64,000 nucleotides of DNA. It comes from a virus. Lineage: Duplodnaviria; Caudoviricetes. This document shows positions 1 through 64,000 of the stretch, piece after piece. Position 1 is the stretch's first letter, and each line of letters opens with the position of its first letter. The position numbers and the translations under genes were made by a program. The DNA is taken from IMG/VR virus record IMGVR_UViG_3300029305_004678, positions 64,001 to 128,000 of that record. One strand, given 5' to 3'. The notes below the pieces were generated by a model. The model worked only from the letters and a program-made list of their open reading frames with translations. It did no database searches and was not told where the DNA came from.

Positions 1-335
1 TCGGAATCTGTAATTATTTGATTAGTATTTTCCTCTAGTATATGCTCTATAATTGGCTGATATCCATAGCTTTCACTATCTCCAGCATTAGATGTAGTTG
101 TATTAATATCTATTTTTTTCTTAGATATATGCATATATTGATAACCACTAGACTCAGCACAAGTCCAACCATATTCATGCTCTATCCAAGTAGTACCATA
201 TGTATTAGACTGTCTAGATACTTCTACTATTTCATCAGAATATCGTATATAACCTCTAATTTCGGCATATGTATCAGGATTGGAACGTATTGCCAGTTCC
301 GATACGTCACAAGCCCAAATATCTCCAGTTGCCAT
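1..335 (-). CDS. SH3b-like domain virion/tail protein, runs off the window (partial; absent from ORF track)
   Basis: Manual translation from ATG at 335 (RBS AAGGAGG; AACA-N6-TAA at 367-379): MATGDIWACDVSELAIRSNPDTYAEIRGYIRYSDEIVEVSRQSNTYGTTWIEHEYGWTCAE..., open to position 1; the L-x-I-R-x-x-P...W...GW pattern is SH3b-like. Confidence 0.7.
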   Translation of the reverse strand, partial: MATGDIWACDVSELAIRSNPDTYAEIRGYIRYSDEIVEVSRQSNTYGTTWIEHEYGWTCAESSGYQYMHISKKKIDINTTTSNAGDSESYGYQPIIEHILEENTNQIITDS

Positions 336-374
336 AATATATACAACCTCCTTAAAGAGACTATTTTTAATATA

Positions 375-407
375 TTGTTGGAAGGGTCAAAATAACCCTT
401 CCAACAA
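375..407 (-). terminator. Intrinsic terminator-like hairpin after the tape measure gene
   Basis: Inverted repeat TTGTTGGAAGGGT / ACCCTTCCAACAA. Confidence 0.6.
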
Positions 408-415
408 CATTTAGT

Positions 416-3400
416 TTACTCTCTTGCAATAGCTTTAAGAGCGTCGAGTACATATTGAGTATCTCTATTATTTAGCATATTAGTCATATTGGCAGCTCCA
501 CCCGAATTCTTTATAGCCTGATTTAATGCCTCTTGAGCACGAACTCTAGAGTTTGCAGATTTGGCAATCTGAGATTTATCTATATCGAGATTGAAGTTCT
601 TAGACAATATTTCTAATATAGCATTCAGCAGTGTCGTATTATCAGAAATCTGCAGTAATACCGTTATAATAGTCTGCAAGAATGTCTCATAATCTACACC
701 AGTATTATTCATACTACTAGATCCATTAGCATGAGCAATATTTACAGTTCTGGTAACTCCATCGGCATATGCGCTATTTGCATTAAGTGCCTTAGTAGCA
801 CCACCAGTATGTCTATAGCCACCAGATCTAGACAGTATTCTAGCATCACCAACTGTTCTCTTATTACCTGCTCTGCCTCTAGCTTCAAAGGTATTTGATC
901 TAGTTGCATCGAGATATGCTCTATAAGTAGAATAGTCAGAAGGATTTCCAGATACTATACCACTAGGAACACTGTACTCAACAGTATTACCCTCACTATC
1001 TAGGACAGATGTGGTATAATTCATATTAGGATTAATAGTAGCTGTTTTGTATTTATCATACCATTCTTTACTGAACTTACGACGATCGTCCCAATTCTTA
1101 ACTTTAGGATTCTCGAAATCTCTTAGAACTGTATCACTTGCAACATTATAATCTGCAGTGGTTTTCAAGATATTCGCTATTGCAGGGAAGTTCTTATCGA
1201 GTTCATTGGTAAGAGAATATAGCTGTCCACCCAGGTCTCCAATACTTATACCCTGTTCAACAGTATCCCTATATAGATTCCTCTTAAGACTATGATGTGT
1301 CCACTGAGCCAAGCCATATCCAGCTTTATCATTTATAAAGGAATCTTTACTATAAGTCTTCTTATTTACAGCATCAGTATAAGAATCATCAGTATGACCA
1401 AGTTTCACCTCATAACTATTTTGCAAGTTATTAGGTCTTAAGGAAGACTCTGCATGAAGATTTCCCATAAGGCCTGCAGCACCAGCAGCAGTATATCCAT
1501 GATTTCTTAAGTAATTCCAGATCTTTTCAGAAACTGTATTACCTATAAGAGCAGGACCACTACCAACGGTTTCATCTTCATAAATTTGATTAAGTTCATT
1601 AGATGTGTCGGTTTTACCAAACATCATTTGATAGGTATCTTCACCATACATTGCTTTAAAGACGCTGTTAGCAAGATTACCTATTTTTGTAAATATGGTT
1701 CCATCTGTAGAACTAGATGTTGTTCCATCATATATTCCACTCACATATTCCGTATCATCAGCAGATCCTCCTACGAATGCAGAATACTTATCTCCAGTCA
1801 TAGGTCCACCATTTGTTGCAATATGTTTGTAATCAGAGGTATCACCATATTTGCTCATATCAACAACTGTAGTATCATCATACTCATATGGATAATCTAT
1901 ATGACAGAATCCGATGACATTTTTAATATTACGAGTCTTTCTGGCAACTCTGTCACCAGTATTACCCTCAATAGTATAAATTTTGTCTCCTTTAACAGAT
2001 TCTACGATACCAGTATGCTGTTCTATACCACAGTTATCCCAGTCGAACATGACGATATCGCCAGGTTTGGGATTACTCTTATTGTATTTTCCCTTCTGTT
2101 TATAGTATTTTGCGCAATCGCTACATGCAACTGCCTTTCCGCCATTCATAAACAGAGAGGATGCACCTGCCTGATTGAACACCCACCATACAAATACACA
2201 GCACCACTGATAATAATCTTGACTATTATTATAGGTTTTGCTAGTACCGAGGTTATGCTCAGTCCAGTATGCATTATTATATTTTACTACATTAGGCTGA
2301 TGTTCCTTTACACCAATCTGGCTTCTAGCAACATTTAGGACAGCCTGAGCTCCGAGCTTCGTTCCACGTCCATAAAGAACGCGTCTCATTCCTCTCTTAG
2401 CTTTAGACTTTCCGCCTATAGAACTAGCTCTACGATTTATCTTCCTACCAGCATCTCCGGTGATAACAGAAGATATCATAGATTTCATTAAGGTATTGGG
2501 TTTATAGTATACTCTATTATCGGGAAGATCAGGATCTTCAACGATAATATCACCATTAGGTGCAACGCCAGTAGCAGTAACAAAGTGAGGATTAGTTCCA
2601 TAAGGAGCCTTCTTACTGTTATGCGAATCCTGACCAAGTAATATAACCTGTCTACCAGATCTTATAGCATCCAGAGCGGTTTTCTTATTACTAGTATTAG
2701 TGGTAGAAATACCCTTAGATGCTAGATAGCTATTAAAGTAGCTAATATCAGTTCCTTCTCGACCAATATAATTTCCTCTTTCTGCAAATCTTACAGCATC
2801 TGCGAGGTTAGATCCAGAAGTTCCCATATTATTTATGAGATTCGTAGCAGCAACGGGTGCGCATCCAGAATCTCCTATTGTACTATTACCGTACTTAACA
2901 TTTGCTATTGCACTATTGGATTGATATAAGTGCTCTCCATTTCCATTAGTTTTGTTTCTACCACTACCGGCAGATCTAGAACCACCAGAATTGGAGTTAC
3001 CTCCACCAAATAAACCAGTGAACCATTCCCATGCATCTACGAATCCACTAGAGATTTTATTAAATGCACTTTGAATTAGAACAATTGGTGCATTAAATAG
3101 TCTTTGGATAAATCCGACCGCTTTACCAATACCACTAAGAGGATTACTATCATCAGCTGTAATAGTCCAATATTTCTTATCAAATACAGATATATTTCCA
3201 GCCTTTGCCTCTAATATGATATTATCAGTCTCTTTTCCAATATCTCCGCAATCTATCATATCTAAGAAAGCATTCTTTACCTTTGTGCCTACCCATCCCA
3301 TCATAGCAGAAGGTGCGTTCATTACTCTAATAACAGTACCAAATACATCTCCAAGTATAGCCAAAGGATTATCTGTAGACTTGCTATCAGACCCCCAATA

Positions 3401-6400
3401 TTGCTTACTGAAAATGGTGTACTTACCAGCTTTGACCGCATTTATGTCGGATGTAGCATCAAGAGTGCCTTCTCGCACAGCTTTGATATAATTTGTAAAT
3501 GTTTCTCTTATCTTTGATCCAACATATCCCATCATAGCATTGGGAATATTCAGAACTTTATTGACTGTAGAGAAAATTGTTCCTAAGGTACTAAGAGGAT
3601 TCTCGTTATCTTTATTCTTCTTATTATCATCAGATTCAGACTTCCAATATTTTTTATCGAATACTGTATATTTACCAGCTCTGACATCTTTAATAACTTT
3701 AGAGGAATCGCTATAACCGCCTTTAATGCCTTCTGTTATAGCGCTAAATCCATTCTCTTTTATATCTGCAGTTACAGACTGTATTCCAGATTTAACATAG
3801 TCTATTGCTCCACTTACAGTCTGACCTATTTTGGAGTTCTTTGCATTCTCTATAAGATTACTTGCACCGGTTTTAACGCTATTCCAAGTATTCCCAGCCC
3901 ATTCCTTGGTAGCGTTCCAAGCATTACTTGCACCGGTTTTAACCTTATCTACAGCACTATTCCAAGCATTACTTACTCCAGTTTTAACCTTGTCCAAACC
4001 AGAGCTTATAGCTTTCTTAGCCTTTGTAGTCCATTTATCCTTATTATTAAAATCTTCAAGGTTAGTATAGGTTTCTTCTGGATGTTCCTTGTTCCATTCA
4101 TCGAGAATATTATCTGCACGATCCCGAGCCTCTTTCAAGGATGTAACATCCAATCCGAAAATTGGGAACAATACATCTACAAATATATCTATAATGACAT
4201 CTGTAGGAACCAAACCGAGAAGGAAAGCATTGTTTAAAGTATGCACCAAACCACAAATACATTTCTGGCCAATACCTATCTGATATTCATCTCCCTTGGC
4301 AATACCAAGAAGAGTATCAGCATTATTGTAACCCCATATAAAGTCTGCTACATACATTGCAATATTTAAGAACGGTACGAATTTAGCAGCAGCAGATGCA
4401 ATCTTGGTTAATGCCTTACTAGCAACCTTACCAAGTGCAGAACTAGCTACCTTTTCACCAAGTTCTTTAATAGTTTTCTTAATAATACCCTCGGAAACAT
4501 CACTCTTAGCAGCTTTCTTAAAGAAGCCGAGTATAGTACTATTCTCGGCAAGTTCAGCAAAGAAATTCTTTAGCTTAGATGTAATCTTTCCTATTAAACC
4601 CTTAGCATCATCAACAGCTCCAGTAACCTTTTTAACTACTGAATTATTTTTGACAGCATCCTTAGCTTTACCAACAGCAGTGGTTACTTTTTGCCCAGCT
4701 TTAGAGTCTGTTATCTTCTTACCAATATCGGTTAATTTACTCTTTGCTTTAGAAGAAATAGTAGGAGCTTTTACCACACTATCTGTAGCATCAATAGCCT
4801 TATTCAATAAAGACTCATTAGCTTCAGCGCTTAGCTTAGCCCCATCAATTCCTTCAAGTATATCATCAATACCTGCCGCACCATTCCATTTAATGCTCTT
4901 AGCCATCTTCTTAGCAGCCTTATTAGCCTTTTTACCAGTAAGACCCTGTGCTTCGACAGCAGCATTAATAAATTCATTCGTTGTTTTAGATCTATTACCA
5001 AGAATATTTCCAATCTTACTATTACTGAATTTATTCTTAGCATTTGTAATAGAACTTACTATCTTATTATTTGTAAATTTATTTTTTGTGGCTTTAGCGA
5101 TATCATCAATCTTGCTTGATATCTTACTCCTTACATTAGGATTCGAACCCATCAATGCTTCAGTAAGATTAGATGTAGATGTTCCGATAATTTCGGCTGC
5201 TTCATCTGTTAAAGAACTGGTATCAAGATTCATAATTACGTCATTTATTCCATCAACCCCTCTGATAGATACCTGACTAACTATCTGATCTTTTAGTTCT
5301 TTAGCAGCACTTCCAGTTAATCCAGATGCAGATACAACAGTGTCTGCATAATTTCTAATATCTGTTGCTCTATTAAGCATGGCATTTATACTAGCACCAG
5401 CTCCATGAGCAGCACCAGCAGCCTTGCCAGTAGCCTTAACTCCAGTTCCAAATATCTTCTTACCTACACCAAATATACCCTTACCACCCTTAGTAGAAAC
5501 ATTTGCCATCTTGTTAAGCAATTTATTTTTATTTCTACCAAGCAATCCATATGTGAAAGATCTACCAGTTGCATCCAATATCTTACTTCCAGCAGAATCA
5601 ACTGTATTCATGCGGTCATAAGATCTAAGAGCAATATTTCCATTCTCGTCATAGACCACGGTGTTGGTACTTTCTTTAGCTCCAAGCAGTCCAGATAATC
5701 CGCCAGCATTCTTATACATCAGATCTGTAGAAGTTTTGTTAAGATGATTTCCATCTTTATCATAGGTATCTTCTGCAGCAATGAAATTAGAATCTGTTAA
5801 ACTATTTATATCTATAGAGCTAGAGGCTGCTCCATAAACACTACTTGCTGTATTAGAGCTATATATTTTACTTATATTACTATCTAATCCAACATTTGTT
5901 TTTATTGCAGCAGCTGTACTATCTTCCAACTTCTTAAATTCAGAATTATCAGAAGTTACAGTATATCCGTCTCTAGAAATTTTTGCACTAGGAAATACAG
6001 CCGCTTTTATACCATTAAGAAGCGCTTTACCTAGAGAGCCGACCATACTCGGGAAATTCTTAATAAGTAGTGCAACAAGAGGAGTAACTATGTGATTCAT
6101 AGCCAATCCAAAACCGCCTATAAGATTAGGTACAACCTTAGATCCAATAAACTCATAAAGTTTACCACTCTTAAGCCAACCTAATAAGCCACCGGTTGGA
6201 TTATCCCAGCTCCCATTATCACCAAATAGCAAAGACTTACCGCCATTAATTAATTTGGCAACCAATCCGGGATTCTGAGGAGTTCCGTCACCGTGGATAA
6301 TATCATTAAATTTATTAGCCAGACCACTTAAAAGACCACCTGAATATTTACCATCATCATTTGTTTTTCCAAACATAGCAGTCTTGAGGGTAGGCCAAAC

Positions 6401-9400
6401 CTTGTTCTTAAACCAGTCAGTAGCAACACCAAGCAGCGAGAAACCAGCTCCAAGGCCTACTGCACCCAGTCCTATTTTAGCAATAGTACTTCCCTTAGCT
6501 CCAAGGAATTCATAAATTCCACCAAGAGCAGTGGAGAAGAATCCATCTTTATTTTTCTTTTTCTTCTTCTCAGCCTTATCTCCCATGAAGAAACCGACTA
6601 ATCTAGACATAAGAGAAGCAGTCTTTTCTGTGGAATCGGCAGTTTTATCTCTTGCTTCATCATCTTGCTGATCTTTTGTTTCAGCGTTTTTAGCTTCAAT
6701 GCTGTCATCATCACCCTTACCACTAGGAAGGGCCAATACTTTACCTTCTACACCAGAACTACTAGTATTTCCAGGAAGTTCGATAGCACCAGATGCTTTG
6801 GTTTTAAAAGATATAGGATTATCTACGATAACAGGAGTAGAACCGGGATTTGCTATAAGCTGAACACCCTGGCTAATTAGAGACAAATGTTGGAGGGCAG
6901 CGTCAGACTTATTCTCCATATTTTCTCTATAAATTTTAGTTAAATTACGATCATCTTCAATTTTCTGAAGAGCTAATTCTTCCTTTTTCTCAGCCTCTTC
7001 ATCAGGATCGTAACTCTCACCTTTTTTCTTAATGCGGTTAGCCAACTCGGCTTCCGCAGTCATCATAATTTGTCTTATGTCTTTTCTTCCAGATATTTTA
7101 CGTCCACCAAGAAGATCAGACAGTATCTTATTCTTCTCATCTTTATCCATATCAAAACTAGAAATTGCATCCATAGAAGTTTTGACAGTGGTAATTCTAG
7201 AAGCAATAAGTTTATTGAGTTCATTCATTTGGTCAGTAGATAATTCACCTTTATCTACTAACTTTCTAAGAGCAGCATCAAAAGCTGCAGCATCGCCATT
7301 AGCCGCAAGTTTAGTAAGCTTTGTAATTTTATTAACTCCTACTATTTCATATAGAGATCTACCATCTTTACCAGTATTCTTATTGAAATAGGAGGAAATA
7401 GTTTTACTACTAGCTTGTCTTGCCTCACCTAAATTTTCACCTAATTCTTTTCTAGAATTAAGCTGGTTTCCTGTGAGAGAAGCAAGATTCTGAAGATCTT
7501 CTATATCCATACCTGCAATGATCTCATCTTGCTCTCTCATCTTATCTCTACCAAAAGGCAGTTTAATATTATTATCCTTTCTCCACTGTAATCTCTCTTC
7601 AGCAGTCATATTATACGCAGTTCCCTTCTGTATCTGACGTGTCTTAATATGAGTACCAAGATTACCTATGGCTTTGAAAGGAAGTGCAAAAGCAGCTTTA
7701 CCAACGTTAAGGGGTACTTTTACTATACCACCTATAACTTTAGTCAGAGGTTTAAAAACTCTTTCTCTCATAAAATCAGCCGCAGGAATACCGATAGATC
7801 TTTCAAACATATCTGCTAAATGATCTTTGACTCCATTAGTGATATTATTGATGCCATTCTTAATCATCTGACTAAACGGATCTAAGAACTTCTTCAGATT
7901 ATCAAAGATATTTTTCTTTGCGTATTCTTTAAAGTCATCAATGATTTCATGAACCTTCTTGATAGCAGGATTGAGCATGCCTTCTTTAAAAGCACCAAAG
8001 ATACCATTATCATCAGGATCATCTTCCTTGCCAAACATTAATTCATGGAAGGTATTAGTAGATGTAATCATACCAAGACCTGCACCAAGAGCTGCATTTC
8101 CAAGCAGTCCAAAAGGTCCAGTCAAGATACCAATACCAGCACCCACTAATGCATTAGGGGCAGACTTCTTAATAAACTTAGAAATCTTTTCCTTATTTTC
8201 GGGGCCAATAACTCCATCTTCTCCGAAGAGGAAATTATTAACAGTCTCACTATTTTTCAGTAATCCAACACCAGCACCGACAGCAGCACCGGCCAAAGGA
8301 CCCATGCCAGTCACTAATCCAAGAATACCACCAGCAACACCAAAATCAATAGCATCGCCTCCAGCTTTCTTGAAATAATCCTGAATTTTCTTAGGAATAA
8401 TACCTCCAATATGTCCATCTTCAGTATCTTCACCAAAAACAATTCTCTGAAGTGTCTGACTATTATCGAGAATAGAAATACCAGCACCAGCAACAGCTCC
8501 AAGTAAAGGATTAATACCAGTTAATAAACCAGCACCAAGACCCAATACACCACCAGCTGCAACTTTAGATGCTCCAGCCTTATTCTCGTTATAAATCTTG
8601 TATAGAGAATCTTTAAGCTTATTCAAATCTACTGTACCCTTGGCATTTAAACCAATTTTACCACTCATAGACTTGAAAGCTCTTACTATTCTACTTCTAT
8701 CTTTTCTCTCACCTGCAAGCATCTTATTCTGCTTCTTACGATCAGAAGTTGCAGGAATAATTACTTCACCAGGAGAGATCATAGTTAAACCACGTTTGGT
8801 AACAACTCTACCATAAGCACTTTCAACAATATTGTCGTAGAACTCATCGTTATCCTGTACCATTTCGCGATTATCTATATTTTCCACTTCATCTGCAGTT
8901 ACTACTCCACCATTTGAAACTTTATTAGCAATATTGGTAAATTTAGCAGATGCAGATTTGAACGCCTTACCAAATGTATTACCTACTGCTGTTTTAGCTC
9001 TATTAAAACCTCTTCCTGCAGTAGATTTGATTTCATTCCATACGGGCTTTACGTATGGTTCAACTTTAGATTTAAGGAACTCTTCGAATTTATCAAACTT
9101 AAGAGCTTTGGCTATTTTTTCAGTAATATTATTAAAAGAGCTTTTCATTTCATTTAGCATCTTTTGCCATACACCGATCTTTTTACCATGCTCATCGACA
9201 AATTCTTCATTTTCTCCAAAGAATACTTTGAATAAGCTCTCATCTGCTTTTTCAAGCATCTTGGTCATATAATTTATGGGAGAAGAAAATACATCAGCAA
9301 GACCTTTACCAATAGTAGTAAACATTCTTCCTACTGGAGATTTATCAAATACACCAGATAATTTATCGAAGAACTCTTTTACTTTATTGGATTCTTCAAG

Positions 9401-11407
9401 TTCTTTTGCACGCTTTTTGTCCAATTCTTCCCATATAGAATCATCTATATATCCTTCCGACTCAGGGTCACCATCCCCATCACCGTCAGAATCAGAACTA
9501 TCAGAAGAAGTTGTATTTGTTGTAGTAGACTGACGCTTAGAGCGATTTCTACTATGTCTAGTTCTAGAATTATTATTTTTATTCTTAGGTCTATTTCCCA
9601 TTCTACCCAAGATTTCTCTCAAGTAATAGAAAACATTTTTGCCTTCTTCATCATAGCTGAGAGATAGTAATCCAGTACCTTTAATCATAGATCTAGATTT
9701 GCTAGATGTGAAATCATAGTCTTGAGAATTATTGAAGATCTGACGCTCGATTGCATGAGCCCCTTCTTTTCCCCTCATCCTTCTGGAGAAATCTTCCTTA
9801 GCCATCATATTCTTTCTGGCCAGATCACGAATAGTAGATTTGGATAGATTTTTTACTATTACTTCATCAAATATCTTTTTACTCTTGAATCCATAATAGC
9901 TCCATGCCGGTTCACTACCAACCTTATCTATTCTAAAATATCCATTATCACTATAGATCTTATTCATCATATAATCTATAGACTTTTGTATAGATTCTGC
10001 ATTTCTAGGATCCTTGGATCTTAAATCACGCATAGTATTAGAAAGATCATCTCTGATACCTCTGTTTGCACTAGCTATATTGGTTTTTTTCTCATGTTCG
10101 AATCTATCAAGTATAGCGTCAAACTTAGTCCAACGACCTTCCTCATAATCATAATATCTTTCATTCATACCAGTTAATGCAGCTTCAATTCTAGACAGAT
10201 AACCAGGTATTGTCTCTATAATTGCTTGCTTGGTTATACCATCAAAAGGTATGGCGTTTTTAAAATATTCTTTCGGATTTATAGTAGTCTTATTATCGAG
10301 ATTAATACCGAATATGGATGCTATAGAACCAAGAGTATTTCCTTCAAACTTCTTTCTATTTAATGCAGCAATTAGCTGAGAAAACATAGAAGCTAAGGCT
10401 TTATCCATAGAAGCAATATTACTCTTGAATGCTTTAGGAAGCATTTTATTCATAAATGCTTTTGTAATCATCTTGGTAGGATCCATGATGGCGGTCAACA
10501 ACATATTTATCGGACTACCAGCATCATTGTCGAATAGACCCATAAGCCCAAGATTATTTTCAATATTCTTTTTAATATTCTTCAGATAACCATCTAATTT
10601 TATATTACCATAGCCATCCATAGACGAAGACAATGCAGTGCCTCTATTGCCATATCTATTATATTTATTTGGAGCATATAGAGATCTTTGCATGTCTACT
10701 AATTCTCTCATTAAAGCAACCTGTTCTCTAAAAAGATCATTGGTTGCTTCATAGAATTTATTAGAATTTTCAACATGAGTCTGAATGCTTTTATTAGTTA
10801 TACTAATATTAGAATAGACAGATGCTAAGCCAGCACTAATATTTACTCCCAATTTATCCATATTAGCAACAAGCAATTTAGTAGAAGCTTTATTAGCACC
10901 AATTACTAATTCTGTACCCTGAGCAACTGCAGTAGCATGAGTTTGTGCAGCTGCCCCGATAGCTACACTATAGCTATCGGATACAGCAGAAGTTCCAGAT
11001 GCTGATCTATCTCCATCATTCCAATTAAAGTCATCAGACTCTGACATGTCATCGAATCCCATCTCTTTATTAAACTCATCTAGCATATGAGCCTGAGCTT
11101 TGGAATCATTATACATGTCTCCAGTTAAAACATCATTTTTAAATTTATTTAATCCACTACCAACAGCTTGATAGACTTTACTTACCAAAGTCTGTCTCTC
11201 GGCCCTATCTGTAGCGGCTCTGGGATTCTTTATATATGCGAATCCCTTCTTGATATATTCATCGCTTTCTTGAAGGAAAATCTTCATAGCAGGAGCATTG
11301 TCAGAAATTACATCTACAGATGCCAATGCAAGAGACTTACCAACATTTTTTACATATCTGGCGACGCTTGTCTTAGTGACAGGCGGTCGTCTTGTATTAG
11401 TAGGCAT
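416..11407 (-). CDS. Giant tape measure / tail-associated lysin with C39-like peptidase, CHAP and phage tail lysozyme domains
   Basis: ~3,660 aa; likely start MPTN at 11407 after GAGGAGG; helical body with Gly/Ala hydrophobic repeats and W-periodic 11-aa repeats (SNAWNSAVDKV); C39-like YQ...SGCAPVAA...HFV; CHAP WCCVFVWWVF...HTGIVE...TIEGNT; lysozyme IWNYL...GLMGNLHAES...GYGLAQWT. Confidence 0.9.
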   Translation of the reverse strand: MPTNTRRPPVTKTSVARYVKNVGKSLALASVDVISDNAPAMKIFLQESDEYIKKGFAYIKNPRAATDRAERQTLVSKVYQAVGSGLNKFKNDVLTGDMYNDSKAQAHMLDEFNKEMGFDDMSESDDFNWNDGDRSASGTSAVSDSYSVAIGAAAQTHATAVAQGTELVIGANKASTKLLVANMDKLGVNISAGLASVYSNISITNKSIQTHVENSNKFYEATNDLFREQVALMRELVDMQRSLYAPNKYNRYGNRGTALSSSMDGYGNIKLDGYLKNIKKNIENNLGLMGLFDNDAGSPINMLLTAIMDPTKMITKAFMNKMLPKAFKSNIASMDKALASMFSQLIAALNRKKFEGNTLGSIASIFGINLDNKTTINPKEYFKNAIPFDGITKQAIIETIPGYLSRIEAALTGMNERYYDYEEGRWTKFDAILDRFEHEKKTNIASANRGIRDDLSNTMRDLRSKDPRNAESIQKSIDYMMNKIYSDNGYFRIDKVGSEPAWSYYGFKSKKIFDEVIVKNLSKSTIRDLARKNMMAKEDFSRRMRGKEGAHAIERQIFNNSQDYDFTSSKSRSMIKGTGLLSLSYDEEGKNVFYYLREILGRMGNRPKNKNNNSRTRHSRNRSKRQSTTTNTTSSDSSDSDGDGDGDPESEGYIDDSIWEELDKKRAKELEESNKVKEFFDKLSGVFDKSPVGRMFTTIGKGLADVFSSPINYMTKMLEKADESLFKVFFGENEEFVDEHGKKIGVWQKMLNEMKSSFNNITEKIAKALKFDKFEEFLKSKVEPYVKPVWNEIKSTAGRGFNRAKTAVGNTFGKAFKSASAKFTNIANKVSNGGVVTADEVENIDNREMVQDNDEFYDNIVESAYGRVVTKRGLTMISPGEVIIPATSDRKKQNKMLAGERKDRSRIVRAFKSMSGKIGLNAKGTVDLNKLKDSLYKIYNENKAGASKVAAGGVLGLGAGLLTGINPLLGAVAGAGISILDNSQTLQRIVFGEDTEDGHIGGIIPKKIQDYFKKAGGDAIDFGVAGGILGLVTGMGPLAGAAVGAGVGLLKNSETVNNFLFGEDGVIGPENKEKISKFIKKSAPNALVGAGIGILTGPFGLLGNAALGAGLGMITSTNTFHELMFGKEDDPDDNGIFGAFKEGMLNPAIKKVHEIIDDFKEYAKKNIFDNLKKFLDPFSQMIKNGINNITNGVKDHLADMFERSIGIPAADFMRERVFKPLTKVIGGIVKVPLNVGKAAFALPFKAIGNLGTHIKTRQIQKGTAYNMTAEERLQWRKDNNIKLPFGRDKMREQDEIIAGMDIEDLQNLASLTGNQLNSRKELGENLGEARQASSKTISSYFNKNTGKDGRSLYEIVGVNKITKLTKLAANGDAAAFDAALRKLVDKGELSTDQMNELNKLIASRITTVKTSMDAISSFDMDKDEKNKILSDLLGGRKISGRKDIRQIMMTAEAELANRIKKKGESYDPDEEAEKKEELALQKIEDDRNLTKIYRENMENKSDAALQHLSLISQGVQLIANPGSTPVIVDNPISFKTKASGAIELPGNTSSSGVEGKVLALPSGKGDDDSIEAKNAETKDQQDDEARDKTADSTEKTASLMSRLVGFFMGDKAEKKKKKNKDGFFSTALGGIYEFLGAKGSTIAKIGLGAVGLGAGFSLLGVATDWFKNKVWPTLKTAMFGKTNDDGKYSGGLLSGLANKFNDIIHGDGTPQNPGLVAKLINGGKSLLFGDNGSWDNPTGGLLGWLKSGKLYEFIGSKVVPNLIGGFGLAMNHIVTPLVALLIKNFPSMVGSLGKALLNGIKAAVFPSAKISRDGYTVTSDNSEFKKLEDSTAAAIKTNVGLDSNISKIYSSNTASSVYGAASSSIDINSLTDSNFIAAEDTYDKDGNHLNKTSTDLMYKNAGGLSGLLGAKESTNTVVYDENGNIALRSYDRMNTVDSAGSKILDATGRSFTYGLLGRNKNKLLNKMANVSTKGGKGIFGVGKKIFGTGVKATGKAAGAAHGAGASINAMLNRATDIRNYADTVVSASGLTGSAAKELKDQIVSQVSIRGVDGINDVIMNLDTSSLTDEAAEIIGTSTSNLTEALMGSNPNVRSKISSKIDDIAKATKNKFTNNKIVSSITNAKNKFSNSKIGNILGNRSKTTNEFINAAVEAQGLTGKKANKAAKKMAKSIKWNGAAGIDDILEGIDGAKLSAEANESLLNKAIDATDSVVKAPTISSKAKSKLTDIGKKITDSKAGQKVTTAVGKAKDAVKNNSVVKKVTGAVDDAKGLIGKITSKLKNFFAELAENSTILGFFKKAAKSDVSEGIIKKTIKELGEKVASSALGKVASKALTKIASAAAKFVPFLNIAMYVADFIWGYNNADTLLGIAKGDEYQIGIGQKCICGLVHTLNNAFLLGLVPTDVIIDIFVDVLFPIFGLDVTSLKEARDRADNILDEWNKEHPEETYTNLEDFNNKDKWTTKAKKAISSGLDKVKTGVSNAWNSAVDKVKTGASNAWNATKEWAGNTWNSVKTGASNLIENAKNSKIGQTVSGAIDYVKSGIQSVTADIKENGFSAITEGIKGGYSDSSKVIKDVRAGKYTVFDKKYWKSESDDNKKNKDNENPLSTLGTIFSTVNKVLNIPNAMMGYVGSKIRETFTNYIKAVREGTLDATSDINAVKAGKYTIFSKQYWGSDSKSTDNPLAILGDVFGTVIRVMNAPSAMMGWVGTKVKNAFLDMIDCGDIGKETDNIILEAKAGNISVFDKKYWTITADDSNPLSGIGKAVGFIQRLFNAPIVLIQSAFNKISSGFVDAWEWFTGLFGGGNSNSGGSRSAGSGRNKTNGNGEHLYQSNSAIANVKYGNSTIGDSGCAPVAATNLINNMGTSGSNLADAVRFAERGNYIGREGTDISYFNSYLASKGISTTNTSNKKTALDAIRSGRQVILLGQDSHNSKKAPYGTNPHFVTATGVAPNGDIIVEDPDLPDNRVYYKPNTLMKSMISSVITGDAGRKINRRASSIGGKSKAKRGMRRVLYGRGTKLGAQAVLNVARSQIGVKEHQPNVVKYNNAYWTEHNLGTSKTYNNSQDYYQWCCVFVWWVFNQAGASSLFMNGGKAVACSDCAKYYKQKGKYNKSNPKPGDIVMFDWDNCGIEQHTGIVESVKGDKIYTIEGNTGDRVARKTRNIKNVIGFCHIDYPYEYDDTTVVDMSKYGDTSDYKHIATNGGPMTGDKYSAFVGGSADDTEYVSGIYDGTTSSSTDGTIFTKIGNLANSVFKAMYGEDTYQMMFGKTDTSNELNQIYEDETVGSGPALIGNTVSEKIWNYLRNHGYTAAGAAGLMGNLHAESSLRPNNLQNSYEVKLGHTDDSYTDAVNKKTYSKDSFINDKAGYGLAQWTHHSLKRNLYRDTVEQGISIGDLGGQLYSLTNELDKNFPAIANILKTTADYNVASDTVLRDFENPKVKNWDDRRKFSKEWYDKYKTATINPNMNYTTSVLDSEGNTVEYSVPSGIVSGNPSDYSTYRAYLDATRSNTFEARGRAGNKRTVGDARILSRSGGYRHTGGATKALNANSAYADGVTRTVNIAHANGSSSMNNTGVDYETFLQTIITVLLQISDNTTLLNAILEILSKNFNLDIDKSQIAKSANSRVRAQEALNQAIKNSGGAANMTNMLNNRDTQYVLDALKAIARE

Positions 11408-11442
11408 AAAATTATCCTCCTCATACAAAGAGATAAAGAATT

Positions 11443-11455
11443 TTATTAGTATGTT
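11443..11455 (-). promoter_or_regulatory. Late promoter AACA-N6-TAA (representative copy)
   Basis: AACATACTAATAA upstream of the tape measure gene; the same motif precedes at least 16 genes in the window. Confidence 0.75.
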
Positions 11456-11513
11456 CTGCTAGTCAAAGAAGCCACGGTAGGAGCTATACTCTCCTACCGT
11501 GGTTAAATTAGAA

Positions 11514-11861
11514 TCATTCATTCTCAGAATCGGAATAATCTCCATACTGGAATCCACCAGTAACAGTATTCTTAAATTTAATAGTTCTAGCAAAGAGCTG
11601 ATTAGAACCAGTGGCTGCAGCACCAGAAAGAGCACCACATATAAATGCCTGTAGAGGGTCTGTAATTGTTTCAGAAAGACCAGCAGGATATACATAGAAC
11701 AATAAAATTGCAAGCAATCCGCCGATGAGAAGGCATATATGAGGAATAAGGTCTCTATAACCTTCTGCTTTAATCTTAACCATGATTTTCTTAGCTATTT
11801 CTGCAAGAATGTAAGTTACGATTAAAATGAATAAATTAAAGTAAGCATTCATCTTATGCAT
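11514..11861 (-). CDS. Phage holin (Firmicutes type, 3 TM)
   Basis: IPHICLLIGGLLAILLFY...AFICGALSGAAATGSNQLF is typical of Clostridia phage holins; late promoter at 11878-11890. Confidence 0.75.
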   Translation of the reverse strand: MHKMNAYFNLFILIVTYILAEIAKKIMVKIKAEGYRDLIPHICLLIGGLLAILLFYVYPAGLSETITDPLQAFICGALSGAAATGSNQLFARTIKFKNTVTGGFQYGDYSDSENE

Positions 11862-11896
11862 CTCCTTAGAAAAATATTTATTAATATGTTTTAAAA

Positions 11897-11932
11897 TTAA
11901 TCGAGTATGGTAAATAAACCATACTCGATTAA
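11897..11932. terminator. Hairpin terminator downstream of the RNAP beta gene
   Basis: Perfect inverted repeat TTAATCGAGTATGGT / ACCATACTCGATTAA. Confidence 0.6.
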
Positions 11933-12042
11933 TAATTTATTTAATTAATAGCAATATAGACACAATTATAGGAATTAGGACAAATAATACCAATACAGCT
12001 CTAGAGATTGTATGCTTATCCATTTTTATTTTCTTTCTTCTT

Positions 12043-15000
12043 TTACTCATTGTACATATCCTCCAAATATTTTGGCTCAATACCCATAATATCCTTTACC
12101 TGTCTATCGAGTTCTATCATAGCTTTATTTATAGCTCCAGATACCCAAACAGATGTGACCATTCGAGCATTGAAAGAACGAGCTGCAAACAAAGCATGAA
12201 TGTTCTCATCAGGATGATATTCAGAGAAAGGCTCTTTTCCTTCAGGGAAAATATTTTTAACAACACCTTTATTGGCTGATTGGGCGACGCACTTATCTCC
12301 AACAGAAAGCATATCATTATACTTGATATAGAATACAATCATAACACCATCTATAGTATTTTTCATAATACCAGTGGTATCCATTTTGTAGTCAGGATCG
12401 AGTATATTTGCTCCATCGGCATTGTATTTCTTATACAATGCTTTTCGCCTCTTAATATCTTTCTCATATTCTACTACAATCTTACTCAGACTTTCAGACA
12501 TATCTTCAATCTCACAAGTTCTATAGATCTTGATATCCTGAATAGTTCCGGTATATTTACTCTTGAGCCTAATGCGTCCAAGATCAGAGACAAATTCAGG
12601 ATCAGTAATATTCTTCAAAAGAAGGTTAGCATCCTTCTCATCAAATGCATTCTGGAATATGATTAAAGGATCACCTTCTTGTATATACTGACCTACTTTT
12701 ACTAAAGAATATACATTAGCATTCTTTGAAATAGTGACGTCTTTCTGAACTACAACGTCGGTAGCCATAGCAGAAGAAAGCCAACTAGAAACTGATGTGG
12801 AATCTTCAAATCCTTCATCAGTATTCAATATTGCAACCTTAGCTAAAACACCTAAGTTATAAGCAAGATTATCACTTTCGCCAACAGAATTAGAATACGA
12901 TGTTTTATCATATGCTACTATATCATCTTTCTTAAACCTATCTCCAGCTTTAAGATCTGTATCTAGCTTAAGAGTAATATAGAAGCCGCCATCAGAATTC
13001 TTTTTAACCTGTTCTCTAAGATCTATTAATTCATTTGTAATTCCTGTACTACCACCAATAGCTGCTGTATATACAGAATTATCATAATGAATGACCATAA
13101 AATCTTTAGTAACTTCCAATACTTCTCCATTTTCTTTTGCCTTAAATGCAAACGTATCAGAAGATATATATGGCATAGCCTCATCTGCACCATTAGTAAT
13201 TAACAGAGGCATAGATTTAGCTGTACGCATAGAGTGCTTGGATGTCTGAATAAATGTCATTGCGGACCTGAAGGGATCGTCATGGCTTGTTCCGAATGGT
13301 GTTACTGCTTCACTCATACTCAGAGTCTTAGAGACGGACATATCGTCAGGATTGGTCTGCTTTATATATCCACGTATGCCAGCAACATCCATATCAATAG
13401 TAGTCTGTCTATTGATACCAACATTAGCAGCAAAACCTGTAGACATAGCAAGCTTATTAATCATAGAATCATCATATGTACGCTTATCAAGACTATAAGA
13501 TCTATCAGAGTTCATGCCAGAGAGACCTTTAAAGGAAACCGAGTTATTTGCTTCTATCTCAAGCAAAGGATTAAGAATAGAAAGATCAGAAGACATAGGA
13601 TCAGACATAATACCATCAATAACAGCACTACGCTTCATACTAATACCAACTTTTCTTCCATGCTTAACCTGAGATTTATAATCAGCATATGCTTTAGTAA
13701 TAGCCTTATAGAAATAACCAGCAATAATTTCACTTGTTCTATATCTATTACCGGAAATATCTGTATGACGATTATACTTGTTATCTGCTAAAAGATTATT
13801 AGCATACATAAGCATATCGAAATAATTGGAAGGAATTCTACAATCTCTACAGACTTCTGCAGTAATCGGATCTATAAATAGATCTGCGAAGTTATCAAGA
13901 CCGTCAGATAGAATTCTACCACCAAATTCATCCAAGAAATCTAACCACATAGATCTCTTATTAAGATCTTCAAGAGAATATGTCTCAGTAGGACAAACTG
14001 AAAGACCATTTAAGAGCATAGATGTAGCATAATTTACTGGATATCTGATATAGCCATCTGAGAATCTTATAATAGCCTCGGTATCAGGATTGAAGCTCTT
14101 TTTATCATCACTTCTATATTCTCCAGAAATGCCACAAAGTTTCATAACTCCATCCATACCAAGAGAATACCCAATAACAACAACCAGAGGTATTCTATTA
14201 GCCATAACGCTAGCTTCAGAATAATTTAATCTAGTAGCGGATTTTTGAGCTTTAAATAAATCATCAAATTTTATCGACATTGAGGATATTTCATCAGCGA
14301 TCACATAGCTTAACATAGCAGATTGATCTTTATAATATCTCACAGAGCTATCAATTTTATTTATAGCATATGGAATACCGTTTTTCTTATCTGCATCAAA
14401 TTTAGTGTAATATATATCCTGATCAAAATAGTATATTGCTTCTTCGGTTTCTATTCTCATTACATTCTTCGCCACATCTATATAGTCTGTAGGAAGCTCA
14501 TGCTTAGAACAGATAGCACCATTATCGCCAAACACTATCTTTATATCAGAACCATTATACTTACGTAAAGCCTTAATCAATCTATCAGAAGTTGGATAAG
14601 ATCTTCCCTCTAATCCTTTACGTCTGATAAATATCTTGTTATAGTTACTGACACACTGTACAGTGTCCTCATCAGTTTTAAGACAAGGCAATAATAGTAG
14701 CTGACCAGAAACAACTTTCTCATTACCTCTTAATCTCATAAATCTATGATTTATTAATTTAGGTATATCGAATACCAATGTAGATCTCTTTCCATATCCA
14801 TCTTCAGTTACTACAGTATAAGTATAGAGATAATCCATATTATTAGATGTATCCTCAATATTAATATCTACAACAGAGATAGGATATGACTTATTAGCAA
14901 ATGAATGGATAATTTTAATTATATCATTATTTGCATCATAAGCAGCATTAAAGTTAATAAACTTTATGTCATCCCATTCTTCATTTATAGAAGATATATT

Positions 15001-15822
15001 GAGGTGCTTTGAGGGGATAGGAATTTCACTAGTTTTATATACAATATCGCTTATTTTAGTATCGCCAAGCTTTTTATCAAGGAATTCATCATTAAGTTTG
15101 GCTATACGACTAGTACGTGCATTATTAAACTGAGGTTTACCATCATCCTCTTCTTCGAGATCGAGAATAATCTGTTTAATATATTCATCTTCTTCTATAG
15201 CAGACCATGCTTCATCCTCATTCTCCGCATCCTCTGCAGCATTAGCTATCGCTGCTACCAGTTCCTGTTTCTTATCATCTCTTTCAGATTTCTTACTTTC
15301 AAATGTATCAGATACTACATCCTTAACAGGAGACTTCAATCCAGAAACATTAGTAAAATGAGGAATAGAATGCTGAACTAATGTATTTAATAAGAATTCG
15401 ACAGTTCTGAATTCAGAAGATTTATAATCATCTGCATATAAACTAAACGATTCTCTATTATCATTATAAAAAATAAATACGATATTAGAGAACTGCCTTT
15501 TAAATTCATCCGGATTAGATTTAATATAACGGCAGATAGTGCCTAATGGTGTCTTAGACTCTATCAGTCTATTAGTACCCTTTCTATACCATTTAGATAC
15601 AGGTATATAGATGATTCTCTTGGAATAATTACTAACCTCTTTACAAGTTAAAGCTAATAATTTCATAAAAGAAGAATCTTCTAATTTTTGATACTGCTTG
15701 GTATCGATTATAGCACCACGACCATCAAGTTCTTTTATACTGTCGGTTGTGGCTTTGATACCCCTTTTCTTTAATTTAGAATCTATTTCTTGAGTTAATG
15801 CATTTTCATTAAAATAATTCAT
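12043..15822 (-). CDS. Phage multisubunit RNA polymerase beta subunit (large fragment, probably virion RNAP, phiKZ gp178-like) with N-terminal extension
   Basis: RpoB motifs FDIPKL...LRGNEKVVSGQL, PFGTSHDDPFRSAM...Q, GFEDS, VGDKCVAQSANKGVV...NARM; extreme C-terminal beta region missing as in split phage RNAPs; late promoter at 15844-15856. Confidence 0.9.
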   Translation of the reverse strand: MNYFNENALTQEIDSKLKKRGIKATTDSIKELDGRGAIIDTKQYQKLEDSSFMKLLALTCKEVSNYSKRIIYIPVSKWYRKGTNRLIESKTPLGTICRYIKSNPDEFKRQFSNIVFIFYNDNRESFSLYADDYKSSEFRTVEFLLNTLVQHSIPHFTNVSGLKSPVKDVVSDTFESKKSERDDKKQELVAAIANAAEDAENEDEAWSAIEEDEYIKQIILDLEEEDDGKPQFNNARTSRIAKLNDEFLDKKLGDTKISDIVYKTSEIPIPSKHLNISSINEEWDDIKFINFNAAYDANNDIIKIIHSFANKSYPISVVDINIEDTSNNMDYLYTYTVVTEDGYGKRSTLVFDIPKLINHRFMRLRGNEKVVSGQLLLLPCLKTDEDTVQCVSNYNKIFIRRKGLEGRSYPTSDRLIKALRKYNGSDIKIVFGDNGAICSKHELPTDYIDVAKNVMRIETEEAIYYFDQDIYYTKFDADKKNGIPYAINKIDSSVRYYKDQSAMLSYVIADEISSMSIKFDDLFKAQKSATRLNYSEASVMANRIPLVVVIGYSLGMDGVMKLCGISGEYRSDDKKSFNPDTEAIIRFSDGYIRYPVNYATSMLLNGLSVCPTETYSLEDLNKRSMWLDFLDEFGGRILSDGLDNFADLFIDPITAEVCRDCRIPSNYFDMLMYANNLLADNKYNRHTDISGNRYRTSEIIAGYFYKAITKAYADYKSQVKHGRKVGISMKRSAVIDGIMSDPMSSDLSILNPLLEIEANNSVSFKGLSGMNSDRSYSLDKRTYDDSMINKLAMSTGFAANVGINRQTTIDMDVAGIRGYIKQTNPDDMSVSKTLSMSEAVTPFGTSHDDPFRSAMTFIQTSKHSMRTAKSMPLLITNGADEAMPYISSDTFAFKAKENGEVLEVTKDFMVIHYDNSVYTAAIGGSTGITNELIDLREQVKKNSDGGFYITLKLDTDLKAGDRFKKDDIVAYDKTSYSNSVGESDNLAYNLGVLAKVAILNTDEGFEDSTSVSSWLSSAMATDVVVQKDVTISKNANVYSLVKVGQYIQEGDPLIIFQNAFDEKDANLLLKNITDPEFVSDLGRIRLKSKYTGTIQDIKIYRTCEIEDMSESLSKIVVEYEKDIKRRKALYKKYNADGANILDPDYKMDTTGIMKNTIDGVMIVFYIKYNDMLSVGDKCVAQSANKGVVKNIFPEGKEPFSEYHPDENIHALFAARSFNARMVTSVWVSGAINKAMIELDRQVKDIMGIEPKYLEDMYNE

Positions 15823-15950
15823 AGGACAATGCCTCCTTATTATTTATTTATTTGTTCATCTATAAGAAAAATATAAGTATCAGCAGAAATGGGTAGGATG
15901 GTTTCCATCCTACCCACTCCTTTTATATATTAATTTTATTTATGTTTGAT

Positions 15951-16532
15951 TTATACAAACGTTATATTTTCGAAATAATTATGGAATCCTATATTAAATG
16001 ATTCCTCATAAGGTTTTAGGTTCTTATAGAATCTGGAGAAGTCTTTTCCTTCAGAACCTAGTTTAAATCTCTTGGGCTGATCGGAAGCTCTATAATAGGC
16101 AGCCTCCCACTGTAACCAAGATCTATTTCTGTGCTTATCATCATGACAAGCCCATACTAAAGTAGAATGGAATTTTCTACAGTAACCTAAAATGATTCGT
16201 CTATCGAGCTCATCGAATTCTCTCAAGGCGAATTTTTTGGTGATTGGTTGGAAGCTTACGCCTCCATCAACGTGGAGAATTATTGGAATATAATTTCCTG
16301 ATTTAGGTAATTTTACATACAAGAATGAGTCTCTTCTTGTTTGTACAGATCCAATCTGTTTCGTGATATAGAGTTCGTAATGATCGATCTCTTTAATATC
16401 TTCGAACTTTCTAGTTCTTACATCTGTTTCCTCTCGAGCATATGCTCTAGGAATTAATATAGGATATCCTTCAAATTCAGATTCGGATACCATTTCATTC
16501 AATACTGCCATATAATTATTCTTATAAATCAT
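15951..16532 (-). CDS. Hypothetical protein ending in ES-x-IGF...FENITFV
   Basis: ORF with AAAGGAG RBS; C-terminus resembles the tag in the ORFs at 37789, 38982 and 41141. Confidence 0.7.
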   Translation of the reverse strand: MIYKNNYMAVLNEMVSESEFEGYPILIPRAYAREETDVRTRKFEDIKEIDHYELYITKQIGSVQTRRDSFLYVKLPKSGNYIPIILHVDGGVSFQPITKKFALREFDELDRRIILGYCRKFHSTLVWACHDDKHRNRSWLQWEAAYYRASDQPKRFKLGSEGKDFSRFYKNLKPYEESFNIGFHNYFENITFV

Positions 16533-16537
16533 TATTA

Positions 16538-16612
16538 TTATCTCCTTTCATCAGCAGTATATATGAAATTTAATTTTAATGAGGGTCTTGCAAAAAATAA
16601 ATGCAAAACCAT
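16538..16612 (-). CDS. Putative 24-aa leader peptide (MVLHLFFARPSLKLNFIYTADERR)
   Basis: Perfect RBS GAAAGGAGG 9 nt before ATG at 16612; stop lies just before the next gene's start. Confidence 0.4.
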   Translation of the reverse strand: MVLHLFFARPSLKLNFIYTADERR

Positions 16613-16761
16613 TACAAGACACCTCCTTTCTACATATATACTATACAATCGAAGGGGATAATAATTTCATATAAATAAGGCATTAAGATAAATTGCCTAT
16701 CTAGAACATTCTAATAAATACTTTTTATAAGTATTCAATCTATTTTGGAGGTAAAAATATT

Positions 16762-17454
16762 ATGACTATTAAGCAGAAACAATGGCAGCTTTATTATCTT
16801 GCATACTATGGTGGAGACATCGATGGTATCTGGGGTCCTATGTCTGAAGCTGCAACAATTGCTTTCCAAAAAGATAATGGTCTTGATCCTGATGGTATTT
16901 ATGGACCTCTTACAGAAAACAAATCTATTGAGGTTATTAAGGCTATTCAGGAAGTAGTCGGATCCTATGCAGATGGCTTAGCTGGTAATAATACTAAGAA
17001 TGCTACAGCAGTATGGCAGAGAGATCATGGCCTTGATGCTGATGGTATTGCTGGTCCTATCACTAGAGCCAAGATTCAGGAAGTTCTTGAAGACGAAGAT
17101 CAGTCCTGGTGGGATGATATTAAATACTTCGATAAGTCCGAATTTAAATGTAAGTGTGGTGGAAGATATTGTAACGGTTTCCCCTATAATCCTAAGAAGA
17201 AGTTAGTTCAGACAGCTGATAGGGTTAGAGAGTACTTTGGATCTCCTGCAATAATTTCTAGTGGTGTAAGATGCGAAGTTCATAATGCCAACGTTGGTGG
17301 TGTTTCTAATAGCTTACATATGTATGGTAAGGCTATGGACTTCTGTGTATCTGGTAAGAGAGCGCAGGAAGTTCTCAATTATGTACTTAAGCAGCCTGAA
17401 ATTAATTATGCATATATCATAGATGCAAATTATGTCCATATAGACATACTGTAA
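16762..17454 (+). CDS. Endolysin-type protein: peptidoglycan-binding domains plus Peptidase M15A (Zn peptidase)
   Basis: DGIWGP/DGIYGP/DGIAGP PG-binding repeats; EFKCKCGG...SGVRC..HNANVGG..NSLHMYGKAMD...YVHID. Confidence 0.9.
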   Translation: MTIKQKQWQLYYLAYYGGDIDGIWGPMSEAATIAFQKDNGLDPDGIYGPLTENKSIEVIKAIQEVVGSYADGLAGNNTKNATAVWQRDHGLDADGIAGPITRAKIQEVLEDEDQSWWDDIKYFDKSEFKCKCGGRYCNGFPYNPKKKLVQTADRVREYFGSPAIISSGVRCEVHNANVGGVSNSLHMYGKAMDFCVSGKRAQEVLNYVLKQPEINYAYIIDANYVHIDIL

Positions 17455-17494
17455 ATAAAATAAGGGATGGAGAAATTCTCCATCCCTTAATAGT

Positions 17495-19570
17495 TTATCC
17501 GCCTATCTTCCATTTAGTACCATCAAATAGTCTAGGAAGAACCTGTCTCCATTTAGTACCATCAAATACCCATACTAGGCACTTTTTCCATAAATTATTA
17601 GCGTTTACCCCAATTAAACCTTTTGCTTTATATATAGCATATAAAATAATACTAGATGTGGGTGTATAGTTATATCCTCCAGCATATTCAGATCCAGTAC
17701 CACTCTTAGCTGTATTCCAGCTTATAAAGTCATATCCCTTTCGAGTAATATTACTTGCTGTAGGTAAAATTACACTTTCAGTCCTAGTAGAACTATTCCA
17801 GTTAGCATATAGTGTAGTAGCGGAAGTGAATGCGCTAGATTTAGTATATTCTGTTCCAGTACCGTTATTTCCAGAGAACCAACCATCAAATGAATATGAT
17901 GTGATCTTATTAGCACTCTTACTGCCTACAGAGCAAGTACCACCATTTCCATTAAATGTTACAGTATAAGTATCATCTACAACATCTGATTTAGATAGAG
18001 ACCACCAATTATTACTGCTAATTACATTATTAGAATACGTATAATTATAGCTATATATTGCATATAGGCTCAGACTTCCAGTTAGTTTATAGGATCCTCC
18101 AGCATTATAAGATGTACCCGAACCATCTGGCTTGGTATTCCATCCAGTAAAAGTAAATACTTGAGTCCTTGTAGCAGTTTGAACAATATCAGATGCTCCA
18201 TTATTTGACTTACCAGTTATATTGAAATTAGTATTTACACTGCTTCTACTTACCTTATCTGATGCTGGTAATATCATACTTTCTGTATCTGTAGAACTAT
18301 TCCAATCAGCATATATTGTAGTAGCAGAAGTAAACGCACTATTACTATTGTACTTGGTGCCTAAGCCGCCATTATTAGCATACCATCCATCAAAAGAATA
18401 AGAAGTTATATTTCTAGAACTAAGACTACTTACAGAGCAACTACCTCCATTGCCATTAAATGTGGCATTATAAGTAGCATTCACTACAGCATCTCGAGCT
18501 ATAGACCACCATGTATTACTACTAATTACATTATTTGAATAAGCATAGCTAGAATTATATATAGCATATAAAGTTATATTACCATCTAAATTATATGCCC
18601 CTCCAGCATAATAAGTTGTACCAGAACCATCTGGTTTAGTATTCCAAGTAGTAAATGTAAAATTTTCTGTTCTTGTAGCTGTTTGTATTATATCAGATTT
18701 CCCATTATTGGGCTTACCTGTTATATTGAAATTCGTATTTACACTACTCTTAGAAGGAGTATTAGTAGAGTCACTCGGAAGAGTAAGAGATATACCTTCC
18801 CATTTTGTTAATGCTTTGGCACTCCCGCTGGAAAATGATCCACCATTTCCATTCAATGTTATAGTATAAGGTAGAGAATAGTTTGCTGTAATACTCATAG
18901 ATGTTATGCTTAAATAATCATAGCTATACCAGTATTTAGTACCATCAGCAGCAGCTGATCCATCGTAATATTTATTGGTTTCATCAGCATTATAGAATAC
19001 TATTGTATCATTACCAGCTTCTATATATTCTTTTAAATGACTGAAAAGATCTGGATAGGAAGATTCGGTAAGAGTATATGTAGCTGTTGTATTCCGAAAA
19101 GTTCCTGAAAGAATACCTAAAATATCACTATCATAATCGTAACAAGTCTTTCCAGGGTCTGGATTAACAATCTTCTGTGCATACGTATCTGCAGCAGGTG
19201 TTGTTCCAACAGCACCAAATCCAGCATAATCTCGAGGTGTTTTAGAAGTATTTATTCCACCCTGCACATGAGATTTTCTAAGAATTAATTTTTTATTTAC
19301 AGATGCACCAGCACTGCTAAAAGTAATACTTAAATTTATAGAATTAATCTTGGTTCCTTTTAAAGCGCTTAGACCAGTAAAGCTTATAACACCTATACGC
19401 TGCTGCCATGACATAGGATCAGGGGATTCGCTACCTGCATATTTTCCTTGAAATGCCTGATCCATATCACGCCAAGTATTATTTGCCCATGCATAACAGC
19501 CAGGATAACCAGGCCAGCCTGTATTAATTTTTGTTTTATCTGCACTAACGGTATAACTATATTGACTCAT
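17495..19570 (-). CDS. Virion surface/tail protein with InlB B-repeat (Listeria-Bacteroides repeat) domains
   Basis: Repeated TFNGNGG...F-x-GWNTKPDGSGT-x-Y...TLYA motifs; ~500-bp internal tandem duplication; C-terminal WVFDGTKW repeats; late promoter at 19593-19605. Confidence 0.8.
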   Translation of the reverse strand: MSQYSYTVSADKTKINTGWPGYPGCYAWANNTWRDMDQAFQGKYAGSESPDPMSWQQRIGVISFTGLSALKGTKINSINLSITFSSAGASVNKKLILRKSHVQGGINTSKTPRDYAGFGAVGTTPAADTYAQKIVNPDPGKTCYDYDSDILGILSGTFRNTTATYTLTESSYPDLFSHLKEYIEAGNDTIVFYNADETNKYYDGSAAADGTKYWYSYDYLSITSMSITANYSLPYTITLNGNGGSFSSGSAKALTKWEGISLTLPSDSTNTPSKSSVNTNFNITGKPNNGKSDIIQTATRTENFTFTTWNTKPDGSGTTYYAGGAYNLDGNITLYAIYNSSYAYSNNVISSNTWWSIARDAVVNATYNATFNGNGGSCSVSSLSSRNITSYSFDGWYANNGGLGTKYNSNSAFTSATTIYADWNSSTDTESMILPASDKVSRSSVNTNFNITGKSNNGASDIVQTATRTQVFTFTGWNTKPDGSGTSYNAGGSYKLTGSLSLYAIYSYNYTYSNNVISSNNWWSLSKSDVVDDTYTVTFNGNGGTCSVGSKSANKITSYSFDGWFSGNNGTGTEYTKSSAFTSATTLYANWNSSTRTESVILPTASNITRKGYDFISWNTAKSGTGSEYAGGYNYTPTSSIILYAIYKAKGLIGVNANNLWKKCLVWVFDGTKWRQVLPRLFDGTKWKIGG

Positions 19571-19633
19571 TATACCATCCTCCTTAATTAATTTAATTAA
19601 ATGTTCATAGAGGGACTTTTAGCCTAATTAATG

Positions 19634-20390
19634 AAAAAAAAAAGAATCCATATGGATGGGGAGCTCTATATGGATTCTTTCTATAGACATAGGAATAGCT
19701 ATATGTAATTCTATTTCATAGTAAGCACATATTATAGTTGTAGAGCTATAAAGATATTGAGATAATGATTTAAATGTCGCATAAAAGTAAGGGGAACTTT
19801 TGATATTTTTATTTTATATCGATATCAAAATACTTTGCTCTACTGGAGGTGCAAAACTATGGATAACTGGGGTGTAGGTAATGGCTAAATACACTTATCT
19901 AGTTATCAGTAGAATTTTATAAATGCATTTCCTAATACTATAAATGATAAGAAGAATTCTAAATGGGCTTGCTTCCCCACAAGCCCTACATTTATTTTTT
20001 TTTAGAAGAATGAGCCACCGGATGAGTACATGTCCGGTGGCTCATCGAGAATAGGTATAGATGTCTTTCGCTAAATTAACAAAATTCTTTCAATCTCATA
20101 TAAAGTAAACACAAACCACAAATGATTACAATATACTTGTACTACATTATTGCTTGGTGAAGAATGATAATAGAAAATAGATTTATACTATTGGAACAGA
20201 TTTACTTATTATGTAGTACCGAGATTGTATATTAGTATAATACCATTTAGGTAAGGAGAATGAATAACCTAAAATAATTCTTATACTAATATAATTTTGG
20301 ATGAGACCGCGCTATACCCATAACTCGCAGGAGAGTAGAAAGAAGAATAAATATTTTGTGTTGTTTTACAAAACATCTATTTTCTTCATC
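19634..20390. ncRNA. Candidate large structured non-coding RNA locus (strand unresolved)
   Basis: No ORF over 60 aa in ~925 bp; at least 9 hairpins plus nested long-range stems; opposed terminator-like hairpins at 19634-19680 (minus) and 19965-20003 (plus). Confidence 0.5.
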
Positions 20391-20496
20391 GCAATTATAT
20401 CTAAAGGAAATTTGATAATATTACGATTTATAACTAATCCTTGCTTTAAGTAATTATTTCAACATTTAAATAAATTAATCCTAGGAGGTTAGTATA

Positions 20497-21342
20497 ATGA
20501 GTGAATCTGGATATACATATTCTGCAACGTCTAGAATTCCTACTAGACCGTTGTCTTACGCTAATAGAAGTCTTGCTCTTCCAAGAGAATTGATATTAGA
20601 TTATGAAAAAGCTAGAATTTATATCTGTAATTTGAGTGGTAAAATTGTTGATATAACTCAGGGTATTCTCGACCAGACAAATACCATGATTGAAGAAAAT
20701 CTTAAGAGTGAAGATACTGCTTCTACTATTAAGAATATAAGTATCGAATTAGAAGATGGCGATACAGTAACTATTGGGTCTGGTATAGTCGAATTATTCT
20801 CTAAAATTACTTCTTTGAATAATATTTATAATGAATATAAAAAAACTACGGATGAAGCTATTAAGAATATTAACGATAGCATGCCCTCTAAGGCAACAGC
20901 TATTCCATTAGCAAGTACAGAGAAAGGATCTGTGGGCACTCAGAGTAAGAAGTTTGCTCTTGAGGATCATGCCCATCCTAAGGGATTAGCAACCATTGCA
21001 GATAGGGCTAATGCTATAGATTGGACTAAGATTGAAAATAAGCCGTTTACATTTCCTCCTGAAGATCACAATCATGATAATGTATACTTTAAGAAAACTG
21101 GAGGTACTGTTGATGGTGATGTTACACTTCCAAATGATAAATCTATAGTCGGAACATTGTTGTCTGGTACTACTGCAAAGATGCTCCGTATGGATACTGA
21201 TGATATTCTACATATAGGTGTTGGAAGTCATCCTATTTTTGCTGATGGAAAATTGATATTGAATTCTGATAATTATGGTACAGCAGAACCTTCTGTTGAG
21301 GGTGCTAAAACTGGTCAGATTTACCTTCAGATAATTGACTAA
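20497..21342 (+). CDS. Tail fibre-related structural protein
   Basis: FALEDHAHP, FPPEDHNHD..Y..KTGGTVDG and YGTAEPS..GAKTGQIYLQI tail-fibre motifs; late promoter at 20461-20473. Confidence 0.7.
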   Translation: MSESGYTYSATSRIPTRPLSYANRSLALPRELILDYEKARIYICNLSGKIVDITQGILDQTNTMIEENLKSEDTASTIKNISIELEDGDTVTIGSGIVELFSKITSLNNIYNEYKKTTDEAIKNINDSMPSKATAIPLASTEKGSVGTQSKKFALEDHAHPKGLATIADRANAIDWTKIENKPFTFPPEDHNHDNVYFKKTGGTVDGDVTLPNDKSIVGTLLSGTTAKMLRMDTDDILHIGVGSHPIFADGKLILNSDNYGTAEPSVEGAKTGQIYLQIID

Positions 21343-21384
21343 AAGAAAAGAGCTAGGAGAAATCTCCTAGCTCTTTATATTATA

Positions 21385-22722
21385 TCACTCTAGACCGAGA
21401 AGCTTCTTCCAAGTCTTATTACCCTTAGTAATCTCGCCATCCTGATAACAACCATTATCAGCCTGATACTTCACAACACATTCATGAGTATTGGGGCCAA
21501 AGTCACCATCGGTCCACTTGATATTGTAACCAAGTTCCTTCAGACGCTTCTGGACAGGCAAAACTACAGGATGCTGATTGTTAATATGCATAGAAATAGT
21601 AACAGTCTTAGACAAAGTTTCAGGACCAGCAATACCATCAACACCAGCACCAGTAACCTTCTGAACATCTGCAACAAATTCCTTCAGAGTATACTCATCC
21701 TTAGTAACAGGAGTTTCCACAGGAGTCTGTTCAACCTTCTTACCTTCATTAGTCCATACAGGCTCGCCATGCCAATCATATACAGTATACCCTTCAGGAC
21801 ATTCAGACTTAGCACCTTCGAGATTCAGATAAGCACCAATCTGGCTGGAAGGATCATCCCAGCTCTTACGGATACGATACCAACGATCTGCCTCAGGAGT
21901 CTCATCAATGGGTTCGGGGTAAACAACATTACCCTCCCAGTCAAATACCTTGTAGCCTTCAGGACATTCAGACTTAGCACCTTCGAGATTCAGATAAGCA
22001 CCAATCTGGCTGGAAGGATCATCCCAGCTCTTACGGATGCGATACCACTTCTTCTCAACAGGCTCTACATTGGTTTCAGGAGTAATAGCAGGGCCATTAT
22101 AGTCAAACCATTCGCAGATAGAATCTGCTTCCAGTTCTGCAAGTGCTTCAAGATTCTTATCATCAAGCAACCACATAGTATTCTTTACATTGGTATGGAA
22201 GCCATGTTCAATAATGACACCAGGAGTTCCGACAGAGTGAGCTCCACGCAGAACACCATAGTAGTCGTCCTTATAACCATTACCATCTCTATCATGAGCA
22301 GACTGCTGAGTATAGATCTGACGGCCAACACCCATAAGAGTAGCTACACGAGCACTGATAAAATCAGCAAATTCATAGCTCTGCTCATCGATGCAACCGC
22401 AATTGTCATCAACAAAGTACATGCTAACAACCCAGTCAGGAGCTTCACGGCCAGCAGCATTACTATGCAAGCTGATAAACAGATCGGAATCCTTAGAAGC
22501 TCTACCACGAGGCTCAAGATCAAGAACCTGATTCACCTGAGACTTGGTGCCAATAACCTTAATACCTCTAGCCTCGAGCTTGGGACGCAGAAGATTGTAC
22601 AGATCCCACATTCTCTGACCTTCATAGTAACCAGCCACGACAGTAGAAGGATTATAATACATACTATCATGACCAGGATCGAGACACACGACAGGAGTTG
22701 TATGTCCATTTTTTACATTTCT
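21385..22722 (-). CDS. N-acetylmuramoyl-L-alanine amidase (Amidase_3) with two cell-wall-binding repeats and a PG-binding domain
   Basis: VCLDPGH...E...FISLHSNA...IIEHGFHTN; duplicated WYRIRKSWDDPSSQIGAY domain (~83 bp identical at ~21791 and ~21956); C-terminal DGDFGP. Confidence 0.9.
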   Translation of the reverse strand, partial: RNVKNGHTTPVVCLDPGHDSMYYNPSTVVAGYYEGQRMWDLYNLLRPKLEARGIKVIGTKSQVNQVLDLEPRGRASKDSDLFISLHSNAAGREAPDWVVSMYFVDDNCGCIDEQSYEFADFISARVATLMGVGRQIYTQQSAHDRDGNGYKDDYYGVLRGAHSVGTPGVIIEHGFHTNVKNTMWLLDDKNLEALAELEADSICEWFDYNGPAITPETNVEPVEKKWYRIRKSWDDPSSQIGAYLNLEGAKSECPEGYKVFDWEGNVVYPEPIDETPEADRWYRIRKSWDDPSSQIGAYLNLEGAKSECPEGYTVYDWHGEPVWTNEGKKVEQTPVETPVTKDEYTLKEFVADVQKVTGAGVDGIAGPETLSKTVTISMHINNQHPVVLPVQKRLKELGYNIKWTDGDFGPNTHECVVKYQADNGCYQDGEITKGNKTWKKLLGLE

Positions 22723-22842
22723 CATAAATATAACCTCCATTATTTTTTTTTTGATTTATTAATATGTGAATTTAATCAAAATGGAGTATAAAATATTTAT
22801 AAATAGAAATTGTATTAATAACTGACATTTGATATATTAATC

Positions 22843-24255
22843 TTATTCTATACCTCTAGAATCGAAATAAACAATACCAATATCGGTATAATCATTAACA
22901 ACTACCCATATTCCATCAGAATATTTTATATATGGTATGCCGCCTAAATTAATATTTAAACGTTCAAATGTTATACCATCTGTAGAGTATAAACCATTAC
23001 CCGCTATATAAATTCCATTATTACATTGCATACTTCCAATATCACTAAGTGACTGATCAATATAACCACCGCATAGTATACACGGCTTAAATACTATTCC
23101 ATCAGTGGTATACAGAATACAAGATTTTAAAGAATACGTGTCATAGAATGCAAAATGAACTATACCATTATCATTATTATTATTATAGCATTTTAATTCG
23201 CTACTATAATCTAATTTACAACCAATCATATCCTCCGCGTCACTAATATCTATCGCTATCCATTCAGTAAAATCTGTAGAATAAGCGGGATACTTTATAT
23301 ATATTCCATTGATACGATAAGGATCATTGCTATTATAAAAACTAAAATAAGAAGTAGGAGTATTAGACTTTATCCATTCTCTACCATCTGTTGAATGATA
23401 ACTACCGCATGTCCATATTCCATTTATACGACAGAAACCATTTGATACATCGGTATTAATATCAGCAGCGGTAGATTGTGTCCATGTCTTTCCATCAGTA
23501 GAATAATAAAAATAATCTATATTACCAGAATCTTCCATATAACCACAAACCCACATTCCATCAGCATATCCGACAGATTGAATATATCCTCTTGTAATAT
23601 TAGATTGCGTCCATGTCTTTCCATCTGTAGAATAATATAAGCCTGGATTAGTTGTGGCATTATAATTAGTCTTATAATTGCTATATCCAATCCATAATCC
23701 ATTAAGATATTCAAATTTAAAAAAGGTCCATGATGTAATATTAGATTGTGTCCATGTCTTTCCATCTGTAGAATAACAGACAGCACCATTACTACTACGG
23801 TCAATAATTACCCATATTCCACCACCATATTTAATAGTAGTAGTATATCCGCTTGTAATATTAGATTGTGTCCATATCTTTCCATCTGTAGAATAATAGT
23901 AACCGACATCGTTATTATTTCCTTCTGCTACCCATATTCCATTATTATACGAGACATTTTTAAATTTATCGTCTGTAATATTAGATTGTGTCCATGTCTT
24001 TCCATCAGTAGAATAGTAGACACCACTTTTTCCATATACTACCCATACTCCATTATTGTGCAAAACACTTCTAAAATTACCACTTGTAATATTAGATTGT
24101 GTAAATTCTATCTTTTTAGACCCTTCTATATTTCTTATTTGATTAGGAAAATCTTCTAATGCAATCTTATCTTGCAGATCAGTCTTTTCTCTAATAGCAT
24201 CTGCTATATTAGTCAAAGTCTCACCTTGAATTATGAATAATCCATTATTACTCAT
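22843..24255 (-). CDS. BNR/Asp-box beta-propeller receptor-binding or tail-spike protein
   Basis: Repeated YSTDGKTWTQSNIT (S-x-D-x-G-x-T-W Asp-box); N-terminal TLTNIADAIREKT adaptor seen in Firmicutes phage tail proteins. Confidence 0.8.
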   Translation of the reverse strand: MSNNGLFIIQGETLTNIADAIREKTDLQDKIALEDFPNQIRNIEGSKKIEFTQSNITSGNFRSVLHNNGVWVVYGKSGVYYSTDGKTWTQSNITDDKFKNVSYNNGIWVAEGNNNDVGYYYSTDGKIWTQSNITSGYTTTIKYGGGIWVIIDRSSNGAVCYSTDGKTWTQSNITSWTFFKFEYLNGLWIGYSNYKTNYNATTNPGLYYSTDGKTWTQSNITRGYIQSVGYADGMWVCGYMEDSGNIDYFYYSTDGKTWTQSTAADINTDVSNGFCRINGIWTCGSYHSTDGREWIKSNTPTSYFSFYNSNDPYRINGIYIKYPAYSTDFTEWIAIDISDAEDMIGCKLDYSSELKCYNNNNDNGIVHFAFYDTYSLKSCILYTTDGIVFKPCILCGGYIDQSLSDIGSMQCNNGIYIAGNGLYSTDGITFERLNINLGGIPYIKYSDGIWVVVNDYTDIGIVYFDSRGIE

Positions 24256-24353
24256 TATTTATTCTCTCCTCATTTATTTAGATTGATTTAAAATGAGAGG
24301 CAAAGGTATAATTACTAGATAAATATAGTAATTATACCTTTGCCTTTATTATT

Positions 24354-24485
24354 TTATTCTACACTAGCAGGCTGCAGGATTTCTAAAGACTGCTCCTCAG
24401 TAATAACTCCCTTAGAAACAGCATTCTGTACCATAGTAGTAGTCCATAAGCCCTGCTTATACCATTTCTTGATCTTTTCAAACAT
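24354..24485 (-). CDS. XkdX-family small protein (copy 1; absent from ORF track)
   Basis: Manual translation MFEKIKKWYKQGLWTTTMVQNAVSKGVITEEQSLEILQPASVE; GGAGG RBS. Confidence 0.85.
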   Translation of the reverse strand: MFEKIKKWYKQGLWTTTMVQNAVSKGVITEEQSLEILQPASVE

Positions 24486-24488
24486 AGC

Positions 24489-24752
24489 TTATTCCTCCAA
24501 TAAAGTGTCAGTCATCATAGCAGTATATGTGACTTGAGCTTCAATGATATCTAACTGAGTAGGAGTAGAAACTTCCTCTACACCATCATCCTCAATAGTA
24601 TATTCGCCATTGTAAGCTTCTTTCTTGGCGATTTCCTCGTTGGCTTCGCTGTATGTCATAATTACGTCAAGAAAAAGCTGTTCAATATTGGGCTGTTCTT
24701 CTGTGTCGTGATTGATTTCAGCGGACAGGAATCTATATTTAATATGCTTCAT
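24489..24752 (-). CDS. Tail fibre assembly/chaperone-like protein (copy 1)
   Basis: Lies between fibre and XkdX; NEEIAKKEAYNGEYTIEDDG shared with copy 2. Confidence 0.7.
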   Translation of the reverse strand: MKHIKYRFLSAEINHDTEEQPNIEQLFLDVIMTYSEANEEIAKKEAYNGEYTIEDDGVEEVSTPTQLDIIEAQVTYTAMMTDTLLEE

Positions 24753-24765
24753 TGATTAGACCTCC

Positions 24766-25665
24766 TTAATCTTTGACATACCAAATTGTCACATCAACAG
24801 TTTGCGAACTTAAATCTCTACCTGCGACAATACGAATAGTTGAACCAAACGCAGATACTCTTACATCACCTTCTTGTGCTATGATAGGCATTGCCCATCC
24901 GTCACTTGAACAACCCTCGCAACGAATAATTTTTTGTTGTGTTGGAATCACATTTGGTATATCTCTCTCTCCAGATGCAGGCAGATTTCCACAATTCACC
25001 AGTTTCGTATAAACAATCTTTCCATTCCACCGCTCCGTTGTGATATATTCCACACCAGGAAGCATGTCTGGTGTACTGTCTGCGTATACATTCGCTATGG
25101 TTAATGCACTTGATTCATCAAAATCAGTAACTAATTCAAAGTTTATCGGCGTAAAAATTGTTGTCATTTCTCTTATAGTAATATATACTTGATTATCATA
25201 ATTTAAATTATAGAAGGCGTATATTGTATACTCATATTCATTAGATTTCTTAACTGCTATTTTACTTAATCCATAAGTAGATGGATTAGCAGGCACAATA
25301 GTTCTAGCATTTGCCCAATAATATCCGCTTGTAATTTCAATTAATGCACTTACTGGAGTATTATTATAATAACTACCACCAATATGAAGTTTTACACTCG
25401 CACTATAAGCGTTTTCAGAAATAAAGGTACCAATCTTATACCATCCAGCTGTTACTAGTCGTGATTCCAATTTATGGTCTTGTGGAGCAGCGCCTACTTT
25501 ATCAGCAGTAGTTGGAATTTCATTTCTGTCAGCCTTATTCTCTAGAATTACATTCAAACCAGTACCATCATCATCACTAACAGCACTTATTTTAGTTCTA
25601 GGAAACAGTGCTTCTGATTTATCTTTATCAGAAAATAGAGTTTTAATTTTACCAACTATACTCAT
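24766..25665 (-). CDS. Tail fibre / receptor-binding protein (cassette 1)
   Basis: ALFPRTKISAV N-terminus; MLPGVEYITTERWNGKIVYTKLVNCGNLP C-terminal domain homologous to cassette 2. Confidence 0.75.
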   Translation of the reverse strand: MSIVGKIKTLFSDKDKSEALFPRTKISAVSDDDGTGLNVILENKADRNEIPTTADKVGAAPQDHKLESRLVTAGWYKIGTFISENAYSASVKLHIGGSYYNNTPVSALIEITSGYYWANARTIVPANPSTYGLSKIAVKKSNEYEYTIYAFYNLNYDNQVYITIREMTTIFTPINFELVTDFDESSALTIANVYADSTPDMLPGVEYITTERWNGKIVYTKLVNCGNLPASGERDIPNVIPTQQKIIRCEGCSSDGWAMPIIAQEGDVRVSAFGSTIRIVAGRDLSSQTVDVTIWYVKD

Positions 25666-25668
25666 TTA

Positions 25669-25803
25669 TTACTCCTCCTTTTCTGCAAGAATTTCATTTG
25701 CTTCTTCTTCAGTTAGAATGCCTTTTTTAACAGACATTTTAACTAACTGAGGACTCCAAAGTCCTCTTTTATAAAAACTTTTAATAGTTTCAAAATCCAG
25801 CAT
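25669..25803 (-). CDS. XkdX-family small protein (copy 2; absent from ORF track)
   Basis: Manual translation MLDFETIKSFYKRGLWSPQLVKMSVKKGILTEEEANEILAEKEE. Confidence 0.85.
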   Translation of the reverse strand: MLDFETIKSFYKRGLWSPQLVKMSVKKGILTEEEANEILAEKEE

Positions 25804-25805
25804 AT

Positions 25806-26069
25806 TTATACCTCACTCACATCTGGCATACAGAGCATAGTAACTGCTGCTTCTAGTGCCTCAAATCTTTCTTCTGTAGTAGGAGTAGAAACTTCCTCTA
25901 CACCATCATCCTCAATAGTATATTCGCCATTATAGGCTTCTTTCTTTGCGATTTCCTCGTTGATTTCATTCCAGCCCATTTCTACAGGGGAAAGAATTTC
26001 AACAATCTTTGGCTCTGCCTCTGTGCCGTGGTTGACCTTGGTACAAAGGTTGTATTTTAAGATTTTCAT
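25806..26069 (-). CDS. Tail fibre assembly/chaperone-like protein (copy 2)
   Basis: Paralog of 24489-24752. Confidence 0.7.
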   Translation of the reverse strand: MKILKYNLCTKVNHGTEAEPKIVEILSPVEMGWNEINEEIAKKEAYNGEYTIEDDGVEEVSTPTTEERFEALEAAVTMLCMPDVSEV

Positions 26070-26082
26070 AATTCGTCCCCCT

Positions 26083-26880
26083 TTAGTCTATTGTGAACTT
26101 ATAAAACACTTCTGCGGTAACGCTGCTTGCATCATAGTCCGTATTTATTGCAATTGCACCGCCAAAAGATGTCACCATAATGTGCGCCCCGCTTACATGG
26201 TTATTCGCATCGTAGCCAACACCATTCACCAAAACACCACTGGATAATTTTGCAGTAAGACCTCCGACAATTTGAAAGTTAGCACCATCAAGAATATTGG
26301 CATAACATGTCTTTCTGCTATTGTTCGGCAATGCTCCAAAATTGATATTTGCATAATAGACAGCTTTGCCGTTATACCGCTCTGTGGTGCGGTATGCCAC
26401 GCCAACAAACATGGGTGGGTTTTCAACTTCCCATTCTCCAATATATTCCGTACCGTAAATTGTTCGTTGCACTCTTACACCTGCAACATGCGGATTGCTA
26501 CCCATATCTACAATTTCTTGCATGCATACACCACCATTGAATGTCCAAACACGGCAAGCTTGGAATTCTCTCCATGCGTATTCTGCGGGAAAATTAGCTG
26601 GTGCGTTGTTCGTGTACCACATATACCAACCATTTGCCTTGATATTATTCAAATCATCAGCAGATGTCAGCAGTTTGGATTCAACGCCCAAACCATATCC
26701 AGCAGGAGCGAATTCAGTAGGCAATTTACCACCGAAAGTATCGGCATTTATAGGTACAGTTGCGATTTCAGTTTCAGATTCTTCTGAGTAAACTACACCA
26801 TCTAAATCAGGCTTATAAATTCCAGGTAAACCAAATACTGAAAAATCCAAGCCATTTAATACTTTATTATTATCAGACAT
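26083..26880 (-). CDS. Tail fibre / receptor-binding protein (cassette 2, pyocin-knob-like domain)
   Basis: FAPAGYGLG...DLNNIKANGWY...QRT...WEVENPPMFVGVAYRTTERYNGKAVY. Confidence 0.75.
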   Translation of the reverse strand: MSDNNKVLNGLDFSVFGLPGIYKPDLDGVVYSEESETEIATVPINADTFGGKLPTEFAPAGYGLGVESKLLTSADDLNNIKANGWYMWYTNNAPANFPAEYAWREFQACRVWTFNGGVCMQEIVDMGSNPHVAGVRVQRTIYGTEYIGEWEVENPPMFVGVAYRTTERYNGKAVYYANINFGALPNNSRKTCYANILDGANFQIVGGLTAKLSSGVLVNGVGYDANNHVSGAHIMVTSFGGAIAINTDYDASSVTAEVFYKFTID

Positions 26881-26913
26881 AATTTATATTACCCCCTTAA
26901 TTAATGTGAATCA

Positions 26914-27516
26914 TCAGAAGGATGTTCCTTCAGCAGAAGGAAGCGATGTAGCGATACCAAATCTTACTATACCATCACCGCTATCTTCTGCAGTAATAAC
27001 AATAGGAGAATCAGTCCATATAGCTGCACCATTAGATACATATAAGAACTGACCTTCATTTTCTTCAGTTATTTCAGGAAGCTCACTACCAGATTCTTCT
27101 GCGAGCTTCTGTGTAAACTCTTCTTCAGTACCAGTATAACCACCATCTTGGGCATACTGATATGCGCTTTTACCAGTAGCACCTGTAGGACCAATAGAAC
27201 CAGTAGCACCCGTAGGACCAACAGGGCCGGTAGGACCAATAGAACCAGTAGCACCCGTAGGACCAACAGGGCCGGTAGGACCAATAGAACCAGTAGCACC
27301 CGTAGGACCAACAGGGCCGGTAGGACCAATAGAACCAGTAGCACCCGTAGGACCAACAGGTCCTCTAAGATTCAATAGAATATCAGAGGAGTCGTCACTA
27401 CTCCTCATATAAAGATTACCATTTTCTTCATCGACAGATAACTCCCTAGGATAGTACTTCGCGCCACTCTCATAAGGAGCTACTCTAGTTGGATGACGAA
27501 TATCTTCAACAGACAT
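26914..27516 (-). CDS. Collagen-like tail fibre protein
   Basis: ([15 protein letters not shown])n followed by [20 protein letters not shown]; late promoter at 27543-27555. Confidence 0.85.
27188..27360. repeat. 45-bp perfect tandem repeat (about 3.8 copies) encoding collagen G-X-Y
   Basis: GGACCAATAGAACCAGTAGCACCCGTAGGACCAACAGGGCCGGTA recurs at 27188, 27233 and 27278, partial at 27323. Confidence 0.9.
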
Positions 27517-27649
27517 AAGTTATTTTCCTCCTTCGAGTAATTTTATTTATATGTTTTCTGGCATTAAGTTCACAAGGCATAGATCTGAGAGCATCTTGGC
27601 AGGCACTCTCCAAACATATGAATAAGAATTTAGAGAGGACTGAGTTGCA

Positions 27650-28612
27650 ATGAATTACATTGATTTTGTATCTAAACCACTTTTCTTAACTAATGTAACT
27701 GATGGAGTTGGAGATGCATCTGATGCTGTTGTCTCTATATCCAAAGCTATTTCTGAATACGGCCCTCTTATCGTTATTATGGCAGTTTTTGTTATTGTTT
27801 TTGTATTGATGGCTATATTGATACTTAGAAATAATGCAAAAATGATGAATCAGCTAATGACTGATAAAGAAACGGCGGAATCTAATAACCAACAGATGAT
27901 AGAAAAATTTGTAACAGCTGCACTTGAAAATCATGGAGTTAGTTCTAATAACACAAATGTTGAAGATCTTATAAAAGATATGAAGAAGAGTGTTGATGAG
28001 CTAAATAATCAAAAGAAGAAAGAAGAAAAAGAAGATGATCCAGATGATTATCATAAAGATATTGTTGGAGCCTATATTGATGTAAATATGGCCTTCAAGG
28101 ATGCATCTAGGAAAACTCTTTCAATTCTTGATTGCCAAAGAGTTGGAATTTATGTATTTCATAATGGAAATAATTCTTTGCACGGATTACCATTTTTTAA
28201 AATGTCTTGTATCCATGAATGGACTACTCGTGGATGCAATACGTTAAGAGGTAAATCTCATATAGATATGCCTCTTCATTTATTCAATGATTTTATTGAA
28301 GATTTATATAATCATGGAATTTATAAATCTCAAGATGTCTCTAAGGGTAAGGAAGAAGATCCTTCTCTTGAGGAGTTTATAGAGTTCTCTCATACAAAAG
28401 CTCTCTATATGATCGCCATTAAAGATGCTGACGGTGTTCTTGTTGGATTTGTAATAGCAGAATTTGAGAACGTTGATAATTTTGAACAAGACGAAGCCCG
28501 AGATAAATTTATACGGGAAAACCTTAATGCTATGGTGTTCAATGTTTCTCCATTCGTTGCCAACAAATATGTATTTAGAAGAATACAAGATCAGCATAAT
28601 AATAATGGGTAG
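27650..28612 (+). CDS. Membrane protein with C-terminal GAF-like domain (holin/lysis-regulator-like)
   Basis: Single TM (PLIVIMAVFVIVFVLMAILIL), coiled coil, then RVGIYVFHNG...KMSCIHEW GAF-like region; late promoter at 27613-27625. Confidence 0.55.
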   Translation: MNYIDFVSKPLFLTNVTDGVGDASDAVVSISKAISEYGPLIVIMAVFVIVFVLMAILILRNNAKMMNQLMTDKETAESNNQQMIEKFVTAALENHGVSSNNTNVEDLIKDMKKSVDELNNQKKKEEKEDDPDDYHKDIVGAYIDVNMAFKDASRKTLSILDCQRVGIYVFHNGNNSLHGLPFFKMSCIHEWTTRGCNTLRGKSHIDMPLHLFNDFIEDLYNHGIYKSQDVSKGKEEDPSLEEFIEFSHTKALYMIAIKDADGVLVGFVIAEFENVDNFEQDEARDKFIRENLNAMVFNVSPFVANKYVFRRIQDQHNNNG

Positions 28613-28691
28613 AAGCAGGTTATCCTGCTTCTACCCCTTCTCTTTTTATATGTATAACATTTTAATAAATTAAAAAAATGGAGGACTAAAA

Positions 28692-29186
28692 ATGGATTAT
28701 TTAGGTTTAATCGCTGGATTGATTTTGATCCTTGCAGCAGCTATAATAATTGGCATTAAGCTTTATAAGAAAAATAAAGAGACTGGTACTACTATCTCTT
28801 TTGATGAGTTTATTGAAGCATATGGACAGCAGATTATCCAAGTTCTTATCGACATTATCCAGTTACTGAAATTGGATCAGGGGTCCTATGAGAATAAGGA
28901 AGAATATGAGTATACTGTAATCTATATGACTATAGATAAATTGAAAGAAAATTCTGTAGAACTTGGTATCGATAAAGAGATAATTAATATGATTGATACA
29001 GAGACATTGACTGGAATAGTACAGAAAGTTCTTCATAATGAGGTTATGGAAATCTTTAATGAATCCACTCAGTCTGTAACTATTGGAGATGGTTCTTCTC
29101 TTGATGAGAATGATACAGGTACATCTAATTCTTTATTGAATGAGGTTCCTTATACTGATGAAGTAAATAATTCTGAATCTGAATAA
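28692..29186 (+). CDS. Single-TM membrane protein (possible lysis accessory)
   Basis: N-terminal TM, acidic tail; late promoter at 28656-28668. Confidence 0.6.
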   Translation: MDYLGLIAGLILILAAAIIIGIKLYKKNKETGTTISFDEFIEAYGQQIIQVLIDIIQLLKLDQGSYENKEEYEYTVIYMTIDKLKENSVELGIDKEIINMIDTETLTGIVQKVLHNEVMEIFNESTQSVTIGDGSSLDENDTGTSNSLLNEVPYTDEVNNSESE

Positions 29187-29228
29187 TTAAAAAATATAGG
29201 AGAAGCTTTTAAGGCTTCTCCTATTTAT

Positions 29229-30566
29229 TTATTTCTTATCACTTTCAGATATTCTGTTTTTATTAGCAGATGTTTTAGTAATTACATAGTCATTTATATA
29301 ATCACCATCTACATATACTCCTATAAAAGTACCAGTATTTCTAATAGGTGTATTACTCTTAAATGTAAGAGTTTCCCAATCAAATTTACCGGTTATATAT
29401 TCTCCACCATTGAAGAAAATTAGATCACAGAATATAGCAGGAGATACTCCTTTTGACAAGCAATCTGCTATACATTCTCCTATATCTCCCTCAAGAAGTT
29501 CAGAAAAGTCTACTTCTAGTGGAAGATTGATTTTGTCTTCATCATCTTCATAAGTTGTAGACATATATAAAGGCCAATTATATTTATTCTTATCAGGAAC
29601 GACAGATCCTTTAAATGTATAACATGTACTTACTGGGCCATTGGGTTGATACCATGCTCCATAAACTGTTTTAAGTTTATGAGCATTATCAGAATAATAT
29701 GCATACATTTTAGGAGCAGGAAATCTAACTTCTACAGAGAATTCGATTCCAAAATTATTAGTCATCTGTCCTTCTCTTTCTCCATCATCTGCAGAAAGAT
29801 CTTGAGGTCTTAAATGCACATACATATTTCTCATTCTAATAAAGAATTCATTATTTCCATTAAGTGTACGATGTTTATATAAGAAAGGTAATGTACTATG
29901 CATATTTAACCATCTTAAGAATCCAGGTACATTCTTAATTGTCTCTTTAATATTTCCTTCAGAGACAGTTTCAGTCTGTACTTCAAAACCATTATCCCTA
30001 GCCAATTGAATCATGAGGGTATAGGGAATGTGAAAATCCAAATCTACGTCTTCACCACATGTGAATCCAATTCTACATGCAAGCTTTATAAATTTGAAAA
30101 TATCAAGCTGCTGAGCCCTAGTTTCTACTTTAAGACGGAAATTAAATCTCATTAACATAGTCTCCATACCTATTCCCATATAAGAGGAATTAGAAGGAGC
30201 ATTAAAGAATGAATTCTTAAATTTACCAGTCTGTACGTAAAGATCCATTCCATAAGGATAAGAATCAATACTTTCATTATCAAAATCCCATGATATGGAA
30301 GGTGTGATTGTAAGCGCAGGCTTTTGTCTTTTCAACAGCTCTAACTTACTAAGAGATCTGAAATCATCGTATATATTCTTTCCATCTATATAGATGGATT
30401 TAAATGTATCTTTAGGGAATTTAGATAAAAACCATTTTTTCATGTACTCTATACAAAGAGAATATGCTTGAACTGTACTAGGTACACATATACTTCTATA
30501 AAGAGTCTTAGAATGTTGCTGCCTAAAAGTATTTATATCAATGGGTTTAAGATTAGACATATCCAT
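29229..30566 (-). CDS. Putative virion structural protein
   Basis: 445-aa ORF, GGAGG RBS, late promoter at 30585-30597; no catalytic motif recognised. Confidence 0.55.
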   Translation of the reverse strand: MDMSNLKPIDINTFRQQHSKTLYRSICVPSTVQAYSLCIEYMKKWFLSKFPKDTFKSIYIDGKNIYDDFRSLSKLELLKRQKPALTITPSISWDFDNESIDSYPYGMDLYVQTGKFKNSFFNAPSNSSYMGIGMETMLMRFNFRLKVETRAQQLDIFKFIKLACRIGFTCGEDVDLDFHIPYTLMIQLARDNGFEVQTETVSEGNIKETIKNVPGFLRWLNMHSTLPFLYKHRTLNGNNEFFIRMRNMYVHLRPQDLSADDGEREGQMTNNFGIEFSVEVRFPAPKMYAYYSDNAHKLKTVYGAWYQPNGPVSTCYTFKGSVVPDKNKYNWPLYMSTTYEDDEDKINLPLEVDFSELLEGDIGECIADCLSKGVSPAIFCDLIFFNGGEYITGKFDWETLTFKSNTPIRNTGTFIGVYVDGDYINDYVITKTSANKNRISESDKK

Positions 30567-30649
30567 AAATTAAACCTCCTTTAATTATTTTTATGTTCTA
30601 GTATAAAAAATAAACGGTAGAGAGCGATACGCTCTCTACCGTTATATAT

Positions 30650-31210
30650 TTAGCAATTTGCAAAATAAGACATTACGTCAATTACATACCGATCTGTGCA
30701 AATTACCATATCAGCAGGAGAATTGAGGACATCATTTCTAAAATTCTCGAAATTCTTAGTAAGAGTTTCGATAAATGCTTCAGAGCTTCCTCTTTCCTTG
30801 TAACGACGAATAGTCTCTTCTTTATCCTTGGGACAAATAGCTATAAACTTAAGCCCTCTCTCATGAAGTCCATTCAATACTTCAGCATGAGTAGAAGTAC
30901 ATACACAAAGTATTGTACTTTCTACAGGTGTTTCTCTATATGCCCTCTCTACAGCATCAAGATAATTATTGGGCCAATCTGGATGGCATTTCTTAATGCC
31001 ATGTTCTACAACCCAATGATAATCAGAACTCTCCATATCAATGAATTCATGAGGGAAATATTTACCACCAAAGGATTTGCCAGTTCCAGGGAAACCTGCT
31101 ACAATATACTTATTTTCACAGGTAGGAATATTTTTAGTTACCATAGTTCTCATACCACTCTTGATATCTTCTTCTAACTCTTTAATTCTTTTAGTTTCCA
31201 TTTTATACAC
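30650..31210 (-). CDS. P-loop NTPase (NMP-kinase-like)
   Basis: Walker A AGFPGTGKS; DMESSDY; RYKERG. Confidence 0.75.
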   Translation of the reverse strand: MYKMETKRIKELEEDIKSGMRTMVTKNIPTCENKYIVAGFPGTGKSFGGKYFPHEFIDMESSDYHWVVEHGIKKCHPDWPNNYLDAVERAYRETPVESTILCVCTSTHAEVLNGLHERGLKFIAICPKDKEETIRRYKERGSSEAFIETLTKNFENFRNDVLNSPADMVICTDRYVIDVMSYFANC

Positions 31211-31802
31211 TCCTGTTAAATTGATCGATTATAATCCTATATATTGCTGATGGACCCATAGAACCTAAGAAAATATCTAAAATATTATTAGTAGATCCTG
31301 TAGCAATCGCTATTCTATTACATAACTCATAAAGAGTTGAGTTATATTGAGCATAATTGTCTCTAAAATAGTCTATTATATGATTGCAATATCTAGCTCT
31401 TTTTAAGCCATCTATACAAGCACCATGAGTAGAAAACATAACGCAGAATTTTATCTTACGATCTCTGAGTTCTTGAGCTACTTCTAAATGATTACAAACA
31501 AGAACAATACTTGCTTTAATAGTAGAATCTGCAAGAACCTCTTCAATCTTATCGACATAATTCTTAGGAAATTCGCCCATATCATCTAGAAGTGGCAAGC
31601 CAGCCCAATAATAATCAGAAGCATCCACTTCTACAAATATATCTGGATATTTATTTGCAGCCTCAGTCTTTCCAGTGCCAGGGAAAGACATAACCACAAC
31701 TTTATCTCCTAATACATAATTTTTCTTATCTCTATAGAAAGTGGATATAGTATTACCAGGTGGATCAGTCCATTCCCATTCAGTTTTAAAAGAATTATTC
31801 AT
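31203..31802 (-). CDS. P-loop NTPase paralog
   Basis: SFPGTGKT...EVDASDYYW...FPKNYVDKI, aligns with the neighbouring gene. Confidence 0.7.
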   Translation of the reverse strand: MNNSFKTEWEWTDPPGNTISTFYRDKKNYVLGDKVVVMSFPGTGKTEAANKYPDIFVEVDASDYYWAGLPLLDDMGEFPKNYVDKIEEVLADSTIKASIVLVCNHLEVAQELRDRKIKFCVMFSTHGACIDGLKRARYCNHIIDYFRDNYAQYNSTLYELCNRIAIATGSTNNILDIFLGSMGPSAIYRIIIDQFNRSV

Positions 31803-31807
31803 ATGAA

Positions 31808-32074
31808 TTATTTATCCTCCTGATCTGGATAGGTCTCATAGCTTGGACGAATTTCTGCGTACATCACTGTATTACCTTCATAATTAACTATCTCATGAAT
31901 ATTGAGCTCAGATTGCTCATCTTCAATATAGATATAATCAAAAGGATATTCAGGATGCGATTCCTGAAGACAAGGTTCTGTATGGACAATCTTACCATAC
32001 ATTTCCTCACCAATATAAGAGAAATACTTTACATGAAGTCCAATAGGACTTTTGGATTTCTGAAGGTCGCTCAT
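31808..32074 (-). CDS. Hypothetical protein
   Basis: ORF with AAAGGAG RBS in an operon. Confidence 0.65.
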   Translation of the reverse strand: MSDLQKSKSPIGLHVKYFSYIGEEMYGKIVHTEPCLQESHPEYPFDYIYIEDEQSELNIHEIVNYEGNTVMYAEIRPSYETYPDQEDK

Positions 32075-32107
32075 ATAAACACTCCTTTGTAATTTATTCT
32101 CTTTATA

Positions 32108-32290
32108 TTATATATTGGTGGTAGAGATTACCACACTATCATAGTTCTCTTCGTAGTAGACATCATTCCGATTGAGACATAATGTAATATCGCTTAATGT
32201 TTCAAGGCCAATAGGTTTGGATCCATATCCTTCATTTTTTAGATCTGTCAGTATCTCAATCATCATATCTACAGTCAAAGCCTCTTCCAT
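32108..32290 (-). CDS. Small hypothetical protein
   Basis: Probable start MEEALTV at 32290 after AGGAGG. Confidence 0.6.
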   Translation of the reverse strand: MEEALTVDMMIEILTDLKNEGYGSKPIGLETLSDITLCLNRNDVYYEENYDSVVISTTNI

Positions 32291-32306
32291 TTTAAATATC
32301 CTCCTA

Positions 32307-32474
32307 TTATATTCCTTTTGTATCAATAACTATTACTCCAGGATAAACTAAAGAAATATCTATAGATTCAATTCGGAGTAGTTTAACTGAACCGCAGGCC
32401 GTTACGAATAACTCTTTGTCACCCTGAGATTCTTTTAATTCTTCAAGAGTTTTTATTACATCAGATATTTTCAT
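32307..32474 (-). CDS. Small hypothetical protein
   Basis: Probable start MKISDVI at 32474 after AAGGAG. Confidence 0.6.
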   Translation of the reverse strand: MKISDVIKTLEELKESQGDKELFVTACGSVKLLRIESIDISLVYPGVIVIDTKGI

Positions 32475-32540
32475 ACTATTCTCCTTCATAATAAAAATTA
32501 AAATATATGGGAGGCAACTTACGCCACCTCCCAATTATTA

Positions 32541-35500
32541 TCAGCAATAGCTTGCTTGAGCAGCTCTAATAGCTTCAACCTGTTCAGGTGTATATCTAGA
32601 TCTACTCAATTGAACAAGAGTATTCATATTGATAATAGTATCACGTTTGTGATTATATGAGTTATTGAACATACCATCATTCTTAGAAATATACATAGAA
32701 TTTCTAGGATTGAAGACATATTCTGCAGAACGTTGAAAATCTTTATTGATGATTAGCATGATGTTTACGAATGTTCACACGGGTCGTTAATCCGTGCAGT
32801 TCTCTTATGAACTTCTACATGTTTCCATGTAGGCCAGACTATATCTACATCTTCATTTATGGAGAATAAATGAAGAGCTTCCCACTTCGAACTCACTTGA
32901 GCTCTACTCCCATTTCAGGGATAGTCGTTGAACGTTCCTCATATAGAGGCTTCGCTGCTGATTAGCATATCTATATAAAGACTTAGCCTCCCAGCAATTC
33001 AAGAAGATTTCGATATAGTGTCACCACTATATAGCCCTAATTTAATTAAGGTATCTCCATCAAAGTCTGCAGCAAGACCTTCGAGTACGGCCACAGGCAT
33101 TCCCATAGTGAATCCTACAGAAATTTCTGTACAATACATTTGAAGTATTCCACCCCATAGTGTTCACGTAGGTCGTTAATCTACGTCGTTCTCTTATGAA
33201 CTGCTATATGTTTCCACATAGATCAGACTATATCTACATCTCTATACTTGGAGAAGCATAGAGAGCTTCCCACTTCGAACTCACTTGAGTTCTACTCCCA
33301 TTTCATGGATAGTCGTTGAACCTTCCTCTTATATAAGAGGCTTGGCTGCTGATTAGCATGCTCTTTTGAGTTTAGCCTTCCAGCAATTCAAGAAGATTTC
33401 AATACAATATTACTATTGTATAGCCCAGGTTTATTTAGGGATATGGTTGGATTTCTATTAATTAAAATCGGAATACCTCTATCATAGGATTTAATAATAC
33501 CTTCGATTATATTTACAATAATCGGATTAGGTTCATGCATGGATTCATAGAGCAGTTTATATGCATCATTATATCTCATGAAGTAAGACTTCTGTAAGAT
33601 ATTAATAATAGTCATCTGCAATAATCCACACAAACATGGATAACTCAGAGAAACCTCATCGATTCTCTTAGAAGGGTCTGGTGCTATAACAGAACGTGCT
33701 GTAAAGTTATCACGTGTTCACATAGGATCGCAACTCCTATGCAGTTCTCTTATGAACTTCTACATGTTTCCATGCAGGTCAGACTATATCTTAATCTCTT
33801 ATAAAGAGATTTTGGCATTTCGATTTAATAGGACTTACACTGGACCTTGATGCCTAACCCCATTAGCTTGGGCTCTACGTCCTTACGGACTAGTCGTTGA
33901 ACCTTTCTATTTAGATAATAGCAATCTTCAAATATAGACATCCAGTATCTTGATCGATATCTGGCTCTATATTATGGATCTTACAATTCATAATATCTTC
34001 GGGGAAGTCTTTTACATCTAGATATACCTTAGTGCAAAGCTCTTTAGCTTGTTCTAGCGTTATATCTTCAGAAGCTGTACCAAAGACATCATAAATATTA
34101 ATTATTTTATATTTGTATGGATTTTGTCTAACTCCCGGATTTTGGTGCTTAGCAAAATCTGAAAGAGTCATATACAACTTACTCATACATCTATCCTCCA
34201 AATAGACTTGGCTGCTGATTAGCATTATACAAATAATTGTAATATTATTTTCTCATATAAATATATAGCTATTGACATTTCTATATAAAGACAATATAAA
34301 GATATTAATATAAGAAGTAAAATTACTATTATAAAAACATAGTTTTTCTTCATATATTAAGCCTCCCAGCAATTAACCAAAAACATACTTAAAGATTGCT
34401 CTTTAAGCAGCCATTTTTACATAGCGTCCACCAAAGAGTTGTCTTATCATTAAGACTACCATAATTTTCATTATGGATTAGACTATATCTTATCCCTCAG
34501 CTTTACCTGCTAGGGATCCTCCCACTTCGGAGTCATAACTATTTATGACTCCTACTCTACTCGGTTACTTACAAGAGTTTTTCATCTTGCTACCCTTTCG
34601 ATAGTCGTTGAACGTTCTCTATTATATAGAGCTTCGCTGCTGATTAGCATGCTCTTTCGAGTTTAGCCTTCCAGCAATTCAAGAGGTTATTTTCTACGGA
34701 TTTCGCCGTAGGGATCCATAAGATAACTCTAGATCCTTTCTTGCCCGAGATAATCTTAGTAATCTCTTCATAAAGCTCCATGTACTTCATTTGGAGATCA
34801 AAAAGAAGTGTATCTTTAGGCTTTTTCTTTTTACCCATTTTTGTATTATCGTCGTTGATTTGGGCTACAAGTTTTACAATCAAATAATAGATTGCATTAG
34901 TTCCCTCATAATGAAGAACACCACCATCGAGACGATAAGGTCTTAAATGAATAGTAAAAACTGGAATAGATTGGATAAAGACTTTCTCTCTATCATTCAT
35001 GATACTCTCATAGTAATCACGTTTATTAGGCTTCTTATAGAGATAATACTCCATAATTTCATCAAATCTTTCATAGAAATCGAGCATACCGATTCCAAAG
35101 AATGGTTCATCCTTTGGCCTCTTGAAGTCAATTTCATGCCCATCCTCATCCTTCTTATTGACAGGAGTAATGATGTTTTTGAAGTCTTTCTCGCCAATAA
35201 AGAATGCAATAGACATATAAAGATTAGGATGAATAATATGATAAGGATCCTTGAGTACAGGATATCCAAACATACCGAAGTTATCACCTTTAAATGTGAC
35301 CTTAGTTCCACAAACGGGGCAAGTCTCACCCTGATTAAATCTGGCCTTAAGATGACCACAATCGCAACGATATCGATTACTACCTTCATCAATATCTTGT
35401 AGGGTGGGGCCATATTTGGTTGAGAAAATACCGTTAGGATCTTTAAGATCATACTTAATAGCTTTTGGAGAACTAATTATAAAACCATCACCTGATAGTA

Positions 35501-35603
35501 CATCACTGCGACGTTCTTTATCAATATTAATTCTCTCGAGTCTGGTCTCGTAATCGAAAGCTCCCGATCGCGAGTACCTTGTATTCACTTTTATTTCTGC
35601 CAT
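32541..35603 (-). CDS. RNA polymerase beta' N-terminal/catalytic subunit, 501 aa, in 5 exons (35603-34731, 34447-34423, 33710-33437, 33155-33049, 32767-32541)
   Basis: Exons sum to 1506 nt in one frame and restore RpoC motifs: Zn site CDCG...CPVC, ISGKKGS|IRQLFGGR-Y|NFTARSVI, INRNPTISL|GGILQM and GLAADFDGDTL|NIML. Confidence 0.92.
32768..33048 (-). mobile_element. Group I intron 4 (281 nt, no ORF)
   Basis: 5' exon ends in U paired to G in P1 (CCU|UAAU-UAA-AUUAGGG); P/Q AAUUGCUGG/AAUCAGCAG; R/S UCAACGACUA/GAUAUAGUC; terminal G at 32768; inserted 4 nt after the DFDGD codons. Confidence 0.92.
33156..33436 (-). mobile_element. Group I intron 3 (281 nt, no ORF)
   Basis: P1 CCU/GGG; IGS ACCU pairs with 3' exon GGGU (P10); full P,Q,R,S core; terminal G at 33156; inserted just after NRNPT. 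Confidence 0.9.
33911..34186 (-). CDS. Intron-encoded 91-aa soluble protein, not a homing endonuclease (alternative start 34225 gives 104 aa)
   Basis: GGAGG RBS 8 nt before ATG; sits in the P6a loop; no GIY-YIG, HNH, LAGLIDADG or PD-(D/E)xK motif visible. Confidence 0.75.
   Translation of the reverse strand: MSKLYMTLSDFAKHQNPGVRQNPYKYKIINIYDVFGTASEDITLEQAKELCTKVYLDVKDFPEDIMNCKIHNIEPDIDQDTGCLYLKIAII
34225..34353 (-). CDS. Intron-encoded 42-aa hydrophobic membrane peptide (absent from ORF track)
   Basis: MKKNYVFIIVILLLILISLYCLYIEMSIAIYLYEKIILQLFV; GGGAGG 8 nt upstream; the ORF fills the P5 insertion almost exactly. Confidence 0.55.
   Translation of the reverse strand: MKKNYVFIIVILLLILISLYCLYIEMSIAIYLYEKIILQLFV
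34272..34300 (+). promoter_or_regulatory. Antisense sigmaA/sigma70-consensus promoter inside intron 2
   Basis: TTGACA (34272-34277), 17-nt spacer, TATAAA (34295-34300). Confidence 0.45.
34448..34730 (-). mobile_element. Group I intron 1 (283 nt, no ORF)
   Basis: P1 GGAUCU/GGAUCC with U-G pair; P10 AGAGUUAUCUUAU pairs 12/13 with 3' exon AUAAGACAACUCU; P,Q,R,S core; terminal G at 34448. Confidence 0.93.
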
Positions 35604-35687
35604 ATTTTCATAACACCTCCAAAATGCTACTGTATTGAATAGTTAGAGGAGGGGTTAATATTAACCCCTCCTCAATAATTTAGAGGT

Positions 35688-35960
35688 TTACTTTGCTGTA
35701 CTCTTTACAGCATCAATTACACAGTCGAGAACCTTGTCAACCTGCCGCATGACAACATTCTTAACTGTAACACCAGCTTCGGTCATTACCTGCTTGACCT
35801 CATCTGTTCTCTGAATGACCTTTTCTACTGGGCGGATGCCTTCATACTTCTGGTCATTCTCCTGGAGATATCCAAGGAGCTGAGCATCATTATCAGCATC
35901 ATAATCTTTACCAAGCTGAACTAGTGCTCTCCGGGACAAATCCTCATAACTTCTAGACAT
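35688..35960 (-). CDS. Hypothetical protein
   Basis: AGGAGG RBS; followed by hairpin GAGGAGGGGTTAAT/ATTAACCCCTCCTC. Confidence 0.7.
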   Translation of the reverse strand: MSRSYEDLSRRALVQLGKDYDADNDAQLLGYLQENDQKYEGIRPVEKVIQRTDEVKQVMTEAGVTVKNVVMRQVDKVLDCVIDAVKSTAK

Positions 35961-35986
35961 ACTTTTGTTCCTCCTGTGTGTTTTAT

Positions 35987-36505
35987 TTATATCAAAGCTC
36001 TCTTAAAAAGTTCAAGATATACCTGATGTGCAGATTTATTACCATACACAAAAGATATAGCTTTGTCACTCTTAATCAAAGCTTTAATATTAAAGAAACC
36101 TGCCCATTCGAATTGCATACATTTATATGCAAGAGCATTTTTATATTCCTTCGACTGCTCATTATAGTTAGAAACAATAGATTTCATATATTGAACAGAA
36201 GTGAAATATATAGGGGGATCAGGATAGTCGATTGATTTAAATTGATCATTAATAAAAAGACAAAATGTCCTCATATCATATTTGATGAAGGATACATCAA
36301 TCGGTTTACCATCTTCATCTACTATAATATATATTCTAACTATGGGATACATAAAATCATAATCATCAGTATCCCATCCCATAACTTTAAGGAACTCCTC
36401 AAACTCCGTATCCTGTATATCAGCATTCTTGACATCTGTCATAGATGTAAAAATACGATATCCCACAGTATGATTATCAATAGTGCAAGTCATCAGTTTA
36501 CTCAT
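35987..36505 (-). CDS. Hypothetical protein, possibly a degenerate GNAT paralog
   Basis: Overlaps the upstream GNAT stop; similar size and C-terminal GF motif but no clear acetyl-CoA loop. Confidence 0.55.
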   Translation of the reverse strand: MSKLMTCTIDNHTVGYRIFTSMTDVKNADIQDTEFEEFLKVMGWDTDDYDFMYPIVRIYIIVDEDGKPIDVSFIKYDMRTFCLFINDQFKSIDYPDPPIYFTSVQYMKSIVSNYNEQSKEYKNALAYKCMQFEWAGFFNIKALIKSDKAISFVYGNKSAHQVYLELFKRALI

Positions 36506-37106
36506 CTTTTGTACCCCATGTCTTTCTATTGAAGATCTTGTTCAAAGATCTAGCAGCTTCACTTTCGGGAGTAAGGAACAAATAAGAGTTTGTAAGAGTT
36601 ATCGTACCAGTTTCAGATAAATCTGGTACAGATTTAAATCCGAAAGGCTCAAAGAAGTTCTCAAAGTCTGCACAGAAATCACTATGCTTATTCCAGAAGT
36701 CTTCAAGACTTTCGGCATTCTGATCTCCAGGAATACAGTGGGTCACAACAATATCTGTTGTAGAAGTTCTATAGCCTTTTAAGAAATCAAGTAATAGAGA
36801 AGTAGCAATACCTTGATTTCGATAGTCTTCATGAGTTTCGATAGATACTATGTTTACAACTCTTTTTATCTTTTCGAGACCATACTTCTTGATAATATCT
36901 AGAAAGCGTAATTTAGTCAAACAATCTCCGTAATCATATCTACCATCGGTAGAATAGATCTCTAGTTTAATCTCACATCTACCAGGATCATAGACTTTAT
37001 ACTTATAAATTCCGTTTTCAATAGTATGAGCAGATACTCTATGAATTCCTGGTATTTCTAAACATTTGCCAGATCCATAGAATTTTTCATTATTAGCTGT
37101 ATCCAT
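36498..37106 (-). CDS. GNAT-family acetyltransferase
   Basis: Motif A IETHEDYRNQGIATSLL; FFEPFGF. Confidence 0.8.
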   Translation of the reverse strand: MDTANNEKFYGSGKCLEIPGIHRVSAHTIENGIYKYKVYDPGRCEIKLEIYSTDGRYDYGDCLTKLRFLDIIKKYGLEKIKRVVNIVSIETHEDYRNQGIATSLLLDFLKGYRTSTTDIVVTHCIPGDQNAESLEDFWNKHSDFCADFENFFEPFGFKSVPDLSETGTITLTNSYLFLTPESEAARSLNKIFNRKTWGTKDE

Positions 37107-37119
37107 TATTTATCCTCCT

Positions 37120-37710
37120 TTATTTATTCTTTAAAGTGTGATTTTCATACCAATAATCTACAAACTTATTCCATGTAAGTTTTGCAGCACCACTGACAGG
37201 ACTTGTATAGAGATAGGGTTCACTAAATTCCAATCCACATAGTGGTTGGATACTGTGGAATCCAAAAGGTACTAAAAACTTCATCACACTATTAAAGAAT
37301 TCCACATACTGTTCATGTGTGGGCTCTGTAGGATAATCATCCTTAGTGACAGAAGCTCTGAATAGAATAATAGTATCATCAGATTTTTCATACTCTCGTA
37401 AAAATTCCCTCATTAAAATTGTACCAGACATTTGATTTCTGAGACTTTCTTTGGTTCTGATATAGAGGATATTAATAATAGTTTTTACTGTCTTTACCCC
37501 ATCATCTCCAAGAAGTCCTACGACATCATCGATCATGAAGTTTCTATTGGAGAAATTTTCTCCTTTTTTAAGATTTTCAAGATATTCCTCTGTTTTAAAG
37601 GTTTCATACTTGATTTCACATCCGGGAGCTAATGAAGGACGTGACACTCTGTACACTTCGTTTCCATCATGGAATCTAAAAATATTAGAAGTATTACTCA
37701 TGGTTTTCAT
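37120..37710 (-). CDS. GNAT-family acetyltransferase paralog
   Basis: IRTKESLRNQMSGTILM; FLVPFGF; aligns with the neighbour. Confidence 0.7.
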   Translation of the reverse strand: MKTMSNTSNIFRFHDGNEVYRVSRPSLAPGCEIKYETFKTEEYLENLKKGENFSNRNFMIDDVVGLLGDDGVKTVKTIINILYIRTKESLRNQMSGTILMREFLREYEKSDDTIILFRASVTKDDYPTEPTHEQYVEFFNSVMKFLVPFGFHSIQPLCGLEFSEPYLYTSPVSGAAKLTWNKFVDYWYENHTLKNK

Positions 37711-37788
37711 TCTCCTTTATAAAAATAAATTAGAGGTGTATGAAAATCATACACCTCTAAAAGTATAATATATATCCATTAGAAATAT

Positions 37789-38481
37789 TTAGATGAAATT
37801 GATAGAAGAGAAGATGCTAACAGATTCTCGCAACTCTTTACGAAGATGACGTCTAGTAGCACTCAAAGCAGAATTATATCTATTAGATTTGTCGTCAGAA
37901 TAGGTATCACCTATCGTTTTCGTAGGTTTACCATCTGCTGCACGATTTCTATCATATCTATTCCAATTTTCTCTATCTACCATATCTTTTGCTAAATCTG
38001 CTATATCTCTATCTCTACGAACAGATTTTTCAAATTCTCTTTCTTTACTGTTTTTTGGTGTACGCGGCATTACTTTCCCATATTGCATTCTATGATATTG
38101 TAATTCTCTAGCTGTTTTATATTTAGGATCCATATGAGATGTAATACCAGATCTAGCAGTCTCATGACCTCTTTGACCATGTCCTCTATCACCATAATTA
38201 TCAGAAGGATTATATTTTTCATTCTCCTGATCTTCTGCTTCTTTATCAGCATTATACTTATCCATTTTCTTTTTTAAGTATTCTTCAGCTTGCTGACCTT
38301 CAATAAGAATATGATCTTCATATAAGAAGATACCATTAGTCTCAAGAATAGCTTCACCTTTAGATCCAGGATACTGTTGACCATTGATCATAACATGATT
38401 TTCATAAAGCTCAACACCAACAGATTCTAAGAATTCATCAGCATCAGCTTCAGTTAAAATAATACCATCATTATATAACAT
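37789..38481 (-). CDS. Putative internal virion protein with C-terminal ES-x-x-IF tag
   Basis: Start MLYNDG at 38481; IEGQQAEEYLKKK; ends RESVSIFSSINFI. Confidence 0.65.
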   Translation of the reverse strand: MLYNDGIILTEADADEFLESVGVELYENHVMINGQQYPGSKGEAILETNGIFLYEDHILIEGQQAEEYLKKKMDKYNADKEAEDQENEKYNPSDNYGDRGHGQRGHETARSGITSHMDPKYKTARELQYHRMQYGKVMPRTPKNSKEREFEKSVRRDRDIADLAKDMVDRENWNRYDRNRAADGKPTKTIGDTYSDDKSNRYNSALSATRRHLRKELRESVSIFSSINFI

Positions 38482-38621
38482 TTTATATTCTCCTTTCAAG
38501 AATAAATATCTTTATTATTTCGTTTTTTTTTTGTAGAACAAAGTGGCCTAAAAGCGTCATTTTTGCTCATATAATTATATATTATAATCATGAAAGAAAT
38601 ATAAATAGGAGGTATTAATCT

Positions 38622-38936
38622 ATGATAAAGTTCAATCCAAAAATTATTCGAGATATTAGTAGCAACTTGAATGTAAACTATTTTGACATGTGTGGTGAAG
38701 ATTTAAGCGGAGGAAAAGGAAGTCCATATCAGTGTCTTATGAACAATGATGGAAGTATTTTAATTGGAATTTTGAATACTAATAAGGACTTGGTAACAAT
38801 GCTTTTCAATGGATCTAATTATGTAAATATTAATTGCAGCGATGGTAGATATAAAGTATTCACAATGTCAAGAAGAAATGAAGGAAACTTCGAACTTGAG
38901 ACTATTTTGCGCACATCTTTTGACGTCAATATCTAG
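38622..38936 (+). CDS. Small hypothetical (early-type) protein
   Basis: AGGAGG RBS; TATATTAT motif upstream. Confidence 0.7.
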   Translation: MIKFNPKIIRDISSNLNVNYFDMCGEDLSGGKGSPYQCLMNNDGSILIGILNTNKDLVTMLFNGSNYVNINCSDGRYKVFTMSRRNEGNFELETILRTSFDVNI

Positions 38937-38981
38937 AATAAGAAATAATGGTCGTGATTGTTCACGACCATTATTTTTTTG

Positions 38982-41036
38982 TTATATCAATATCAAATTA
39001 TCGAAAATGCCATAAGATTCATTTTTTCTCGTTTGATTAAATATATTATCATTTCTTTCTAGAATACGCCTGTATTCTTTTATATATTCGATCTCTTCTT
39101 TAGCATATTTCTGAATGGCATATTGAATAGATTTATTAGATTTTTCTACTTCACGTTGAATTTCTTCTGGGGTATTACATGTAGTCGTTCTAATTGTTGC
39201 TCTGTCTCCATCCATTTGAATGGTAGTCACTTCAACTGGTTTTTCGATCTTTTTATCAGAATTTACTCCAAAAGTATTCTTAATCAATTCGGCTATTTTT
39301 AAAGCTAACTTTTTAAAGAATTCTATAATTCTTTTCCAAATTTCTGCAACAATTTGAGAAGCTTTATTAAAAAATTCTTTGAGCTTATCCCATACAATAC
39401 CTTCATTCATAGGATAAATGTTGCATAGTAAATCATATTCTTCATAAAGTTCATTTAAGCTATAGAATCTATATGGAGAATTAGTCTTATACAGATATTC
39501 ATCTATATAGTTTTCTAAAGCAACAAGATCATCAATGCTATCTCCAAAATACTCTTTAAGGACAGATTGAGATCCATATGTAACTTTAAAATTTTTATCT
39601 TGTGTAAGATCTTTCGGAAGTGTCCATCCTCCAGGATTACAAGATCCTATAAATACATTCTTAAACCCTTCTTCTTTTAAAGCTCTAACAATATCTACAG
39701 CTTTAACTAAATTCGATTTGGTTAAAGTAGATATAGGCTCCATAGTCCAATTAGAAGCTGCGCCATCTTTCATCGCTTTCTTGGGATCTTTTCTAGAACC
39801 AATAACATTATATATTTTATCACATTCTACAAGCCTTTTCTTAAATTCATTTCTACCATATTCTGTAAGTTTATATTTATTATAAATTTCTACCAATAAT
39901 TCTCGTGCTCTTGTCTTTAATTCGTGTAATTTATAATCTTCCATTGAATTTGCATTTTTTAAAGAATTACAAACACTAATTAATTCTTTTGTATATGGTA
40001 AGTCCGCAGATCCTGGAATTTTATTAGATAGCTCTTTTAAGAAATTTAATACATAAGTACTAAATTTTTCTATGAGCTCTATATCATATTTTATGCTTCT
40101 AGCAGTATATGATGCATTATCAGAAGGCTCTCCATATGCATCTTTAGAAGTTGATCCATGAGCATTGACAATAGCATCGTATTTAAAAATAAGACTTAAA
40201 TTCTTAGATGGATGCTCGCAAAACTGTATATCATCATTTTCTGATAAGAATAAAACTGCTCCGCCAATTGGACGAAAATCATAATTGTTACCAGATTTAA
40301 ACTTTTGTAAAAGCTTAGGATCTCGTAAGAAATCTCTTATCTTTGCAGTAGCCTCATGATTTTTATCGTCATCATCCAAATCATTTATCAGAGACTCTGC
40401 TTCAGCTTTTGATAGATCAAATAGAGCATAATTCTGTTTGAGCATAGCTGTCAAGGAATCAGTTAGACATCTATTATTTGCTATTCTAGCATTGAGACAA
40501 TCTCTTATTCCTTGTTCATTTAAGGATTCTGGGAAATACTCCTGTGTGACAACTCTAGCAGCATCTTCTTCACTCATATTATACTTTTCAATTAGATCCA
40601 TATATCTACTATATAATGCGCTATGAAGAGAAATATTAAATTGCATCTGAAATTTATTTCTAATCTTATCATTATCATGCTCATATTCAATAGATTTTAC
40701 AAATCTTCCGAATCTTTTTATGTCATTACTATATACAGATGCCATATATTCATTAAAATCTTTTACAAGATCTTGGCTATGAGTTAAAGCTTCAAGTTTT
40801 GTTTTATTAAATAATTCTGGATTGGTTTTTGCAAGAGATTCAAACATATTTCCACTAGCATATGCATTATGTTTATTTCTTCCATCGCGATTTTTAAAAT
40901 ATTTCTTATTATATTCTTCCTTATCAGTTCTGCTGACAGGAGTAGTATCTTTAGGTGAGTGGCTAGCCCTATTACCAGCTCTATAGTCTATATTTCTAAA
41001 TCTTTCGACATCTTCTCGAATTGTATAAATTGGCAT
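38982..41036 (-). CDS. Putative internal virion protein with C-terminal ESYGIF tag
   Basis: Late promoter at 41062-41074; MNEGIVWDKLKEFF..IWKRIIEFFKK amphipathic segment; ends NESYGIFDNLILI. Confidence 0.7.
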   Translation of the reverse strand: MPIYTIREDVERFRNIDYRAGNRASHSPKDTTPVSRTDKEEYNKKYFKNRDGRNKHNAYASGNMFESLAKTNPELFNKTKLEALTHSQDLVKDFNEYMASVYSNDIKRFGRFVKSIEYEHDNDKIRNKFQMQFNISLHSALYSRYMDLIEKYNMSEEDAARVVTQEYFPESLNEQGIRDCLNARIANNRCLTDSLTAMLKQNYALFDLSKAEAESLINDLDDDDKNHEATAKIRDFLRDPKLLQKFKSGNNYDFRPIGGAVLFLSENDDIQFCEHPSKNLSLIFKYDAIVNAHGSTSKDAYGEPSDNASYTARSIKYDIELIEKFSTYVLNFLKELSNKIPGSADLPYTKELISVCNSLKNANSMEDYKLHELKTRARELLVEIYNKYKLTEYGRNEFKKRLVECDKIYNVIGSRKDPKKAMKDGAASNWTMEPISTLTKSNLVKAVDIVRALKEEGFKNVFIGSCNPGGWTLPKDLTQDKNFKVTYGSQSVLKEYFGDSIDDLVALENYIDEYLYKTNSPYRFYSLNELYEEYDLLCNIYPMNEGIVWDKLKEFFNKASQIVAEIWKRIIEFFKKLALKIAELIKNTFGVNSDKKIEKPVEVTTIQMDGDRATIRTTTCNTPEEIQREVEKSNKSIQYAIQKYAKEEIEYIKEYRRILERNDNIFNQTRKNESYGIFDNLILI

Positions 41037-41140
41037 TAATTTATACCTCCAATCTTTTATCTTAATACTATGTTTTTTTTTGCAAGTAGTGTATAAGAAA
41101 GCAAAGGCTAGAAGACTTAACCTTCTAGCCTTTATATAAT

Positions 41141-41947
41141 TTAAGAATGTCTCTCAATCTTTCTTCTATTCTTTTCATACTTATCTACAAGTTTTTCCCT
41201 AGTAATAACTAATTTCTGAACAAAGTCATCTCTAGTCATATAAGGGGTTAGTCTAAATACAGTCATACCCATAATATTCCAAAGAACACGGATAGGATCA
41301 TCAAATTGTCTGATAATTAAACGACCGATCCACTCAAGAGGATTATCTGCAGGAATAGATCTTGCTGCTTCAATAAGTTTATCTGTAACCTTAATAGCCT
41401 CTTCCATCAACTGCACTCTAGTATCAGGATTCTTATCCTCTTTATACTTTTTCTGAAGCTCTTTAAGCTTAGCATAATCTTCAGATTTGATAATCTTTCG
41501 CTTGCTAGCGAAAGACGCTTCATTTATAAACCATACTTCTTCGAAAATGCCATAAGATTCATTATACTTGTCAGGATGACGACGTATATGCTTAATTATA
41601 CCATTTTTTGCATCAAACTCGTTTGCATTTAACCTAGCAACATCATCCATACTATCTCCTGCTTGTTTTTTAATCTTAGAATATTCTGGGTTATCTTTAG
41701 AACTCATAACCTTTACAAATTTATCCATATTTTGATGAAATTGACCAATACGTCTATCATTTTCTTTTTTAAATATTTCATTAGCCTTATCTCTAATCTT
41801 TTTATCATCTTCTGTACTATATTTTTCACGATTTAGAGATCTTCTTTGCTCTCTATCATCACTTGTTTTCTTATTAGCTTTAGTCTCTTTTTCTTTATTC
41901 TTCTTATAATCTTCGAGCTGTTGACCCTCAGTAATAGAATAAATCAT
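41141..41947 (-). CDS. Putative internal virion protein, two modules joined at an ESYGIF tag
   Basis: Start MIYSITEGQQLEDYKK at 41947; internal NESYGIFEEVWFINE. Confidence 0.65.
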   Translation of the reverse strand: MIYSITEGQQLEDYKKNKEKETKANKKTSDDREQRRSLNREKYSTEDDKKIRDKANEIFKKENDRRIGQFHQNMDKFVKVMSSKDNPEYSKIKKQAGDSMDDVARLNANEFDAKNGIIKHIRRHPDKYNESYGIFEEVWFINEASFASKRKIIKSEDYAKLKELQKKYKEDKNPDTRVQLMEEAIKVTDKLIEAARSIPADNPLEWIGRLIIRQFDDPIRVLWNIMGMTVFRLTPYMTRDDFVQKLVITREKLVDKYEKNRRKIERHS

Positions 41948-42080
41948 TTTATTATATTCTCCTTTCAAGAGTTCTTTATTATTTCGTTTTTTTTTTGTGA
42001 GTAAAGTGGTCAAAAAGTGATGTTTTAGATGGACAAATAAAAAAATAAAGGTTAGCTCATGAGCTAACCTTTATTTTAGT

Positions 42081-43064
42081 TTAAACCCTATTAGGAATAA
42101 GGGAATATACAACTCCGATAATACTTCCGGTTGTTGTTCCACCATTTCCTCTATCAGGAATAGGACAACCATGAGCAATCTCAAGCTGAATTAGGAGTTC
42201 ATTAGTACGCTTTAACTCTATAATGTTATACTCAAAACCATCTTCCTCGATTTCAGTGCCTACACTTTTAGTAGAAAATCCGAAATCTTCAGCAGCCTTA
42301 ACTACAACAGCATCTATCTGAGATATAAATACTTCAAGAATTTCATGTTTCTCAAAAGATGGTGTAGTCAATTCGATTCTGGGACTGATTATGCGAATCG
42401 GTTTAGTCGATTTATCATCGACCTCAATTCCATTAATCCAAAGATCTTTGGAAAGCATAATACCACTTCTAAGCTTATGTTTATTAGGTGTATTCATTTT
42501 TCGAGTTTTAAGGATGATGTCTTTTTCAAAGTATGATACTAGATGGTCTATGAAATCAAACATACCTTTCTCAAGATAATTCTTGAATGATTCTTCACTA
42601 ATCTTAGCTACATATTTCTTTGGATAATACTCTTCATAAAGATCTACTAGGAAACCTTTAAGAAGACTGACATCATATCCTGCGGTAGCATACACTCTCA
42701 TCAAATCTCCGAAAACAACAGGAATCTCTTTTAAATCAATATCGAATTGAAGGCCTTCTTCTTCATCTACAATTACATTGTTTTGAACTATGAGCACTAT
42801 TGCCTGTCCAAGTAGAGATTCTTGTTTTATAATGTCTAGAATCTTCGAGTTTCTCCACTCAATCCCGTGCAAGTACATTTTAAGTGAATTTATAATAGAT
42901 GATACTTTATCATTTATATTATCGAATGGCTTCAGCATACGATATTTGTTGAAATAAAATTGGTCTCGTTCAGATAAAGATAGTATGCTATTATAGGATT
43001 CGGTATAGTCATATACTGATCCTCTTAGCACTTCGGATCCAATTCTTTCATTTCTTATATCCAT
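42081..43064 (-). CDS. Hypothetical protein
   Basis: 327-aa ORF with AAGGAG RBS and downstream terminator. Confidence 0.7.
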   Translation of the reverse strand: MDIRNERIGSEVLRGSVYDYTESYNSILSLSERDQFYFNKYRMLKPFDNINDKVSSIINSLKMYLHGIEWRNSKILDIIKQESLLGQAIVLIVQNNVIVDEEEGLQFDIDLKEIPVVFGDLMRVYATAGYDVSLLKGFLVDLYEEYYPKKYVAKISEESFKNYLEKGMFDFIDHLVSYFEKDIILKTRKMNTPNKHKLRSGIMLSKDLWINGIEVDDKSTKPIRIISPRIELTTPSFEKHEILEVFISQIDAVVVKAAEDFGFSTKSVGTEIEEDGFEYNIIELKRTNELLIQLEIAHGCPIPDRGNGGTTTGSIIGVVYSLIPNRV

Positions 43065-43079
43065 TTTCTTATTTACTCC

Positions 43080-43442
43080 TTATAAATCCAGGTCTATATC
43101 GAAAAGACGTTTTACATTTTGAGCTACTATAGCTCTTACATTATCTACACCTTCAAAGGATATATATTCATAATGATTACCATTTATATTTATAGGATTT
43201 CCATCTTCATGGTAGTATCCTATGAAACATCCATTAAATTCGTCATCATGAAATCCTATCATAAGATTTTTATTGGGGGCGTACTCATAACAAATGCAAA
43301 TAAAATTATTTCTATTGAAATAGAATGCCGCCTCAAGTTTATCAATGTTTCTCATAATAAATTCATAACTGAAAATTCTAGAGAAAATGGCTAAACTTCT
43401 AATATTTTCGTGAATAATTTTATCATGAAATAATGTAGCCAA
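43080..43442 (-). CDS. Small hypothetical protein (paralog family)
   Basis: FSYEFIMRNIDKL; AGGAGG RBS, TTG start. Confidence 0.65.
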   Translation of the reverse strand: MATLFHDKIIHENIRSLAIFSRIFSYEFIMRNIDKLEAAFYFNRNNFICICYEYAPNKNLMIGFHDDEFNGCFIGYYHEDGNPININGNHYEYISFEGVDNVRAIVAQNVKRLFDIDLDL

Positions 43443-43456
43443 AACAAAACCTCCTA

Positions 43457-43780
43457 TTAAATATCGAGTTCTACTTCGAATCCAAAGATATATTTTATAC
43501 TTTCCATCATTTCTTTCTTTGGAGTGTCTACTTTATACTCTTGAGTATAATAACCAAAGCATTCGCCTCTAGCTAATCCCCATACCTTTACAGCTCCATT
43601 TCCAGAAAAGCAGAATTCTACGCACTGATTGTACTTCGTATCCGTATAGATAAGATGAATATGATACATCTTATCTGTGATGACATTGATCTGGCTTTCA
43701 TACTTTTTCAAAAATTCTTTTGAGAAAATTTTAATAAAGTCTACTAAGCAATTCGGTTTTAATGTTGTTACTTTAACCAT
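43457..43780 (-). CDS. Small hypothetical protein (paralog family)
   Basis: FSKEFLKKYESQI...FSGNGAV. Confidence 0.65.
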   Translation of the reverse strand: MVKVTTLKPNCLVDFIKIFSKEFLKKYESQINVITDKMYHIHLIYTDTKYNQCVEFCFSGNGAVKVWGLARGECFGYYTQEYKVDTPKKEMMESIKYIFGFEVELDI

Positions 43781-43799
43781 AATATCTATATCTCCTTTT

Positions 43800-44111
43800 T
43801 TAATTCATACCGAAGAAATTCTTATGAAGTAAGGTTATGAATAGATTAGGGTCTTTCTCAAATGTAGATATTTCGAACTGTTTTCTTGACATGAGTGTGC
43901 CATCTGCCAGAAGGCCGGTGAGTTCCAAGATCCCATTACCATTAAAGACAATAATAATATCTCTAATAGAACACATGGGATCACGGATATATTTTACGAT
44001 TATAGAGTATTTGGTTGGTTCGATTTTGATTTTATTAATGTGATCTTCAATAAATTCATGGCTAATAACTTTCATCATATCGATCACTGGCTCATTATTG
44101 ATACTAATCAT
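43800..44111 (-). CDS. Small hypothetical protein (paralog family)
   Basis: ISHEFIEDHINKI...FNGNGIL. Confidence 0.65.
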   Translation of the reverse strand: MISINNEPVIDMMKVISHEFIEDHINKIKIEPTKYSIIVKYIRDPMCSIRDIIIVFNGNGILELTGLLADGTLMSRKQFEISTFEKDPNLFITLLHKNFFGMN

Positions 44112-44249
44112 GTGGTTTCATTCTCCTTATGTATTTTTATTTTATTGTGACATGTATTATAACATCTCATATTTATACTATATAACTGTATCTGATATAA
44201 ATTTCATACAAATAAATTGGGAGAAGCCTAAAGCTTCTCCCAATAATAA

Positions 44250-45515
44250 TTATTCATCAGGCAGGAATGCCTTCATAGGATCCATCTCTGTAAAATTAAG
44301 CTGATCATCGTGGAACAGTTTCATAGATAGAACTTTAAGCTTAGAAGGAATCTGAGGGGTAGATGCACCAATATTTCTAATACCTAATCTATAAAATAGA
44401 TTACCAGCACATTTATTGCAGATACCATTCTTTGCTTCGCACATGGAAGAGAATCTAATCTTAATCTTCTTACCGATAAATTTATCTTTATTCTCGGAAG
44501 TAATTTCTATCAATTCTCCATTATCCATTATTACGTAGCAATACATAATTGAGCCTATATTCTTATCAGTAACATTAACTTCTATATATCGTTTTGTTCC
44601 GCAATCAGTATCAGGATCTAGTAGAACTACATGCTGAAATGCAACGAGCAGGAGCTTCTCCCAGTATCCACCTAATTCTGTCTTTTTAGAACGAGAGTAG
44701 GGTCCAGCTGCAAGAGTATTTGCTAACTTGGAATATTCTTCTTTAGAAACTCCATCGATATAATTAGAAGTAATAATATTATAACTCTTTCTAGGATCCG
44801 GATCTTGTACAGAACCTCTCATGATAAACATATTCTTGAAGTTATTTTCAAAAGATCCACCAGCACCAGAGAGGAACATGTCCATAGCAGGATCATCTTT
44901 CATCAACTCTCTAGCATATTCGAGAAGTTCTTTACTAATCTTATCAACTACGATGACATCTCCAGCATCAATAGCAGCTTTATTCTCTTTAATAAGTTCT
45001 TCTTTTCTCTTATTTATACGCTTAGTGATAGTAAGCATATTATCAGAGTGGTTAGGTGCGAGAATACTTACATAAGGCATAAACTTCTGACTCTTTTTAC
45101 AGAAAGTTTTATAGCATTCAATACTTATCTTATCTTCTAGAACAGCATAACCGAGTTTATCGAACAATCTACCATATGCTTTCTTACTAATATTTTCATC
45201 TACATATCCAATGAATCCAAGAAGTTCAGGGTCACTCTCAATAAAGAATTTATTGAATATAAGGCGACCTATAGTAGTTGTAAAAGGTTGCTTGTTCTTC
45301 TTCTCATTTCCATTAGAAAGAAGTCCACCATAACCACCAATTGGTACAGTGATAATATCATATGGATTAAACCACTGGTGCTTGTTAAAGTCGCCAAATA
45401 GCTCCATAATTAAACTAGTAGTAATATCTTCTTCTTTTAATTTAACAATATATTCAATATCCTTAGGATCTGTAATCTGTTTAGAAACTCTTTTCTTTAC
45501 AGAAGTAGTAGCCAT
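44250..45515 (-). CDS. RNA polymerase beta' C-terminal subunit (phiKZ gp80-like split)
   Basis: TTIGRLIFN, SNYIDG, bridge helix KTELGGYWEKLL, DCGT, IRFSSMC...ICNKCAG Zn site, trigger-loop LSMKLFH. Confidence 0.88.
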   Translation of the reverse strand: MATTSVKKRVSKQITDPKDIEYIVKLKEEDITTSLIMELFGDFNKHQWFNPYDIITVPIGGYGGLLSNGNEKKNKQPFTTTIGRLIFNKFFIESDPELLGFIGYVDENISKKAYGRLFDKLGYAVLEDKISIECYKTFCKKSQKFMPYVSILAPNHSDNMLTITKRINKRKEELIKENKAAIDAGDVIVVDKISKELLEYARELMKDDPAMDMFLSGAGGSFENNFKNMFIMRGSVQDPDPRKSYNIITSNYIDGVSKEEYSKLANTLAAGPYSRSKKTELGGYWEKLLLVAFQHVVLLDPDTDCGTKRYIEVNVTDKNIGSIMYCYVIMDNGELIEITSENKDKFIGKKIKIRFSSMCEAKNGICNKCAGNLFYRLGIRNIGASTPQIPSKLKVLSMKLFHDDQLNFTEMDPMKAFLPDE

Positions 45516-45615
45516 ATCAGATAAAATCCCCTTTCAAGTAAATTTAATTACTTATAAGTTCAAACTCTTAAAAATATGTAAAAAATAAAAGGGAGGCTTT
45601 ATAGCCTCCCTTTAC

Positions 45616-47796
45616 TTATGCTGGTATAAGTAACCCTATCCGTTTAAACACATTATTAAGCTTATCTATCTCATCAACTGAAAGAATGTTTTCTAATATA
45701 AGAATATTAGCACAAACATCACCAACATAATTAAATTTATGAAGAAGTAATTTAGATAGAATTTTTTCTTCATCTTCTCTAAATCCGATGCTTGTAAGTG
45801 GACTATAAAAAATATCATTGAATTCTTTCAATCCGTATATAATGACCTCAGCACAATAGTTAAACATCTGTACCGATATACTTTTAGTATTTCTATCATG
45901 TTCCAACAAATAATCTATAGAAATACCAGATTCAATCTTATTGATTAATTCCATACAATCGTTGAATTTAATGAATCTTAAGATCAATCTATCTAGATAT
46001 GCATCATCCGCTCCAGGGAGATGGTACTGACCTGTCGCATAGAGTATCTTTTCACATACAGAAACACTATCTGGAATTTTATAAGGCATTCTCGGAGTGA
46101 TGAAATCAATAAATAAACAATAATCTTTAATAAGAATTTTATTAGCGACTTTGATCTTGTCATAATTCAAATCATCAAGATCATCAATTGTCCATCTGAT
46201 GATATCAAGCAGCTCCCTCAAATTATATATCTGATGTGGATTTATATACCTATTTATTGTACATAATCTGATTCCCCACATCAATATATTCTCTGGAAGG
46301 AGATTATTCTGATTTGTTCTCACATATTCTTTTGCTTGTTCAATAGATACGGTCAATAGTTTCATAAGAACAGGATTAGAGGATATTTCATAAACTGCAT
46401 CCTTCCATATACCGGAAGCACTATAGCCAGGAACCATGTGAGCAACTTCTTTAGAAGTTTTATGATCTCTATAAATGGCCAAAACTACTTTCTTTGCATA
46501 TTTCGTAGTTAAGCAATCAAGTACAAAATTCAAACCATCAATATTTATCTTATCAGAAGTAATATCACTACTTATTTTAGATACAAAATTAATAGGCCAA
46601 ATGTCTTTCTCATCTCTCATTTCATCTTTTGTATAATATAGGCATCCACCTTCCTCATTCTTTTTCATCTTATCAGATTTGTTCATGGTCCTACCTCCAG
46701 GAGATTTAGTATTCTTGAATAGTGGGGCATCTTTACGATATCTTGGGATATCAATACCATATCTCTTTGATACTTTAATTATTTCATCAGCATTGACATC
46801 TCCTATACCATTCATACTCAGTAGGCTTATTCTAGATAGTGACTTTAAGTCGCATATATTTTTAATTCCATTTTCTTTAAGCCTATTTATCACTCCAGAT
46901 TTAAGATCTCCCTTCAATCTATCTATAGAACTCGATTCTGTAATAGGACTAGAAAGTTTATGTTCTTCCTCCTTCTTTTTTATGGTAGGTCTAATACCAA
47001 GAGCCAGCGCTTTTGCAATTCTGGGTTCTCCTAATATCCTAAATATATTATCTATAGCATGTTGGATGTCTTTCTCATCGCATTTCATTTTTATAGAGAT
47101 TTCTCTATATGTCATATTTTCCTTATATTTCATTACAATAAGATCAAGTTCATCACCATATACACCCATATTAGATAATACATACTCAATATTCTCTTCG
47201 AAGTTTCTAGGAAGATCTTTAATATCTTCATTCCTATTAACAGAGTATAGCCTTCTATATACATTGCTCGGATAACTGTCTTTAATAAGTCTATACATCG
47301 TATCAACTAGATTAAACTCGATAAGAGCATCTTGAGCAGCATAAGCATATTTCTTAGGAATTGCATCAGCATAGTATAAATCAATTAGATCAGAAATCAT
47401 GGTATATTGATACTTTCTATCGAGAATAGTTATCAAATCTAATGGAATAGGAAGATAACTTATATGATACCTTGTGGTATTATACGAAATCTGATAGACT
47501 AGTTCTCCAATCTCATTTCCATAATATGCAACAGATTTTAAAAATCCATTGTTCTTTAACCTTTTCAAAGTGTTCTTAAGAATAAGAGTAAGTTCATCAA
47601 CATTAATACCATGCTTAGCAGCGATTTCTTCTAACTTGAGTTCCCCTCTGAAATAATCTACGATATAAGAATACACGGTTTTATTCACTATGAGGCCCTC
47701 TAATACTATACCAATTAAGTGCTCGTCTGCCTTAATATTTGTTATTGTCGGGTATATACATCTTATCATTCGCATTTGCCAATTTACTTGTTTCAT
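45616..47796 (-). CDS. Tandem sigma-region-4 HTH / RNAP alpha-CTD repeat protein (about 4 units)
   Basis: HTH KYKENMTYREISIKMKCDEKDIQHAIDNIFRIL; alpha-CTD SIDRL...VINRLKENGIKNICDL...LLSMNGIG; degenerate copies before and after. Confidence 0.75.
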   Translation of the reverse strand: MKQVNWQMRMIRCIYPTITNIKADEHLIGIVLEGLIVNKTVYSYIVDYFRGELKLEEIAAKHGINVDELTLILKNTLKRLKNNGFLKSVAYYGNEIGELVYQISYNTTRYHISYLPIPLDLITILDRKYQYTMISDLIDLYYADAIPKKYAYAAQDALIEFNLVDTMYRLIKDSYPSNVYRRLYSVNRNEDIKDLPRNFEENIEYVLSNMGVYGDELDLIVMKYKENMTYREISIKMKCDEKDIQHAIDNIFRILGEPRIAKALALGIRPTIKKKEEEHKLSSPITESSSIDRLKGDLKSGVINRLKENGIKNICDLKSLSRISLLSMNGIGDVNADEIIKVSKRYGIDIPRYRKDAPLFKNTKSPGGRTMNKSDKMKKNEEGGCLYYTKDEMRDEKDIWPINFVSKISSDITSDKINIDGLNFVLDCLTTKYAKKVVLAIYRDHKTSKEVAHMVPGYSASGIWKDAVYEISSNPVLMKLLTVSIEQAKEYVRTNQNNLLPENILMWGIRLCTINRYINPHQIYNLRELLDIIRWTIDDLDDLNYDKIKVANKILIKDYCLFIDFITPRMPYKIPDSVSVCEKILYATGQYHLPGADDAYLDRLILRFIKFNDCMELINKIESGISIDYLLEHDRNTKSISVQMFNYCAEVIIYGLKEFNDIFYSPLTSIGFREDEEKILSKLLLHKFNYVGDVCANILILENILSVDEIDKLNNVFKRIGLLIPA

Positions 47797-47918
47797 AATT
47801 TCATTCTCCTTTTCATATATCTGGCTTGTGGTAACCAGATATTATTATCATTTTTATAATATCTTATTAAATTAATGAAAAATACAAAAAAAAAATAAGG
47901 AATGGCAAATACCATTCC

Positions 47919-48509
47919 TTATTCTTCTTTCTTTAAAGATAATCCATGTTCTGCAAGCTTTTCTTCAAGAAGAGATACAGTAGCTTCTCCCATACTTCTT
48001 GCTTTCATGATATCTTTTCTAGTAAATTGAAGGAGATCTCCAACAGTTTCAATATTCTTATCTATACCTATAAGCCATTTGGAAGTTTCTATAGAATTAT
48101 AGAATCTCATAGGCATATGTAAGAAACAGATATCCCATTCAATAACAGGACCATTTAGAAGTCGTTCTGTTTGATCTACTCCCCTAGTTAGAATATATCT
48201 TGATAATCTATTTTGATAAAGCTTTCTGAGAGATACAGATCTGATTATACTAACCTTCTGGGGTGCAACAGATGTCTTTTTAGCAATAGCATATCTATCA
48301 ATCTTATCTTTATAGAAGTAAAGCATAACTTCTTTCTCATCTTTATCTAGAGCGACATCCATAGCCTTTAACACTGTAGTCTCAAGATTTTCAGGTGTAG
48401 GTTGAGAAATACCAAAAAGATTAATGAAAAGATTCTTGGGCCATTTCCATGTACTTGTTGCAATTAATGTTTTTACTCCTTTAGAGCGTGTATCGCGATA
48501 TTCCTGCAT
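47919..48509 (-). CDS. Single-unit sigma4 HTH - alpha-CTD fusion protein
   Basis: LDKDEKEVMLYFY...IAKK...VSIIRSVSLRKL then IETVGDLLQFTRKDIMKARSMGEATVSLLEEKLAEHGLSL. Confidence 0.8.
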   Translation of the reverse strand: MQEYRDTRSKGVKTLIATSTWKWPKNLFINLFGISQPTPENLETTVLKAMDVALDKDEKEVMLYFYKDKIDRYAIAKKTSVAPQKVSIIRSVSLRKLYQNRLSRYILTRGVDQTERLLNGPVIEWDICFLHMPMRFYNSIETSKWLIGIDKNIETVGDLLQFTRKDIMKARSMGEATVSLLEEKLAEHGLSLKKEE

Positions 48510-48631
48510 GTTGCTTATTCTCCTTTTATGGTTTTATATTAATAATATATTTATTTTTCTTTTCATATTTATATTATATACCCAAATAAAGAAATACCGG
48601 GTGGACTATTGCCCACCCGGATTATTAAATA

Positions 48632-49510
48632 TCACATGTAAATATGATAGATAATTTCAATTCCTTTAGTCTGATCGATCAGAGCTTCATTGGGGAAGTG
48701 TAACTTAGTAAGAGGATGAATATCTTTGTAGTAAACACGTTCAACATCTTGACCTTCAATATTCTTTTCGGTCACAACTACAGGATATCCATAGCACAGA
48801 GACAGAGAATTGATTCGAGATGTATCTACACCAGTAGTAGCATTAAAGAAATCTCTCATGTCTTCTTTTGTAATCTTAAGAGTAATCTCGATATATGTCT
48901 CAGCCTCTTCAGTCTTAACAGAGCTCCAGATATTACCATCTACAGGAGTTCCATCAATATACTGCTGAACGAGAGTAGGCTCATTATCGAATCTCTTAAA
49001 ATAATATGCAATATATTCGCCATTATTGATAAGAGTACGACCAAAATAAGATTCTCTCAATGCATCAGAGATATCATTAGTACCAACCTGATAACGGAAA
49101 GGAATCATATTCTCAGGAGTAATCCACTTAGTATAATCTACAGGATAAACCTGAGAATTTTCGGTGCCACAGCCATCTATGCCACAGCAGAACAATACAA
49201 CCTTAGGTTCTTCCTTAGTAGCTTTGGTACCATTTAAAGTTTCCTGATCATGAGAATCTACATCAGGAGTATACATAGAATTGCCAAAGATAGTATTATA
49301 ACTAGGAGAAACTTCAGGGTTGGAGATATCAAAGAGCTTTCTAGCAACTAAACCAGAACCGGAAATAATTACCTTATTTTTCAGGCCCTTAAAAATAATC
49401 TCACCAGTTTCGAGATTCTTAATATCAATAGAAGTATTAAACGCATGGCCAGACATACTGATATTGTCATCAGTATTCATACCATCGAATATAGCCATCA
49501 GCTTATTCAT
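48632..49510 (-). CDS. Putative baseplate/tail structural protein
   Basis: NKVIISG...LFCCGIDG...IPFRY...YYFKRF...TKLHFPNE; late promoter at 49551-49563. Confidence 0.6.
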   Translation of the reverse strand: MNKLMAIFDGMNTDDNISMSGHAFNTSIDIKNLETGEIIFKGLKNKVIISGSGLVARKLFDISNPEVSPSYNTIFGNSMYTPDVDSHDQETLNGTKATKEEPKVVLFCCGIDGCGTENSQVYPVDYTKWITPENMIPFRYQVGTNDISDALRESYFGRTLINNGEYIAYYFKRFDNEPTLVQQYIDGTPVDGNIWSSVKTEEAETYIEITLKITKEDMRDFFNATTGVDTSRINSLSLCYGYPVVVTEKNIEGQDVERVYYKDIHPLTKLHFPNEALIDQTKGIEIIYHIYM

Positions 49511-49565
49511 AGTATCAGAGCGCCTCCTTATAGTAATTAACTATAGTAATTTAATAATATGTTTA

Positions 49566-52562
49566 TTAAGTGGCCTTGTAGTATTTGAAGCTTAATGCTT
49601 CAAGTATGGCCGCTTCAGAGGTCATAGCTGTATCTGATGTAGTACCATTTGCAGCATGCTCTTCCATTTCTTTATATGACTTCACAATATCTGCAGGAGT
49701 TGTTACCATAGATTGAATAAGGCTCTCAGCTGCAAATTCTGTAAGTACATCATTATTGGATCTCATTGTAGGGGTATTTAATATATATGCAGATGGTTCT
49801 GCATTACCTTTAGCACTAGCGACTATAATTCTACCTTCATCATAGGATGAAACTTTATCCATATAATCGCTATATATAGACGCTTCTCCATCTTCATAAA
49901 TCCACAATCTATCAGCAATCCAAATACTGTCTACTGGAGTGATTGTAGTATTTATAGAAGGAATATCCATTAATCTTACAGTACTATAGTATCTATTGGT
50001 CAAATTTAATCCATTAATCTTATCTGTCAAATACAGAATAGTATGGGTAATAAAATTAATTATCATAGATCCCATTCTATCATGTGTGCTCATATAATCT
50101 TCATAGTTTCTGTAAACCCATGTACTAATATCAAAGTAAATTCTTTCTATAAGATTTACTCGTTCGGTATAGTTCATAGAAATAAAACTCTTACTAAATT
50201 CTTCATATAGCTTAATAAATTCACTGCGTTGGAAGAATCTATTAAGAAGTATGTCATCTATTATTCTTATGGAACCCTCGTCACCTTTATCAGCAAAAGT
50301 ATATATAGTATTGATTCCTAAGAAATGTACTTTATATGACTTATAAAAGTTGATTACTGTTGCTATATAACCCTTAACAGCATCTATACTCATAATAGGA
50401 AGATTGGAGAATAAAGCAGAGAATTCTTTTGTATCTAAATATTCTTCCAATGCATATATAATGCTGTCTATAACAGTAGCAATGTATTGATTTCTAGAAG
50501 TTTCATCAATGAAACTTTCTATTTCTATTACAATAGCGTAAAGAGAAGGATCTTTTGCTGCTAAATATGCAGAATATGTAGCATCTCCTTCCTCATCTCG
50601 ATAAAAATCTCCAGTTTCAGGATTCTTATAGAAATCCATATTAAGCTTTACCGTCATTAATGCATCGTAAAGCTTTTTATAAACATTATATACTTTTTTA
50701 TTGTCAGCTTGCTGCATTCCTTTAATAAGCTCATCTCTTATCTCCATATTGTTTATATAAAGATTCATAAGAGCTTTAAAACTAGGAATAGAAGCTTTTA
50801 TAGTAGTTTCGTCATGATATTGAGTTTTATCCTCACTATCATAAACTCTTGTAGTTTCGACATAGTCATCTATTTGATCGGTAAATTTTGCCAACTGCTC
50901 TTGAGCATGGAGTGTACTACCATGATCAATTATATATCCATCCGGATAATTTGGACTGGGTATTCTCTTTGCTCCAATCTCTTCAGCCAAAACGGAAAGA
51001 TTAGCTTTAAAATTGAAACCGTTTACATACAGTACCTTACTCTGAGTGTCCATGATGGTATCTTTAACACCATTGTATTGATAGGTAAGAACTGTAAGCA
51101 ATGTAAATACGTCAACTAAATCAAATTCTCTACCAGCTTCAATATAAGGTATCTTAAGAGTTATCATTCCCTCAAGATCTATATTATCATAGAGAAGATT
51201 TAGGAAATAAGACTGCTGAGCTGATGCCTTTGCTATATCTGTAATACTATCTATTGAAATATATTTAGTTCTGGCAAGGTTAAACTCCTCTTCAAGGATA
51301 GCTTTCATAACCTCTTCATGGTTTAATCCACCATCCCATGTAGGATCTGATAGTGTAATCTCATCATAATCTAAATAACTTCCAGCATTTCTAATATAGT
51401 CCTCGACATCATCTTCCAAAGGAAGTTTTAAAAATCTAAGAGTATATTCATCTTCAAGAATCTCATTACCATTTTCATCAGTAGATAATACATATTCTCC
51501 TGTAGACAGATCTATATTCCTATCTTTAAGCATATAATACTTAAAGATTTGAATATTATCGAATCCAAATAAGGAGCATATATCTACCATACATTTAGAA
51601 GTGGACTTAAACTTAAGAAGAGTATGCAGATTCTTCACCATAGATATTTGATATTTGAGAGGTATTTCTTCGAAGAAAGGAACACCATTAGATTCAAATA
51701 TATATTGCACAGATCTGATATCGAATATCTCTTTTCTTGTAACAAATTCTTGTACTCTAGATATGATATCCACCATTGTTATAATGACTATTAAAACAGC
51801 AATGAAATTATCATAATAATCTGAGTTATATTTGAATGCCTCAGAGTATACAGTTCTAAGTACATAAATTTTATTATCATCTAATTTATCCCTATACATT
51901 TTATAGATCGCATCCGAATCTATAGTGGGAATAAATATAGGATCAAATCGTCCTGCTTTACGAGACGTATAATAATCAATTCTCTTTCCACCAAGATGAC
52001 GCATATACTCTCTATTTACAGGATCTTCCTTTATCAAATCTTCTAACACACCATTTGTTTCCAATATAGCTGCTTCAGCCTTACTCATTTTATGAATAGG
52101 CTTAGACAGATCTATAGAAACATTAGAAGGTGGAATCCAATCTACAACATAATCCTCTTTACCTATTGCAGGCAAACCATTTAAAGCTCTATAATAGGTA
52201 TTTAATTCTTCATAATTTTCAATATATTCGCTTACCATATATTTTGTAAGCTCTTCTCTTCTTCCTTCTGGAACATTATTGATATTCTTCATCATAGTTT
52301 GGACACTTATTTCATCCACTATGCCTATAGAATTTAATGCTGTTCTAGAAACAGAGGTAAACATATTGAAGGTGGCTACACCATCAATACACGCTAAATA
52401 TAAACCAGAATTTTGTAAAGACTCTAGAGTCTCGCAGTTATCTGCTAATTCCTGCATTTTTAATACAGTACCAGCAGCTAATAATTTAGTATAGTAGACC
52501 ATTTCATCTACATAAGGATTTTCTGTATATATCTTTTTTATATCGAAAGACACTGAATGCAC
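49566..52562 (-). CDS. Large structural protein, baseplate wedge-like
   Basis: 998 aa; KNLHTLLKFKST...ICSLFG and INFYKSYKV resemble baseplate wedge signatures; CACA-N6-TAA upstream. Confidence 0.6.
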   Translation of the reverse strand: MHSVSFDIKKIYTENPYVDEMVYYTKLLAAGTVLKMQELADNCETLESLQNSGLYLACIDGVATFNMFTSVSRTALNSIGIVDEISVQTMMKNINNVPEGRREELTKYMVSEYIENYEELNTYYRALNGLPAIGKEDYVVDWIPPSNVSIDLSKPIHKMSKAEAAILETNGVLEDLIKEDPVNREYMRHLGGKRIDYYTSRKAGRFDPIFIPTIDSDAIYKMYRDKLDDNKIYVLRTVYSEAFKYNSDYYDNFIAVLIVIITMVDIISRVQEFVTRKEIFDIRSVQYIFESNGVPFFEEIPLKYQISMVKNLHTLLKFKSTSKCMVDICSLFGFDNIQIFKYYMLKDRNIDLSTGEYVLSTDENGNEILEDEYTLRFLKLPLEDDVEDYIRNAGSYLDYDEITLSDPTWDGGLNHEEVMKAILEEEFNLARTKYISIDSITDIAKASAQQSYFLNLLYDNIDLEGMITLKIPYIEAGREFDLVDVFTLLTVLTYQYNGVKDTIMDTQSKVLYVNGFNFKANLSVLAEEIGAKRIPSPNYPDGYIIDHGSTLHAQEQLAKFTDQIDDYVETTRVYDSEDKTQYHDETTIKASIPSFKALMNLYINNMEIRDELIKGMQQADNKKVYNVYKKLYDALMTVKLNMDFYKNPETGDFYRDEEGDATYSAYLAAKDPSLYAIVIEIESFIDETSRNQYIATVIDSIIYALEEYLDTKEFSALFSNLPIMSIDAVKGYIATVINFYKSYKVHFLGINTIYTFADKGDEGSIRIIDDILLNRFFQRSEFIKLYEEFSKSFISMNYTERVNLIERIYFDISTWVYRNYEDYMSTHDRMGSMIINFITHTILYLTDKINGLNLTNRYYSTVRLMDIPSINTTITPVDSIWIADRLWIYEDGEASIYSDYMDKVSSYDEGRIIVASAKGNAEPSAYILNTPTMRSNNDVLTEFAAESLIQSMVTTPADIVKSYKEMEEHAANGTTSDTAMTSEAAILEALSFKYYKAT

Positions 52563-52714
52563 CCTCTCTCGAACTTGAATATTTAATGATATGTGAACTC
52601 AATATCCAATTAATCCTAATTAGACAACTATAGATTTATAAATCCTATATCTATAGAACTACGATAGTTTAGGATTTAACATTCTTATAATACCTATTTT
52701 GGAGGAAATAGATT

Positions 52715-53380
52715 ATGCAAGCCCATAGTAATCCTGTTCCAGGGATTGAAACATTCCAGACTAATATGAATCCAATGCTCGGAAGTCCCAATAGTACTTT
52801 TGCAATTGGATTCTATCAGACTAGAGAAAGCTTGATTGATATAGACGTATATAGAGCATTTCTTAAGAACTGTGAAATGCGCTTTAGAAGGTCTGCAACA
52901 TATTCCAATTATAAGGGATTTCTTATAGGAATAGGCATGGACAGATGTCAGGTTCATGGATATATACATGCAGATATGGATGGTGTTGATTTAGAGATGC
53001 ACCATGCAGTACTTACCCTATTTGATATATGTCTACTTATTACTGAACACTTATTAAACACTGTCGGATATGTAACGACATTCGATGTAGTACAATTGCT
53101 TAAAGAAGAGCATAAAGCACATAATATCGCACTTGTTATGCTGTCCAAGACACCACATCAGGTTTATCACGCTAACACAAATCAATTTTTCCTGCATCCA
53201 AAAATGTGTTTCGGTAAATGGCCTGTGTTGATCGAAAAATATAAGAAAGGACTGACTCAAGATGTGGCATTTAAGTTGCTCGCTTATTTGAAAAAAGCGA
53301 TAGAAGTCGAAGAAGCTGACGATGGTGGTTTATTAATATTAAGAGACAAAATTAAAGAATGGAGTGAGTATTGTGCCTAA
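52715..53380 (+). CDS. HNH-like protein
   Basis: RCQVHG...LEMHH...LSKTPHQVYH; late promoter at 52678-52690. Confidence 0.6.
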   Translation: MQAHSNPVPGIETFQTNMNPMLGSPNSTFAIGFYQTRESLIDIDVYRAFLKNCEMRFRRSATYSNYKGFLIGIGMDRCQVHGYIHADMDGVDLEMHHAVLTLFDICLLITEHLLNTVGYVTTFDVVQLLKEEHKAHNIALVMLSKTPHQVYHANTNQFFLHPKMCFGKWPVLIEKYKKGLTQDVAFKLLAYLKKAIEVEEADDGGLLILRDKIKEWSEYCA

Positions 53381-53813
53381 ATATGAATTAATAGTACTTG
53401 CAATTATCGCAGGAGTATTTGTAGCGATCGTAGCATCTTTGGCAATAGCTGTTGTAGTGAGCAACAACAAGTATCGGAAACGTCTTGAAAAGTTGTCATA
53501 TTATCAGATTAACACTACTGCTAAGATAGACCAATCTATACCGGAACTTTTAGAATTAATCATCAATGAAAGCTTCAGGGATTATCAAGTAATGCATCTA
53601 GTTGCTCTTAATGAAGGATTTATTAATAGCGAACGTGAGGCCCAAATTAGGAAAGAATTGGTAAACTTGGTAACAAATAGAATTTCTAATGCCTCTCTAG
53701 ATAAACTGTCCCTATTCTATAATTTAGAAAACATTGCTAATATATTAGCAGATAAGATCTATATTATTGTGATGGATTATGTTGTTAAGCATAATAGTGG
53801 AATTGCACAATAA
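53364..53813 (+). CDS. Single-TM membrane protein
   Basis: N-terminal hydrophobic helix; overlaps the upstream gene. Confidence 0.65.
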   Translation: MSIVPKYELIVLAIIAGVFVAIVASLAIAVVVSNNKYRKRLEKLSYYQINTTAKIDQSIPELLELIINESFRDYQVMHLVALNEGFINSEREAQIRKELVNLVTNRISNASLDKLSLFYNLENIANILADKIYIIVMDYVVKHNSGIAQ

Positions 53814-53852
53814 AAAAAAAAAATAAAGCCCATGGGAATTTACTCCCATGGG

Positions 53853-54662
53853 CTATTTTGATGCAAAATATACAGATGCAAGCATGCTATTTAATTTACG
53901 AAGAATACTCTCATTATGACTAATATCAAGATTGTGATATTTATCGAAATCTGTAGCATTATCTATAAAATATTCCCATCTTGCTGATATACCTGGATTG
54001 AGTTTATATTTTGATTGACTATTCAATTCTCTATAATACTCTATAGATAATCTTCTATTGATATAATTATCATGAAAGTATCCAAGCAAAGATATAGCAT
54101 CTTGAAGGAATTCTATTTGCGCACAATAGAAAAGTGTACATAAGAATTCTAGCATAAAGTTTTTATGAAGAGCTACAGCTTCATCACCAAGACCTTTTAT
54201 ATCCAAAATCTCAGCGTTATCTATTCTATTACAATAATAGTAAAAGTCTAGATGTCCTATATGATAAAATGAAGTATATTTTGCTGCTTCTCTAAAAGCT
54301 ACACGATCAGAGATATTCAATACCTTTACAGGTCTATTTCCAATTATTACTATAGCATCGTTTCTTATAGCTAATATTTCATGATCCTGAATGTTATTAG
54401 ATTCTATAAACACCCTTCTTGCATTAGCAATACCTTGTTTAAGTATCTTAACAACTTCAGGATTAGATCCCTCAAGCTTACCTATATATATCTGCCTCTC
54501 CAGTTTCGGACATTGAGTCAAATACATATAAGTCTCCTGCGAGATCACATTAGCATCTCGAAGTACATTTATATTAGCTTTAGTTATATCGAATTCTCTA
54601 ATAGTACCATCAATCATAAATTGAAGATCGGCGCGATAGTTTGTTCTTTCCCATATCTTACT
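53853..54662 (-). CDS. Family B DNA polymerase-like palm-domain protein (small/split)
   Basis: Motif A-like REFDITKAN, motif C-like ILAIRNDAIVI, LDIKGL. Confidence 0.55.
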   Translation of the reverse strand, partial: SKIWERTNYRADLQFMIDGTIREFDITKANINVLRDANVISQETYMYLTQCPKLERQIYIGKLEGSNPEVVKILKQGIANARRVFIESNNIQDHEILAIRNDAIVIIGNRPVKVLNISDRVAFREAAKYTSFYHIGHLDFYYYCNRIDNAEILDIKGLGDEAVALHKNFMLEFLCTLFYCAQIEFLQDAISLLGYFHDNYINRRLSIEYYRELNSQSKYKLNPGISARWEYFIDNATDFDKYHNLDISHNESILRKLNSMLASVYFASK

Positions 54663-55170
54663 CATAACTATCACCATCTATATTCTGGCCGTTCATCATT
54701 CTCCATCTCATTAGATCTTGATCTAGAGCGAATAAGCCAGGAATACTAAATTCTGGTTCTGATATATACATGATATCTTCTATTTCATTTATAAGATATG
54801 AATTATATCCATATCTCTGCTGAATTAGTTTTATTAGAGATTCTACGAATGCTATGGTATAATCATTATAAAGAATAGCTATATGCACCATAGTATCAGG
54901 CTGCATATAAACTGGTATAATGATTGACATAAATTGAGAGAATGCCATATCATTTGATAAAATGAAATTATGATAAGCTTGATCGAAATCTGTTGTAGCG
55001 CAATCTCCGGTCAAGATATCTTCAGAAATGAATTCGCTCGATGGGACTAATAAATTCAATATAGGCATTTCTGCATAGTAATGAGACAGGTTGTATTTAA
55101 CAACCTGTCTCACGCCTTTGCTCTGCAATATATCGACAGGAAAGTCCCTAATTGGTGTAAATACAATCAT
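54658..55170 (-). CDS. Hypothetical protein, probable paralog of the next gene
   Basis: LLVP...FMSIII...SLIKLIQQRYG. Confidence 0.65.
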   Translation of the reverse strand: MIVFTPIRDFPVDILQSKGVRQVVKYNLSHYYAEMPILNLLVPSSEFISEDILTGDCATTDFDQAYHNFILSNDMAFSQFMSIIIPVYMQPDTMVHIAILYNDYTIAFVESLIKLIQQRYGYNSYLINEIEDIMYISEPEFSIPGLFALDQDLMRWRMMNGQNIDGDSYE

Positions 55171-55823
55171 AAACCAACTAGCGGATCTACTAAGAATTTT
55201 CCACCATTGTTGTAGATCGCGTCTTTGACTATCTCAAAATATTTAGAGTAGTTTTCAAAATCTCTCTTTTCGACAATAGGATTTTCTTCATACGCCATTT
55301 TAGAGATAGCTGAAGGATGAATTGGAAGCGGTGGATGCTTCATCATAAAAGTAGCATAATCGATAATATTTGCATTATAAAGCTTTGCCAAATCAAAAGG
55401 AATCATTTCCTCTAGAATATAAGGCTGAACTTTACCTTGAATTCCCAAGACCAAACCAAAATATCTATACAGATAATCGATAAGCATCTTTGGAAATTGC
55501 ATATTCATCTCGTCCCTACCAAACATAATTCCTATAGGGATCTGATTTAGTGCTGCGGCAATAATAATACTTATGAAAGGATCTGCTTCGGGTGTCTGAA
55601 GGTAGTAATAATAAATGCCTTCAGCATCAGCATAATTCTTATCAAGTTCCATTTGGATAGCTTCATACGGAGGTAATAATGCACCTGCCGTAACTATTGC
55701 CGGATGTGTGGAAAATTTAGGATGAGGTTCTTCTACAACGTAGATAACTTTTCCTCCAGTAAATGTGAAGGATTCGAACTCATCTTCTCCGATTACCCAC
55801 ATATTAATTGGATAATTGGCCAT
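55167..55823 (-). CDS. Hypothetical protein
   Basis: LLPP...FISIII...MLIDYLYRYFG; AAGGAGG RBS. Confidence 0.65.
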   Translation of the reverse strand: MANYPINMWVIGEDEFESFTFTGGKVIYVVEEPHPKFSTHPAIVTAGALLPPYEAIQMELDKNYADAEGIYYYYLQTPEADPFISIIIAAALNQIPIGIMFGRDEMNMQFPKMLIDYLYRYFGLVLGIQGKVQPYILEEMIPFDLAKLYNANIIDYATFMMKHPPLPIHPSAISKMAYEENPIVEKRDFENYSKYFEIVKDAIYNNGGKFLVDPLVGL

Positions 55824-55844
55824 AGAGTTATCCTCCTTTTTAAA

Positions 55845-57338
55845 TTACTTAGAAGCTGGAATATGAACAGTCTTGGGAGACTTACGCTCACGCCGCTTAT
55901 TGGAAGTTGCATCTGCTTTAGCATTAGCTTCCTTAACCCAGTCAGGAATTTTATCTTCAGGAATATCTTTCATAGAAACAAACTTCTTGTTTCTCATTGC
56001 CTGTACTCTTCCACTAGGGTGAGGAATGAATCTAAGATCATCTAATTCTTCCTGAACTGTAGCATCTTCTTCATCAGCTACAAAATCTTCAGATGAAGTG
56101 GATTCATCATCTTTAGATTCTTCGTTTTCCAAATCATGAGGATTTGCACACTCTGATTCATCTTCCTCGGAATCAAAAGCATTCTCATCTTCCATATTAT
56201 CTGTATTTTCGATCTTGGTTTCTACTTCTTCCTCGGAATCAAAAGCATTCTCACCTTCTGTATTATCGGTATTTTCAACCTCGGTTACCGATTCCACTTC
56301 AGAGGTTATTGCAGTTTCATCTTTGGTTGGAATAATGATTTTTCCATTATCGATGATGGTCTCCTCTACGGGAGGAGTAGTTACAATAGAAGTCTCATCA
56401 ATTTGCTCATCAGACTTCTTAGAGATTGCTCCACCTTCCAGAACAGCATGAAGTCTCTGCTCTCCGATAGGCTTCTTAGGCGGTTGCTGTTTTGTGATCG
56501 TATCATCCATAGGAATAGGATCATATACGACCTCGTTGCCTCTAACTAATTGAACTTTCATACTATAGCCTCCTTTAGCTATTATCTTTTTGTTATCGGG
56601 GGTATCATCTCTTAAATCTACTGCTAGATATATTTTTCCGCATCTGTTACAGACAAGATGATTAAAACCACTATTGTAATCAATTTCACCGTTACAGATG
56701 CAGTTAAAATCTTGAAGATATTCATTACAATATAACTTCTTTCCATCCAATTTATACACATATGGATAGTCAAGAAGTACAGGTCCATGGCCTATACGAA
56801 TACCCCAATTCATGAAATATTTAGTTCCAACATCTTCTACTACATACTTACCAAGAAACTTAGTTACAAGTATATCAAAAACGTCAGATGCTATTTCTTT
56901 GAATTCTCCAATATTCTTTATAGGAATAACACGTTCAGCAAATCCTACAGTACCACATGGAGATATACAAAACATTTTAGATACATATGGCTTCAAGAAA
57001 AACTGATTTTGATACTCCATTGGATTGTCTTGCATTCCAACTCTATCTACAGCAATTTTTACCAAGAAACTTGTATCTTCATAGAATGAGTATACTACTC
57101 TATTAGTACCTGCTGCGAAACGTTTAAAGCCTCTAGCTCTCATAATATTATCAATCATCTTGTATTTCTCTCTAATTTTACCAGCGAGTTTTACAGATGT
57201 CGCAATTTTTCTAAGAGCTTCGATATCTTGTGGAGAAAGATAGAATGTCATAGGATATGGTAGACATATTCTTTCGAAATGATCTTCCATTGGAGACATT
57301 CTTTTTGCTTTAAGAATATCTAATACATCTATTGCCAT
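55845..57338 (-). CDS. Protein kinase-like enzyme with Zn ribbon and acidic disordered tail
   Basis: AAGTNRVVY (Gly loop), LVKIA, DN..EY, EDVG...NWG (catalytic loop), VLLDY; CICNG...CNRCG. Confidence 0.7.
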   Translation of the reverse strand: MAIDVLDILKAKRMSPMEDHFERICLPYPMTFYLSPQDIEALRKIATSVKLAGKIREKYKMIDNIMRARGFKRFAAGTNRVVYSFYEDTSFLVKIAVDRVGMQDNPMEYQNQFFLKPYVSKMFCISPCGTVGFAERVIPIKNIGEFKEIASDVFDILVTKFLGKYVVEDVGTKYFMNWGIRIGHGPVLLDYPYVYKLDGKKLYCNEYLQDFNCICNGEIDYNSGFNHLVCNRCGKIYLAVDLRDDTPDNKKIIAKGGYSMKVQLVRGNEVVYDPIPMDDTITKQQPPKKPIGEQRLHAVLEGGAISKKSDEQIDETSIVTTPPVEETIIDNGKIIIPTKDETAITSEVESVTEVENTDNTEGENAFDSEEEVETKIENTDNMEDENAFDSEEDESECANPHDLENEESKDDESTSSEDFVADEEDATVQEELDDLRFIPHPSGRVQAMRNKKFVSMKDIPEDKIPDWVKEANAKADATSNKRRERKSPKTVHIPASK

Positions 57339-57374
57339 AATTACACCTCACTATTTTATAGAAGTACTAGACAT

Positions 57375-58520
57375 CTACTCTTGATCTCGACCAATAGAGT
57401 TTATAAATCTTTGTCGAGCAGCTTCTAGTCTATCTGCTATAAATCCTGGTGGCTTGATATCATAGGTGCCAGTAACAGGATTATAACTAAAGCTAGAAGA
57501 TATAGATGGATCATGCTGCGGGCTTACAGGCATTCCATTAGGCAAAATACCATTTCTAGATGCAAATCTATCTATAGCATTAATCTGAGATTTTGTCTGT
57601 ATGCCATTAGATTCAAGAAGTTTTCTTCTAAACTCCTGAGCATTATAGAGTGCTTTAGCATTAGAACCATATTGTTGCATTCTCAACAAACGAGTCGAAT
57701 AATCTGCATAAATAGGTCCTCCGGCATTATTCATGAAATACATGAAAGATTTATCATCGAATAATCTTTCAGGAGCATTTTGATATATGAGCTCGAATAC
57801 TTTTTCTTTTTGAAATTGCTCTCGACTCATTATATCCGCCATACGCGCAACTGCATCGTTAACTTGAGCATTCTGATGAGGATCGATTACTTTTGTCTTT
57901 TTGACTTCTGTAATTTCTTGATCCCCTCTCATAAGGACAACTTTCATAGGATTATGAGGCCGAACTTCATATAAAGAACTCTGAATTTGCTCTGGTCTAA
58001 TTATATCAAATGTAGCCTCACACTGCTTAGCTTCTTCTTCTGTTCTACCAAGTCCTTTACTTACTATTCTAGACATTGATTTATAAAGAAGCTCATCATT
58101 CTTTAGCTGATCATCATAACTCAGTCCATTAGCAACTGCATTATAATAGACAGCCCTAGACGCATCATCCATATACATAGGATTAGGTCCACCCATTAAA
58201 CCATAGCCCATATATGATCCATAACCCATATAAGGGTTACTATAGTTTTGGAATGCAGATTGGAATCCAGAATTATAGCCTCCAACTAAATTATTTTGTG
58301 GTGCAAATGAAGTTGGATAATATGCTTGTTGCTGGGCTCCTGCTTGCATTACCATATCTTTTGGAGATGGGTATGGAGTGGAAAAGCCGGTACTACTTTG
58401 TACCGGCTGTGTTTGAGTGCTGATTTGTGGTTGATTGCCAAAATATACTGGCATATTTCCTACACCTTGCGGAAGATTATTCATCATCGCCTGCACTGTA
58501 GGGGAATTGATGTTTAGCAT
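57375..58520 (-). CDS. Hypothetical protein with Q/P/G/Y-rich low-complexity N-terminus
   Basis: Start MLNINSP after AGGAGG; TATATTAT motif upstream. Confidence 0.7.
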   Translation of the reverse strand: MLNINSPTVQAMMNNLPQGVGNMPVYFGNQPQISTQTQPVQSSTGFSTPYPSPKDMVMQAGAQQQAYYPTSFAPQNNLVGGYNSGFQSAFQNYSNPYMGYGSYMGYGLMGGPNPMYMDDASRAVYYNAVANGLSYDDQLKNDELLYKSMSRIVSKGLGRTEEEAKQCEATFDIIRPEQIQSSLYEVRPHNPMKVVLMRGDQEITEVKKTKVIDPHQNAQVNDAVARMADIMSREQFQKEKVFELIYQNAPERLFDDKSFMYFMNNAGGPIYADYSTRLLRMQQYGSNAKALYNAQEFRRKLLESNGIQTKSQINAIDRFASRNGILPNGMPVSPQHDPSISSSFSYNPVTGTYDIKPPGFIADRLEAARQRFINSIGRDQE

Positions 58521-58575
58521 GGAATCTCCTCCTGCTTTCATATTTTCATAAGTATAATATACGATTAATTATACT

Positions 58576-59178
58576 TTAAGCATTAAACCTTATATCTATA
58601 ATCCATTGTCTATATTTTTCAATTATCCTCCGTGTATCATAAAGTTTAATCGTCTCGTGCGTTAATGGAGTAGCTGTACCCTCAAGCCTGAATGTATTTT
58701 CTATGAGAAGATCAAATAAACATACAATATCTGATTTAGCATCATTGCCAGCAAATTCGAATAAATTCAATATTTGTTCGAATACCTGAGTTATATGTCT
58801 TGTAGAATTTACAAGAATTTCATCTCTTATTCTAGAAGTAGGATAACTTCTCTTAATTTCACAGATTATAATATACTGAATTTCTTCAGCCAATCCAGAT
58901 GCCCAAACAGAGTTATCGATATGCTTATTTAAAAGAGCATTAATTTGATGAAGATATTGCATAGTAGGATTTTCAGACTTAGACTTTTGATTTTGTTCTA
59001 TATTCAATATATACTTAAAAGGCCTAGATAGTATTCTGAATTGATCTTCAAACTTGGCTTCAGCAGCTTTCTCGCATTGATCATGAATAACAATTTTACC
59101 TTCTGTCTGTATTCCTTTATCACTAGTATCTCCATTTAATGTAGATGTGGTTCCTGTGCAATTATATGGTCTTTTCAT
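58576..59178 (-). CDS. Hypothetical protein
   Basis: ATGA-coupled to the RNase H gene. Confidence 0.65.
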   Translation of the reverse strand: MKRPYNCTGTTSTLNGDTSDKGIQTEGKIVIHDQCEKAAEAKFEDQFRILSRPFKYILNIEQNQKSKSENPTMQYLHQINALLNKHIDNSVWASGLAEEIQYIIICEIKRSYPTSRIRDEILVNSTRHITQVFEQILNLFEFAGNDAKSDIVCLFDLLIENTFRLEGTATPLTHETIKLYDTRRIIEKYRQWIIDIRFNA

Positions 59179-59906
59179 TGATTATATCCTCCTTTAAAAT
59201 CGTGTCTACTCACAATAGACGTTTTATCAATACATCTAATATACTGGTGAAGCATATTAGCTCTAATAGAGAACTCGATCGGATAGTTGAGTTCTAGTTC
59301 AGCATATGGAACTATTTGTCCTGTAGATAGATATACCTTTACAGCTTCTCTAGTCATTTTATCTACCATATCATTGCAAATACAAAAATATGGCATATCT
59401 AAACCAAGAGCTTCTGGAGTACATTTATTAGCTTTTATAAAAGATGATCTTGCCTTATCCATAGATATTTTACCTTCATTTACATGACCGCGTTGATGAT
59501 AGAACTCGATATGTAAATTGTTTTCTACAATGATATTAAAAATATCTATAAATCTCTGTTGATTTGCTACAGGTTGACCACTACTCGATACTAGAGTACC
59601 ATCTGATTTGATATTTGCTATCCAGTTTTTCATCCAATCTCTTAATCCATATAAAGATATTTTTGAATCAGAGAATAATCTAAATATGGCCCCAGGATAA
59701 ATTTGTCTTAATCTTAGTGCTTCCACTATACCTATCCATATTGCCAATATCTCCGCAGAATTATTAGTAGCATTTAGCTGTATAATCATTCTTTTACTGA
59801 TTTCATATACTTGATTCGAATTATCTTGACATGTAATATAGCAACCTCCACATGCTACCTTTTTATCTAAATCAATAGATGCATCACAAAATAGATTAAT
59901 TACCAC
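59175..59906 (-). CDS. rnhA: Ribonuclease HI
   Basis: LFCDAS, TNNSAEILAI, FSDSK, HQRGH, NDMVDKM. Confidence 0.9.
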   Translation of the reverse strand: MVINLFCDASIDLDKKVACGGCYITCQDNSNQVYEISKRMIIQLNATNNSAEILAIWIGIVEALRLRQIYPGAIFRLFSDSKISLYGLRDWMKNWIANIKSDGTLVSSSGQPVANQQRFIDIFNIIVENNLHIEFYHQRGHVNEGKISMDKARSSFIKANKCTPEALGLDMPYFCICNDMVDKMTREAVKVYLSTGQIVPYAELELNYPIEFSIRANMLHQYIRCIDKTSIVSRHDFKGGYNQ

Positions 59907-60048
59907 ATTTTCACCTTCTTATAGATAATTTTATTTTGTTGTTTCCAAAGATATAATATCTAACCAATAGGAGTATTACAAAATTGATTGAGGTAGTGGA
60001 TTTCTCCACTACCTCAAGACAGAAAGGAATGAAAATTATGAAAAAGAC

Positions 60049-60669
60049 TTACTTTGCCTTCTTGGCCTTCTTAACTGCCTTCTTCTTGGCAACGACCATA
60101 GCGACATCGCCAGACTGCAGTTCCTTAGCAACCTTACGAGCCTTGCCAAGCTTCTTGGCAGCCTCGCACTCCTCAGGAGCCTTACCACACTTAGCTTCCA
60201 GCAGAGCCATCTCAGCCAGGAAACGGAAGTTCTCAGCGCTAATAACAACAGCGACCTGATCAGCCTCAACGCCATTACGATTTGCGATATCCTCGATAAC
60301 GTTAGCGGCATGGGGCTCATGAGCTTCAACAGCCTCGGGAGCGGGAGCTTCACCAGGTTCGACCTCTTCAGCTTCAGCAGCCAGCTTCTCGCCCTCATTC
60401 TCCATAACAGCGATAACAGACTCCAGAGTAATCAGATACTTGGCCTTACCATAAGTATTGGTAGACTCCAGCATAGCAACAGCTTCAGCAACAACGGGAA
60501 CACCACCATTAGTGGTCTTATCTTCATCCTTGACCTCTTCGATATTATTGGTCAGAATGTCTTCCATATCATCAATGACTTCCTTAACCTCGTCACTGAC
60601 CTTGGGATCCAGCAAATCCGCAGCAGCAGCCTCAGACAGCAGCTTGCGGGGATGGGTAGAAAACAACAT
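60049..60669 (-). CDS. Probably abundant late/virion protein with acidic body and basic tail
   Basis: Late promoter at 60731-60743; strong codon bias; ends KKKAVKKAKKAK. Confidence 0.7.
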   Translation of the reverse strand: MLFSTHPRKLLSEAAAADLLDPKVSDEVKEVIDDMEDILTNNIEEVKDEDKTTNGGVPVVAEAVAMLESTNTYGKAKYLITLESVIAVMENEGEKLAAEAEEVEPGEAPAPEAVEAHEPHAANVIEDIANRNGVEADQVAVVISAENFRFLAEMALLEAKCGKAPEECEAAKKLGKARKVAKELQSGDVAMVVAKKKAVKKAKKAK

Positions 60670-60797
60670 TTCTATTTCCTCCTTATATTTTTGGTTATGA
60701 ATTGATCAATTCCGAAAATTGTATGGAATTTTATTTATATGTTGTAGTTAAAAACTATTTAAATCGACCATATAATGGACGATTTATGATAAAATGA

Positions 60798-61538
60798 TTA
60801 ATTTTGGGCGTTCTTTTCATCAAATATTTCTTTTATACGGCCTTTTACCATACCTATAATATCTTCTGTCTTTGGCATATTATATGCTCCGGACATATCC
60901 ATATAAATATAATTAGTAGACAGAAGTGTTTTAGCATCATCGCTATTATATACTTCTGTAGCTTTTTCAATATGCTCCAACACCTCTATCTGTTCTGGGA
61001 GCATATAGGGCTGATATCTAGATACAAACTCTTTATAGTATCCTAAAACAGCAGTTGTAGGAACAAATAAATATTGGGCATGAACTAACTGATGAACAGT
61101 TTCTGCAAGAGGAATAAGGCCTACCATTAAATTATAATGAAGATACATTACTTCCTTTGCTACATACTCTTCATCAAGAGGTTCATTGAATGCAACTCTC
61201 TTATTGTAGACAATAATACAAATATCATACAAACTAAGAGGCTCGTGATGTATCTCGATATGAATTTTAGTACTATCTATATTATTCACATTGGAGTAGA
61301 AAGCGCATTGATTCATATCCATATACTCTCTTAAGTAGCTTACCATAGCTTTATACTCGAATGATGTGCGTACACATTTCTCTATGGCTTGCATATATTT
61401 TTTAAAAGATTTTTCATCATTAAGATCAAAGTCATAAAGGTTATATTCTGGAATATCCCGCATTTCTATAACTGCAGGTGGTGCTTCCAACTCATACCCT
61501 TTTACAATACTATCGGGATCTCTCACAAAAATCACCAT
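60798..61538 (-). CDS. HNH-like protein, paralog of 52715-53380
   Basis: QCAFYS...IEIHH...LAETVHQLVH; late promoter at 61542-61554. Confidence 0.6.
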   Translation of the reverse strand: MVIFVRDPDSIVKGYELEAPPAVIEMRDIPEYNLYDFDLNDEKSFKKYMQAIEKCVRTSFEYKAMVSYLREYMDMNQCAFYSNVNNIDSTKIHIEIHHEPLSLYDICIIVYNKRVAFNEPLDEEYVAKEVMYLHYNLMVGLIPLAETVHQLVHAQYLFVPTTAVLGYYKEFVSRYQPYMLPEQIEVLEHIEKATEVYNSDDAKTLLSTNYIYMDMSGAYNMPKTEDIIGMVKGRIKEIFDEKNAQN

Positions 61539-61614
61539 CCTTTAATCCTATGTTAACCTAAATCAAGCAACTGAGAAAGGTAGGAAGAATTTAATCTTCC
61601 TACCTTTATAATGT

Positions 61615-63009
61615 TTAGGTTGCAGACTGAAGTCCACCAGCAGCCGCTTCTGCTTCCATCTCTTTATCGAGACCGGCAGCCTTAATATAATCCTCCTCAG
61701 TAATATCAACAACCTCTTCAGCAGTCTCGAGATCACCGAGATAGAATGCAATATTGTGAGCGCACAGTAGCTTCGGCTTAATATACTCCTGACAGGCTTC
61801 CTTGGAGGTAAAAGGAGATACAGATCTCCACCAGTCACCAATCTTTGTAGCATAGAAACGAATCTCAGCCTGAGCTGCAGAGTCTTCTCTCAAGTCAAGG
61901 AACTTAAGCAAGCTCTTGAATGTGAATGTCATATAAATCTTCCGACAGATGGTATTATTGGGCAGATATGCTCGGGCATCTTCACGCTTCAGGGCATAAT
62001 TATTACCAGTAATAGCCGGATTATTCAGCTGCTCATATACAGAACCCATAGCTTCACCAATCTCCTGAAGTGTCAAGTGCATAAGGGGACTAGAAGAGCC
62101 AAAACGAACAGCATACTTATGAGTATCGTCATATTTAGATACATACTTAGCAGGAGAATTAAAAGCACTCTTAGAATAATCTACATAGCGCTGAGACTCC
62201 TGAGTGATGCCGTTTCTATGACGGCATAGCTGCTGAGTGATAATACGGCTCATATTCTTGAAGTTGATTGTAATACTCAAGAAGGGAAGCAGATCATAGA
62301 CCTTCAGCATGGGGACAATTTCTGGATCGATAGCCCAAATCTTTTCAACTAGCTTATTCATAGAATCCATAGATACAACATCGAACTGATCACAAGATTC
62401 TACGTTAAGAGTAGAAATAACATCAGCTTCATTGATCATAGGATCGACATTCATAAATCCATCGATATCAATCAAGCCAAGCTTACCAATATCTGCAAAT
62501 GCTGCAGAATTAGAATATACCTTCAGTATACCTGTAATGGCTTTAAGAATTACATTATTGAGATCACTAGTTTCTCTATAGAGATCTGAGTAGCCTCTCA
62601 GAGAACCACCAATCAGCAGATGGAATCCATCGCCATTCTTAGTAGTATGAGACCAAGTACTCAAATAATCACACTCCGTTAAGAATGTAACAAGATCTTC
62701 TATGTAATTCATAGGGACGCGGAAATAGGTAACAAAATTGGAATGCTCCATGACAGAAGTATGACCAACACGAACACGCTTAGCAACATATTCTGCCTTA
62801 TCAGCATACTCTTCAGGAATGGGCTTATCCCAACAGCATGCAGAAGTCTCTGCACAAATTCTCATTGCATCATTCATAGCAACAAATGCAGCATAAATAC
62901 TACCATTCTTTACAGTAGATTCAGCATTAGCTTTTTTGCTACTGACACTTGTTTTGATCTTACCAAGAAGACCAGTATCAACCAACGGATTAGTTTCTTT
63001 TTTAGCCAT
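61615..63009 (-). CDS. thyX: FAD-dependent thymidylate synthase with a large insertion
   Basis: GHTSVMEH; SRIITQQLCRHRNGITQESQRYV; REDARAYLP; FLDLR...AQAEIR. Confidence 0.9.
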   Translation of the reverse strand: MAKKETNPLVDTGLLGKIKTSVSSKKANAESTVKNGSIYAAFVAMNDAMRICAETSACCWDKPIPEEYADKAEYVAKRVRVGHTSVMEHSNFVTYFRVPMNYIEDLVTFLTECDYLSTWSHTTKNGDGFHLLIGGSLRGYSDLYRETSDLNNVILKAITGILKVYSNSAAFADIGKLGLIDIDGFMNVDPMINEADVISTLNVESCDQFDVVSMDSMNKLVEKIWAIDPEIVPMLKVYDLLPFLSITINFKNMSRIITQQLCRHRNGITQESQRYVDYSKSAFNSPAKYVSKYDDTHKYAVRFGSSSPLMHLTLQEIGEAMGSVYEQLNNPAITGNNYALKREDARAYLPNNTICRKIYMTFTFKSLLKFLDLREDSAAQAEIRFYATKIGDWWRSVSPFTSKEACQEYIKPKLLCAHNIAFYLGDLETAEEVVDITEEDYIKAAGLDKEMEAEAAAGGLQSAT

Positions 63010-63199
63010 TTTCATTTTCCTCCATTAAACAAACTTGCCAATTTACATATAAACAATTTCTAAACCAAATAAGAAAATTGCCTTTATACTTATCAAAAGG
63101 ATAGTTTTTTATGAATCTAATAACCTCTGGAATATATTTCCATGGTCTATTATACCATAATTCTTTTAAATAGTTGTGTTTATACTTTCTTTTATTCAT
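63002..63199 (-). CDS. Small hypothetical protein
   Basis: AGGAGG RBS; overlaps the thyX start. Confidence 0.55.
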   Translation of the reverse strand: MNKRKYKHNYLKELWYNRPWKYIPEVIRFIKNYPFDKYKGNFLIWFRNCLYVNWQVCLMEENENG

Positions 63200-63227
63200 C
63201 CATCTTCACCTCCTAAAAATCTGATGA

Positions 63228-63998
63228 TCATGAATTTGGTTTCGGTGACATATCGATATTATATCCACATTCCCTCATATCAATAGCCTTTTGAACTCCA
63301 TCAAGAACATCTTTAAAGATATCTTCTTTTGAACGAATATTAAGATTTTCATCTAAACATTCTATGATTACTGGGATGATGTCACAATCTTCAAGAATAT
63401 GAGATTTGAAGAATTTATTTGTTCTATCCCATACTGTAGCCATAAAATCAACATCAGATTCATTAAAATCCTTACCAGATTTATTGTTTAAAATATTGAG
63501 ATATGTTTGTCTATCTCTCATTCTAAACCACACCAGTATCGTAGGTAATGGATTACCAAACTTCTCTTTCTCTTTAATAATATCATCTCTTGTAATACAT
63601 TCTCCATTATCCGGATTATAAATAGCATTTGAGAGAGAATATCTATCAAATACGAAGCATGCAGAAGGAATTCTGCGAATATCAAGATTTGTCAGTTGAA
63701 TATTTCTATATGGATAAAATTGATTCCAGAAATGAAGTCTATCTATGGAATAAAAAGAGCATACTGCATCGCTGTAGTTAGCTCTAAGTCTTGCAGAATT
63801 AATTTTATTGTCTAGATATTCTTTCACCATAAAACAAGAAGATTCATTATATCTAGGAAATGATGCCGTTATAAGGCCTTGTTTACTTTCTTTAGGGTAT
63901 GTACACTTTAAGTAATCTACAAATCGTTTAAAGTTTGTCTCTTTAAAGGAACAATCGAGTCCTTCAAACGCTATAATTTCTCCTCTCGGAAATTGCAT
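63228..63998 (-). CDS. tmk: Thymidylate (dNMP) kinase
   Basis: IIAFEGLDCSFKET, SFPRY, FYSIDR, FDRYSLSN; upstream of thyX. Confidence 0.8.
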   Translation of the reverse strand: MQFPRGEIIAFEGLDCSFKETNFKRFVDYLKCTYPKESKQGLITASFPRYNESSCFMVKEYLDNKINSARLRANYSDAVCSFYSIDRLHFWNQFYPYRNIQLTNLDIRRIPSACFVFDRYSLSNAIYNPDNGECITRDDIIKEKEKFGNPLPTILVWFRMRDRQTYLNILNNKSGKDFNESDVDFMATVWDRTNKFFKSHILEDCDIIPVIIECLDENLNIRSKEDIFKDVLDGVQKAIDMRECGYNIDMSPKPNS

Positions 63999-64000
63999 AT

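Follow-up and report, generated by a model that had tools for sequence, protein, structure and literature searches.

The window, which is the whole 64,000-nucleotide stretch of DNA analyzed from an uncultured giant phage, carries on its minus strand (35603..32541) a gene that by homology encodes the N-terminal, Mg-binding (DFDGD) half of the beta-prime subunit of the multisubunit RNA polymerase (RNAP) that the phage itself specifies, of the non-virion type if the annotation of AR9 g270 is followed. The gene is very probably interrupted by four self-excising, phage-type (IA2-like) group I introns that would have accumulated as selfish elements. As such, it is a dense example of an already known phenomenon, namely, group I introns in phage RNAP genes. 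In the order of transcription, the gene is composed as follows.

34731..35603, minus strand: exon 1, 873 nt, aa 1-291, ending in ...GKKGS
34448..34730, minus strand: intron 1, 283 nt, ORF-less group I, RF00028 score of 95.4 bits
34423..34447, minus strand: exon 2, micro-exon of 25 nt, codes for IRQLFGGR with 1 nt left over, gapless against intron-free homologues
33711..34422, minus strand: intron 2, 712 nt, group I core, partial RF00028 match of 26.8 bits
33437..33710, minus strand: exon 3, 274 nt, YNFTARSVI...INRNPTIS
33156..33436, minus strand: intron 3, 281 nt, ORF-less group I, RF00028 score of 84.6 bits
33049..33155, minus strand: exon 4, 107 nt, LGGILQMY...ADFDGDT
32768..33048, minus strand: intron 4, 281 nt, ORF-less group I, RF00028 score of 95.8 bits
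32541..32767, minus strand: exon 5, 227 nt with the stop codon, LNIMLIINKDF...

Joined together, the five exons yield 1506 nt that translate into 501 amino acids and a stop codon, with zero internal stops; frame-breaking junctions were looked for, and the frame was found intact across all four. The spliced product aligns without gaps over all four junctions both with phiR1-37 g274 (E = 3e-54) and with the intron-free metagenomic locus L014, which bears out the sequence-only reading in placing four group I introns at these junctions of an RNAP catalytic subunit gene. By tblastn, the gene is orthologous to phiR1-37 g274 and AR9 g270; the latter, annotated as the non-virion RNAP beta-prime N-terminal subunit, is the only match to the product in AR9 (E = 3e-37, aa 119-430). 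The (N)ADFDGD motif and its flanking blocks (GKxGxxR...GxRxxxSxRSVI and NRxPT) are present in the spliced product. Among the individual exons, exon 1 matches PHROG 2987, "RNA polymerase beta subunit" (E = 1e-19), and exon 3 matches the Pfam family RNA_pol_Rpb1_2 at an E-value of 9e-4, under the curated cut-off. The gene starts with an ATG at 35603, preceded by GGAGG, and on the 3' side of exon 5, a GC-rich hairpin is followed by a T run. Gene callers would report a fragment of 319 aa, along with debris, in place of this essential subunit of the polymerase.

Three other origins of the interruptions were ruled out. Inteins would be in frame, and no in-frame Hint domains were found, the interruptions containing stop codons and ribozyme cores instead; natural splitting of the subunit is incompatible with exons of 8 and 35 aa that lack starts; and an assembly artifact is contradicted by the same kind of structure in relatives.

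The interruptions fall at GKKGS|IRQ, FGGR^YNF, NRNPTIS^LGG and DFDGDT^LN, that is, in the motifs that had been named from the sequence (GKKG-x-IR, GGR-Y-NF, NRNPT and DFDGD-T-L), with intron 4 located in the codons immediately past DFDGD. Against the Rfam group I model RF00028, introns 1, 3 and 4 (84.6 to 95.8 bits, E of about 1e-21 to 1e-24) exceed the gathering score of 50 bits. The match of intron 2 covers its 3' part only (E = 5e-4). Nevertheless, a motif search found every core block of intron 2 present and in order, and without its two loop insertions (∼140 nt, AT rich, in the P5 loop and ∼300 nt in the P6 loop), it can be aligned over its full length with introns 1, 3 and 4. RNAalifold on the alignment of the four cores recovered P2 to P9 with compensatory changes. 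The earlier claim of four complete cores thus stands for three introns by the Rfam threshold and for intron 2 by motif order, alignment, RNAalifold and the partial Rfam match.

The signals at the splice sites are less uniform. All four introns have a U preceding the 5' site and a terminal (omega) G at the frame-restoring junctions, the latter as previously described. The splice-site U.G pair lies within the minimum-energy P1 hairpin of introns 1 (GGAUCU/GGAUCC), 2 and 4 (7 bp), which upholds the claimed U-G 5' sites for these three; in intron 3, with its U at −1, the pair forms only in an alternative register, that of the Rfam alignment, and is absent from the minimum-energy P1. Likewise, of the claimed IGS/P10 pairings, the one of intron 1 is clear (6 bp, UCUUAU/AUAAGA), but those of introns 2, 3 and 4 are weak, as read from the sequence. 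The P1 register of intron 3 and the weak P10 of introns 2 to 4 were counted against the preferred explanation, as was the chance that an ORF of 91 aa in intron 2 is an unrecognized endonuclease or maturase.

Each of the four ribozymes is predicted to excise itself by guanosine-initiated, two-step transesterification, leaving the 501-aa reading frame. Introns 3 and 4 share 82% identity, the 3' half of intron 2 is 79% identical to an intron located at another position in the related locus L011, and a 3' tail is common to introns 2 to 4 and missing from intron 1. Relatives carry the same lineage at other positions, and for this reason introns 2, 3 and 4, at the least, probably represent one lineage that moved to new positions. 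The introns would be selfish elements accumulated by repeated invasion of the best-conserved codons, in which losing an intron imprecisely would be lethal. Given that introns 1, 3 and 4 are ORF-less (no ORF of >46 aa), they are expected to spread either passively or with help in trans only, possible routes being reverse splicing or co-conversion beside a cut made by the endonuclease of another intron or another phage.

Comparison with related loci is consistent with such repeated invasion. The 15 related genes contain 0 to 4 introns each. Together, these introns occupy about 13 positions in a stretch of 136 codons, and not one of the four positions in this phage is used in the 14 relatives. 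For example, L015-L017 have the gene interrupted four times as well, within the same 136 codons, and L014, L011 and L023 have 0 or 1 intron. Some of the introns in relatives encode HNH_3/NUMOD4 endonucleases. An Rfam search of five relatives at the E-value threshold recovered just one of their introns; the other interruptions were called introns by homology to the window introns, by core motifs or by embedded HNH genes. The clade amounts to a natural allele series, in which the number of introns runs from 0 to 4 and their many positions lie close together, and it is suited to asking how endonuclease-free group I introns gain new sites and whether occupancy of a site shields against the endonucleases of competitors.

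The density of the introns, considered notable in the sequence-only reading, has precedents in L015-L017, in a crAss-like phage capsid gene that is broken into five fragments (PMC7886860) and in the Jug phages, with 18.5 introns per genome on average (PMC12880540). The crAss-like Zeta group, with up to 14 introns per genome, and the Jug phages resemble this phage as gut phages heavily invaded by group I introns, but they belong to other phage orders, and their introns reside in other target genes; the AR9-like gene for the beta-prime N-terminal part is absent from the intron examples in the available portions of these two reports (PMC7886860, PMC12880540). Closer parallels exist in AR9, which is of the same phage lineage and has split beta and beta-prime subunits. 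Its orthologous gene g270 also contains a group I intron in the DFDGD codons; however, this intron is single, is located at DYDG|D, 7 nt upstream of the position of intron 4, and encodes the HNH endonuclease g271, whereas the four introns described here encode none that is recognizable. Similarly, phiKZ-like PhiPA3 carries a group I intron at a conserved site of a jumbo-phage RNAP subunit gene, but this is one intron with an active HNH endonuclease, gp210, that acts in competition between phages, compared with four mostly ORF-less introns here (PMC11620839). Twort orf142 and genes of the Bastillevirinae are likewise interrupted more than once by IA2-type introns that lack ORFs, and have short internal exons that may be skipped; there, the genes are different and the introns number at most three, namely, three group I introns in orf142, with exon skipping (Landthaler & Shub 1999, via PMC11878797), and two or three in the polymerase and terminase genes of Bastillevirinae (PMC11878797).

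The absence of homing endonucleases was examined both in the introns and in the rest of the record. Intron 2 contains two ORFs.

33914..34186, minus strand: 91-aa ORF located in the P6 loop, with GGAGG 7 nt upstream
34228..34353, minus strand: 42-aa ORF, hydrophobic, within the insertion in the P5 loop

No nuclease domain was found in the intron ORFs, including both of these, with Pfam and PHROG profiles. Across 160 kb of the genome, a single HNH_3 gene was detected, inside an intron of another gene, and searches for GIY-YIG and PF01844 domains gave none; the record is about 65% complete, and a helper endonuclease may be encoded in the remainder. The 42-aa ORF is probably not a gene: the insertion that holds it is 81% A+T, the ORF is unconserved, a homologue search was empty, and its apparent SD is conserved P4/P5 core sequence (GGGAGGCU). 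Conversely, the 91-aa ORF, overlooked in the sequence-only reading, appears from its homologues to belong to a conserved family of small orphan proteins that are intron borne and have no assigned role. It has homologues at 45 to 90% identity, a library of 1.8 billion proteins contains 10 clusters of the family, and no relatives were found in scans of IMG/VR and JGI metagenome contigs. The ORF has no significant match in Pfam, PHROGs, PADLOC or the ESM Atlas. AlphaFold2 (AF2) gave one model with a pLDDT of 82 and four with 40 to 62; the best model has no match in the PDB (Foldseek E ≥ 0.46; VIA-align Z ≤ 3.5) and only weak matches to uncharacterized phage proteins in BFVD. The conserved small protein that intron 2 carries is acidic (pI about 5). 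Because of this ORF, the description of the gene as endonuclease free holds for recognizable domains and is only partly shown beyond them.

Several alternatives to the accumulation of selfish introns, or additions to it, were weighed. A possible, if doubtful, one is that the endonuclease-free introns were kept since each splits the DNA target of the homing endonucleases of co-infecting relatives, which would confer protection without any nuclease of their own. Introns of relatives in the same gene encode HNH endonucleases near NRNPT, three of the four window introns are within 4 to 14 nt of the positions of other introns in relatives, and the HNH endonuclease encoded by the PhiPA3 intron cuts the phiKZ RNAP gene, reducing the fitness of phiKZ (PMC11620839). 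Still, clustering in conserved motifs is expected of any selfish intron, and site 1 (291|292) is without a known competitor intron nearby. Put forward tentatively, and with low confidence, is the more elaborate idea that one endonuclease-free lineage hops among catalytic-motif positions, by reverse splicing or imprecise repair, as an "intron armor" against the homing endonucleases of competitors, with the 91-aa protein as new cargo, such as an inhibitor or a mobility factor.

The conservation of the 91-aa ORF, combined with its lack of an assigned function, means that it may be a new mobility protein. That it is a very small endonuclease, nickase partner or maturase, in which case the gene would not be endonuclease free, is unlikely. 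Its position in the P6 loop is classical for such ORFs and it has its own GGAGG; the length of the family is constant, with conservation down to about 30 to 45% identity; and its homologues begin with, or run into, translated intron core, and for this reason appear to be intron borne as well, a context inferred solely from these translated extensions. However, the protein has no nuclease motif, searches of Pfam, PHROGs, PADLOC and the PDB gave no match and BFVD only weak ones, a pI of about 5 is unusual for a DNA-binding nuclease, and 91 aa is short of the endonuclease ORFs of AR9, the relatives and a second cluster (about 185 to 369 aa). As a small, conserved and uncharacterized intron cargo, the family is worth expressing.

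Quite improbable is the interpretation given in the sequence-only reading, that the four splicing events gate the production of the polymerase, weighed here as a gate or timer for the late polymerase. The reading frame does require splicing for a functional product, and by arithmetic, the internal exons (25, 274 and 107 nt) are of such lengths that omitting one of them would put what follows out of frame. Exon 4 in particular may be prone to skipping, since introns 3 and 4 have the GGG guide and the CCU| sites in common. Exon skipping in Twort orf142 and in the SIOphi polymerase, where it is documented, and the proposal of introns as "molecular on-switches" provide a precedent (PMC11878797). 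Against a gate, the close relatives L014, L011 and L023 have this gene with 0 or 1 intron, so that the introns appear to be dispensable for the program of the clade, and a search of the sequence for a regulatory element of splicing came up empty. Finally, a decaying pseudogene or unspliced interruptions can hardly account for the locus, in which every exon is open and conserved, the catalytic motifs and the ribozyme cores (E about 1e-24) are intact, and the genome needs a subunit of which the phage comparisons by tblastn showed no other copy.

A second, putative polymerase subunit gene of the same genome contains about five more introns; tblastn of two of its exons against phages was empty, and one further exon gave a weak link to AR9 g226. 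The beta-prime N-terminal genes of this phage group, including the virion-polymerase paralogue, draw several self-splicing introns; in the paralogue, by contrast, the introns carry endonuclease genes, and one of them is a group II intron.

The window covers bases 64001 to 128000 of a 159.8-kb IMG/VR record (estimated completeness, 65%) and has a G+C content of ~34%. On its minus strand, the uninterrupted open reading frame (ORF) starting at 35603 runs for 319 codons and ends within sequence that does not look coding. Joining five exons (35603 to 34731, 34447 to 34423, 33710 to 33437, 33155 to 33049, and 32767 to 32541, all minus strand) yields 1506 nt that encode 501 residues without an internal stop, colinear with intron-free homologs, which bears out the continuous 501-aa beta' subunit proposed in the sequence-only reading. 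Residues 42 to 477 of the spliced product align with the uninterrupted Yersinia phage phiR1-37 g274, annotated as "RpoC, N-terminus" (E 3e-54, 31% identity), with zero gaps at the four junctions. In L014, a metagenomic relative, the same protein is encoded in one continuous frame (query positions 270 to 498 in a single segment), unbroken through GKKGAVRGLMGGRFNFSARSVI, INRNPTINYGGILQMYC, and AADYDGDTLT. As had also been claimed, all four introns are preceded by U and end in G; other U/G-compatible placements of the junctions spoil the frame or the homology (manual reading of sequences and alignments). Because frame, homology, and the U/G rules fit only these placements, the four junctions are supported as well as sequence alone permits. 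The proposed guide pairings held for P1 and, in part, for P10. When short P1 regions of introns 1, 2, and 4 were folded, the splice-site U faced a G in the lowest-energy hairpin; in intron 3, CCC and GGG pair in the lowest-energy register and the U stays unpaired, and the U.G register (CCU|A with UGGG) is the choice of the Rfam alignment. P10, as read from the sequence, is a perfect 6 bp in intron 1 (UCUUAU with AUAAGA) but only 2 to 5 bp, offset in part, in introns 2, 3, and 4.

The presence of DFDGD in the spliced protein identifies it as the catalytic half of beta'. This assignment, made before any database search, is confirmed by the match of exon 1 to PHROG 2987 "RNA polymerase beta subunit" (E 1e-19) and by the top phage matches of the gene, phiR1-37 g274 and Bacillus phage AR9 g270, the latter annotated as the non-virion RNA polymerase (RNAP) beta' N-terminal subunit. 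Exon 3 matches Pfam RNA_pol_Rpb1_2 weakly (E 9e-4, under the cut-off). AR9 g270 is likewise split by group I sequence, but by a single intron, which carries the gene for HNH endonuclease g271 (AR9 annotation); in the AR9 sequence, the intron site (DYDG|DVLN) lies 7 nt upstream of the intron 4 position.

The group I cores were compared with the Rfam covariance model RF00028 (gathering score, 50 bits).

34740-34459, minus strand, RF00028 match in intron 1, 95.4 bits
33446-33204, minus strand, RF00028 match in intron 3, 84.6 bits
33058-32815, minus strand, RF00028 match in intron 4, 95.8 bits
33810-33762, minus strand, partial RF00028 match in intron 2 spanning P8-P7'-P9, 26.8 bits (E 5e-4)

Introns 1, 3, and 4 exceed the threshold (E 1e-21 to 1e-24). 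Intron 2 (34422-33711, minus strand, 712 nt) falls below it because two loops are expanded: core-block spacings are 157 and 315 nt, versus ~37 and ~29 in the other three. Its Rfam match is partial, but all core blocks were found in order, namely, the P4 strands (5' AATTGCTGG, 3' CAGCAG), the J6/7-P7 block GTTCAACGACTA, the P7 3' strand AGATATAGTC, and the P9 loop GGAAAC. With the P5-loop and P6-loop insertions removed by script, the resulting 302-nt core aligned end to end with introns 1, 3, and 4 at 56 to 69% identity. RNAalifold on the four sequences (intron 2 trimmed) recovered P2, P3, P4, P5, P6, P8, P9, and a 3' hairpin, with compensatory changes in, e.g., P3, P6, and P8. Judged by similarity, the ribozyme core is common to very different phages; the stretches 34592-34650 and 33169-33246 show 88 to 93% identity to introns of Campylobacter (CP21-like), Lactococcus (r1t), Staphylococcus, Clostridioides, and Bacillus (AR9) phages.

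Introns 1, 3, and 4 contain no ORF longer than 46 codons. Two ORFs were considered in intron 2.

34353-34228, minus strand, 42-aa ORF in the P5-loop insertion
34186-33914, minus strand, 91-aa ORF in the P6 loop, with GGAGG 7 nt upstream

The 42-aa ORF was rejected as a gene: the insertion is 81% A+T, the apparent Shine-Dalgarno sequence is the conserved ribozyme-core GGGAGGCU, and no homolog was found in a 5.8-billion-cluster protein collection. The P6 loop is the classical location of intron ORFs. Homologs of the 91-aa ORF share 45 to 90% identity, and a profile run against 1.8 billion representatives returned 10 related clusters (79 to 115 aa) and no other credible match. Two homologs start with MLISSQ, the translated intron core ATGCTAATCAGCAGC, and one frameshifted homolog reads on into translated 3'-core sequence, which indicates that they too are intron-borne. 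The family, an orphan group of ~79- to 104-aa proteins, is acidic (pI about 5 to 6) and shares the blocks PGVRQNPYKYKI and EP...LYLKIxII; nothing in Pfam, PHROGs, PADLOC, PDB (sequence-independent fold search), or BFVD matched it, and the AF2 model is of moderate reliability only. Thus, the description of the introns as endonuclease-free stands insofar as no homing endonuclease is recognizable in this gene, but intron 2 does encode a protein. The 160 kb of the record contain no GIY-YIG gene, no classical HNH gene, and a single HNH_3 gene.

That gene lies in a second intron-rich gene of the same genome, outside the window.

G000:C1:22463-26771, second intron-rich gene with about five group I introns (loci L001, L004, and L006 to L008)

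Five RF00028 matches (96.6, 95.0, 60.1, 51.0, and 26.7 bits) cluster at C1:23046-26304; two of the introns are separated by no more than ~30 nt, and one holds the sole HNH_3/NUMOD4 gene of the genome (369 aa). The exons weakly match PHROG 25005 "RNA polymerase" (E 6e-7) and AR9 g226, the fifth non-virion polymerase subunit (local tblastn E 3e-6). Together with the four introns described here, the two polymerase subunit genes would carry at least nine.

Interruptions were mapped in 13 IMG/VR loci encoding the same subunit (41 to 75% identity in exon 1) by tblastn and reading of junction sequences; the relatives' junctions are inferred from sequence, and two, both in L015, were not placed to the nucleotide.

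Intron positions, numbered on the studied phage's protein (|, between codons; ^, within a codon)
L014, phiR1-37: no introns
L011 to L013 (closest relatives): 423|424 only
L023: 421|422
L022: 386|387 (213-aa HNH_3 gene, opposite strand), 421|422
L018/L020: 392^393 (340-aa HNH_3/NUMOD4 gene), 421^422
L019: 392^393, 423|424
L015 to L017: 298|299, about 382/383, about 392/393, 425|426 (HNH-like ORFs, 211 or 252 aa)
AR9: 424|425
Studied phage: 291|292, 299^300, 390^391, 426^427

The 15 genes have about 13 intron positions across 136 codons, 6 of them no more than 16 nt from the DFDGD codons; none of the studied phage's four is shared with any relative. Run on five of the relatives, Rfam detected only one of their introns, in agreement with the published remark that its group I model does not fully cover those of phages (PMC11878797). 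In L022 (7415-8053, locus minus strand), the 213-aa HNH_3/NUMOD4 gene, within an intron (7192-8230) at NRN|PT, is antisense to both host gene and ribozyme.

Introns 3 and 4 share 82% identity across 269 nt, and both have a GGG guide and an upstream exon ending in CCU. A distinctive ~50-nt 3' tail is common to introns 2, 3, and 4 and to L011 and L023 introns at other positions, and the L011 intron matches the 3' half of intron 2 at 79% identity. These similarities point to one intron lineage that moved to new positions, rather than only homing to its cognate site; candidate routes would be reverse splicing, imprecise repair after a nearby cut, and co-conversion.

All four introns would have to splice for the subunit to be made, and loss of any internal exon (25, 274, or 107 nt) would cause a frameshift; Twort orf142 and the SIOphi polymerase are documented cases of exon skipping (PMC11878797). 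Splicing had been proposed to gate polymerase production; the sequence contains no sign of regulated splicing, and some close relatives have only one intron in this gene or none, which shows that the clade can do without them. Thus, the introns are most likely selfish passengers, kept since imprecise loss from catalytic codons would be lethal, an idea stated for phage introns (PMC12908238). Another possibility is that occupied sites shield the gene against endonucleases brought in by co-infecting relatives, a competition with precedent in PhiPA3/phiKZ (PMC11620839).

The RNAP genes of jumbo phages are already known to contain group I introns, from the AR9 g270 annotation and the PhiPA3 intron (PMC11620839). 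Phage genes with several introns, and phage genomes rich in them, are known as well: one Twort gene has three (cited in PMC11878797), Bastillevirinae genes have up to three (PMC11878797), a capsid gene of crAss-like phages is split into five fragments, with as many as 14 introns in a genome (PMC7886860), and Jug phage genomes contain 18.5 on average (PMC12880540). The studied gene is a dense case of this phenomenon, and the most useful by-products are the comparative intron-position pattern and the orphan 91-aa intron ORF.

Finally, hairpins bound the gene on both sides. Just 5' of its start, a strong GC-rich hairpin (35620-35650, minus strand; GAGGAGGGG-loop-CCCCTCCTC) probably terminates the gene before it; against Rfam, it gave a chance-level match to ssNA-helicase RNA (22 bits, E 0.8). 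Immediately past the stop codon (32500-32540, minus strand), a GGGAGG...CCTCCC hairpin is followed by a T run, so the intron-rich gene seems to close its transcription unit.

Follow-up and report, generated by a model that had tools for sequence, protein, structure and literature searches.

In the window, that is, the whole 64,000-nucleotide stretch of phage DNA analysed here (positions 64,001 to 128,000 of IMG/VR record IMGVR_UViG_3300029305_004678), the second group I intron of an RNA polymerase (RNAP) gene holds a conserved gene of 91 codons in its L6 loop. The explanation that we favour, and that we consider fairly probable, is a joint one: L6 would be a cassette with a real gene that is not endonuclease-like, the 42-codon open frame in the L5 loop would be fortuitous, and the L6 product would be an accessory binding protein "parked" in the intron. 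A sequence-only reading of the same DNA had taken the two frames for a toxin-antitoxin-like module; this reading is not supported.

The interrupted gene encodes a β' N-terminal-like RNAP subunit, with 31% identity by tblastn to g274 of phiR1-37 and to the β' subunit of AR9/PBS1, and the source phage is, as judged from its genes, an AR9/phiR1-37-type jumbo phage. An AR9-like early-promoter motif, TATATTATA-N4-TGAG, recurs in its genome at some 20 sites. Intron 2 splits a conserved motif of the β' subunit, and its splice borders (34422 and 33711) are exact, with U at the end of the 5' exon and G at the end of the intron. The junction reads ggacgcU/a...gtG/ataac (slashes mark the splice sites), and excision restores the reading frame, the joined exons giving GGRY/NFTARSV. 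The uninterrupted junction ggacgct/ataacttt occurs in a related phage (L022), which thus has a natural intron-less allele at the intron 2 site, and the intron-less junction was also found at the protein level in L024, L027, L031 and L035. The natural allele confirms the predicted splice junction of intron 2.

By a motif scan, the core motifs P3/P4, P4', J6/7-P7 and P7' are all found in intron 2 in the correct order (Table 1). The intron matches the Rfam model RF00028 over the 3' core alone (26.8 bits, E = 5.7e-4), because of the inserts in L5 and L6; against the full model, the L011 orthologue, which is without the L5 insert, scores 48 bits, and the orthologous introns as a set reach 43-48 bits, slightly below the gathering score of 50 bits. 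By its predicted core, intron 2 is an ordinary phage-type group I intron and should be self-splicing. The proposal of a group I intron with two inserts at 33711-34422 was confirmed in its borders, its junction, its core motifs and its L5 and L6 ORFs.

Table 1. Features of intron 2 and its surroundings in the window
Feature	Position	Strand	Description
Exon 1, β' N-terminal-like RNAP subunit gene	34731..35603	-	tblastn, 31% identity
Intron 1	34448..34730	-	283 nt, ORF-less here; RF00028, 95.4 bits
Micro-exon between introns 1 and 2	34423..34447	-	25 nt; contiguous with flanking exons in L010, L011 and L024
Group I intron 2	33711..34422	-	712 nt, in β'-like RNAP gene; core motifs ordered; 3' core matched to RF00028
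GGGAGG, P4/J4-5/P5 region	34362..34367	-	8 nt upstream of 42-codon ORF; conserved in 7/7 insert-less orthologues
Inverted repeat	34305..34360	-	21-nt arms, 86% complementary; hairpin atop P5, buries ATG of 42-codon ORF
L5 insert	34226..34356	-	about 131 nt, 85% AT, this genome only; borders uncertain by a few nt
42-codon ORF (P0002)	34225..34353	-	MKK, then hydrophobic stretch; probably fortuitous
Promoter-like TTGACA (34272-34277)-17-TATAAA (34295-34300)	34272..34300	+	antisense to ORF start, inside the unique insert; not supported as functional
P5'/P4' strand, GCTAATCAGCAGCC	34210..34223	-	identical in sibling and orthologous introns
P6 5' strand, TCTATTT	34200..34206	-	7 bp with AAATAGA at 33912-33906; conserved in orthologues
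Shine-Dalgarno GGAGGA	34194..34199	-	7 nt before ATG of L6 gene; conserved in all orthologues
91-aa L6 gene (P0001)	33911..34186	-	small acidic alpha/beta protein, orphan family; dN/dS, codon margin, homologues
P6 3' strand, AAATAGA	33906..33912	-	overlaps stop codon of 91-codon ORF; conserved
J6/7-P7, GTTCAACGACTA	33891..33902	-	motif scan
P8'-P7'-P9 3' core	33762..33810	-	partial RF00028 match, 26.8 bits

Three sibling introns of the same RNAP gene match RF00028 at 85-96 bits, and at least nine related introns are present in the genome, where they split two essential genes. L6 is a general cargo slot across these siblings: in one it holds an HNH endonuclease gene (HNH_3+NUMOD4), in another a tRNA-Leu gene and in intron 2 the 91-aa gene. 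In L028/L030 there is a relative of the intron-2 ribozyme that has no ORF. Relatives have introns at this β' locus only sporadically, and these introns therefore are or were mobile.

The 91-codon ORF is, on the following measures, a real and conserved gene under purifying selection. Its dN/dS values are 0.10-0.36 (15 pairs), the likelihood margin of its coding frame is +29, and its codon usage agrees with that of the phage; the product has a pI of 4.96 and is modelled by AlphaFold2 with a pLDDT of 87. The sequence-only reading had proposed to check that both ORFs stay open in homologous introns with dN/dS below 1. This holds for the 91-codon ORF, but fails for the 42-codon ORF, since the L5 insert is missing from seven of seven orthologous introns (L010, L011 and L013-L017), all of which keep the 91-aa gene.

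The family of the 91-aa protein has at least 16 members, 84-91 aa long and all with a pI of 4.8-6.8. They lie in L6 of intron 2 in eight genomes, in L6 of the intron 1 orthologue in L022 and, in L012, in L6 of an intron that interrupts another gene; introns 1 and 2 are inserted into one conserved RNAP motif at a distance of 25 nt. Free-standing members stand behind a terminator and a Shine-Dalgarno sequence in L018, L019, L020 and L023, and a further one (P0018) belongs to a dense array of small genes. The 42-aa peptide is absent beside the family in L022, in L012 and in every free-standing member. Pattern and tblastn searches of IMG/VR and the JGI metagenomes gave no relatives of the 91-aa protein, and no relatives of P0001 or P0018 were found in cultured phages. 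A representative search without length limit gave no fused or longer form of the family; two of its candidates, P0014 (3291 aa) and P0020 (498 aa), were rejected as spurious, being internally repetitive proteins, and BLASTP of P0014 returned repeated 9-residue matches only. By profile comparison, the ORFs at 1450-1698 and 574-813 of L012 and at 32307-32474 of the window are unrelated to the family (match probability below 1%). Pfam searches on the neighbours of the free-standing homologues revealed no context except a UvrD-like helicase fragment.

Neither P0001 nor the 16-member profile has a sequence match in Pfam, PHROG or PDB, and no homing-endonuclease domain or motif (LAGLIDADG, GIY-YIG, HNH, His-Cys box, PD-(D/E)XK, EDxHD/Vsr) was detected in either; the sibling-intron ORF, with HNH_3 at 4e-11, served as a positive control for this search. 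Among the 16 members only L8 and Q15 are invariant, and no invariant residue of catalytic type (acidic, His or Lys) was found. The pI range of the family gives no sign of a basic DNA-binding surface in any member. Foldseek matched the pLDDT-87 model to no PDB fold (E ≥ 0.4); the best VIA Z is 3.4 (66 residues aligned, rmsd 4.3), although a protein may have a nuclease fold and still give no match. The model is weakly similar to uncharacterised small phage proteins only, and feature and shape searches of the ESM Atlas gave only unnamed hypothetical clusters. An idea that the acidic protein is like the uracil-DNA glycosylase inhibitor (Ugi) or a DNA mimic was dropped as speculation, no such chain being among the fold-search matches. 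The searches recovered neither a toxin family nor an antitoxin-type DNA-binding domain. We doubt that the 91-aa protein works as a nuclease, maturase or antitoxin. The view of the L6 cargo as something other than an endonuclease held up, given an acidic protein with no Pfam, PHROG, PDB or fold match and no invariant catalytic-type residue; the sequence and fold searches likewise gave no sign of a homing endonuclease.

The AT-rich insert in P5 with its 42-codon frame, MKK followed by a hydrophobic stretch, is present much as it had been described. The insert has no second copy within the genome, and no exact 21-26-mers of it were found in IMG/VR or the JGI metagenomes; a join across its borders without it would read GGCT...ATGCTAATC. 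Its minimum free energy fold has z = -2.45, five of 200 shuffles folding equally well. That it might supply the L6 gene with an early promoter of the AR9 type was also considered and rejected, the best PWM score in the intron being 4.6 versus 17-28 at the good sites of the genome; the PWM scan found no AR9-type promoter inside intron 2 on either strand. In the related intron of L012 there is a clearly protein-like ORF in L5, and L5 can therefore hold genes.

The 42-codon frame of the window coincides exactly with the span of the insert, and its product has a GRAVY of 1.71 and one transmembrane-like stretch. When the insert is shuffled, an open frame of at least 42 codons arises by chance in 2.4-6.8% of cases. 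The codon-likelihood margin of the frame is -4.0 (real genes: median 17.4), which is below 99.97% of real-gene windows and below 99.5% of the hydrophobic ones; it has a higher AT content than every 42-codon window of called genes, and its codon usage is unlike that of the phage's own genes. The 42-aa peptide had no homologue in any search made. Hydrophobic residues come by default from T-rich sequence, and a young or foreign gene would likewise be without homologues and without native codon usage. The 42-codon frame is most likely fortuitous and, we infer, untranslated.

GGGAGG had been read as the Shine-Dalgarno sequence of this frame, and the spacing of 8 nt would suit; however, the motif is conserved where the insert is absent, so that it belongs to the ribozyme and did not evolve as a ribosome-binding site of the 42-codon ORF. 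The TAATG overlap at 34225, through which translation of the 91-codon ORF was thought to be coupled, does exist, but the N-terminal extension that it would add to that ORF is in frame in only three of the eight orthologues. As for the consensus host promoter said to run antisense over the ORF start, the site is without the conserved last T of its -10 hexamer and is not listed under the promoter-scan criteria; moreover, sigma-70-like sites are about as frequent here as chance predicts (16 versus 14.9 ± 4.0 expected).

Several other explanations have to be weighed. The family might be a new intron-mobility factor, either a minimal homing endonuclease, which would be the smallest known, or a nuclease-free factor that promotes inheritance of the intron, be it by binding the empty site or as a targeting or recombination-stimulating cofactor that recruits or aids a nuclease acting in trans, such as the sibling HNH protein. 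Such a role would account for the presence of homologues at the endonuclease position of three introns and also as free-standing genes, a distribution which resembles that of I-TevI/I-BmoI and of the free-standing seg/mob genes, and the sporadic introns of the locus would fit with it. We nevertheless think it unlikely: the protein is short and acidic and shows no invariant acidic, His or Lys residue, neither a nuclease family nor a nuclease fold was detected, no longer form was recovered, and recombination across identical core segments can account for exchange between siblings. A role of the 91-aa protein as splicing cofactor, i.e. a maturase or RNA chaperone serving the nine or more sibling introns, would suit a genome with so many related introns and a 25-nt micro-exon; the conserved loop PGVRQNPYKYK of the family, with its basic and aromatic residues, could be taken in the same sense. 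Yet the protein is acidic overall, the relatives with a related ORF-less intron (L028/L030) come from IMG/VR, a collection in which the family was not detected, and the free-standing members lie on contigs without a detectable intron (these contigs are short), so that we regard such a role as very unlikely.

Other alternatives concern the L5 frame. That it is a recently acquired small membrane protein (exclusion-, holin- or toxin-like), independent of the 91-aa protein, seems to us improbable. A frame that spans the whole insert, an ATG 8 nt after GGGAGG, MKK with a transmembrane-like stretch, a chance of just 2-7% for so long an open frame and the protein-like L5 ORF of L012 all speak for it, whereas its restriction to this genome, its negative codon margin, its AT content above that of all called-gene windows, its hydrophobicity as expected of T-rich DNA and an ATG buried in a 21-bp hairpin speak against it. 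The addiction module of the sequence-only reading, with expression coupled to ribozyme folding, can claim two adjacent small ORFs on the same strand of which the first is hydrophobic, their real TAATG overlap and a near-consensus -35/-10 pair antisense to the start. We find it hardly credible, however. The absence of the L5 insert from the orthologues is an outcome that this reading had itself named as counting against it, and the peptide is also missing in L022, in L012 and from all free-standing members; the promoter is flawed and of a kind found at chance frequency; and neither an antitoxin-type DNA-binding domain nor a toxin family was detected. In addition, phages of the AR9 type rely on polymerases of their own, which use different promoters (PMC5312081), and the AR9-like motif is present in this genome. 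That a toxin-antitoxin pair ensures the upkeep of the intron is a claim without support, to be dropped.

In the favoured explanation, L6, which is the usual slot of a homing-endonuclease gene, would form a translation-ready cassette made up of the P6 stem, GGAGGA, 7 nt and the ATG of the 91-aa gene. Within the clade, the orphan family would have entered the L6 loops of three or more different introns, most likely passing between siblings by recombination in the ribozyme segments on either side of P6, which are identical. The protein itself may be a stoichiometric protein binder, the product of an accessory gene of the "moron" type, to judge from its charge and from the negative searches, for which an intron in an essential gene would be a harmless parking place. 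The L5 insert would be a recent, lineage-specific, AT-rich expansion of the L5 loop that folds into hairpins atop P5. Points against this explanation include the occurrence of homologous ORFs in introns 25 nt apart together with free-standing copies, a distribution also typical of homing-endonuclease genes, and a 42-codon frame that spans the insert, with an ideal spacing to GGGAGG and a start made of MKK and a transmembrane-like stretch; the protein-like L5 ORF of L012 counts in the same direction.

The usual description of a phage group I intron is that of a ribozyme with a homing endonuclease. In the T4 td intron, of group IA2, I-TevI is encoded in the P6 loop, and the T4 nrdB and nrdD introns are built likewise. 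Intron 2 resembles td in interrupting a motif of an essential gene, in having an L6 ORF with its own ribosome-binding site and in its sporadic presence among relatives; it differs in that its ORF is of 91 codons and acidic in product, with no GIY-YIG, HNH or other nuclease signature or fold detected, and in that the relatives include small free-standing genes. I-TevI and I-BmoI are homologous endonucleases encoded in different introns of thymidylate synthase genes, whose insertion sites lie about 21 nt apart. The homologous ORFs described here are similarly placed in two introns, 25 nt apart in the same motif (intron 2 of the window and intron 1 of L022), but have no nuclease domain, so that distribution alone is shared. 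Group I introns with other cargo include the IStrons (CdISt1, with an IS200/605 transposase) and the fungal mitochondrial rnl intron with rps3; intron 2 likewise holds a gene other than a homing endonuclease, but it is a compact intron with a single 91-aa L6 gene, and not a multi-kilobase island or a transposase carrier.

Type I toxin-antitoxin systems such as Hok/Sok, Fst/RNAII and TxpA/RatA share with the L5 frame a hydrophobic ORF of about 40 aa with its start in an RNA hairpin; unlike them, the frame belongs to no conserved family, is confined to one genome and is accompanied by no antisense promoter that the data support. Nor does the pair look like a type II system, the 91-aa gene occurring elsewhere without the peptide and no toxin or antitoxin family being recognised.

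Closer parallels come from jumbo phages. In the RNAP genes of AR9/PBS1-type phages, the early gene g190 lies with its own promoter inside the g189 intron (PMC5312081; PMC12350094; 10.1101/2020.12.14.422802). The present phage is of the same group, has the same class of RNAP gene invaded by several introns and an AR9-like early-promoter motif, and in both cases an intron can carry an expressed gene; however, the published cargo consists of homing endonucleases, whereas intron 2 holds an orphan protein and no early promoter. Homing endonucleases encoded by introns of nucleus-forming jumbo phages have been discussed as weapons in the competition of co-infecting phages (reviewed in PMC12908238). 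Here too a group I intron with an ORF lies in a jumbo phage, and intron genes may affect competing phages; but the endonuclease of that work has demonstrated activity, while the protein described here is without nuclease features. Set beside these systems, the sibling L6 slots of one jumbo phage, with three kinds of cargo (HNH endonuclease, tRNA-Leu and small acidic protein), support the view that intron loops of essential genes are safe insertion sites for accessory genes, and the orphan family, with a confident model and its 16 or more members, offers a defined target for functional work.

The source record is 159.8 kb long and estimated to be 65% complete, and the window covers its bases 64001-128000. 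The genes surrounding intron 2 are encoded on the minus strand. One ORF there begins a gene for a beta'-like RNA polymerase subunit; it shares 31% identity with phiR1-37 g274 and, among Bacillus jumbo phages, with the beta' subunit of AR9, PBS1 and their relatives. We also observed about 20 sites of the form TATATTATA-N4-TGAG in the genome, the majority just upstream of genes. This motif is close to the published early (virion RNAP) promoter of AR9, AAATATATATTAT-N6-G (PMC5312081), and the sites are likely early promoters of the present phage. Together, the beta' identity and the AR9-like sites place the phage in the AR9/phiR1-37 group, known for RNAP genes rich in introns (PMC12350094; 10.1101/2020.12.14.422802).

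By Rfam we detected three full group I introns in the beta' gene at the gathering score and, at a relaxed threshold, only the 3' core of a fourth. The borders proposed for intron 2 were correct: a U closes the 5' exon, a G closes the intron, and the joined exons read GGRY|NFTARSV, in agreement with a conserved beta' motif. In L022, a contig carrying a natural intron-less allele, ggacgct|ataacttt is uninterrupted, and GGR(Y/F/C)(N/S)F(T/S) is unbroken in five further, more distant relatives. A micro-exon separates introns 1 and 2 and, counted across relatives, at least three intron insertion points lie within ~45 nt of this motif. A motif scan showed intron 2 to have its full set of core motifs, in the correct order. 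The anatomy described in the sequence-only reading is accurate, including two inserts relative to sibling introns, one in L5 and one in L6, and a GGGAGG located 8 nt ahead of the ATG of the 42-codon ORF.

Features of intron 2, its host gene and the compared loci (window coordinates unless a contig is named; L021 and G000:C1 positions belong to the same genome, outside the window)
Feature	Position	Strand	Remark
Start of beta'-like gene	35603-34644	-	
Full group I introns (Rfam)	34740-34459; 33446-33204; 33058-32815		gathering score
Fourth intron, 3' core	33810-33762		relaxed threshold
Micro-exon	34447-34423	-	25 nt
Intron 2	34422-33711	-	712 nt
L5 insert		-	~131 nt, 85% AT
42-codon ORF	34353-34225	-	in L5 insert
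91-codon ORF	34186-33911	-	in L6 insert
P6 stem	34206-34200 with 33912-33906	-	7 bp, encloses the L6 insert
Promoter-like TTGACA, 17 nt, TATAAA	34272-34277, 34295-34300	+	inside the L5 insert
TATATTATA-N4-TGAG sites	38572	+	more elsewhere in genome
TATATTATA-N4-TGAG sites	44188, 47869, 48584, 58567	-	more elsewhere in genome
tRNA-Leu(UAA) gene	G000:C1:25959-26046 (L021 4959-5046)	-	ARAGORN; in L6
Intron hosting tRNA-Leu(UAA)	G000:C1:25723-26304		582 nt; RF00028, 51 bits
HNH_3 + NUMOD4 ORF	G000:C1:23578-24681 (L021 2578-3681)	-	in L6 of sibling intron
Structured P5 extensions	L021 2168-2304; 5100-5250	-	two sibling introns
P0001 homologue in L6 of intron 1	L022 276-945		53% identity
ORF-less introns	L028 4927-5215; L030 4930-5218		
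Second intron-rich gene, homologous contig	L012 1-1766		

The 91-aa L6 ORF (product P0001) is a real, conserved gene. A word-indexed search gave seven homologues at 45-90% identity; further, more divergent members (64-103 aa) came from an exhaustive HMM search. Full codon alignments were available for five orthologues, and dN/dS was 0.10-0.36 in 15/15 pairs at dS 0.2-1.1. With this phage's codon usage, the 91-codon frame beats the other frames by 29 log units, and both its GGAGGA-N7-ATG and the P6 stem are conserved among orthologues. The TAATG overlap of the peptide stop with an extended 91-codon frame does exist; however, it is not the real start of the gene, since the N-terminal extension is in frame at only 3/8 loci.

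Neither the single sequence nor a 16-member profile matched Pfam, PHROG or PDB sequences. An AlphaFold2 model from the 16-sequence alignment is a confident small alpha/beta protein (pLDDT 87, pTM 0.77), for which Foldseek found nothing in the PDB better than E = 0.4 and an independent fold search gave a best Z of 3.4 over 66 residues (rmsd 4.3); uncharacterised small phage proteins resemble it weakly (TM 0.5-0.57). The sole invariant positions in the family are L8 and Q15, with no acidic, His or Lys residue among them, and all members are acidic to neutral (pI 4.8-6.8). On these features a nuclease, a maturase or a DNA-binding antitoxin is disfavoured, and a small factor that binds other proteins would fit. 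The sequence-only reading's view of the L6 ORF as unlike a homing endonuclease holds. Nuclease detection had a positive control: the 367-aa L6 ORF of a sibling intron matched HNH_3 (4e-11) and NUMOD4; thus the genome does encode a canonical intron homing endonuclease, and none of the four RNAP introns in the window encodes one.

In the window and in seven metagenomic contigs (L010, L011, L013-L017), a member of the P0001 family occupies L6 of intron 2. In L022 the family member is in L6 of intron 1, with no intron at the intron-2 site 25 nt further downstream, and in L012 it is in L6 of an intron of a different, likewise intron-rich gene. Free-standing copies occur in L018, L019, L020 and L023, each after a terminator hairpin, an AT-rich spacer and an SD; the gene of one homologue, P0018, is found on contigs of up to 0.2-1 Mb, within an array of closely spaced small genes. 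Homologous ORFs in adjacent introns together with free-standing copies are also the classic distribution of homing-endonuclease genes, and the family could have spread as such; given the protein features, we consider this improbable. In a sample of the host gene taken independently of the ORF (13 IMG/VR loci, 41-75% identity), the majority have no intron at these sites, and in the L028/L030 clade a ribozyme related to that of intron 2, but without an ORF, lies at the same site or within a few codons of it. This intron, in a 52%-identical beta' gene, closely resembles intron 2 after J6/7; its P6 hairpin is short, and P5 is extended. The intron-less relatives, the ORF-less intron and the free-standing copies show that introns at these beta' sites are sporadic, that the 91-aa ORF is an optional passenger and that its family has no intrinsic tie to introns.

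The P3/P4 and P4' motifs are 21-24 nt apart in 7/7 orthologous introns versus 154 nt in the window, and L5 in all seven is (A/T/G)A(T/A)ATA. The L5 insert occurs just once in the genome, it has no tblastn relative and no homologue in 5.8 billion clustered proteins, and its exact 21-26-mers gave zero hits in IMG/VR or JGI metagenomes. The sequence-only reading had proposed a toxin-antitoxin or addiction module and had itself set lack of conservation of this insert against it; since the insert is missing from 7/7 orthologous introns, that model fails by its own standard. By chance, 2.4-3.6% of shuffles contain an open frame of at least 42 codons on the sense strand and 5.8-6.8% contain one in any of the six frames, and another sense frame across the insert holds a single stop. 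The codon-likelihood margin of the 42-codon frame is -4.0, versus a median of 17.4 (5th percentile 7.4) for 42-codon windows of real genes; margins this low are seen in only 0.03% of all such windows and in 0.5% of the hydrophobic ones, and no 42-codon window of called genes matches its AT content. A hydrophobic product is the default outcome of T-rich sequence, and the GGGAGG belongs to the conserved sequence of the ribozyme. In its 5' third the insert forms a 21-nt inverted repeat that lengthens P5 and hides the ATG in the predicted fold, and the region exceeds most shuffles in folding stability (z = -2.45). A structured, non-coding P5 extension with gagacgaaagtcagaaacaagtgatg, of moderate GC content and P5abc-like in appearance, is common to two sibling introns, so peripheral P5 growth is normal in this intron family. 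With low probability, the 42-codon ORF could instead be a small membrane-protein gene that is very young or foreign, and a related intron in L012 does carry a protein-like ORF in L5.

The antisense consensus host promoter proposed over the peptide start is not supported. Our promoter scan omits the site because its -10 hexamer does not end in the conserved T, such sites occur in the 3.5-kb region at the shuffle rate (16 observed versus 14.9 +/- 4.0 expected), and it lies inside the unique insert. Phages of the AR9 group use their own polymerases and different promoters (PMC5312081), and neither strand of intron 2 has an AR9-type site.

Intron 2 is a compact group I intron whose L6 holds a conserved accessory gene that is not nuclease-like and whose L5 has undergone an AT-rich expansion specific to this lineage. 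In L012, one intron spreads four small ORFs over three loops: L5 has an ORF of at least 70 aa, L6 a P0001-family gene, and ORFs of 79 and 73 aa lie between J6/7 and the 3' core; after a short exon, a second intron follows with an 82-aa ORF in L6. The multi-ORF intron and the presence in L6 of the P0001-family gene and, in sibling introns of the phage genome, of the HNH endonuclease and a tRNA-Leu(UAA) gene show that L6, and sometimes L5, acts as a cargo slot in this clade. A tRNA-Leu inside an intron is the reverse of the familiar arrangement, in which the intron lies inside tRNA-Leu.

Follow-up and report, generated by a model that had tools for sequence, protein, structure and literature searches.

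Two giant-phage proteins apparently assembled from copies of promoter-recognition parts of bacterial RNA polymerase, one of them a three-unit concatemer

The giant phage studied here, which has its own RNA polymerases, encodes two proteins of 196 and 726 amino acids that, judged by their domain content, are non-catalytic and combine copies of three parts of bacterial RNA polymerase, namely a helix resembling the beta flap-tip, sigma region 4 (sigma-4) and the alpha C-terminal domain (alpha-CTD). By profile comparison both are divergent members of a large, mostly viral, unnamed phage family. As a whole we read them, tentatively and without claiming confidence, as early-made, cis-capped mimics which may act as multivalent decoys or adaptors in host takeover. 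The features are collected in Table 1, with positions counted in the window, i.e. the whole stretch of 64,000 nucleotides that was analysed out of the 160-kb genome.

Table 1. Features of the two genes and their surroundings in the window.
Feature	Position	Strand	Remarks
196-aa single-unit gene	47919..48509	-	ORF with AAGGAG ribosome-binding site; order flap-tip-like helix/sigma-4/alpha-CTD
N-terminal helix, residues 23-35, WPKNLFINLFGIS	48405..48443	-	resembles beta flap-tip helix
Sigma-70 region-4-type HTH, residues 42-107	48189..48386	-	AF2, Foldseek, family profile
RNAP alpha-CTD, residues 118-192	47934..48158	-	8-residue insertion after helix 1; Pfam PF03118, PDB
Early-type promoter motif ATATATTAT-TAATA-T-A	48535..48550	-	41 nt before ATG of 196-aa gene
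Intrinsic terminator after 196-aa gene	47886..47931	-
One-mismatch early-type motif AGATATTAT-AAAAA-T-G	47849..47864	-	68 nt before ATG of 726-aa gene
726-aa concatemer gene	45616..47796	-	ORF with AAGGAG ribosome-binding site
Unit 1, residues 1-172	47281..47796	-	sigma-4-like HTH 27-89; A3 E 3.5e-3
Unit 2, complete, residues 172-352	46741..47283	-	A3 profile E 9e-39; helix YPSNVYRRLYSVN 175-187, sigma-4 197-268, alpha-CTD 290-352
Basic linker, residues 353-397	46606..46740	-	pI 9.4, net charge +4
Unit 3, residues 398-566	46099..46605	-	eroded helix WPINFVSKISSDI; sigma-4 420-488; A3 E 5e-6
P0025-repeat-like segment, residues about 616-670	45787..45951	-	unrelated to sigma-4
Probable alpha-CTD remnant, residues 662-726	45619..45813	-	hhalign vs family alpha-CTD 64%, E 6.5e-5
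Intrinsic terminator after 726-aa gene	45588..45613	-	between 726-aa gene and beta'-C
Virion RNAP beta' C-terminal subunit gene (neighbour, outside the system)	44250..45515	-	phrog_2962, E 1e-69

Both open reading frames are real, as seen from their conservation in metagenomes. For the 196-aa protein 15 homologues were found (60-84% identity) and for the 726-aa protein three full or partial ones: P0001 (57% identity), P0002 (64% identity) and the distant P0018 (721 aa). Among GenBank phages the 726-aa protein was without any relative, and the fusion family gave partial alpha-CTD or sigma-4 matches at most. No related loci were found in the viral, genome or metagenome contigs searched, and a literature search on the sigma-4/alpha-CTD fusion family returned no relevant paper. 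When a profile built on single-unit family members from outside this phage (A3 profile) was run in six frames over the whole 160-kb genome, it matched at four places only, all within the two genes, covering the full unit in the 196-aa protein and unit 2, the helix and sigma-4 in unit 3, and sigma-4 in unit 1.

The 196-aa protein is a full member of this widespread family, consisting of a [WY]PxN..FG helix, an RpoD-type sigma-70 region 4 and an alpha-CTD. It matches the A3 profile with E 2e-17 over model positions 7-196, corroborating the single unit which the first-pass annotation had proposed for this gene. Pfam, NCBIfam and PDB sequence matches go to alpha-CTD and sigma-4/RpoD, with region 4 of FliA and SigF among the weak PDB matches. 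The alpha-CTD reached 24.2 bits for PF03118 (cut-off 23.8), its best solved relatives being the B. subtilis alpha-CTD chains 3ihq, 3gfk and 1z3e (E 6e-6 to 1e-5), and the family N+sigma-4 profile gave 42.7 bits; Pfam Sigma70_r4 stayed below its cut-off for this phage's copies. In the AF2 model (pLDDT 60 overall) the region of about residues 41-110 is made up of 10-residue blocks with mean pLDDT 66-90, and the N-terminal helix is poorly modelled (pLDDT 31-46). Foldseek neighbours of this model and of that of the 726-aa protein were alpha-CTD and sigma-4 chains, for the 196-aa sigma-4 also sigmaA-r4/beta-tip chimeras, none of them at E <= 0.001. In neither protein did Pfam or NCBIfam detect an alpha N-terminal domain (PF01000/PF01193) or, even at E <= 1, sigma region 2 (PF04542), 3 or 1.2. 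Since both sigma region 2 and the N-terminal domain of alpha are missing, the two proteins cannot open promoters or assemble a polymerase; by this domain content they are not sigma factors.

The beta flap-tip helix is the natural docking site of sigma-4. The N-terminal helix of the family statistically resembles this element and looks like a copy of it. The 196-aa protein has the [WY]PxN motif of this helix at residue 23, the 726-aa protein at residues 175 and 400. On a 13-column PSSM, built from family members outside this phage, the WPKNLFINLFGIS helix scored 18.2 bits (maximum of shuffles -1.7 +/- 3.6) and the helix of unit 2 15.7 bits. In unit 3 the helix is eroded (4.7 bits; 15.8 bits in the P0018 orthologue), and unit 1 gave no match. 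Applied to E. coli beta, the 9-column core of the PSSM placed K900-E908, the flap-tip sequence KLLRAIFGE, at rank 1 of 1334 windows with 14.2 bits versus 2.4 for the runner-up, a score as high being reached by 0.3% of shuffles. The one beta-like ORF of the phage that was found and scanned (12043-15822 of the window) contained no flap-tip-like motif.

In the 726-aa protein three units are strung together, a concatemer specific to this lineage; behind them come a small domain of unrelated type and a tail resembling an alpha-CTD. Whole-unit profile comparison with the small family revealed three colinear units, with 90% for unit 1 (M1; E 1.5e-6, colinear over residues 19-193), 94% for unit 2 (M2) and 44% for unit 3 (M3; E 2.4e-4). 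In hhalign comparisons the N+sigma-4 part of unit 1 (M1n) reached 95% (E 2.6e-8; 13.0 bits on the family profile), the sigma-4 part of unit 2 99.6% and its alpha-CTD 98.4% (N+sigma-4 profile 70.4 bits), and unit 3 97.7% (E 2e-12; 19.9 bits); at the unit 3 position the orthologue P0018 is recognized by Pfam Sigma70_r4 itself (E 8e-12). Furthermore, about 14 proteins of roughly 195-330 aa from a library of 1.8 billion proteins align exactly to the stretch of unit 2. The first-pass annotation had counted the unit about four times, partly degenerate, in this gene. Three tandem units were indeed found; the fourth had to be rejected, as residues 566-662 are without sigma-4 similarity and unlike every unit and the family in hhalign and profile comparisons. 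Mapping by family profile and hhalign likewise bore out sigma-4 in all three units. Of the alpha-CTDs attributed to the units, independent detection succeeded for that of unit 2 (98%) and otherwise just at the very end of the chain (64%).

At the alpha-CTD positions of units 1 and 3 profile comparison gave E 0.004-0.04, the part of unit 1 by itself being not significant (E 0.03-0.04), so that residues 100-172 and 490-566 are not demonstrable as alpha-CTD from those segments alone. In unit 1 this position holds the best-conserved segment of the protein, SYNTTRYHISYLPIP..YTMISDLID, and in unit 3 residues 490-566 are helical. For residues 490-726 nine of the ten nearest ESM Atlas structure rows were PF03118 clusters (TM 0.27-0.36 by query). 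The AF2 model of the whole protein, obtained from a 3-sequence alignment with pLDDT 41, offers no basis for assigning the doubtful segments, and the linker at residues 353-397 appears in it with low confidence and little secondary structure. Residues of about 616-670 match each of the four repeats of P0025 (BLASTP E 7e-7 to 1e-4), whose PHROG matches are mostly of function unknown, two being annotated as virion structural or head decoration. The net charge of the protein is 0. Profile comparisons relate its units to one another and to the 196-aa protein, and each unit keeps its own form across the orthologues, which suggests different partners.

With respect to DNA contacts, the sigma-70 residues reading the -35 element (R554, R562, R584, E585, R586, R588, Q589, K593) are replaced at the aligned positions of the 196-aa protein and of units 1 and 2; for unit 3 the alignment covers just R554 and R562, both replaced. 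They are likewise largely replaced in the copies of P0018. Six family members from outside retain most of them (R554, R562, R586, R588, Q589, K593) together with nearly all alpha-CTD contacts (R265, N268, G296, K298, S299), so the ancestral role of the family was probably DNA binding. The alpha-CTD of the 196-aa protein has kept R265, N268 and G296 and carries K297E, K298A, C269S and S299T; that of unit 2 has kept N268 and G296 and carries K297D, K298V and, by manual alignment, R265G. The sigma-4 of unit 2 is acidic (pI 5.1), including its recognition helix; the 196-aa protein has a pI of 9.3 overall and 9.7 in its sigma-4, with K/R conserved on the recognition helix. Since the -35 and UP contacts are mostly replaced, we consider canonical promoter reading unlikely and a protein decoy or an altered DNA specificity likelier.

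The transcription signals point to an early and separate expression of both genes. The motif ATATATTAT-N5-T-[GA] occurs in 14 copies in the 160 kb, 13 of which fall within the 120 nt preceding a gene (6% for the background), and by this placement is a real promoter signal. At the 196-aa gene its copy agrees with the early consensus of AR9, AAATATATATTAT-(6N)-G (PMC5312081). The 726-aa gene is preceded by the AGATATTAT-type one-mismatch variant, which is found upstream of genes in three of six copies, so that its early class is less certain than that of the 196-aa gene; the AR9 virion RNAP was reported to be sensitive to single mismatches (PMC5312081). Neither gene has the late consensus of AR9, AACA-N6-T[AG], upstream of it, and both are probably early. 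An internal ATATTAT...TGA at 47513-47527 was discarded as a promoter, having two mismatches in the 9-mer. As anticipated at first pass, a phage RNAP subunit gene adjoins: 44250-45515 encodes a protein homologous to AR9 gp263/g264, the C-terminal subunit of the virion RNAP beta' (34% identity to BI022_gp263, which is annotated as a virion RNAP subunit). Further neighbours are virion structural genes (phrog_20751, DUF7208/phrog_3315). The description of the 726-aa gene as lying directly upstream of beta'-C is correct for its position and fails for transcription, with the terminator at 45613-45588 in between; from the terminator and the AR9-type early motif of each gene, neither appears co-transcribed with beta'-C.

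A relative of the family exists in a well-studied giant phage. AR9 BI022_gp119 (237 aa, annotated 'RNA polymerase') matches the family profile with 95% (E 3e-8; genome-wide E 8e-6), and from the constant gene-number offset of one we infer that it is g120. This gene belongs to the pre-early class, has a validated early promoter and shows a transcript peak 5 min after infection (PMC5312081). As here, sigma-4 and alpha-CTD are combined in g120, and its giant phage possesses two multisubunit RNAPs. The gene is monocistronic and early (PMC5312081) and is surrounded by late genes, an arrangement which is normal for early genes in AR9. It differs in having one unit, no significant flap-tip-like helix, about 80 aa extra at the C-terminus and another genome position, with the head-protease and terminase genes on either side; at the syntenic loci, AR9 and LPJP1 hold no family member. 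At E <= 0.1, a threshold which very divergent copies could escape, the family was not found in LPJP1, BpSp, SA1, JD-Fnp1, MarsHill and phiR1-37, AR9 thus being the only one of the seven related giant phages checked in which it is present. Its absence from six of them indicates an accessory rather than a polymerase subunit. A search with AR9 gp226, the non-virion RNAP specificity subunit, gave a weak partial match outside the window.

In the reading that we favour, both proteins would be expressed early from virion-RNAP promoters, as with AR9 g120, and would mimic the upstream promoter-recognition face of the host enzyme during takeover. The flap-tip-like helix, we infer, would cap its own sigma-4 in cis, leaving it folded and soluble off the polymerase and without docking to the beta flap. 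As decoys or adaptors the proteins would then engage host proteins that dock on sigmaA region 4 or the alpha-CTD, rather than canonical -35/UP DNA, with activators, Spx-type and anti-sigma-type regulators as candidate targets; host sigmaA-dependent regulation would be uncoupled while the phage transcribes with its own enzymes. We regard multivalent decoys or adaptors as most likely because the canonical -35 and UP contacts are mostly replaced: the giant-phage copies have shed these contacts and kept the fold, which predicts protein targets. The core idea of the first-pass annotation, a mimic of the upstream face of the host holoenzyme, thereby survives, extended by a helix that also seems to be like the beta flap-tip. 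The titration of the beta flap, which it had offered as one way of action, becomes less likely should the flap-tip-like helix cap its own sigma-4 in cis.

Alternatively, the units could bind promoter-upstream DNA directly and occlude or regulate promoters, either host sigmaA promoters with UP elements, leading to shut-off, or the phage's AT-rich early promoters, leading to early shut-off or timing, with three units providing multivalent or multi-site binding. The early promoters of the phage consist of an extended AT-rich element, and minor grooves of such composition are read by the alpha-CTD. The outside family retains most sigma-70 and alpha-CTD DNA-contact residues, and the basic 196-aa protein keeps R265, N268 and G296, so a new specificity is conceivable. 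Against this stand the loss of the -35 contact set in all four sigma-4 copies, the acidic recognition helix of unit 2, the replacement of K297 and K298 in both detectable alpha-CTD copies (in unit 2 apparently also of R265) and the zero net charge of the 726-aa protein. We therefore hold direct occlusion to be rather unlikely, and the originally suggested block of host promoters by canonical -35/UP reading unlikely, the sigma-70 contacts being replaced in four copies and K298 lost.

That the proteins serve the phage's own sigma-less and alpha-less RNAP as an accessory or specificity factor, supplying sigma-4 and alpha-CTD functions in trans, appears improbable. The adjoining beta'-C gene speaks for it, as do the reports that AR9-type polymerases come without described homologues of sigma or alpha and that promoter finding by the virion enzyme is unexplained (PMC5312081, PMC7824862). 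However, the genes are set apart by a terminator and by promoter motifs of their own, the adjacency is not conserved (the AR9 copy lies elsewhere), the six giant phages without the family have the same polymerases, AR9 early transcription requires no newly made protein (PMC5312081), the beta-like ORF lacks a flap-tip-like motif for sigma-4 docking, and sigma-4 appears to be self-capped. The earlier proposal that upstream recognition is lent to the phage enzyme is disfavoured on the same grounds: absence in six of seven phages, separate and probably early genes, no flap-tip-like motif in the one beta-like ORF scanned. A bolder version, in which the concatemer is a multivalent scaffold that brings upstream recognition or host activators to the phage polymerases, a trans-acting sigma/alpha substitute within the early-to-late switch with a different partner for each diverged unit, we consider distinctly speculative. 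Very improbable, finally, are virion-packaged, injected effectors: the flanking structural and virion RNAP genes and the similarity of residues 616-670 to the repeat of P0025, with its virion/decoration PHROGs, would fit, but the promoter motifs are early-type and not late-type, AR9 g120 is pre-early, early genes among late ones are nothing unusual in AR9, and neither protein has a structural PHROG match.

Three elements are new: the concatemer, the eroded DNA contacts and the link to AR9. In viral metagenomes the family is a large one, and AR9, with g120 transcribed within the first minutes on the tractable host Bacillus subtilis, makes it testable. At the same time, g120 is hard to square with the published claim that homologues of the polymerase subunits for assembly or specificity are not encoded by these phages. 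If the decoy idea is true, such proteins would be natural probes of whatever docks on sigma region 4 or the alpha-CTD in Firmicutes.

Among known classes, the closest is the unnamed fusion family (PF04545 Sigma70_r4 plus PF03118 RNA_pol_A_CTD), which has the same three parts in the same order; examples are P0022, P0028 and P0034, as well as ESM Atlas clusters of 98-179 members, mostly Uroviricota. The 196-aa protein and unit 2 match its profile end to end. In contrast to it, three units are concatenated here, two of them without a recognisable alpha-CTD, and the DNA contacts are largely replaced. Structurally, the Foldseek neighbours of the 196-aa model (probability 0.85-1.0, none E <= 0.001) include the holoenzyme's upstream promoter-reading assemblies 3N97 and 1LB2, with alpha-CTD beside sigma region 4 on UP/-35 DNA, and the engineered sigmaA-r4/beta-tip chimeras 7KUG, 7KUF, 8D5V and 8CWR. 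Unlike in the holoenzyme, the three parts stand on one polypeptide, the rest of the polymerase is missing, the flap-tip-like helix precedes sigma-4, and the -35/UP contact residues are mostly not conserved. Phages disable or redirect the host RNA polymerase via small binders and modifying enzymes. T4 AsiA/MotA, T4 Alt and S. aureus phage G1 gp67 may be compared by analogy, as they act on sigma region 4 or the alpha-CTD, the same target zone of the host RNAP, and share the early timing; no sequence similarity to them was seen in the Pfam and PHROG searches. Whereas these are binders or modifiers of unrelated folds, the present phage seems to deploy the targets in copied form, namely those parts of the polymerase that read promoters, with three units of them in one protein.

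The window covers bases 64001-128000 of an IMG/VR viral contig (159.8 kb, estimated completeness ~65%). Its source, a giant phage, is a distant relative of AR9/PBS1 and of Listeria phage LPJP1; for the beta'-C subunit, protein identities reach 34-36% at best. Among five consecutive minus-strand genes, two code for the 196-aa and 726-aa proteins, hereafter the small and the large protein. Both are non-catalytic and built from copies of a flap-tip-like helix, a sigma-70 region 4 (sigma-4) and an RNAP alpha C-terminal domain (alpha-CTD), with one such unit in the small and three in the large protein; neither has a sigma region 2 or an alpha N-terminal domain.

Coordinates of the features discussed (window positions unless marked; E values of the units and the small protein from the genome-wide search with the outside-family profile)
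Feature	Position	Strand	Remarks
998-aa virion structural protein		-	first in row of five; phrog_20751
292-aa DUF7208 protein		-	second in row
196-aa (small) protein	47919-48509	-	third in row; E 2e-17, whole unit matched
726-aa (large) protein	45616-47796	-	fourth in row
Unit 1	residues 1-172 of large protein		E 3.5e-3, sigma-4 matched
Unit 2	residues 172-352 of large protein		E 9e-39, whole unit matched
Unit 3	residues 398-566 of large protein		E 5e-6, helix + sigma-4 matched
P0025-like segment	45787-45951 (residues ~616-670 of large protein)	-	~30% identity, BLASTP 7e-7
421-aa virion RNAP beta' C-terminal subunit		-	fifth in row; homologue of AR9 BI022_gp263
1259-aa beta-like RNAP subunit ORF	12043-15822	-	Pfam RNA_pol_Rpb2_6, 30 bits
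Early-type motif, example	38577	+	ATATATTAT-N5-T-[GA]
Early-type motif, example	37773	-	ATATATTAT-N5-T-[GA]
Early-type motif, example	48550	-	ATATATTAT-N5-T-[GA]
Putative start site, large gene	47849		
Leader hairpin, large gene	47819-47840	-	6-bp stem, ATCTGG...CCAGAT
AR9 gp226 match	G000:C1:25419-25667 (whole phage genome, outside window)	-	E 1.7e-5, 82 residues, in 135-aa open frame
BI022_gp119	L018:2983-3696 (AR9 locus; NC_031039.1 93982-94695)	-	annotated only 'RNA polymerase'

The whole 160-kb genome was searched in six frames with a profile of the outside family, i.e. the single-unit, mostly viral sigma-4/alpha-CTD proteins beyond this phage lineage, and four matches only were obtained, all within the two unit genes. 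Profile-profile comparison unveiled that the helix and sigma-4 parts of units 1, 2 and 3 and of the small protein are mutually related (E 1e-3 to 2e-6) and that the N-terminal parts of units 1-3 are each related to the outside family (95-99.6%). Furthermore, the whole units 1, 2 and 3 aligned the small protein colinearly from end to end with probabilities of 90%, 94% and 44%. Taken alone, the alpha-CTD is significant in unit 2 only (98.4%), with a weaker signal at the very end of the large protein (64%, E 6.5e-5). Among the ESM Atlas structural neighbours of residues 490-726, nine out of ten rows are PF03118 clusters at low TM, which supports this C-terminal assignment. In units 1 and 3 the segment at the alpha-CTD position is helical and matches the domain in length, but is not significant alone; in unit 1 it is better conserved than any other part of the large protein and has the motif I-x-[FY]-L-x-[MI]-P-[ML] in common with alpha-CTD helix 1 of the small protein. 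A fourth sigma-4 at residues 566-662 was ruled out by profile comparisons with the units and the family. Consequently, the array described in the first-pass annotation as about four units consists of three, followed by a different C-terminal region. A short segment within that region is similar to all four repeats carried by P0025, a metagenomic protein without a Pfam family; most PHROGs matched by P0025 have no known function, and two are annotated as virion structural or head decoration. The AF2 model of the large protein was unreliable.

For the small protein, the RNA_pol_A_CTD match was barely above the Pfam cut-off (24.2 versus 23.8 bits). With a profile of 15 homologues the closest solved structures were alpha-CTD chains of B. 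subtilis (E 6e-6), and residues 30-94 weakly matched region 4 of FliA and SigF. Its AF2 model is confident for the middle HTH (mean pLDDT 77-90 in 10-residue blocks over residues 41-100) and of moderate confidence for the alpha-CTD. Foldseek returned alpha-CTDs at probability 1.0 over ~40 residues, followed by sigma-4 domains and engineered sigmaA-r4/beta-flap-tip chimeras; no neighbour of this model reached E <= 0.001.

A search of 1.84 billion representatives with the profile of the large protein yielded, beyond orthologues, ~14 proteins of roughly 195-330 aa, which align to query residues ~170-355. In Pfam these proteins clearly combine Sigma70_r4 with RNA_pol_A_CTD (E down to 1e-13 and 1e-20, respectively). 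They carry a sigma-4 of primary-sigma type, as indicated by RpoD model matches and the ...LRKLRHPSRS tail, and all outside-family proteins retrieved start with [WY]PxN[LIV]xx[LIV][FL]G. In the ESM Atlas, several mostly viral clusters of 57-179 members each exhibit the same architecture. None of the family members looked up was a named protein, and a literature search on this fusion family returned no paper. In other metagenomic proteins the alpha-CTD itself forms arrays: seven were detected in the 570-aa P0026, four near-identical ones in P0039, and three behind one sigma-4 in P0035 and P0027, so that alpha-CTD multiplication is recurrent; P0033 was listed with these as an alpha-CTD-repeat protein. 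Among the proteins retrieved, multiplication of the whole helix/sigma-4 unit is confined to this phage lineage.

A 9-column PSSM of the N-terminal helix, derived from 20 non-redundant outside members, was scanned over E. coli beta (translated from NC_000913.3). The flap-tip helix K900-E908 (KLLRAIFGE) ranked first among 1334 windows with 14.2 bits versus 2.4 for the runner-up, a score reached by 0.3% of shuffled beta sequences. In the holoenzyme this helix is the docking site of sigma-4.

Related phages that have their own polymerases contain such proteins only sporadically. AR9 encodes one family member, BI022_gp119 (E 8e-6; hhalign 95%, E 3e-8; weak Pfam sigma-4 and alpha-CTD), located between the head-protease and terminase genes, and adjacency to an RNAP gene is thus not conserved. 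No member was found where AR9 and LPJP1 are syntenic to the window, nor at E <= 0.1 anywhere in LPJP1, BpSp, SA1, JD-Fnp1, MarsHill or phiR1-37. Since the gene numbers are consistently shifted by one, we infer that BI022_gp119 corresponds to g120 in the published AR9 transcription study, a gene that has a mapped early promoter and is among the eight with 'pre-early' transcripts peaking at 5 min (PMC5312081). The same study states that homologues of RNAP assembly or specificity subunits are absent from these phages (PMC5312081). The non-virion RNAP specificity subunit gp226 of AR9 has a sole, weak match in the present genome; its counterpart may be split, very divergent or located in the missing third of the genome.

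At the locus an intrinsic terminator follows each of four genes. The motif ATATATTAT-N5-T-[GA] occurs 14 times in the 160-kb genome, 13 copies lying <=120 nt upstream of a same-strand gene (background 6%), and is nearly identical to the experimentally defined AR9 early consensus AAATATATATTAT-(6N)-G (PMC5312081), despite only ~34% identity between the polymerases. An intact copy lies 41 nt ahead of the small gene's ATG. For the large gene the distance is 68 nt and the copy, AGATATTAT, has one mismatch; of the variants of this kind, half are located upstream of genes. Terminators and motifs place both genes in separate transcription units outside the beta'-C operon, probably early ones inserted among late genes. 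The predicted 5' leader of the large gene additionally contains a hairpin between the putative start site and the ribosome-binding site.

To compare functional residues, the copies were aligned to E. coli sigma-70 and alpha. In six outside members R554, R562, R586, R588, Q589, K593, R596, R599 and R603 of sigma-4 are kept in most cases; R265, N268, C269, G296, K297/K298 and S299 of the alpha-CTD are kept as well. Nearly the whole -35 contact set is replaced in every sigma-4 of this phage and of P0018, a 721-aa distant orthologue of the large protein, while the hydrophobic core positions F563, L598 and L607 are kept. The sigma-4 of unit 2 is acidic (pI 5.1), and its alpha-CTD shows D and V at 297 and 298 and, by manual alignment, G at 265. 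In view of the erosion of canonical DNA contacts in this phage and the conservation of every unit in a form of its own, we tentatively favour a multivalent decoy or adaptor whose partners would be proteins docking on sigma-4 or alpha-CTD. Direct binding to DNA with an altered specificity, for which the small protein offers a still basic sigma-4 (pI 9.7) and an alpha-CTD retaining R265, N268 and G296 (with E and A at 297 and 298), ranks next and appears rather unlikely.

A role as accessory of the phage's own polymerases, suggested by the neighbouring beta'-C gene, is improbable; no motif resembling the bacterial flap-tip helix was present in the single phage beta-like ORF scanned. Packaging into virions, suggested by the neighbouring genes of virion proteins, ranks last and is very improbable; an AR9-type late motif was found upstream of neither gene.

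Both proteins would be expressed early and act by mimicry on the host sigmaA-dependent initiation machinery. A natural reading of the helix similarity is that the N-terminal helix of each unit would cap that unit's own sigma-4 in cis, a proposal kept conditional because this helix falls in the unreliable part of the AF2 model. For such docking of sigma-4 on a flap-tip helix, the structures of the engineered sigmaA-r4/beta-flap-tip chimeras provide the comparison.
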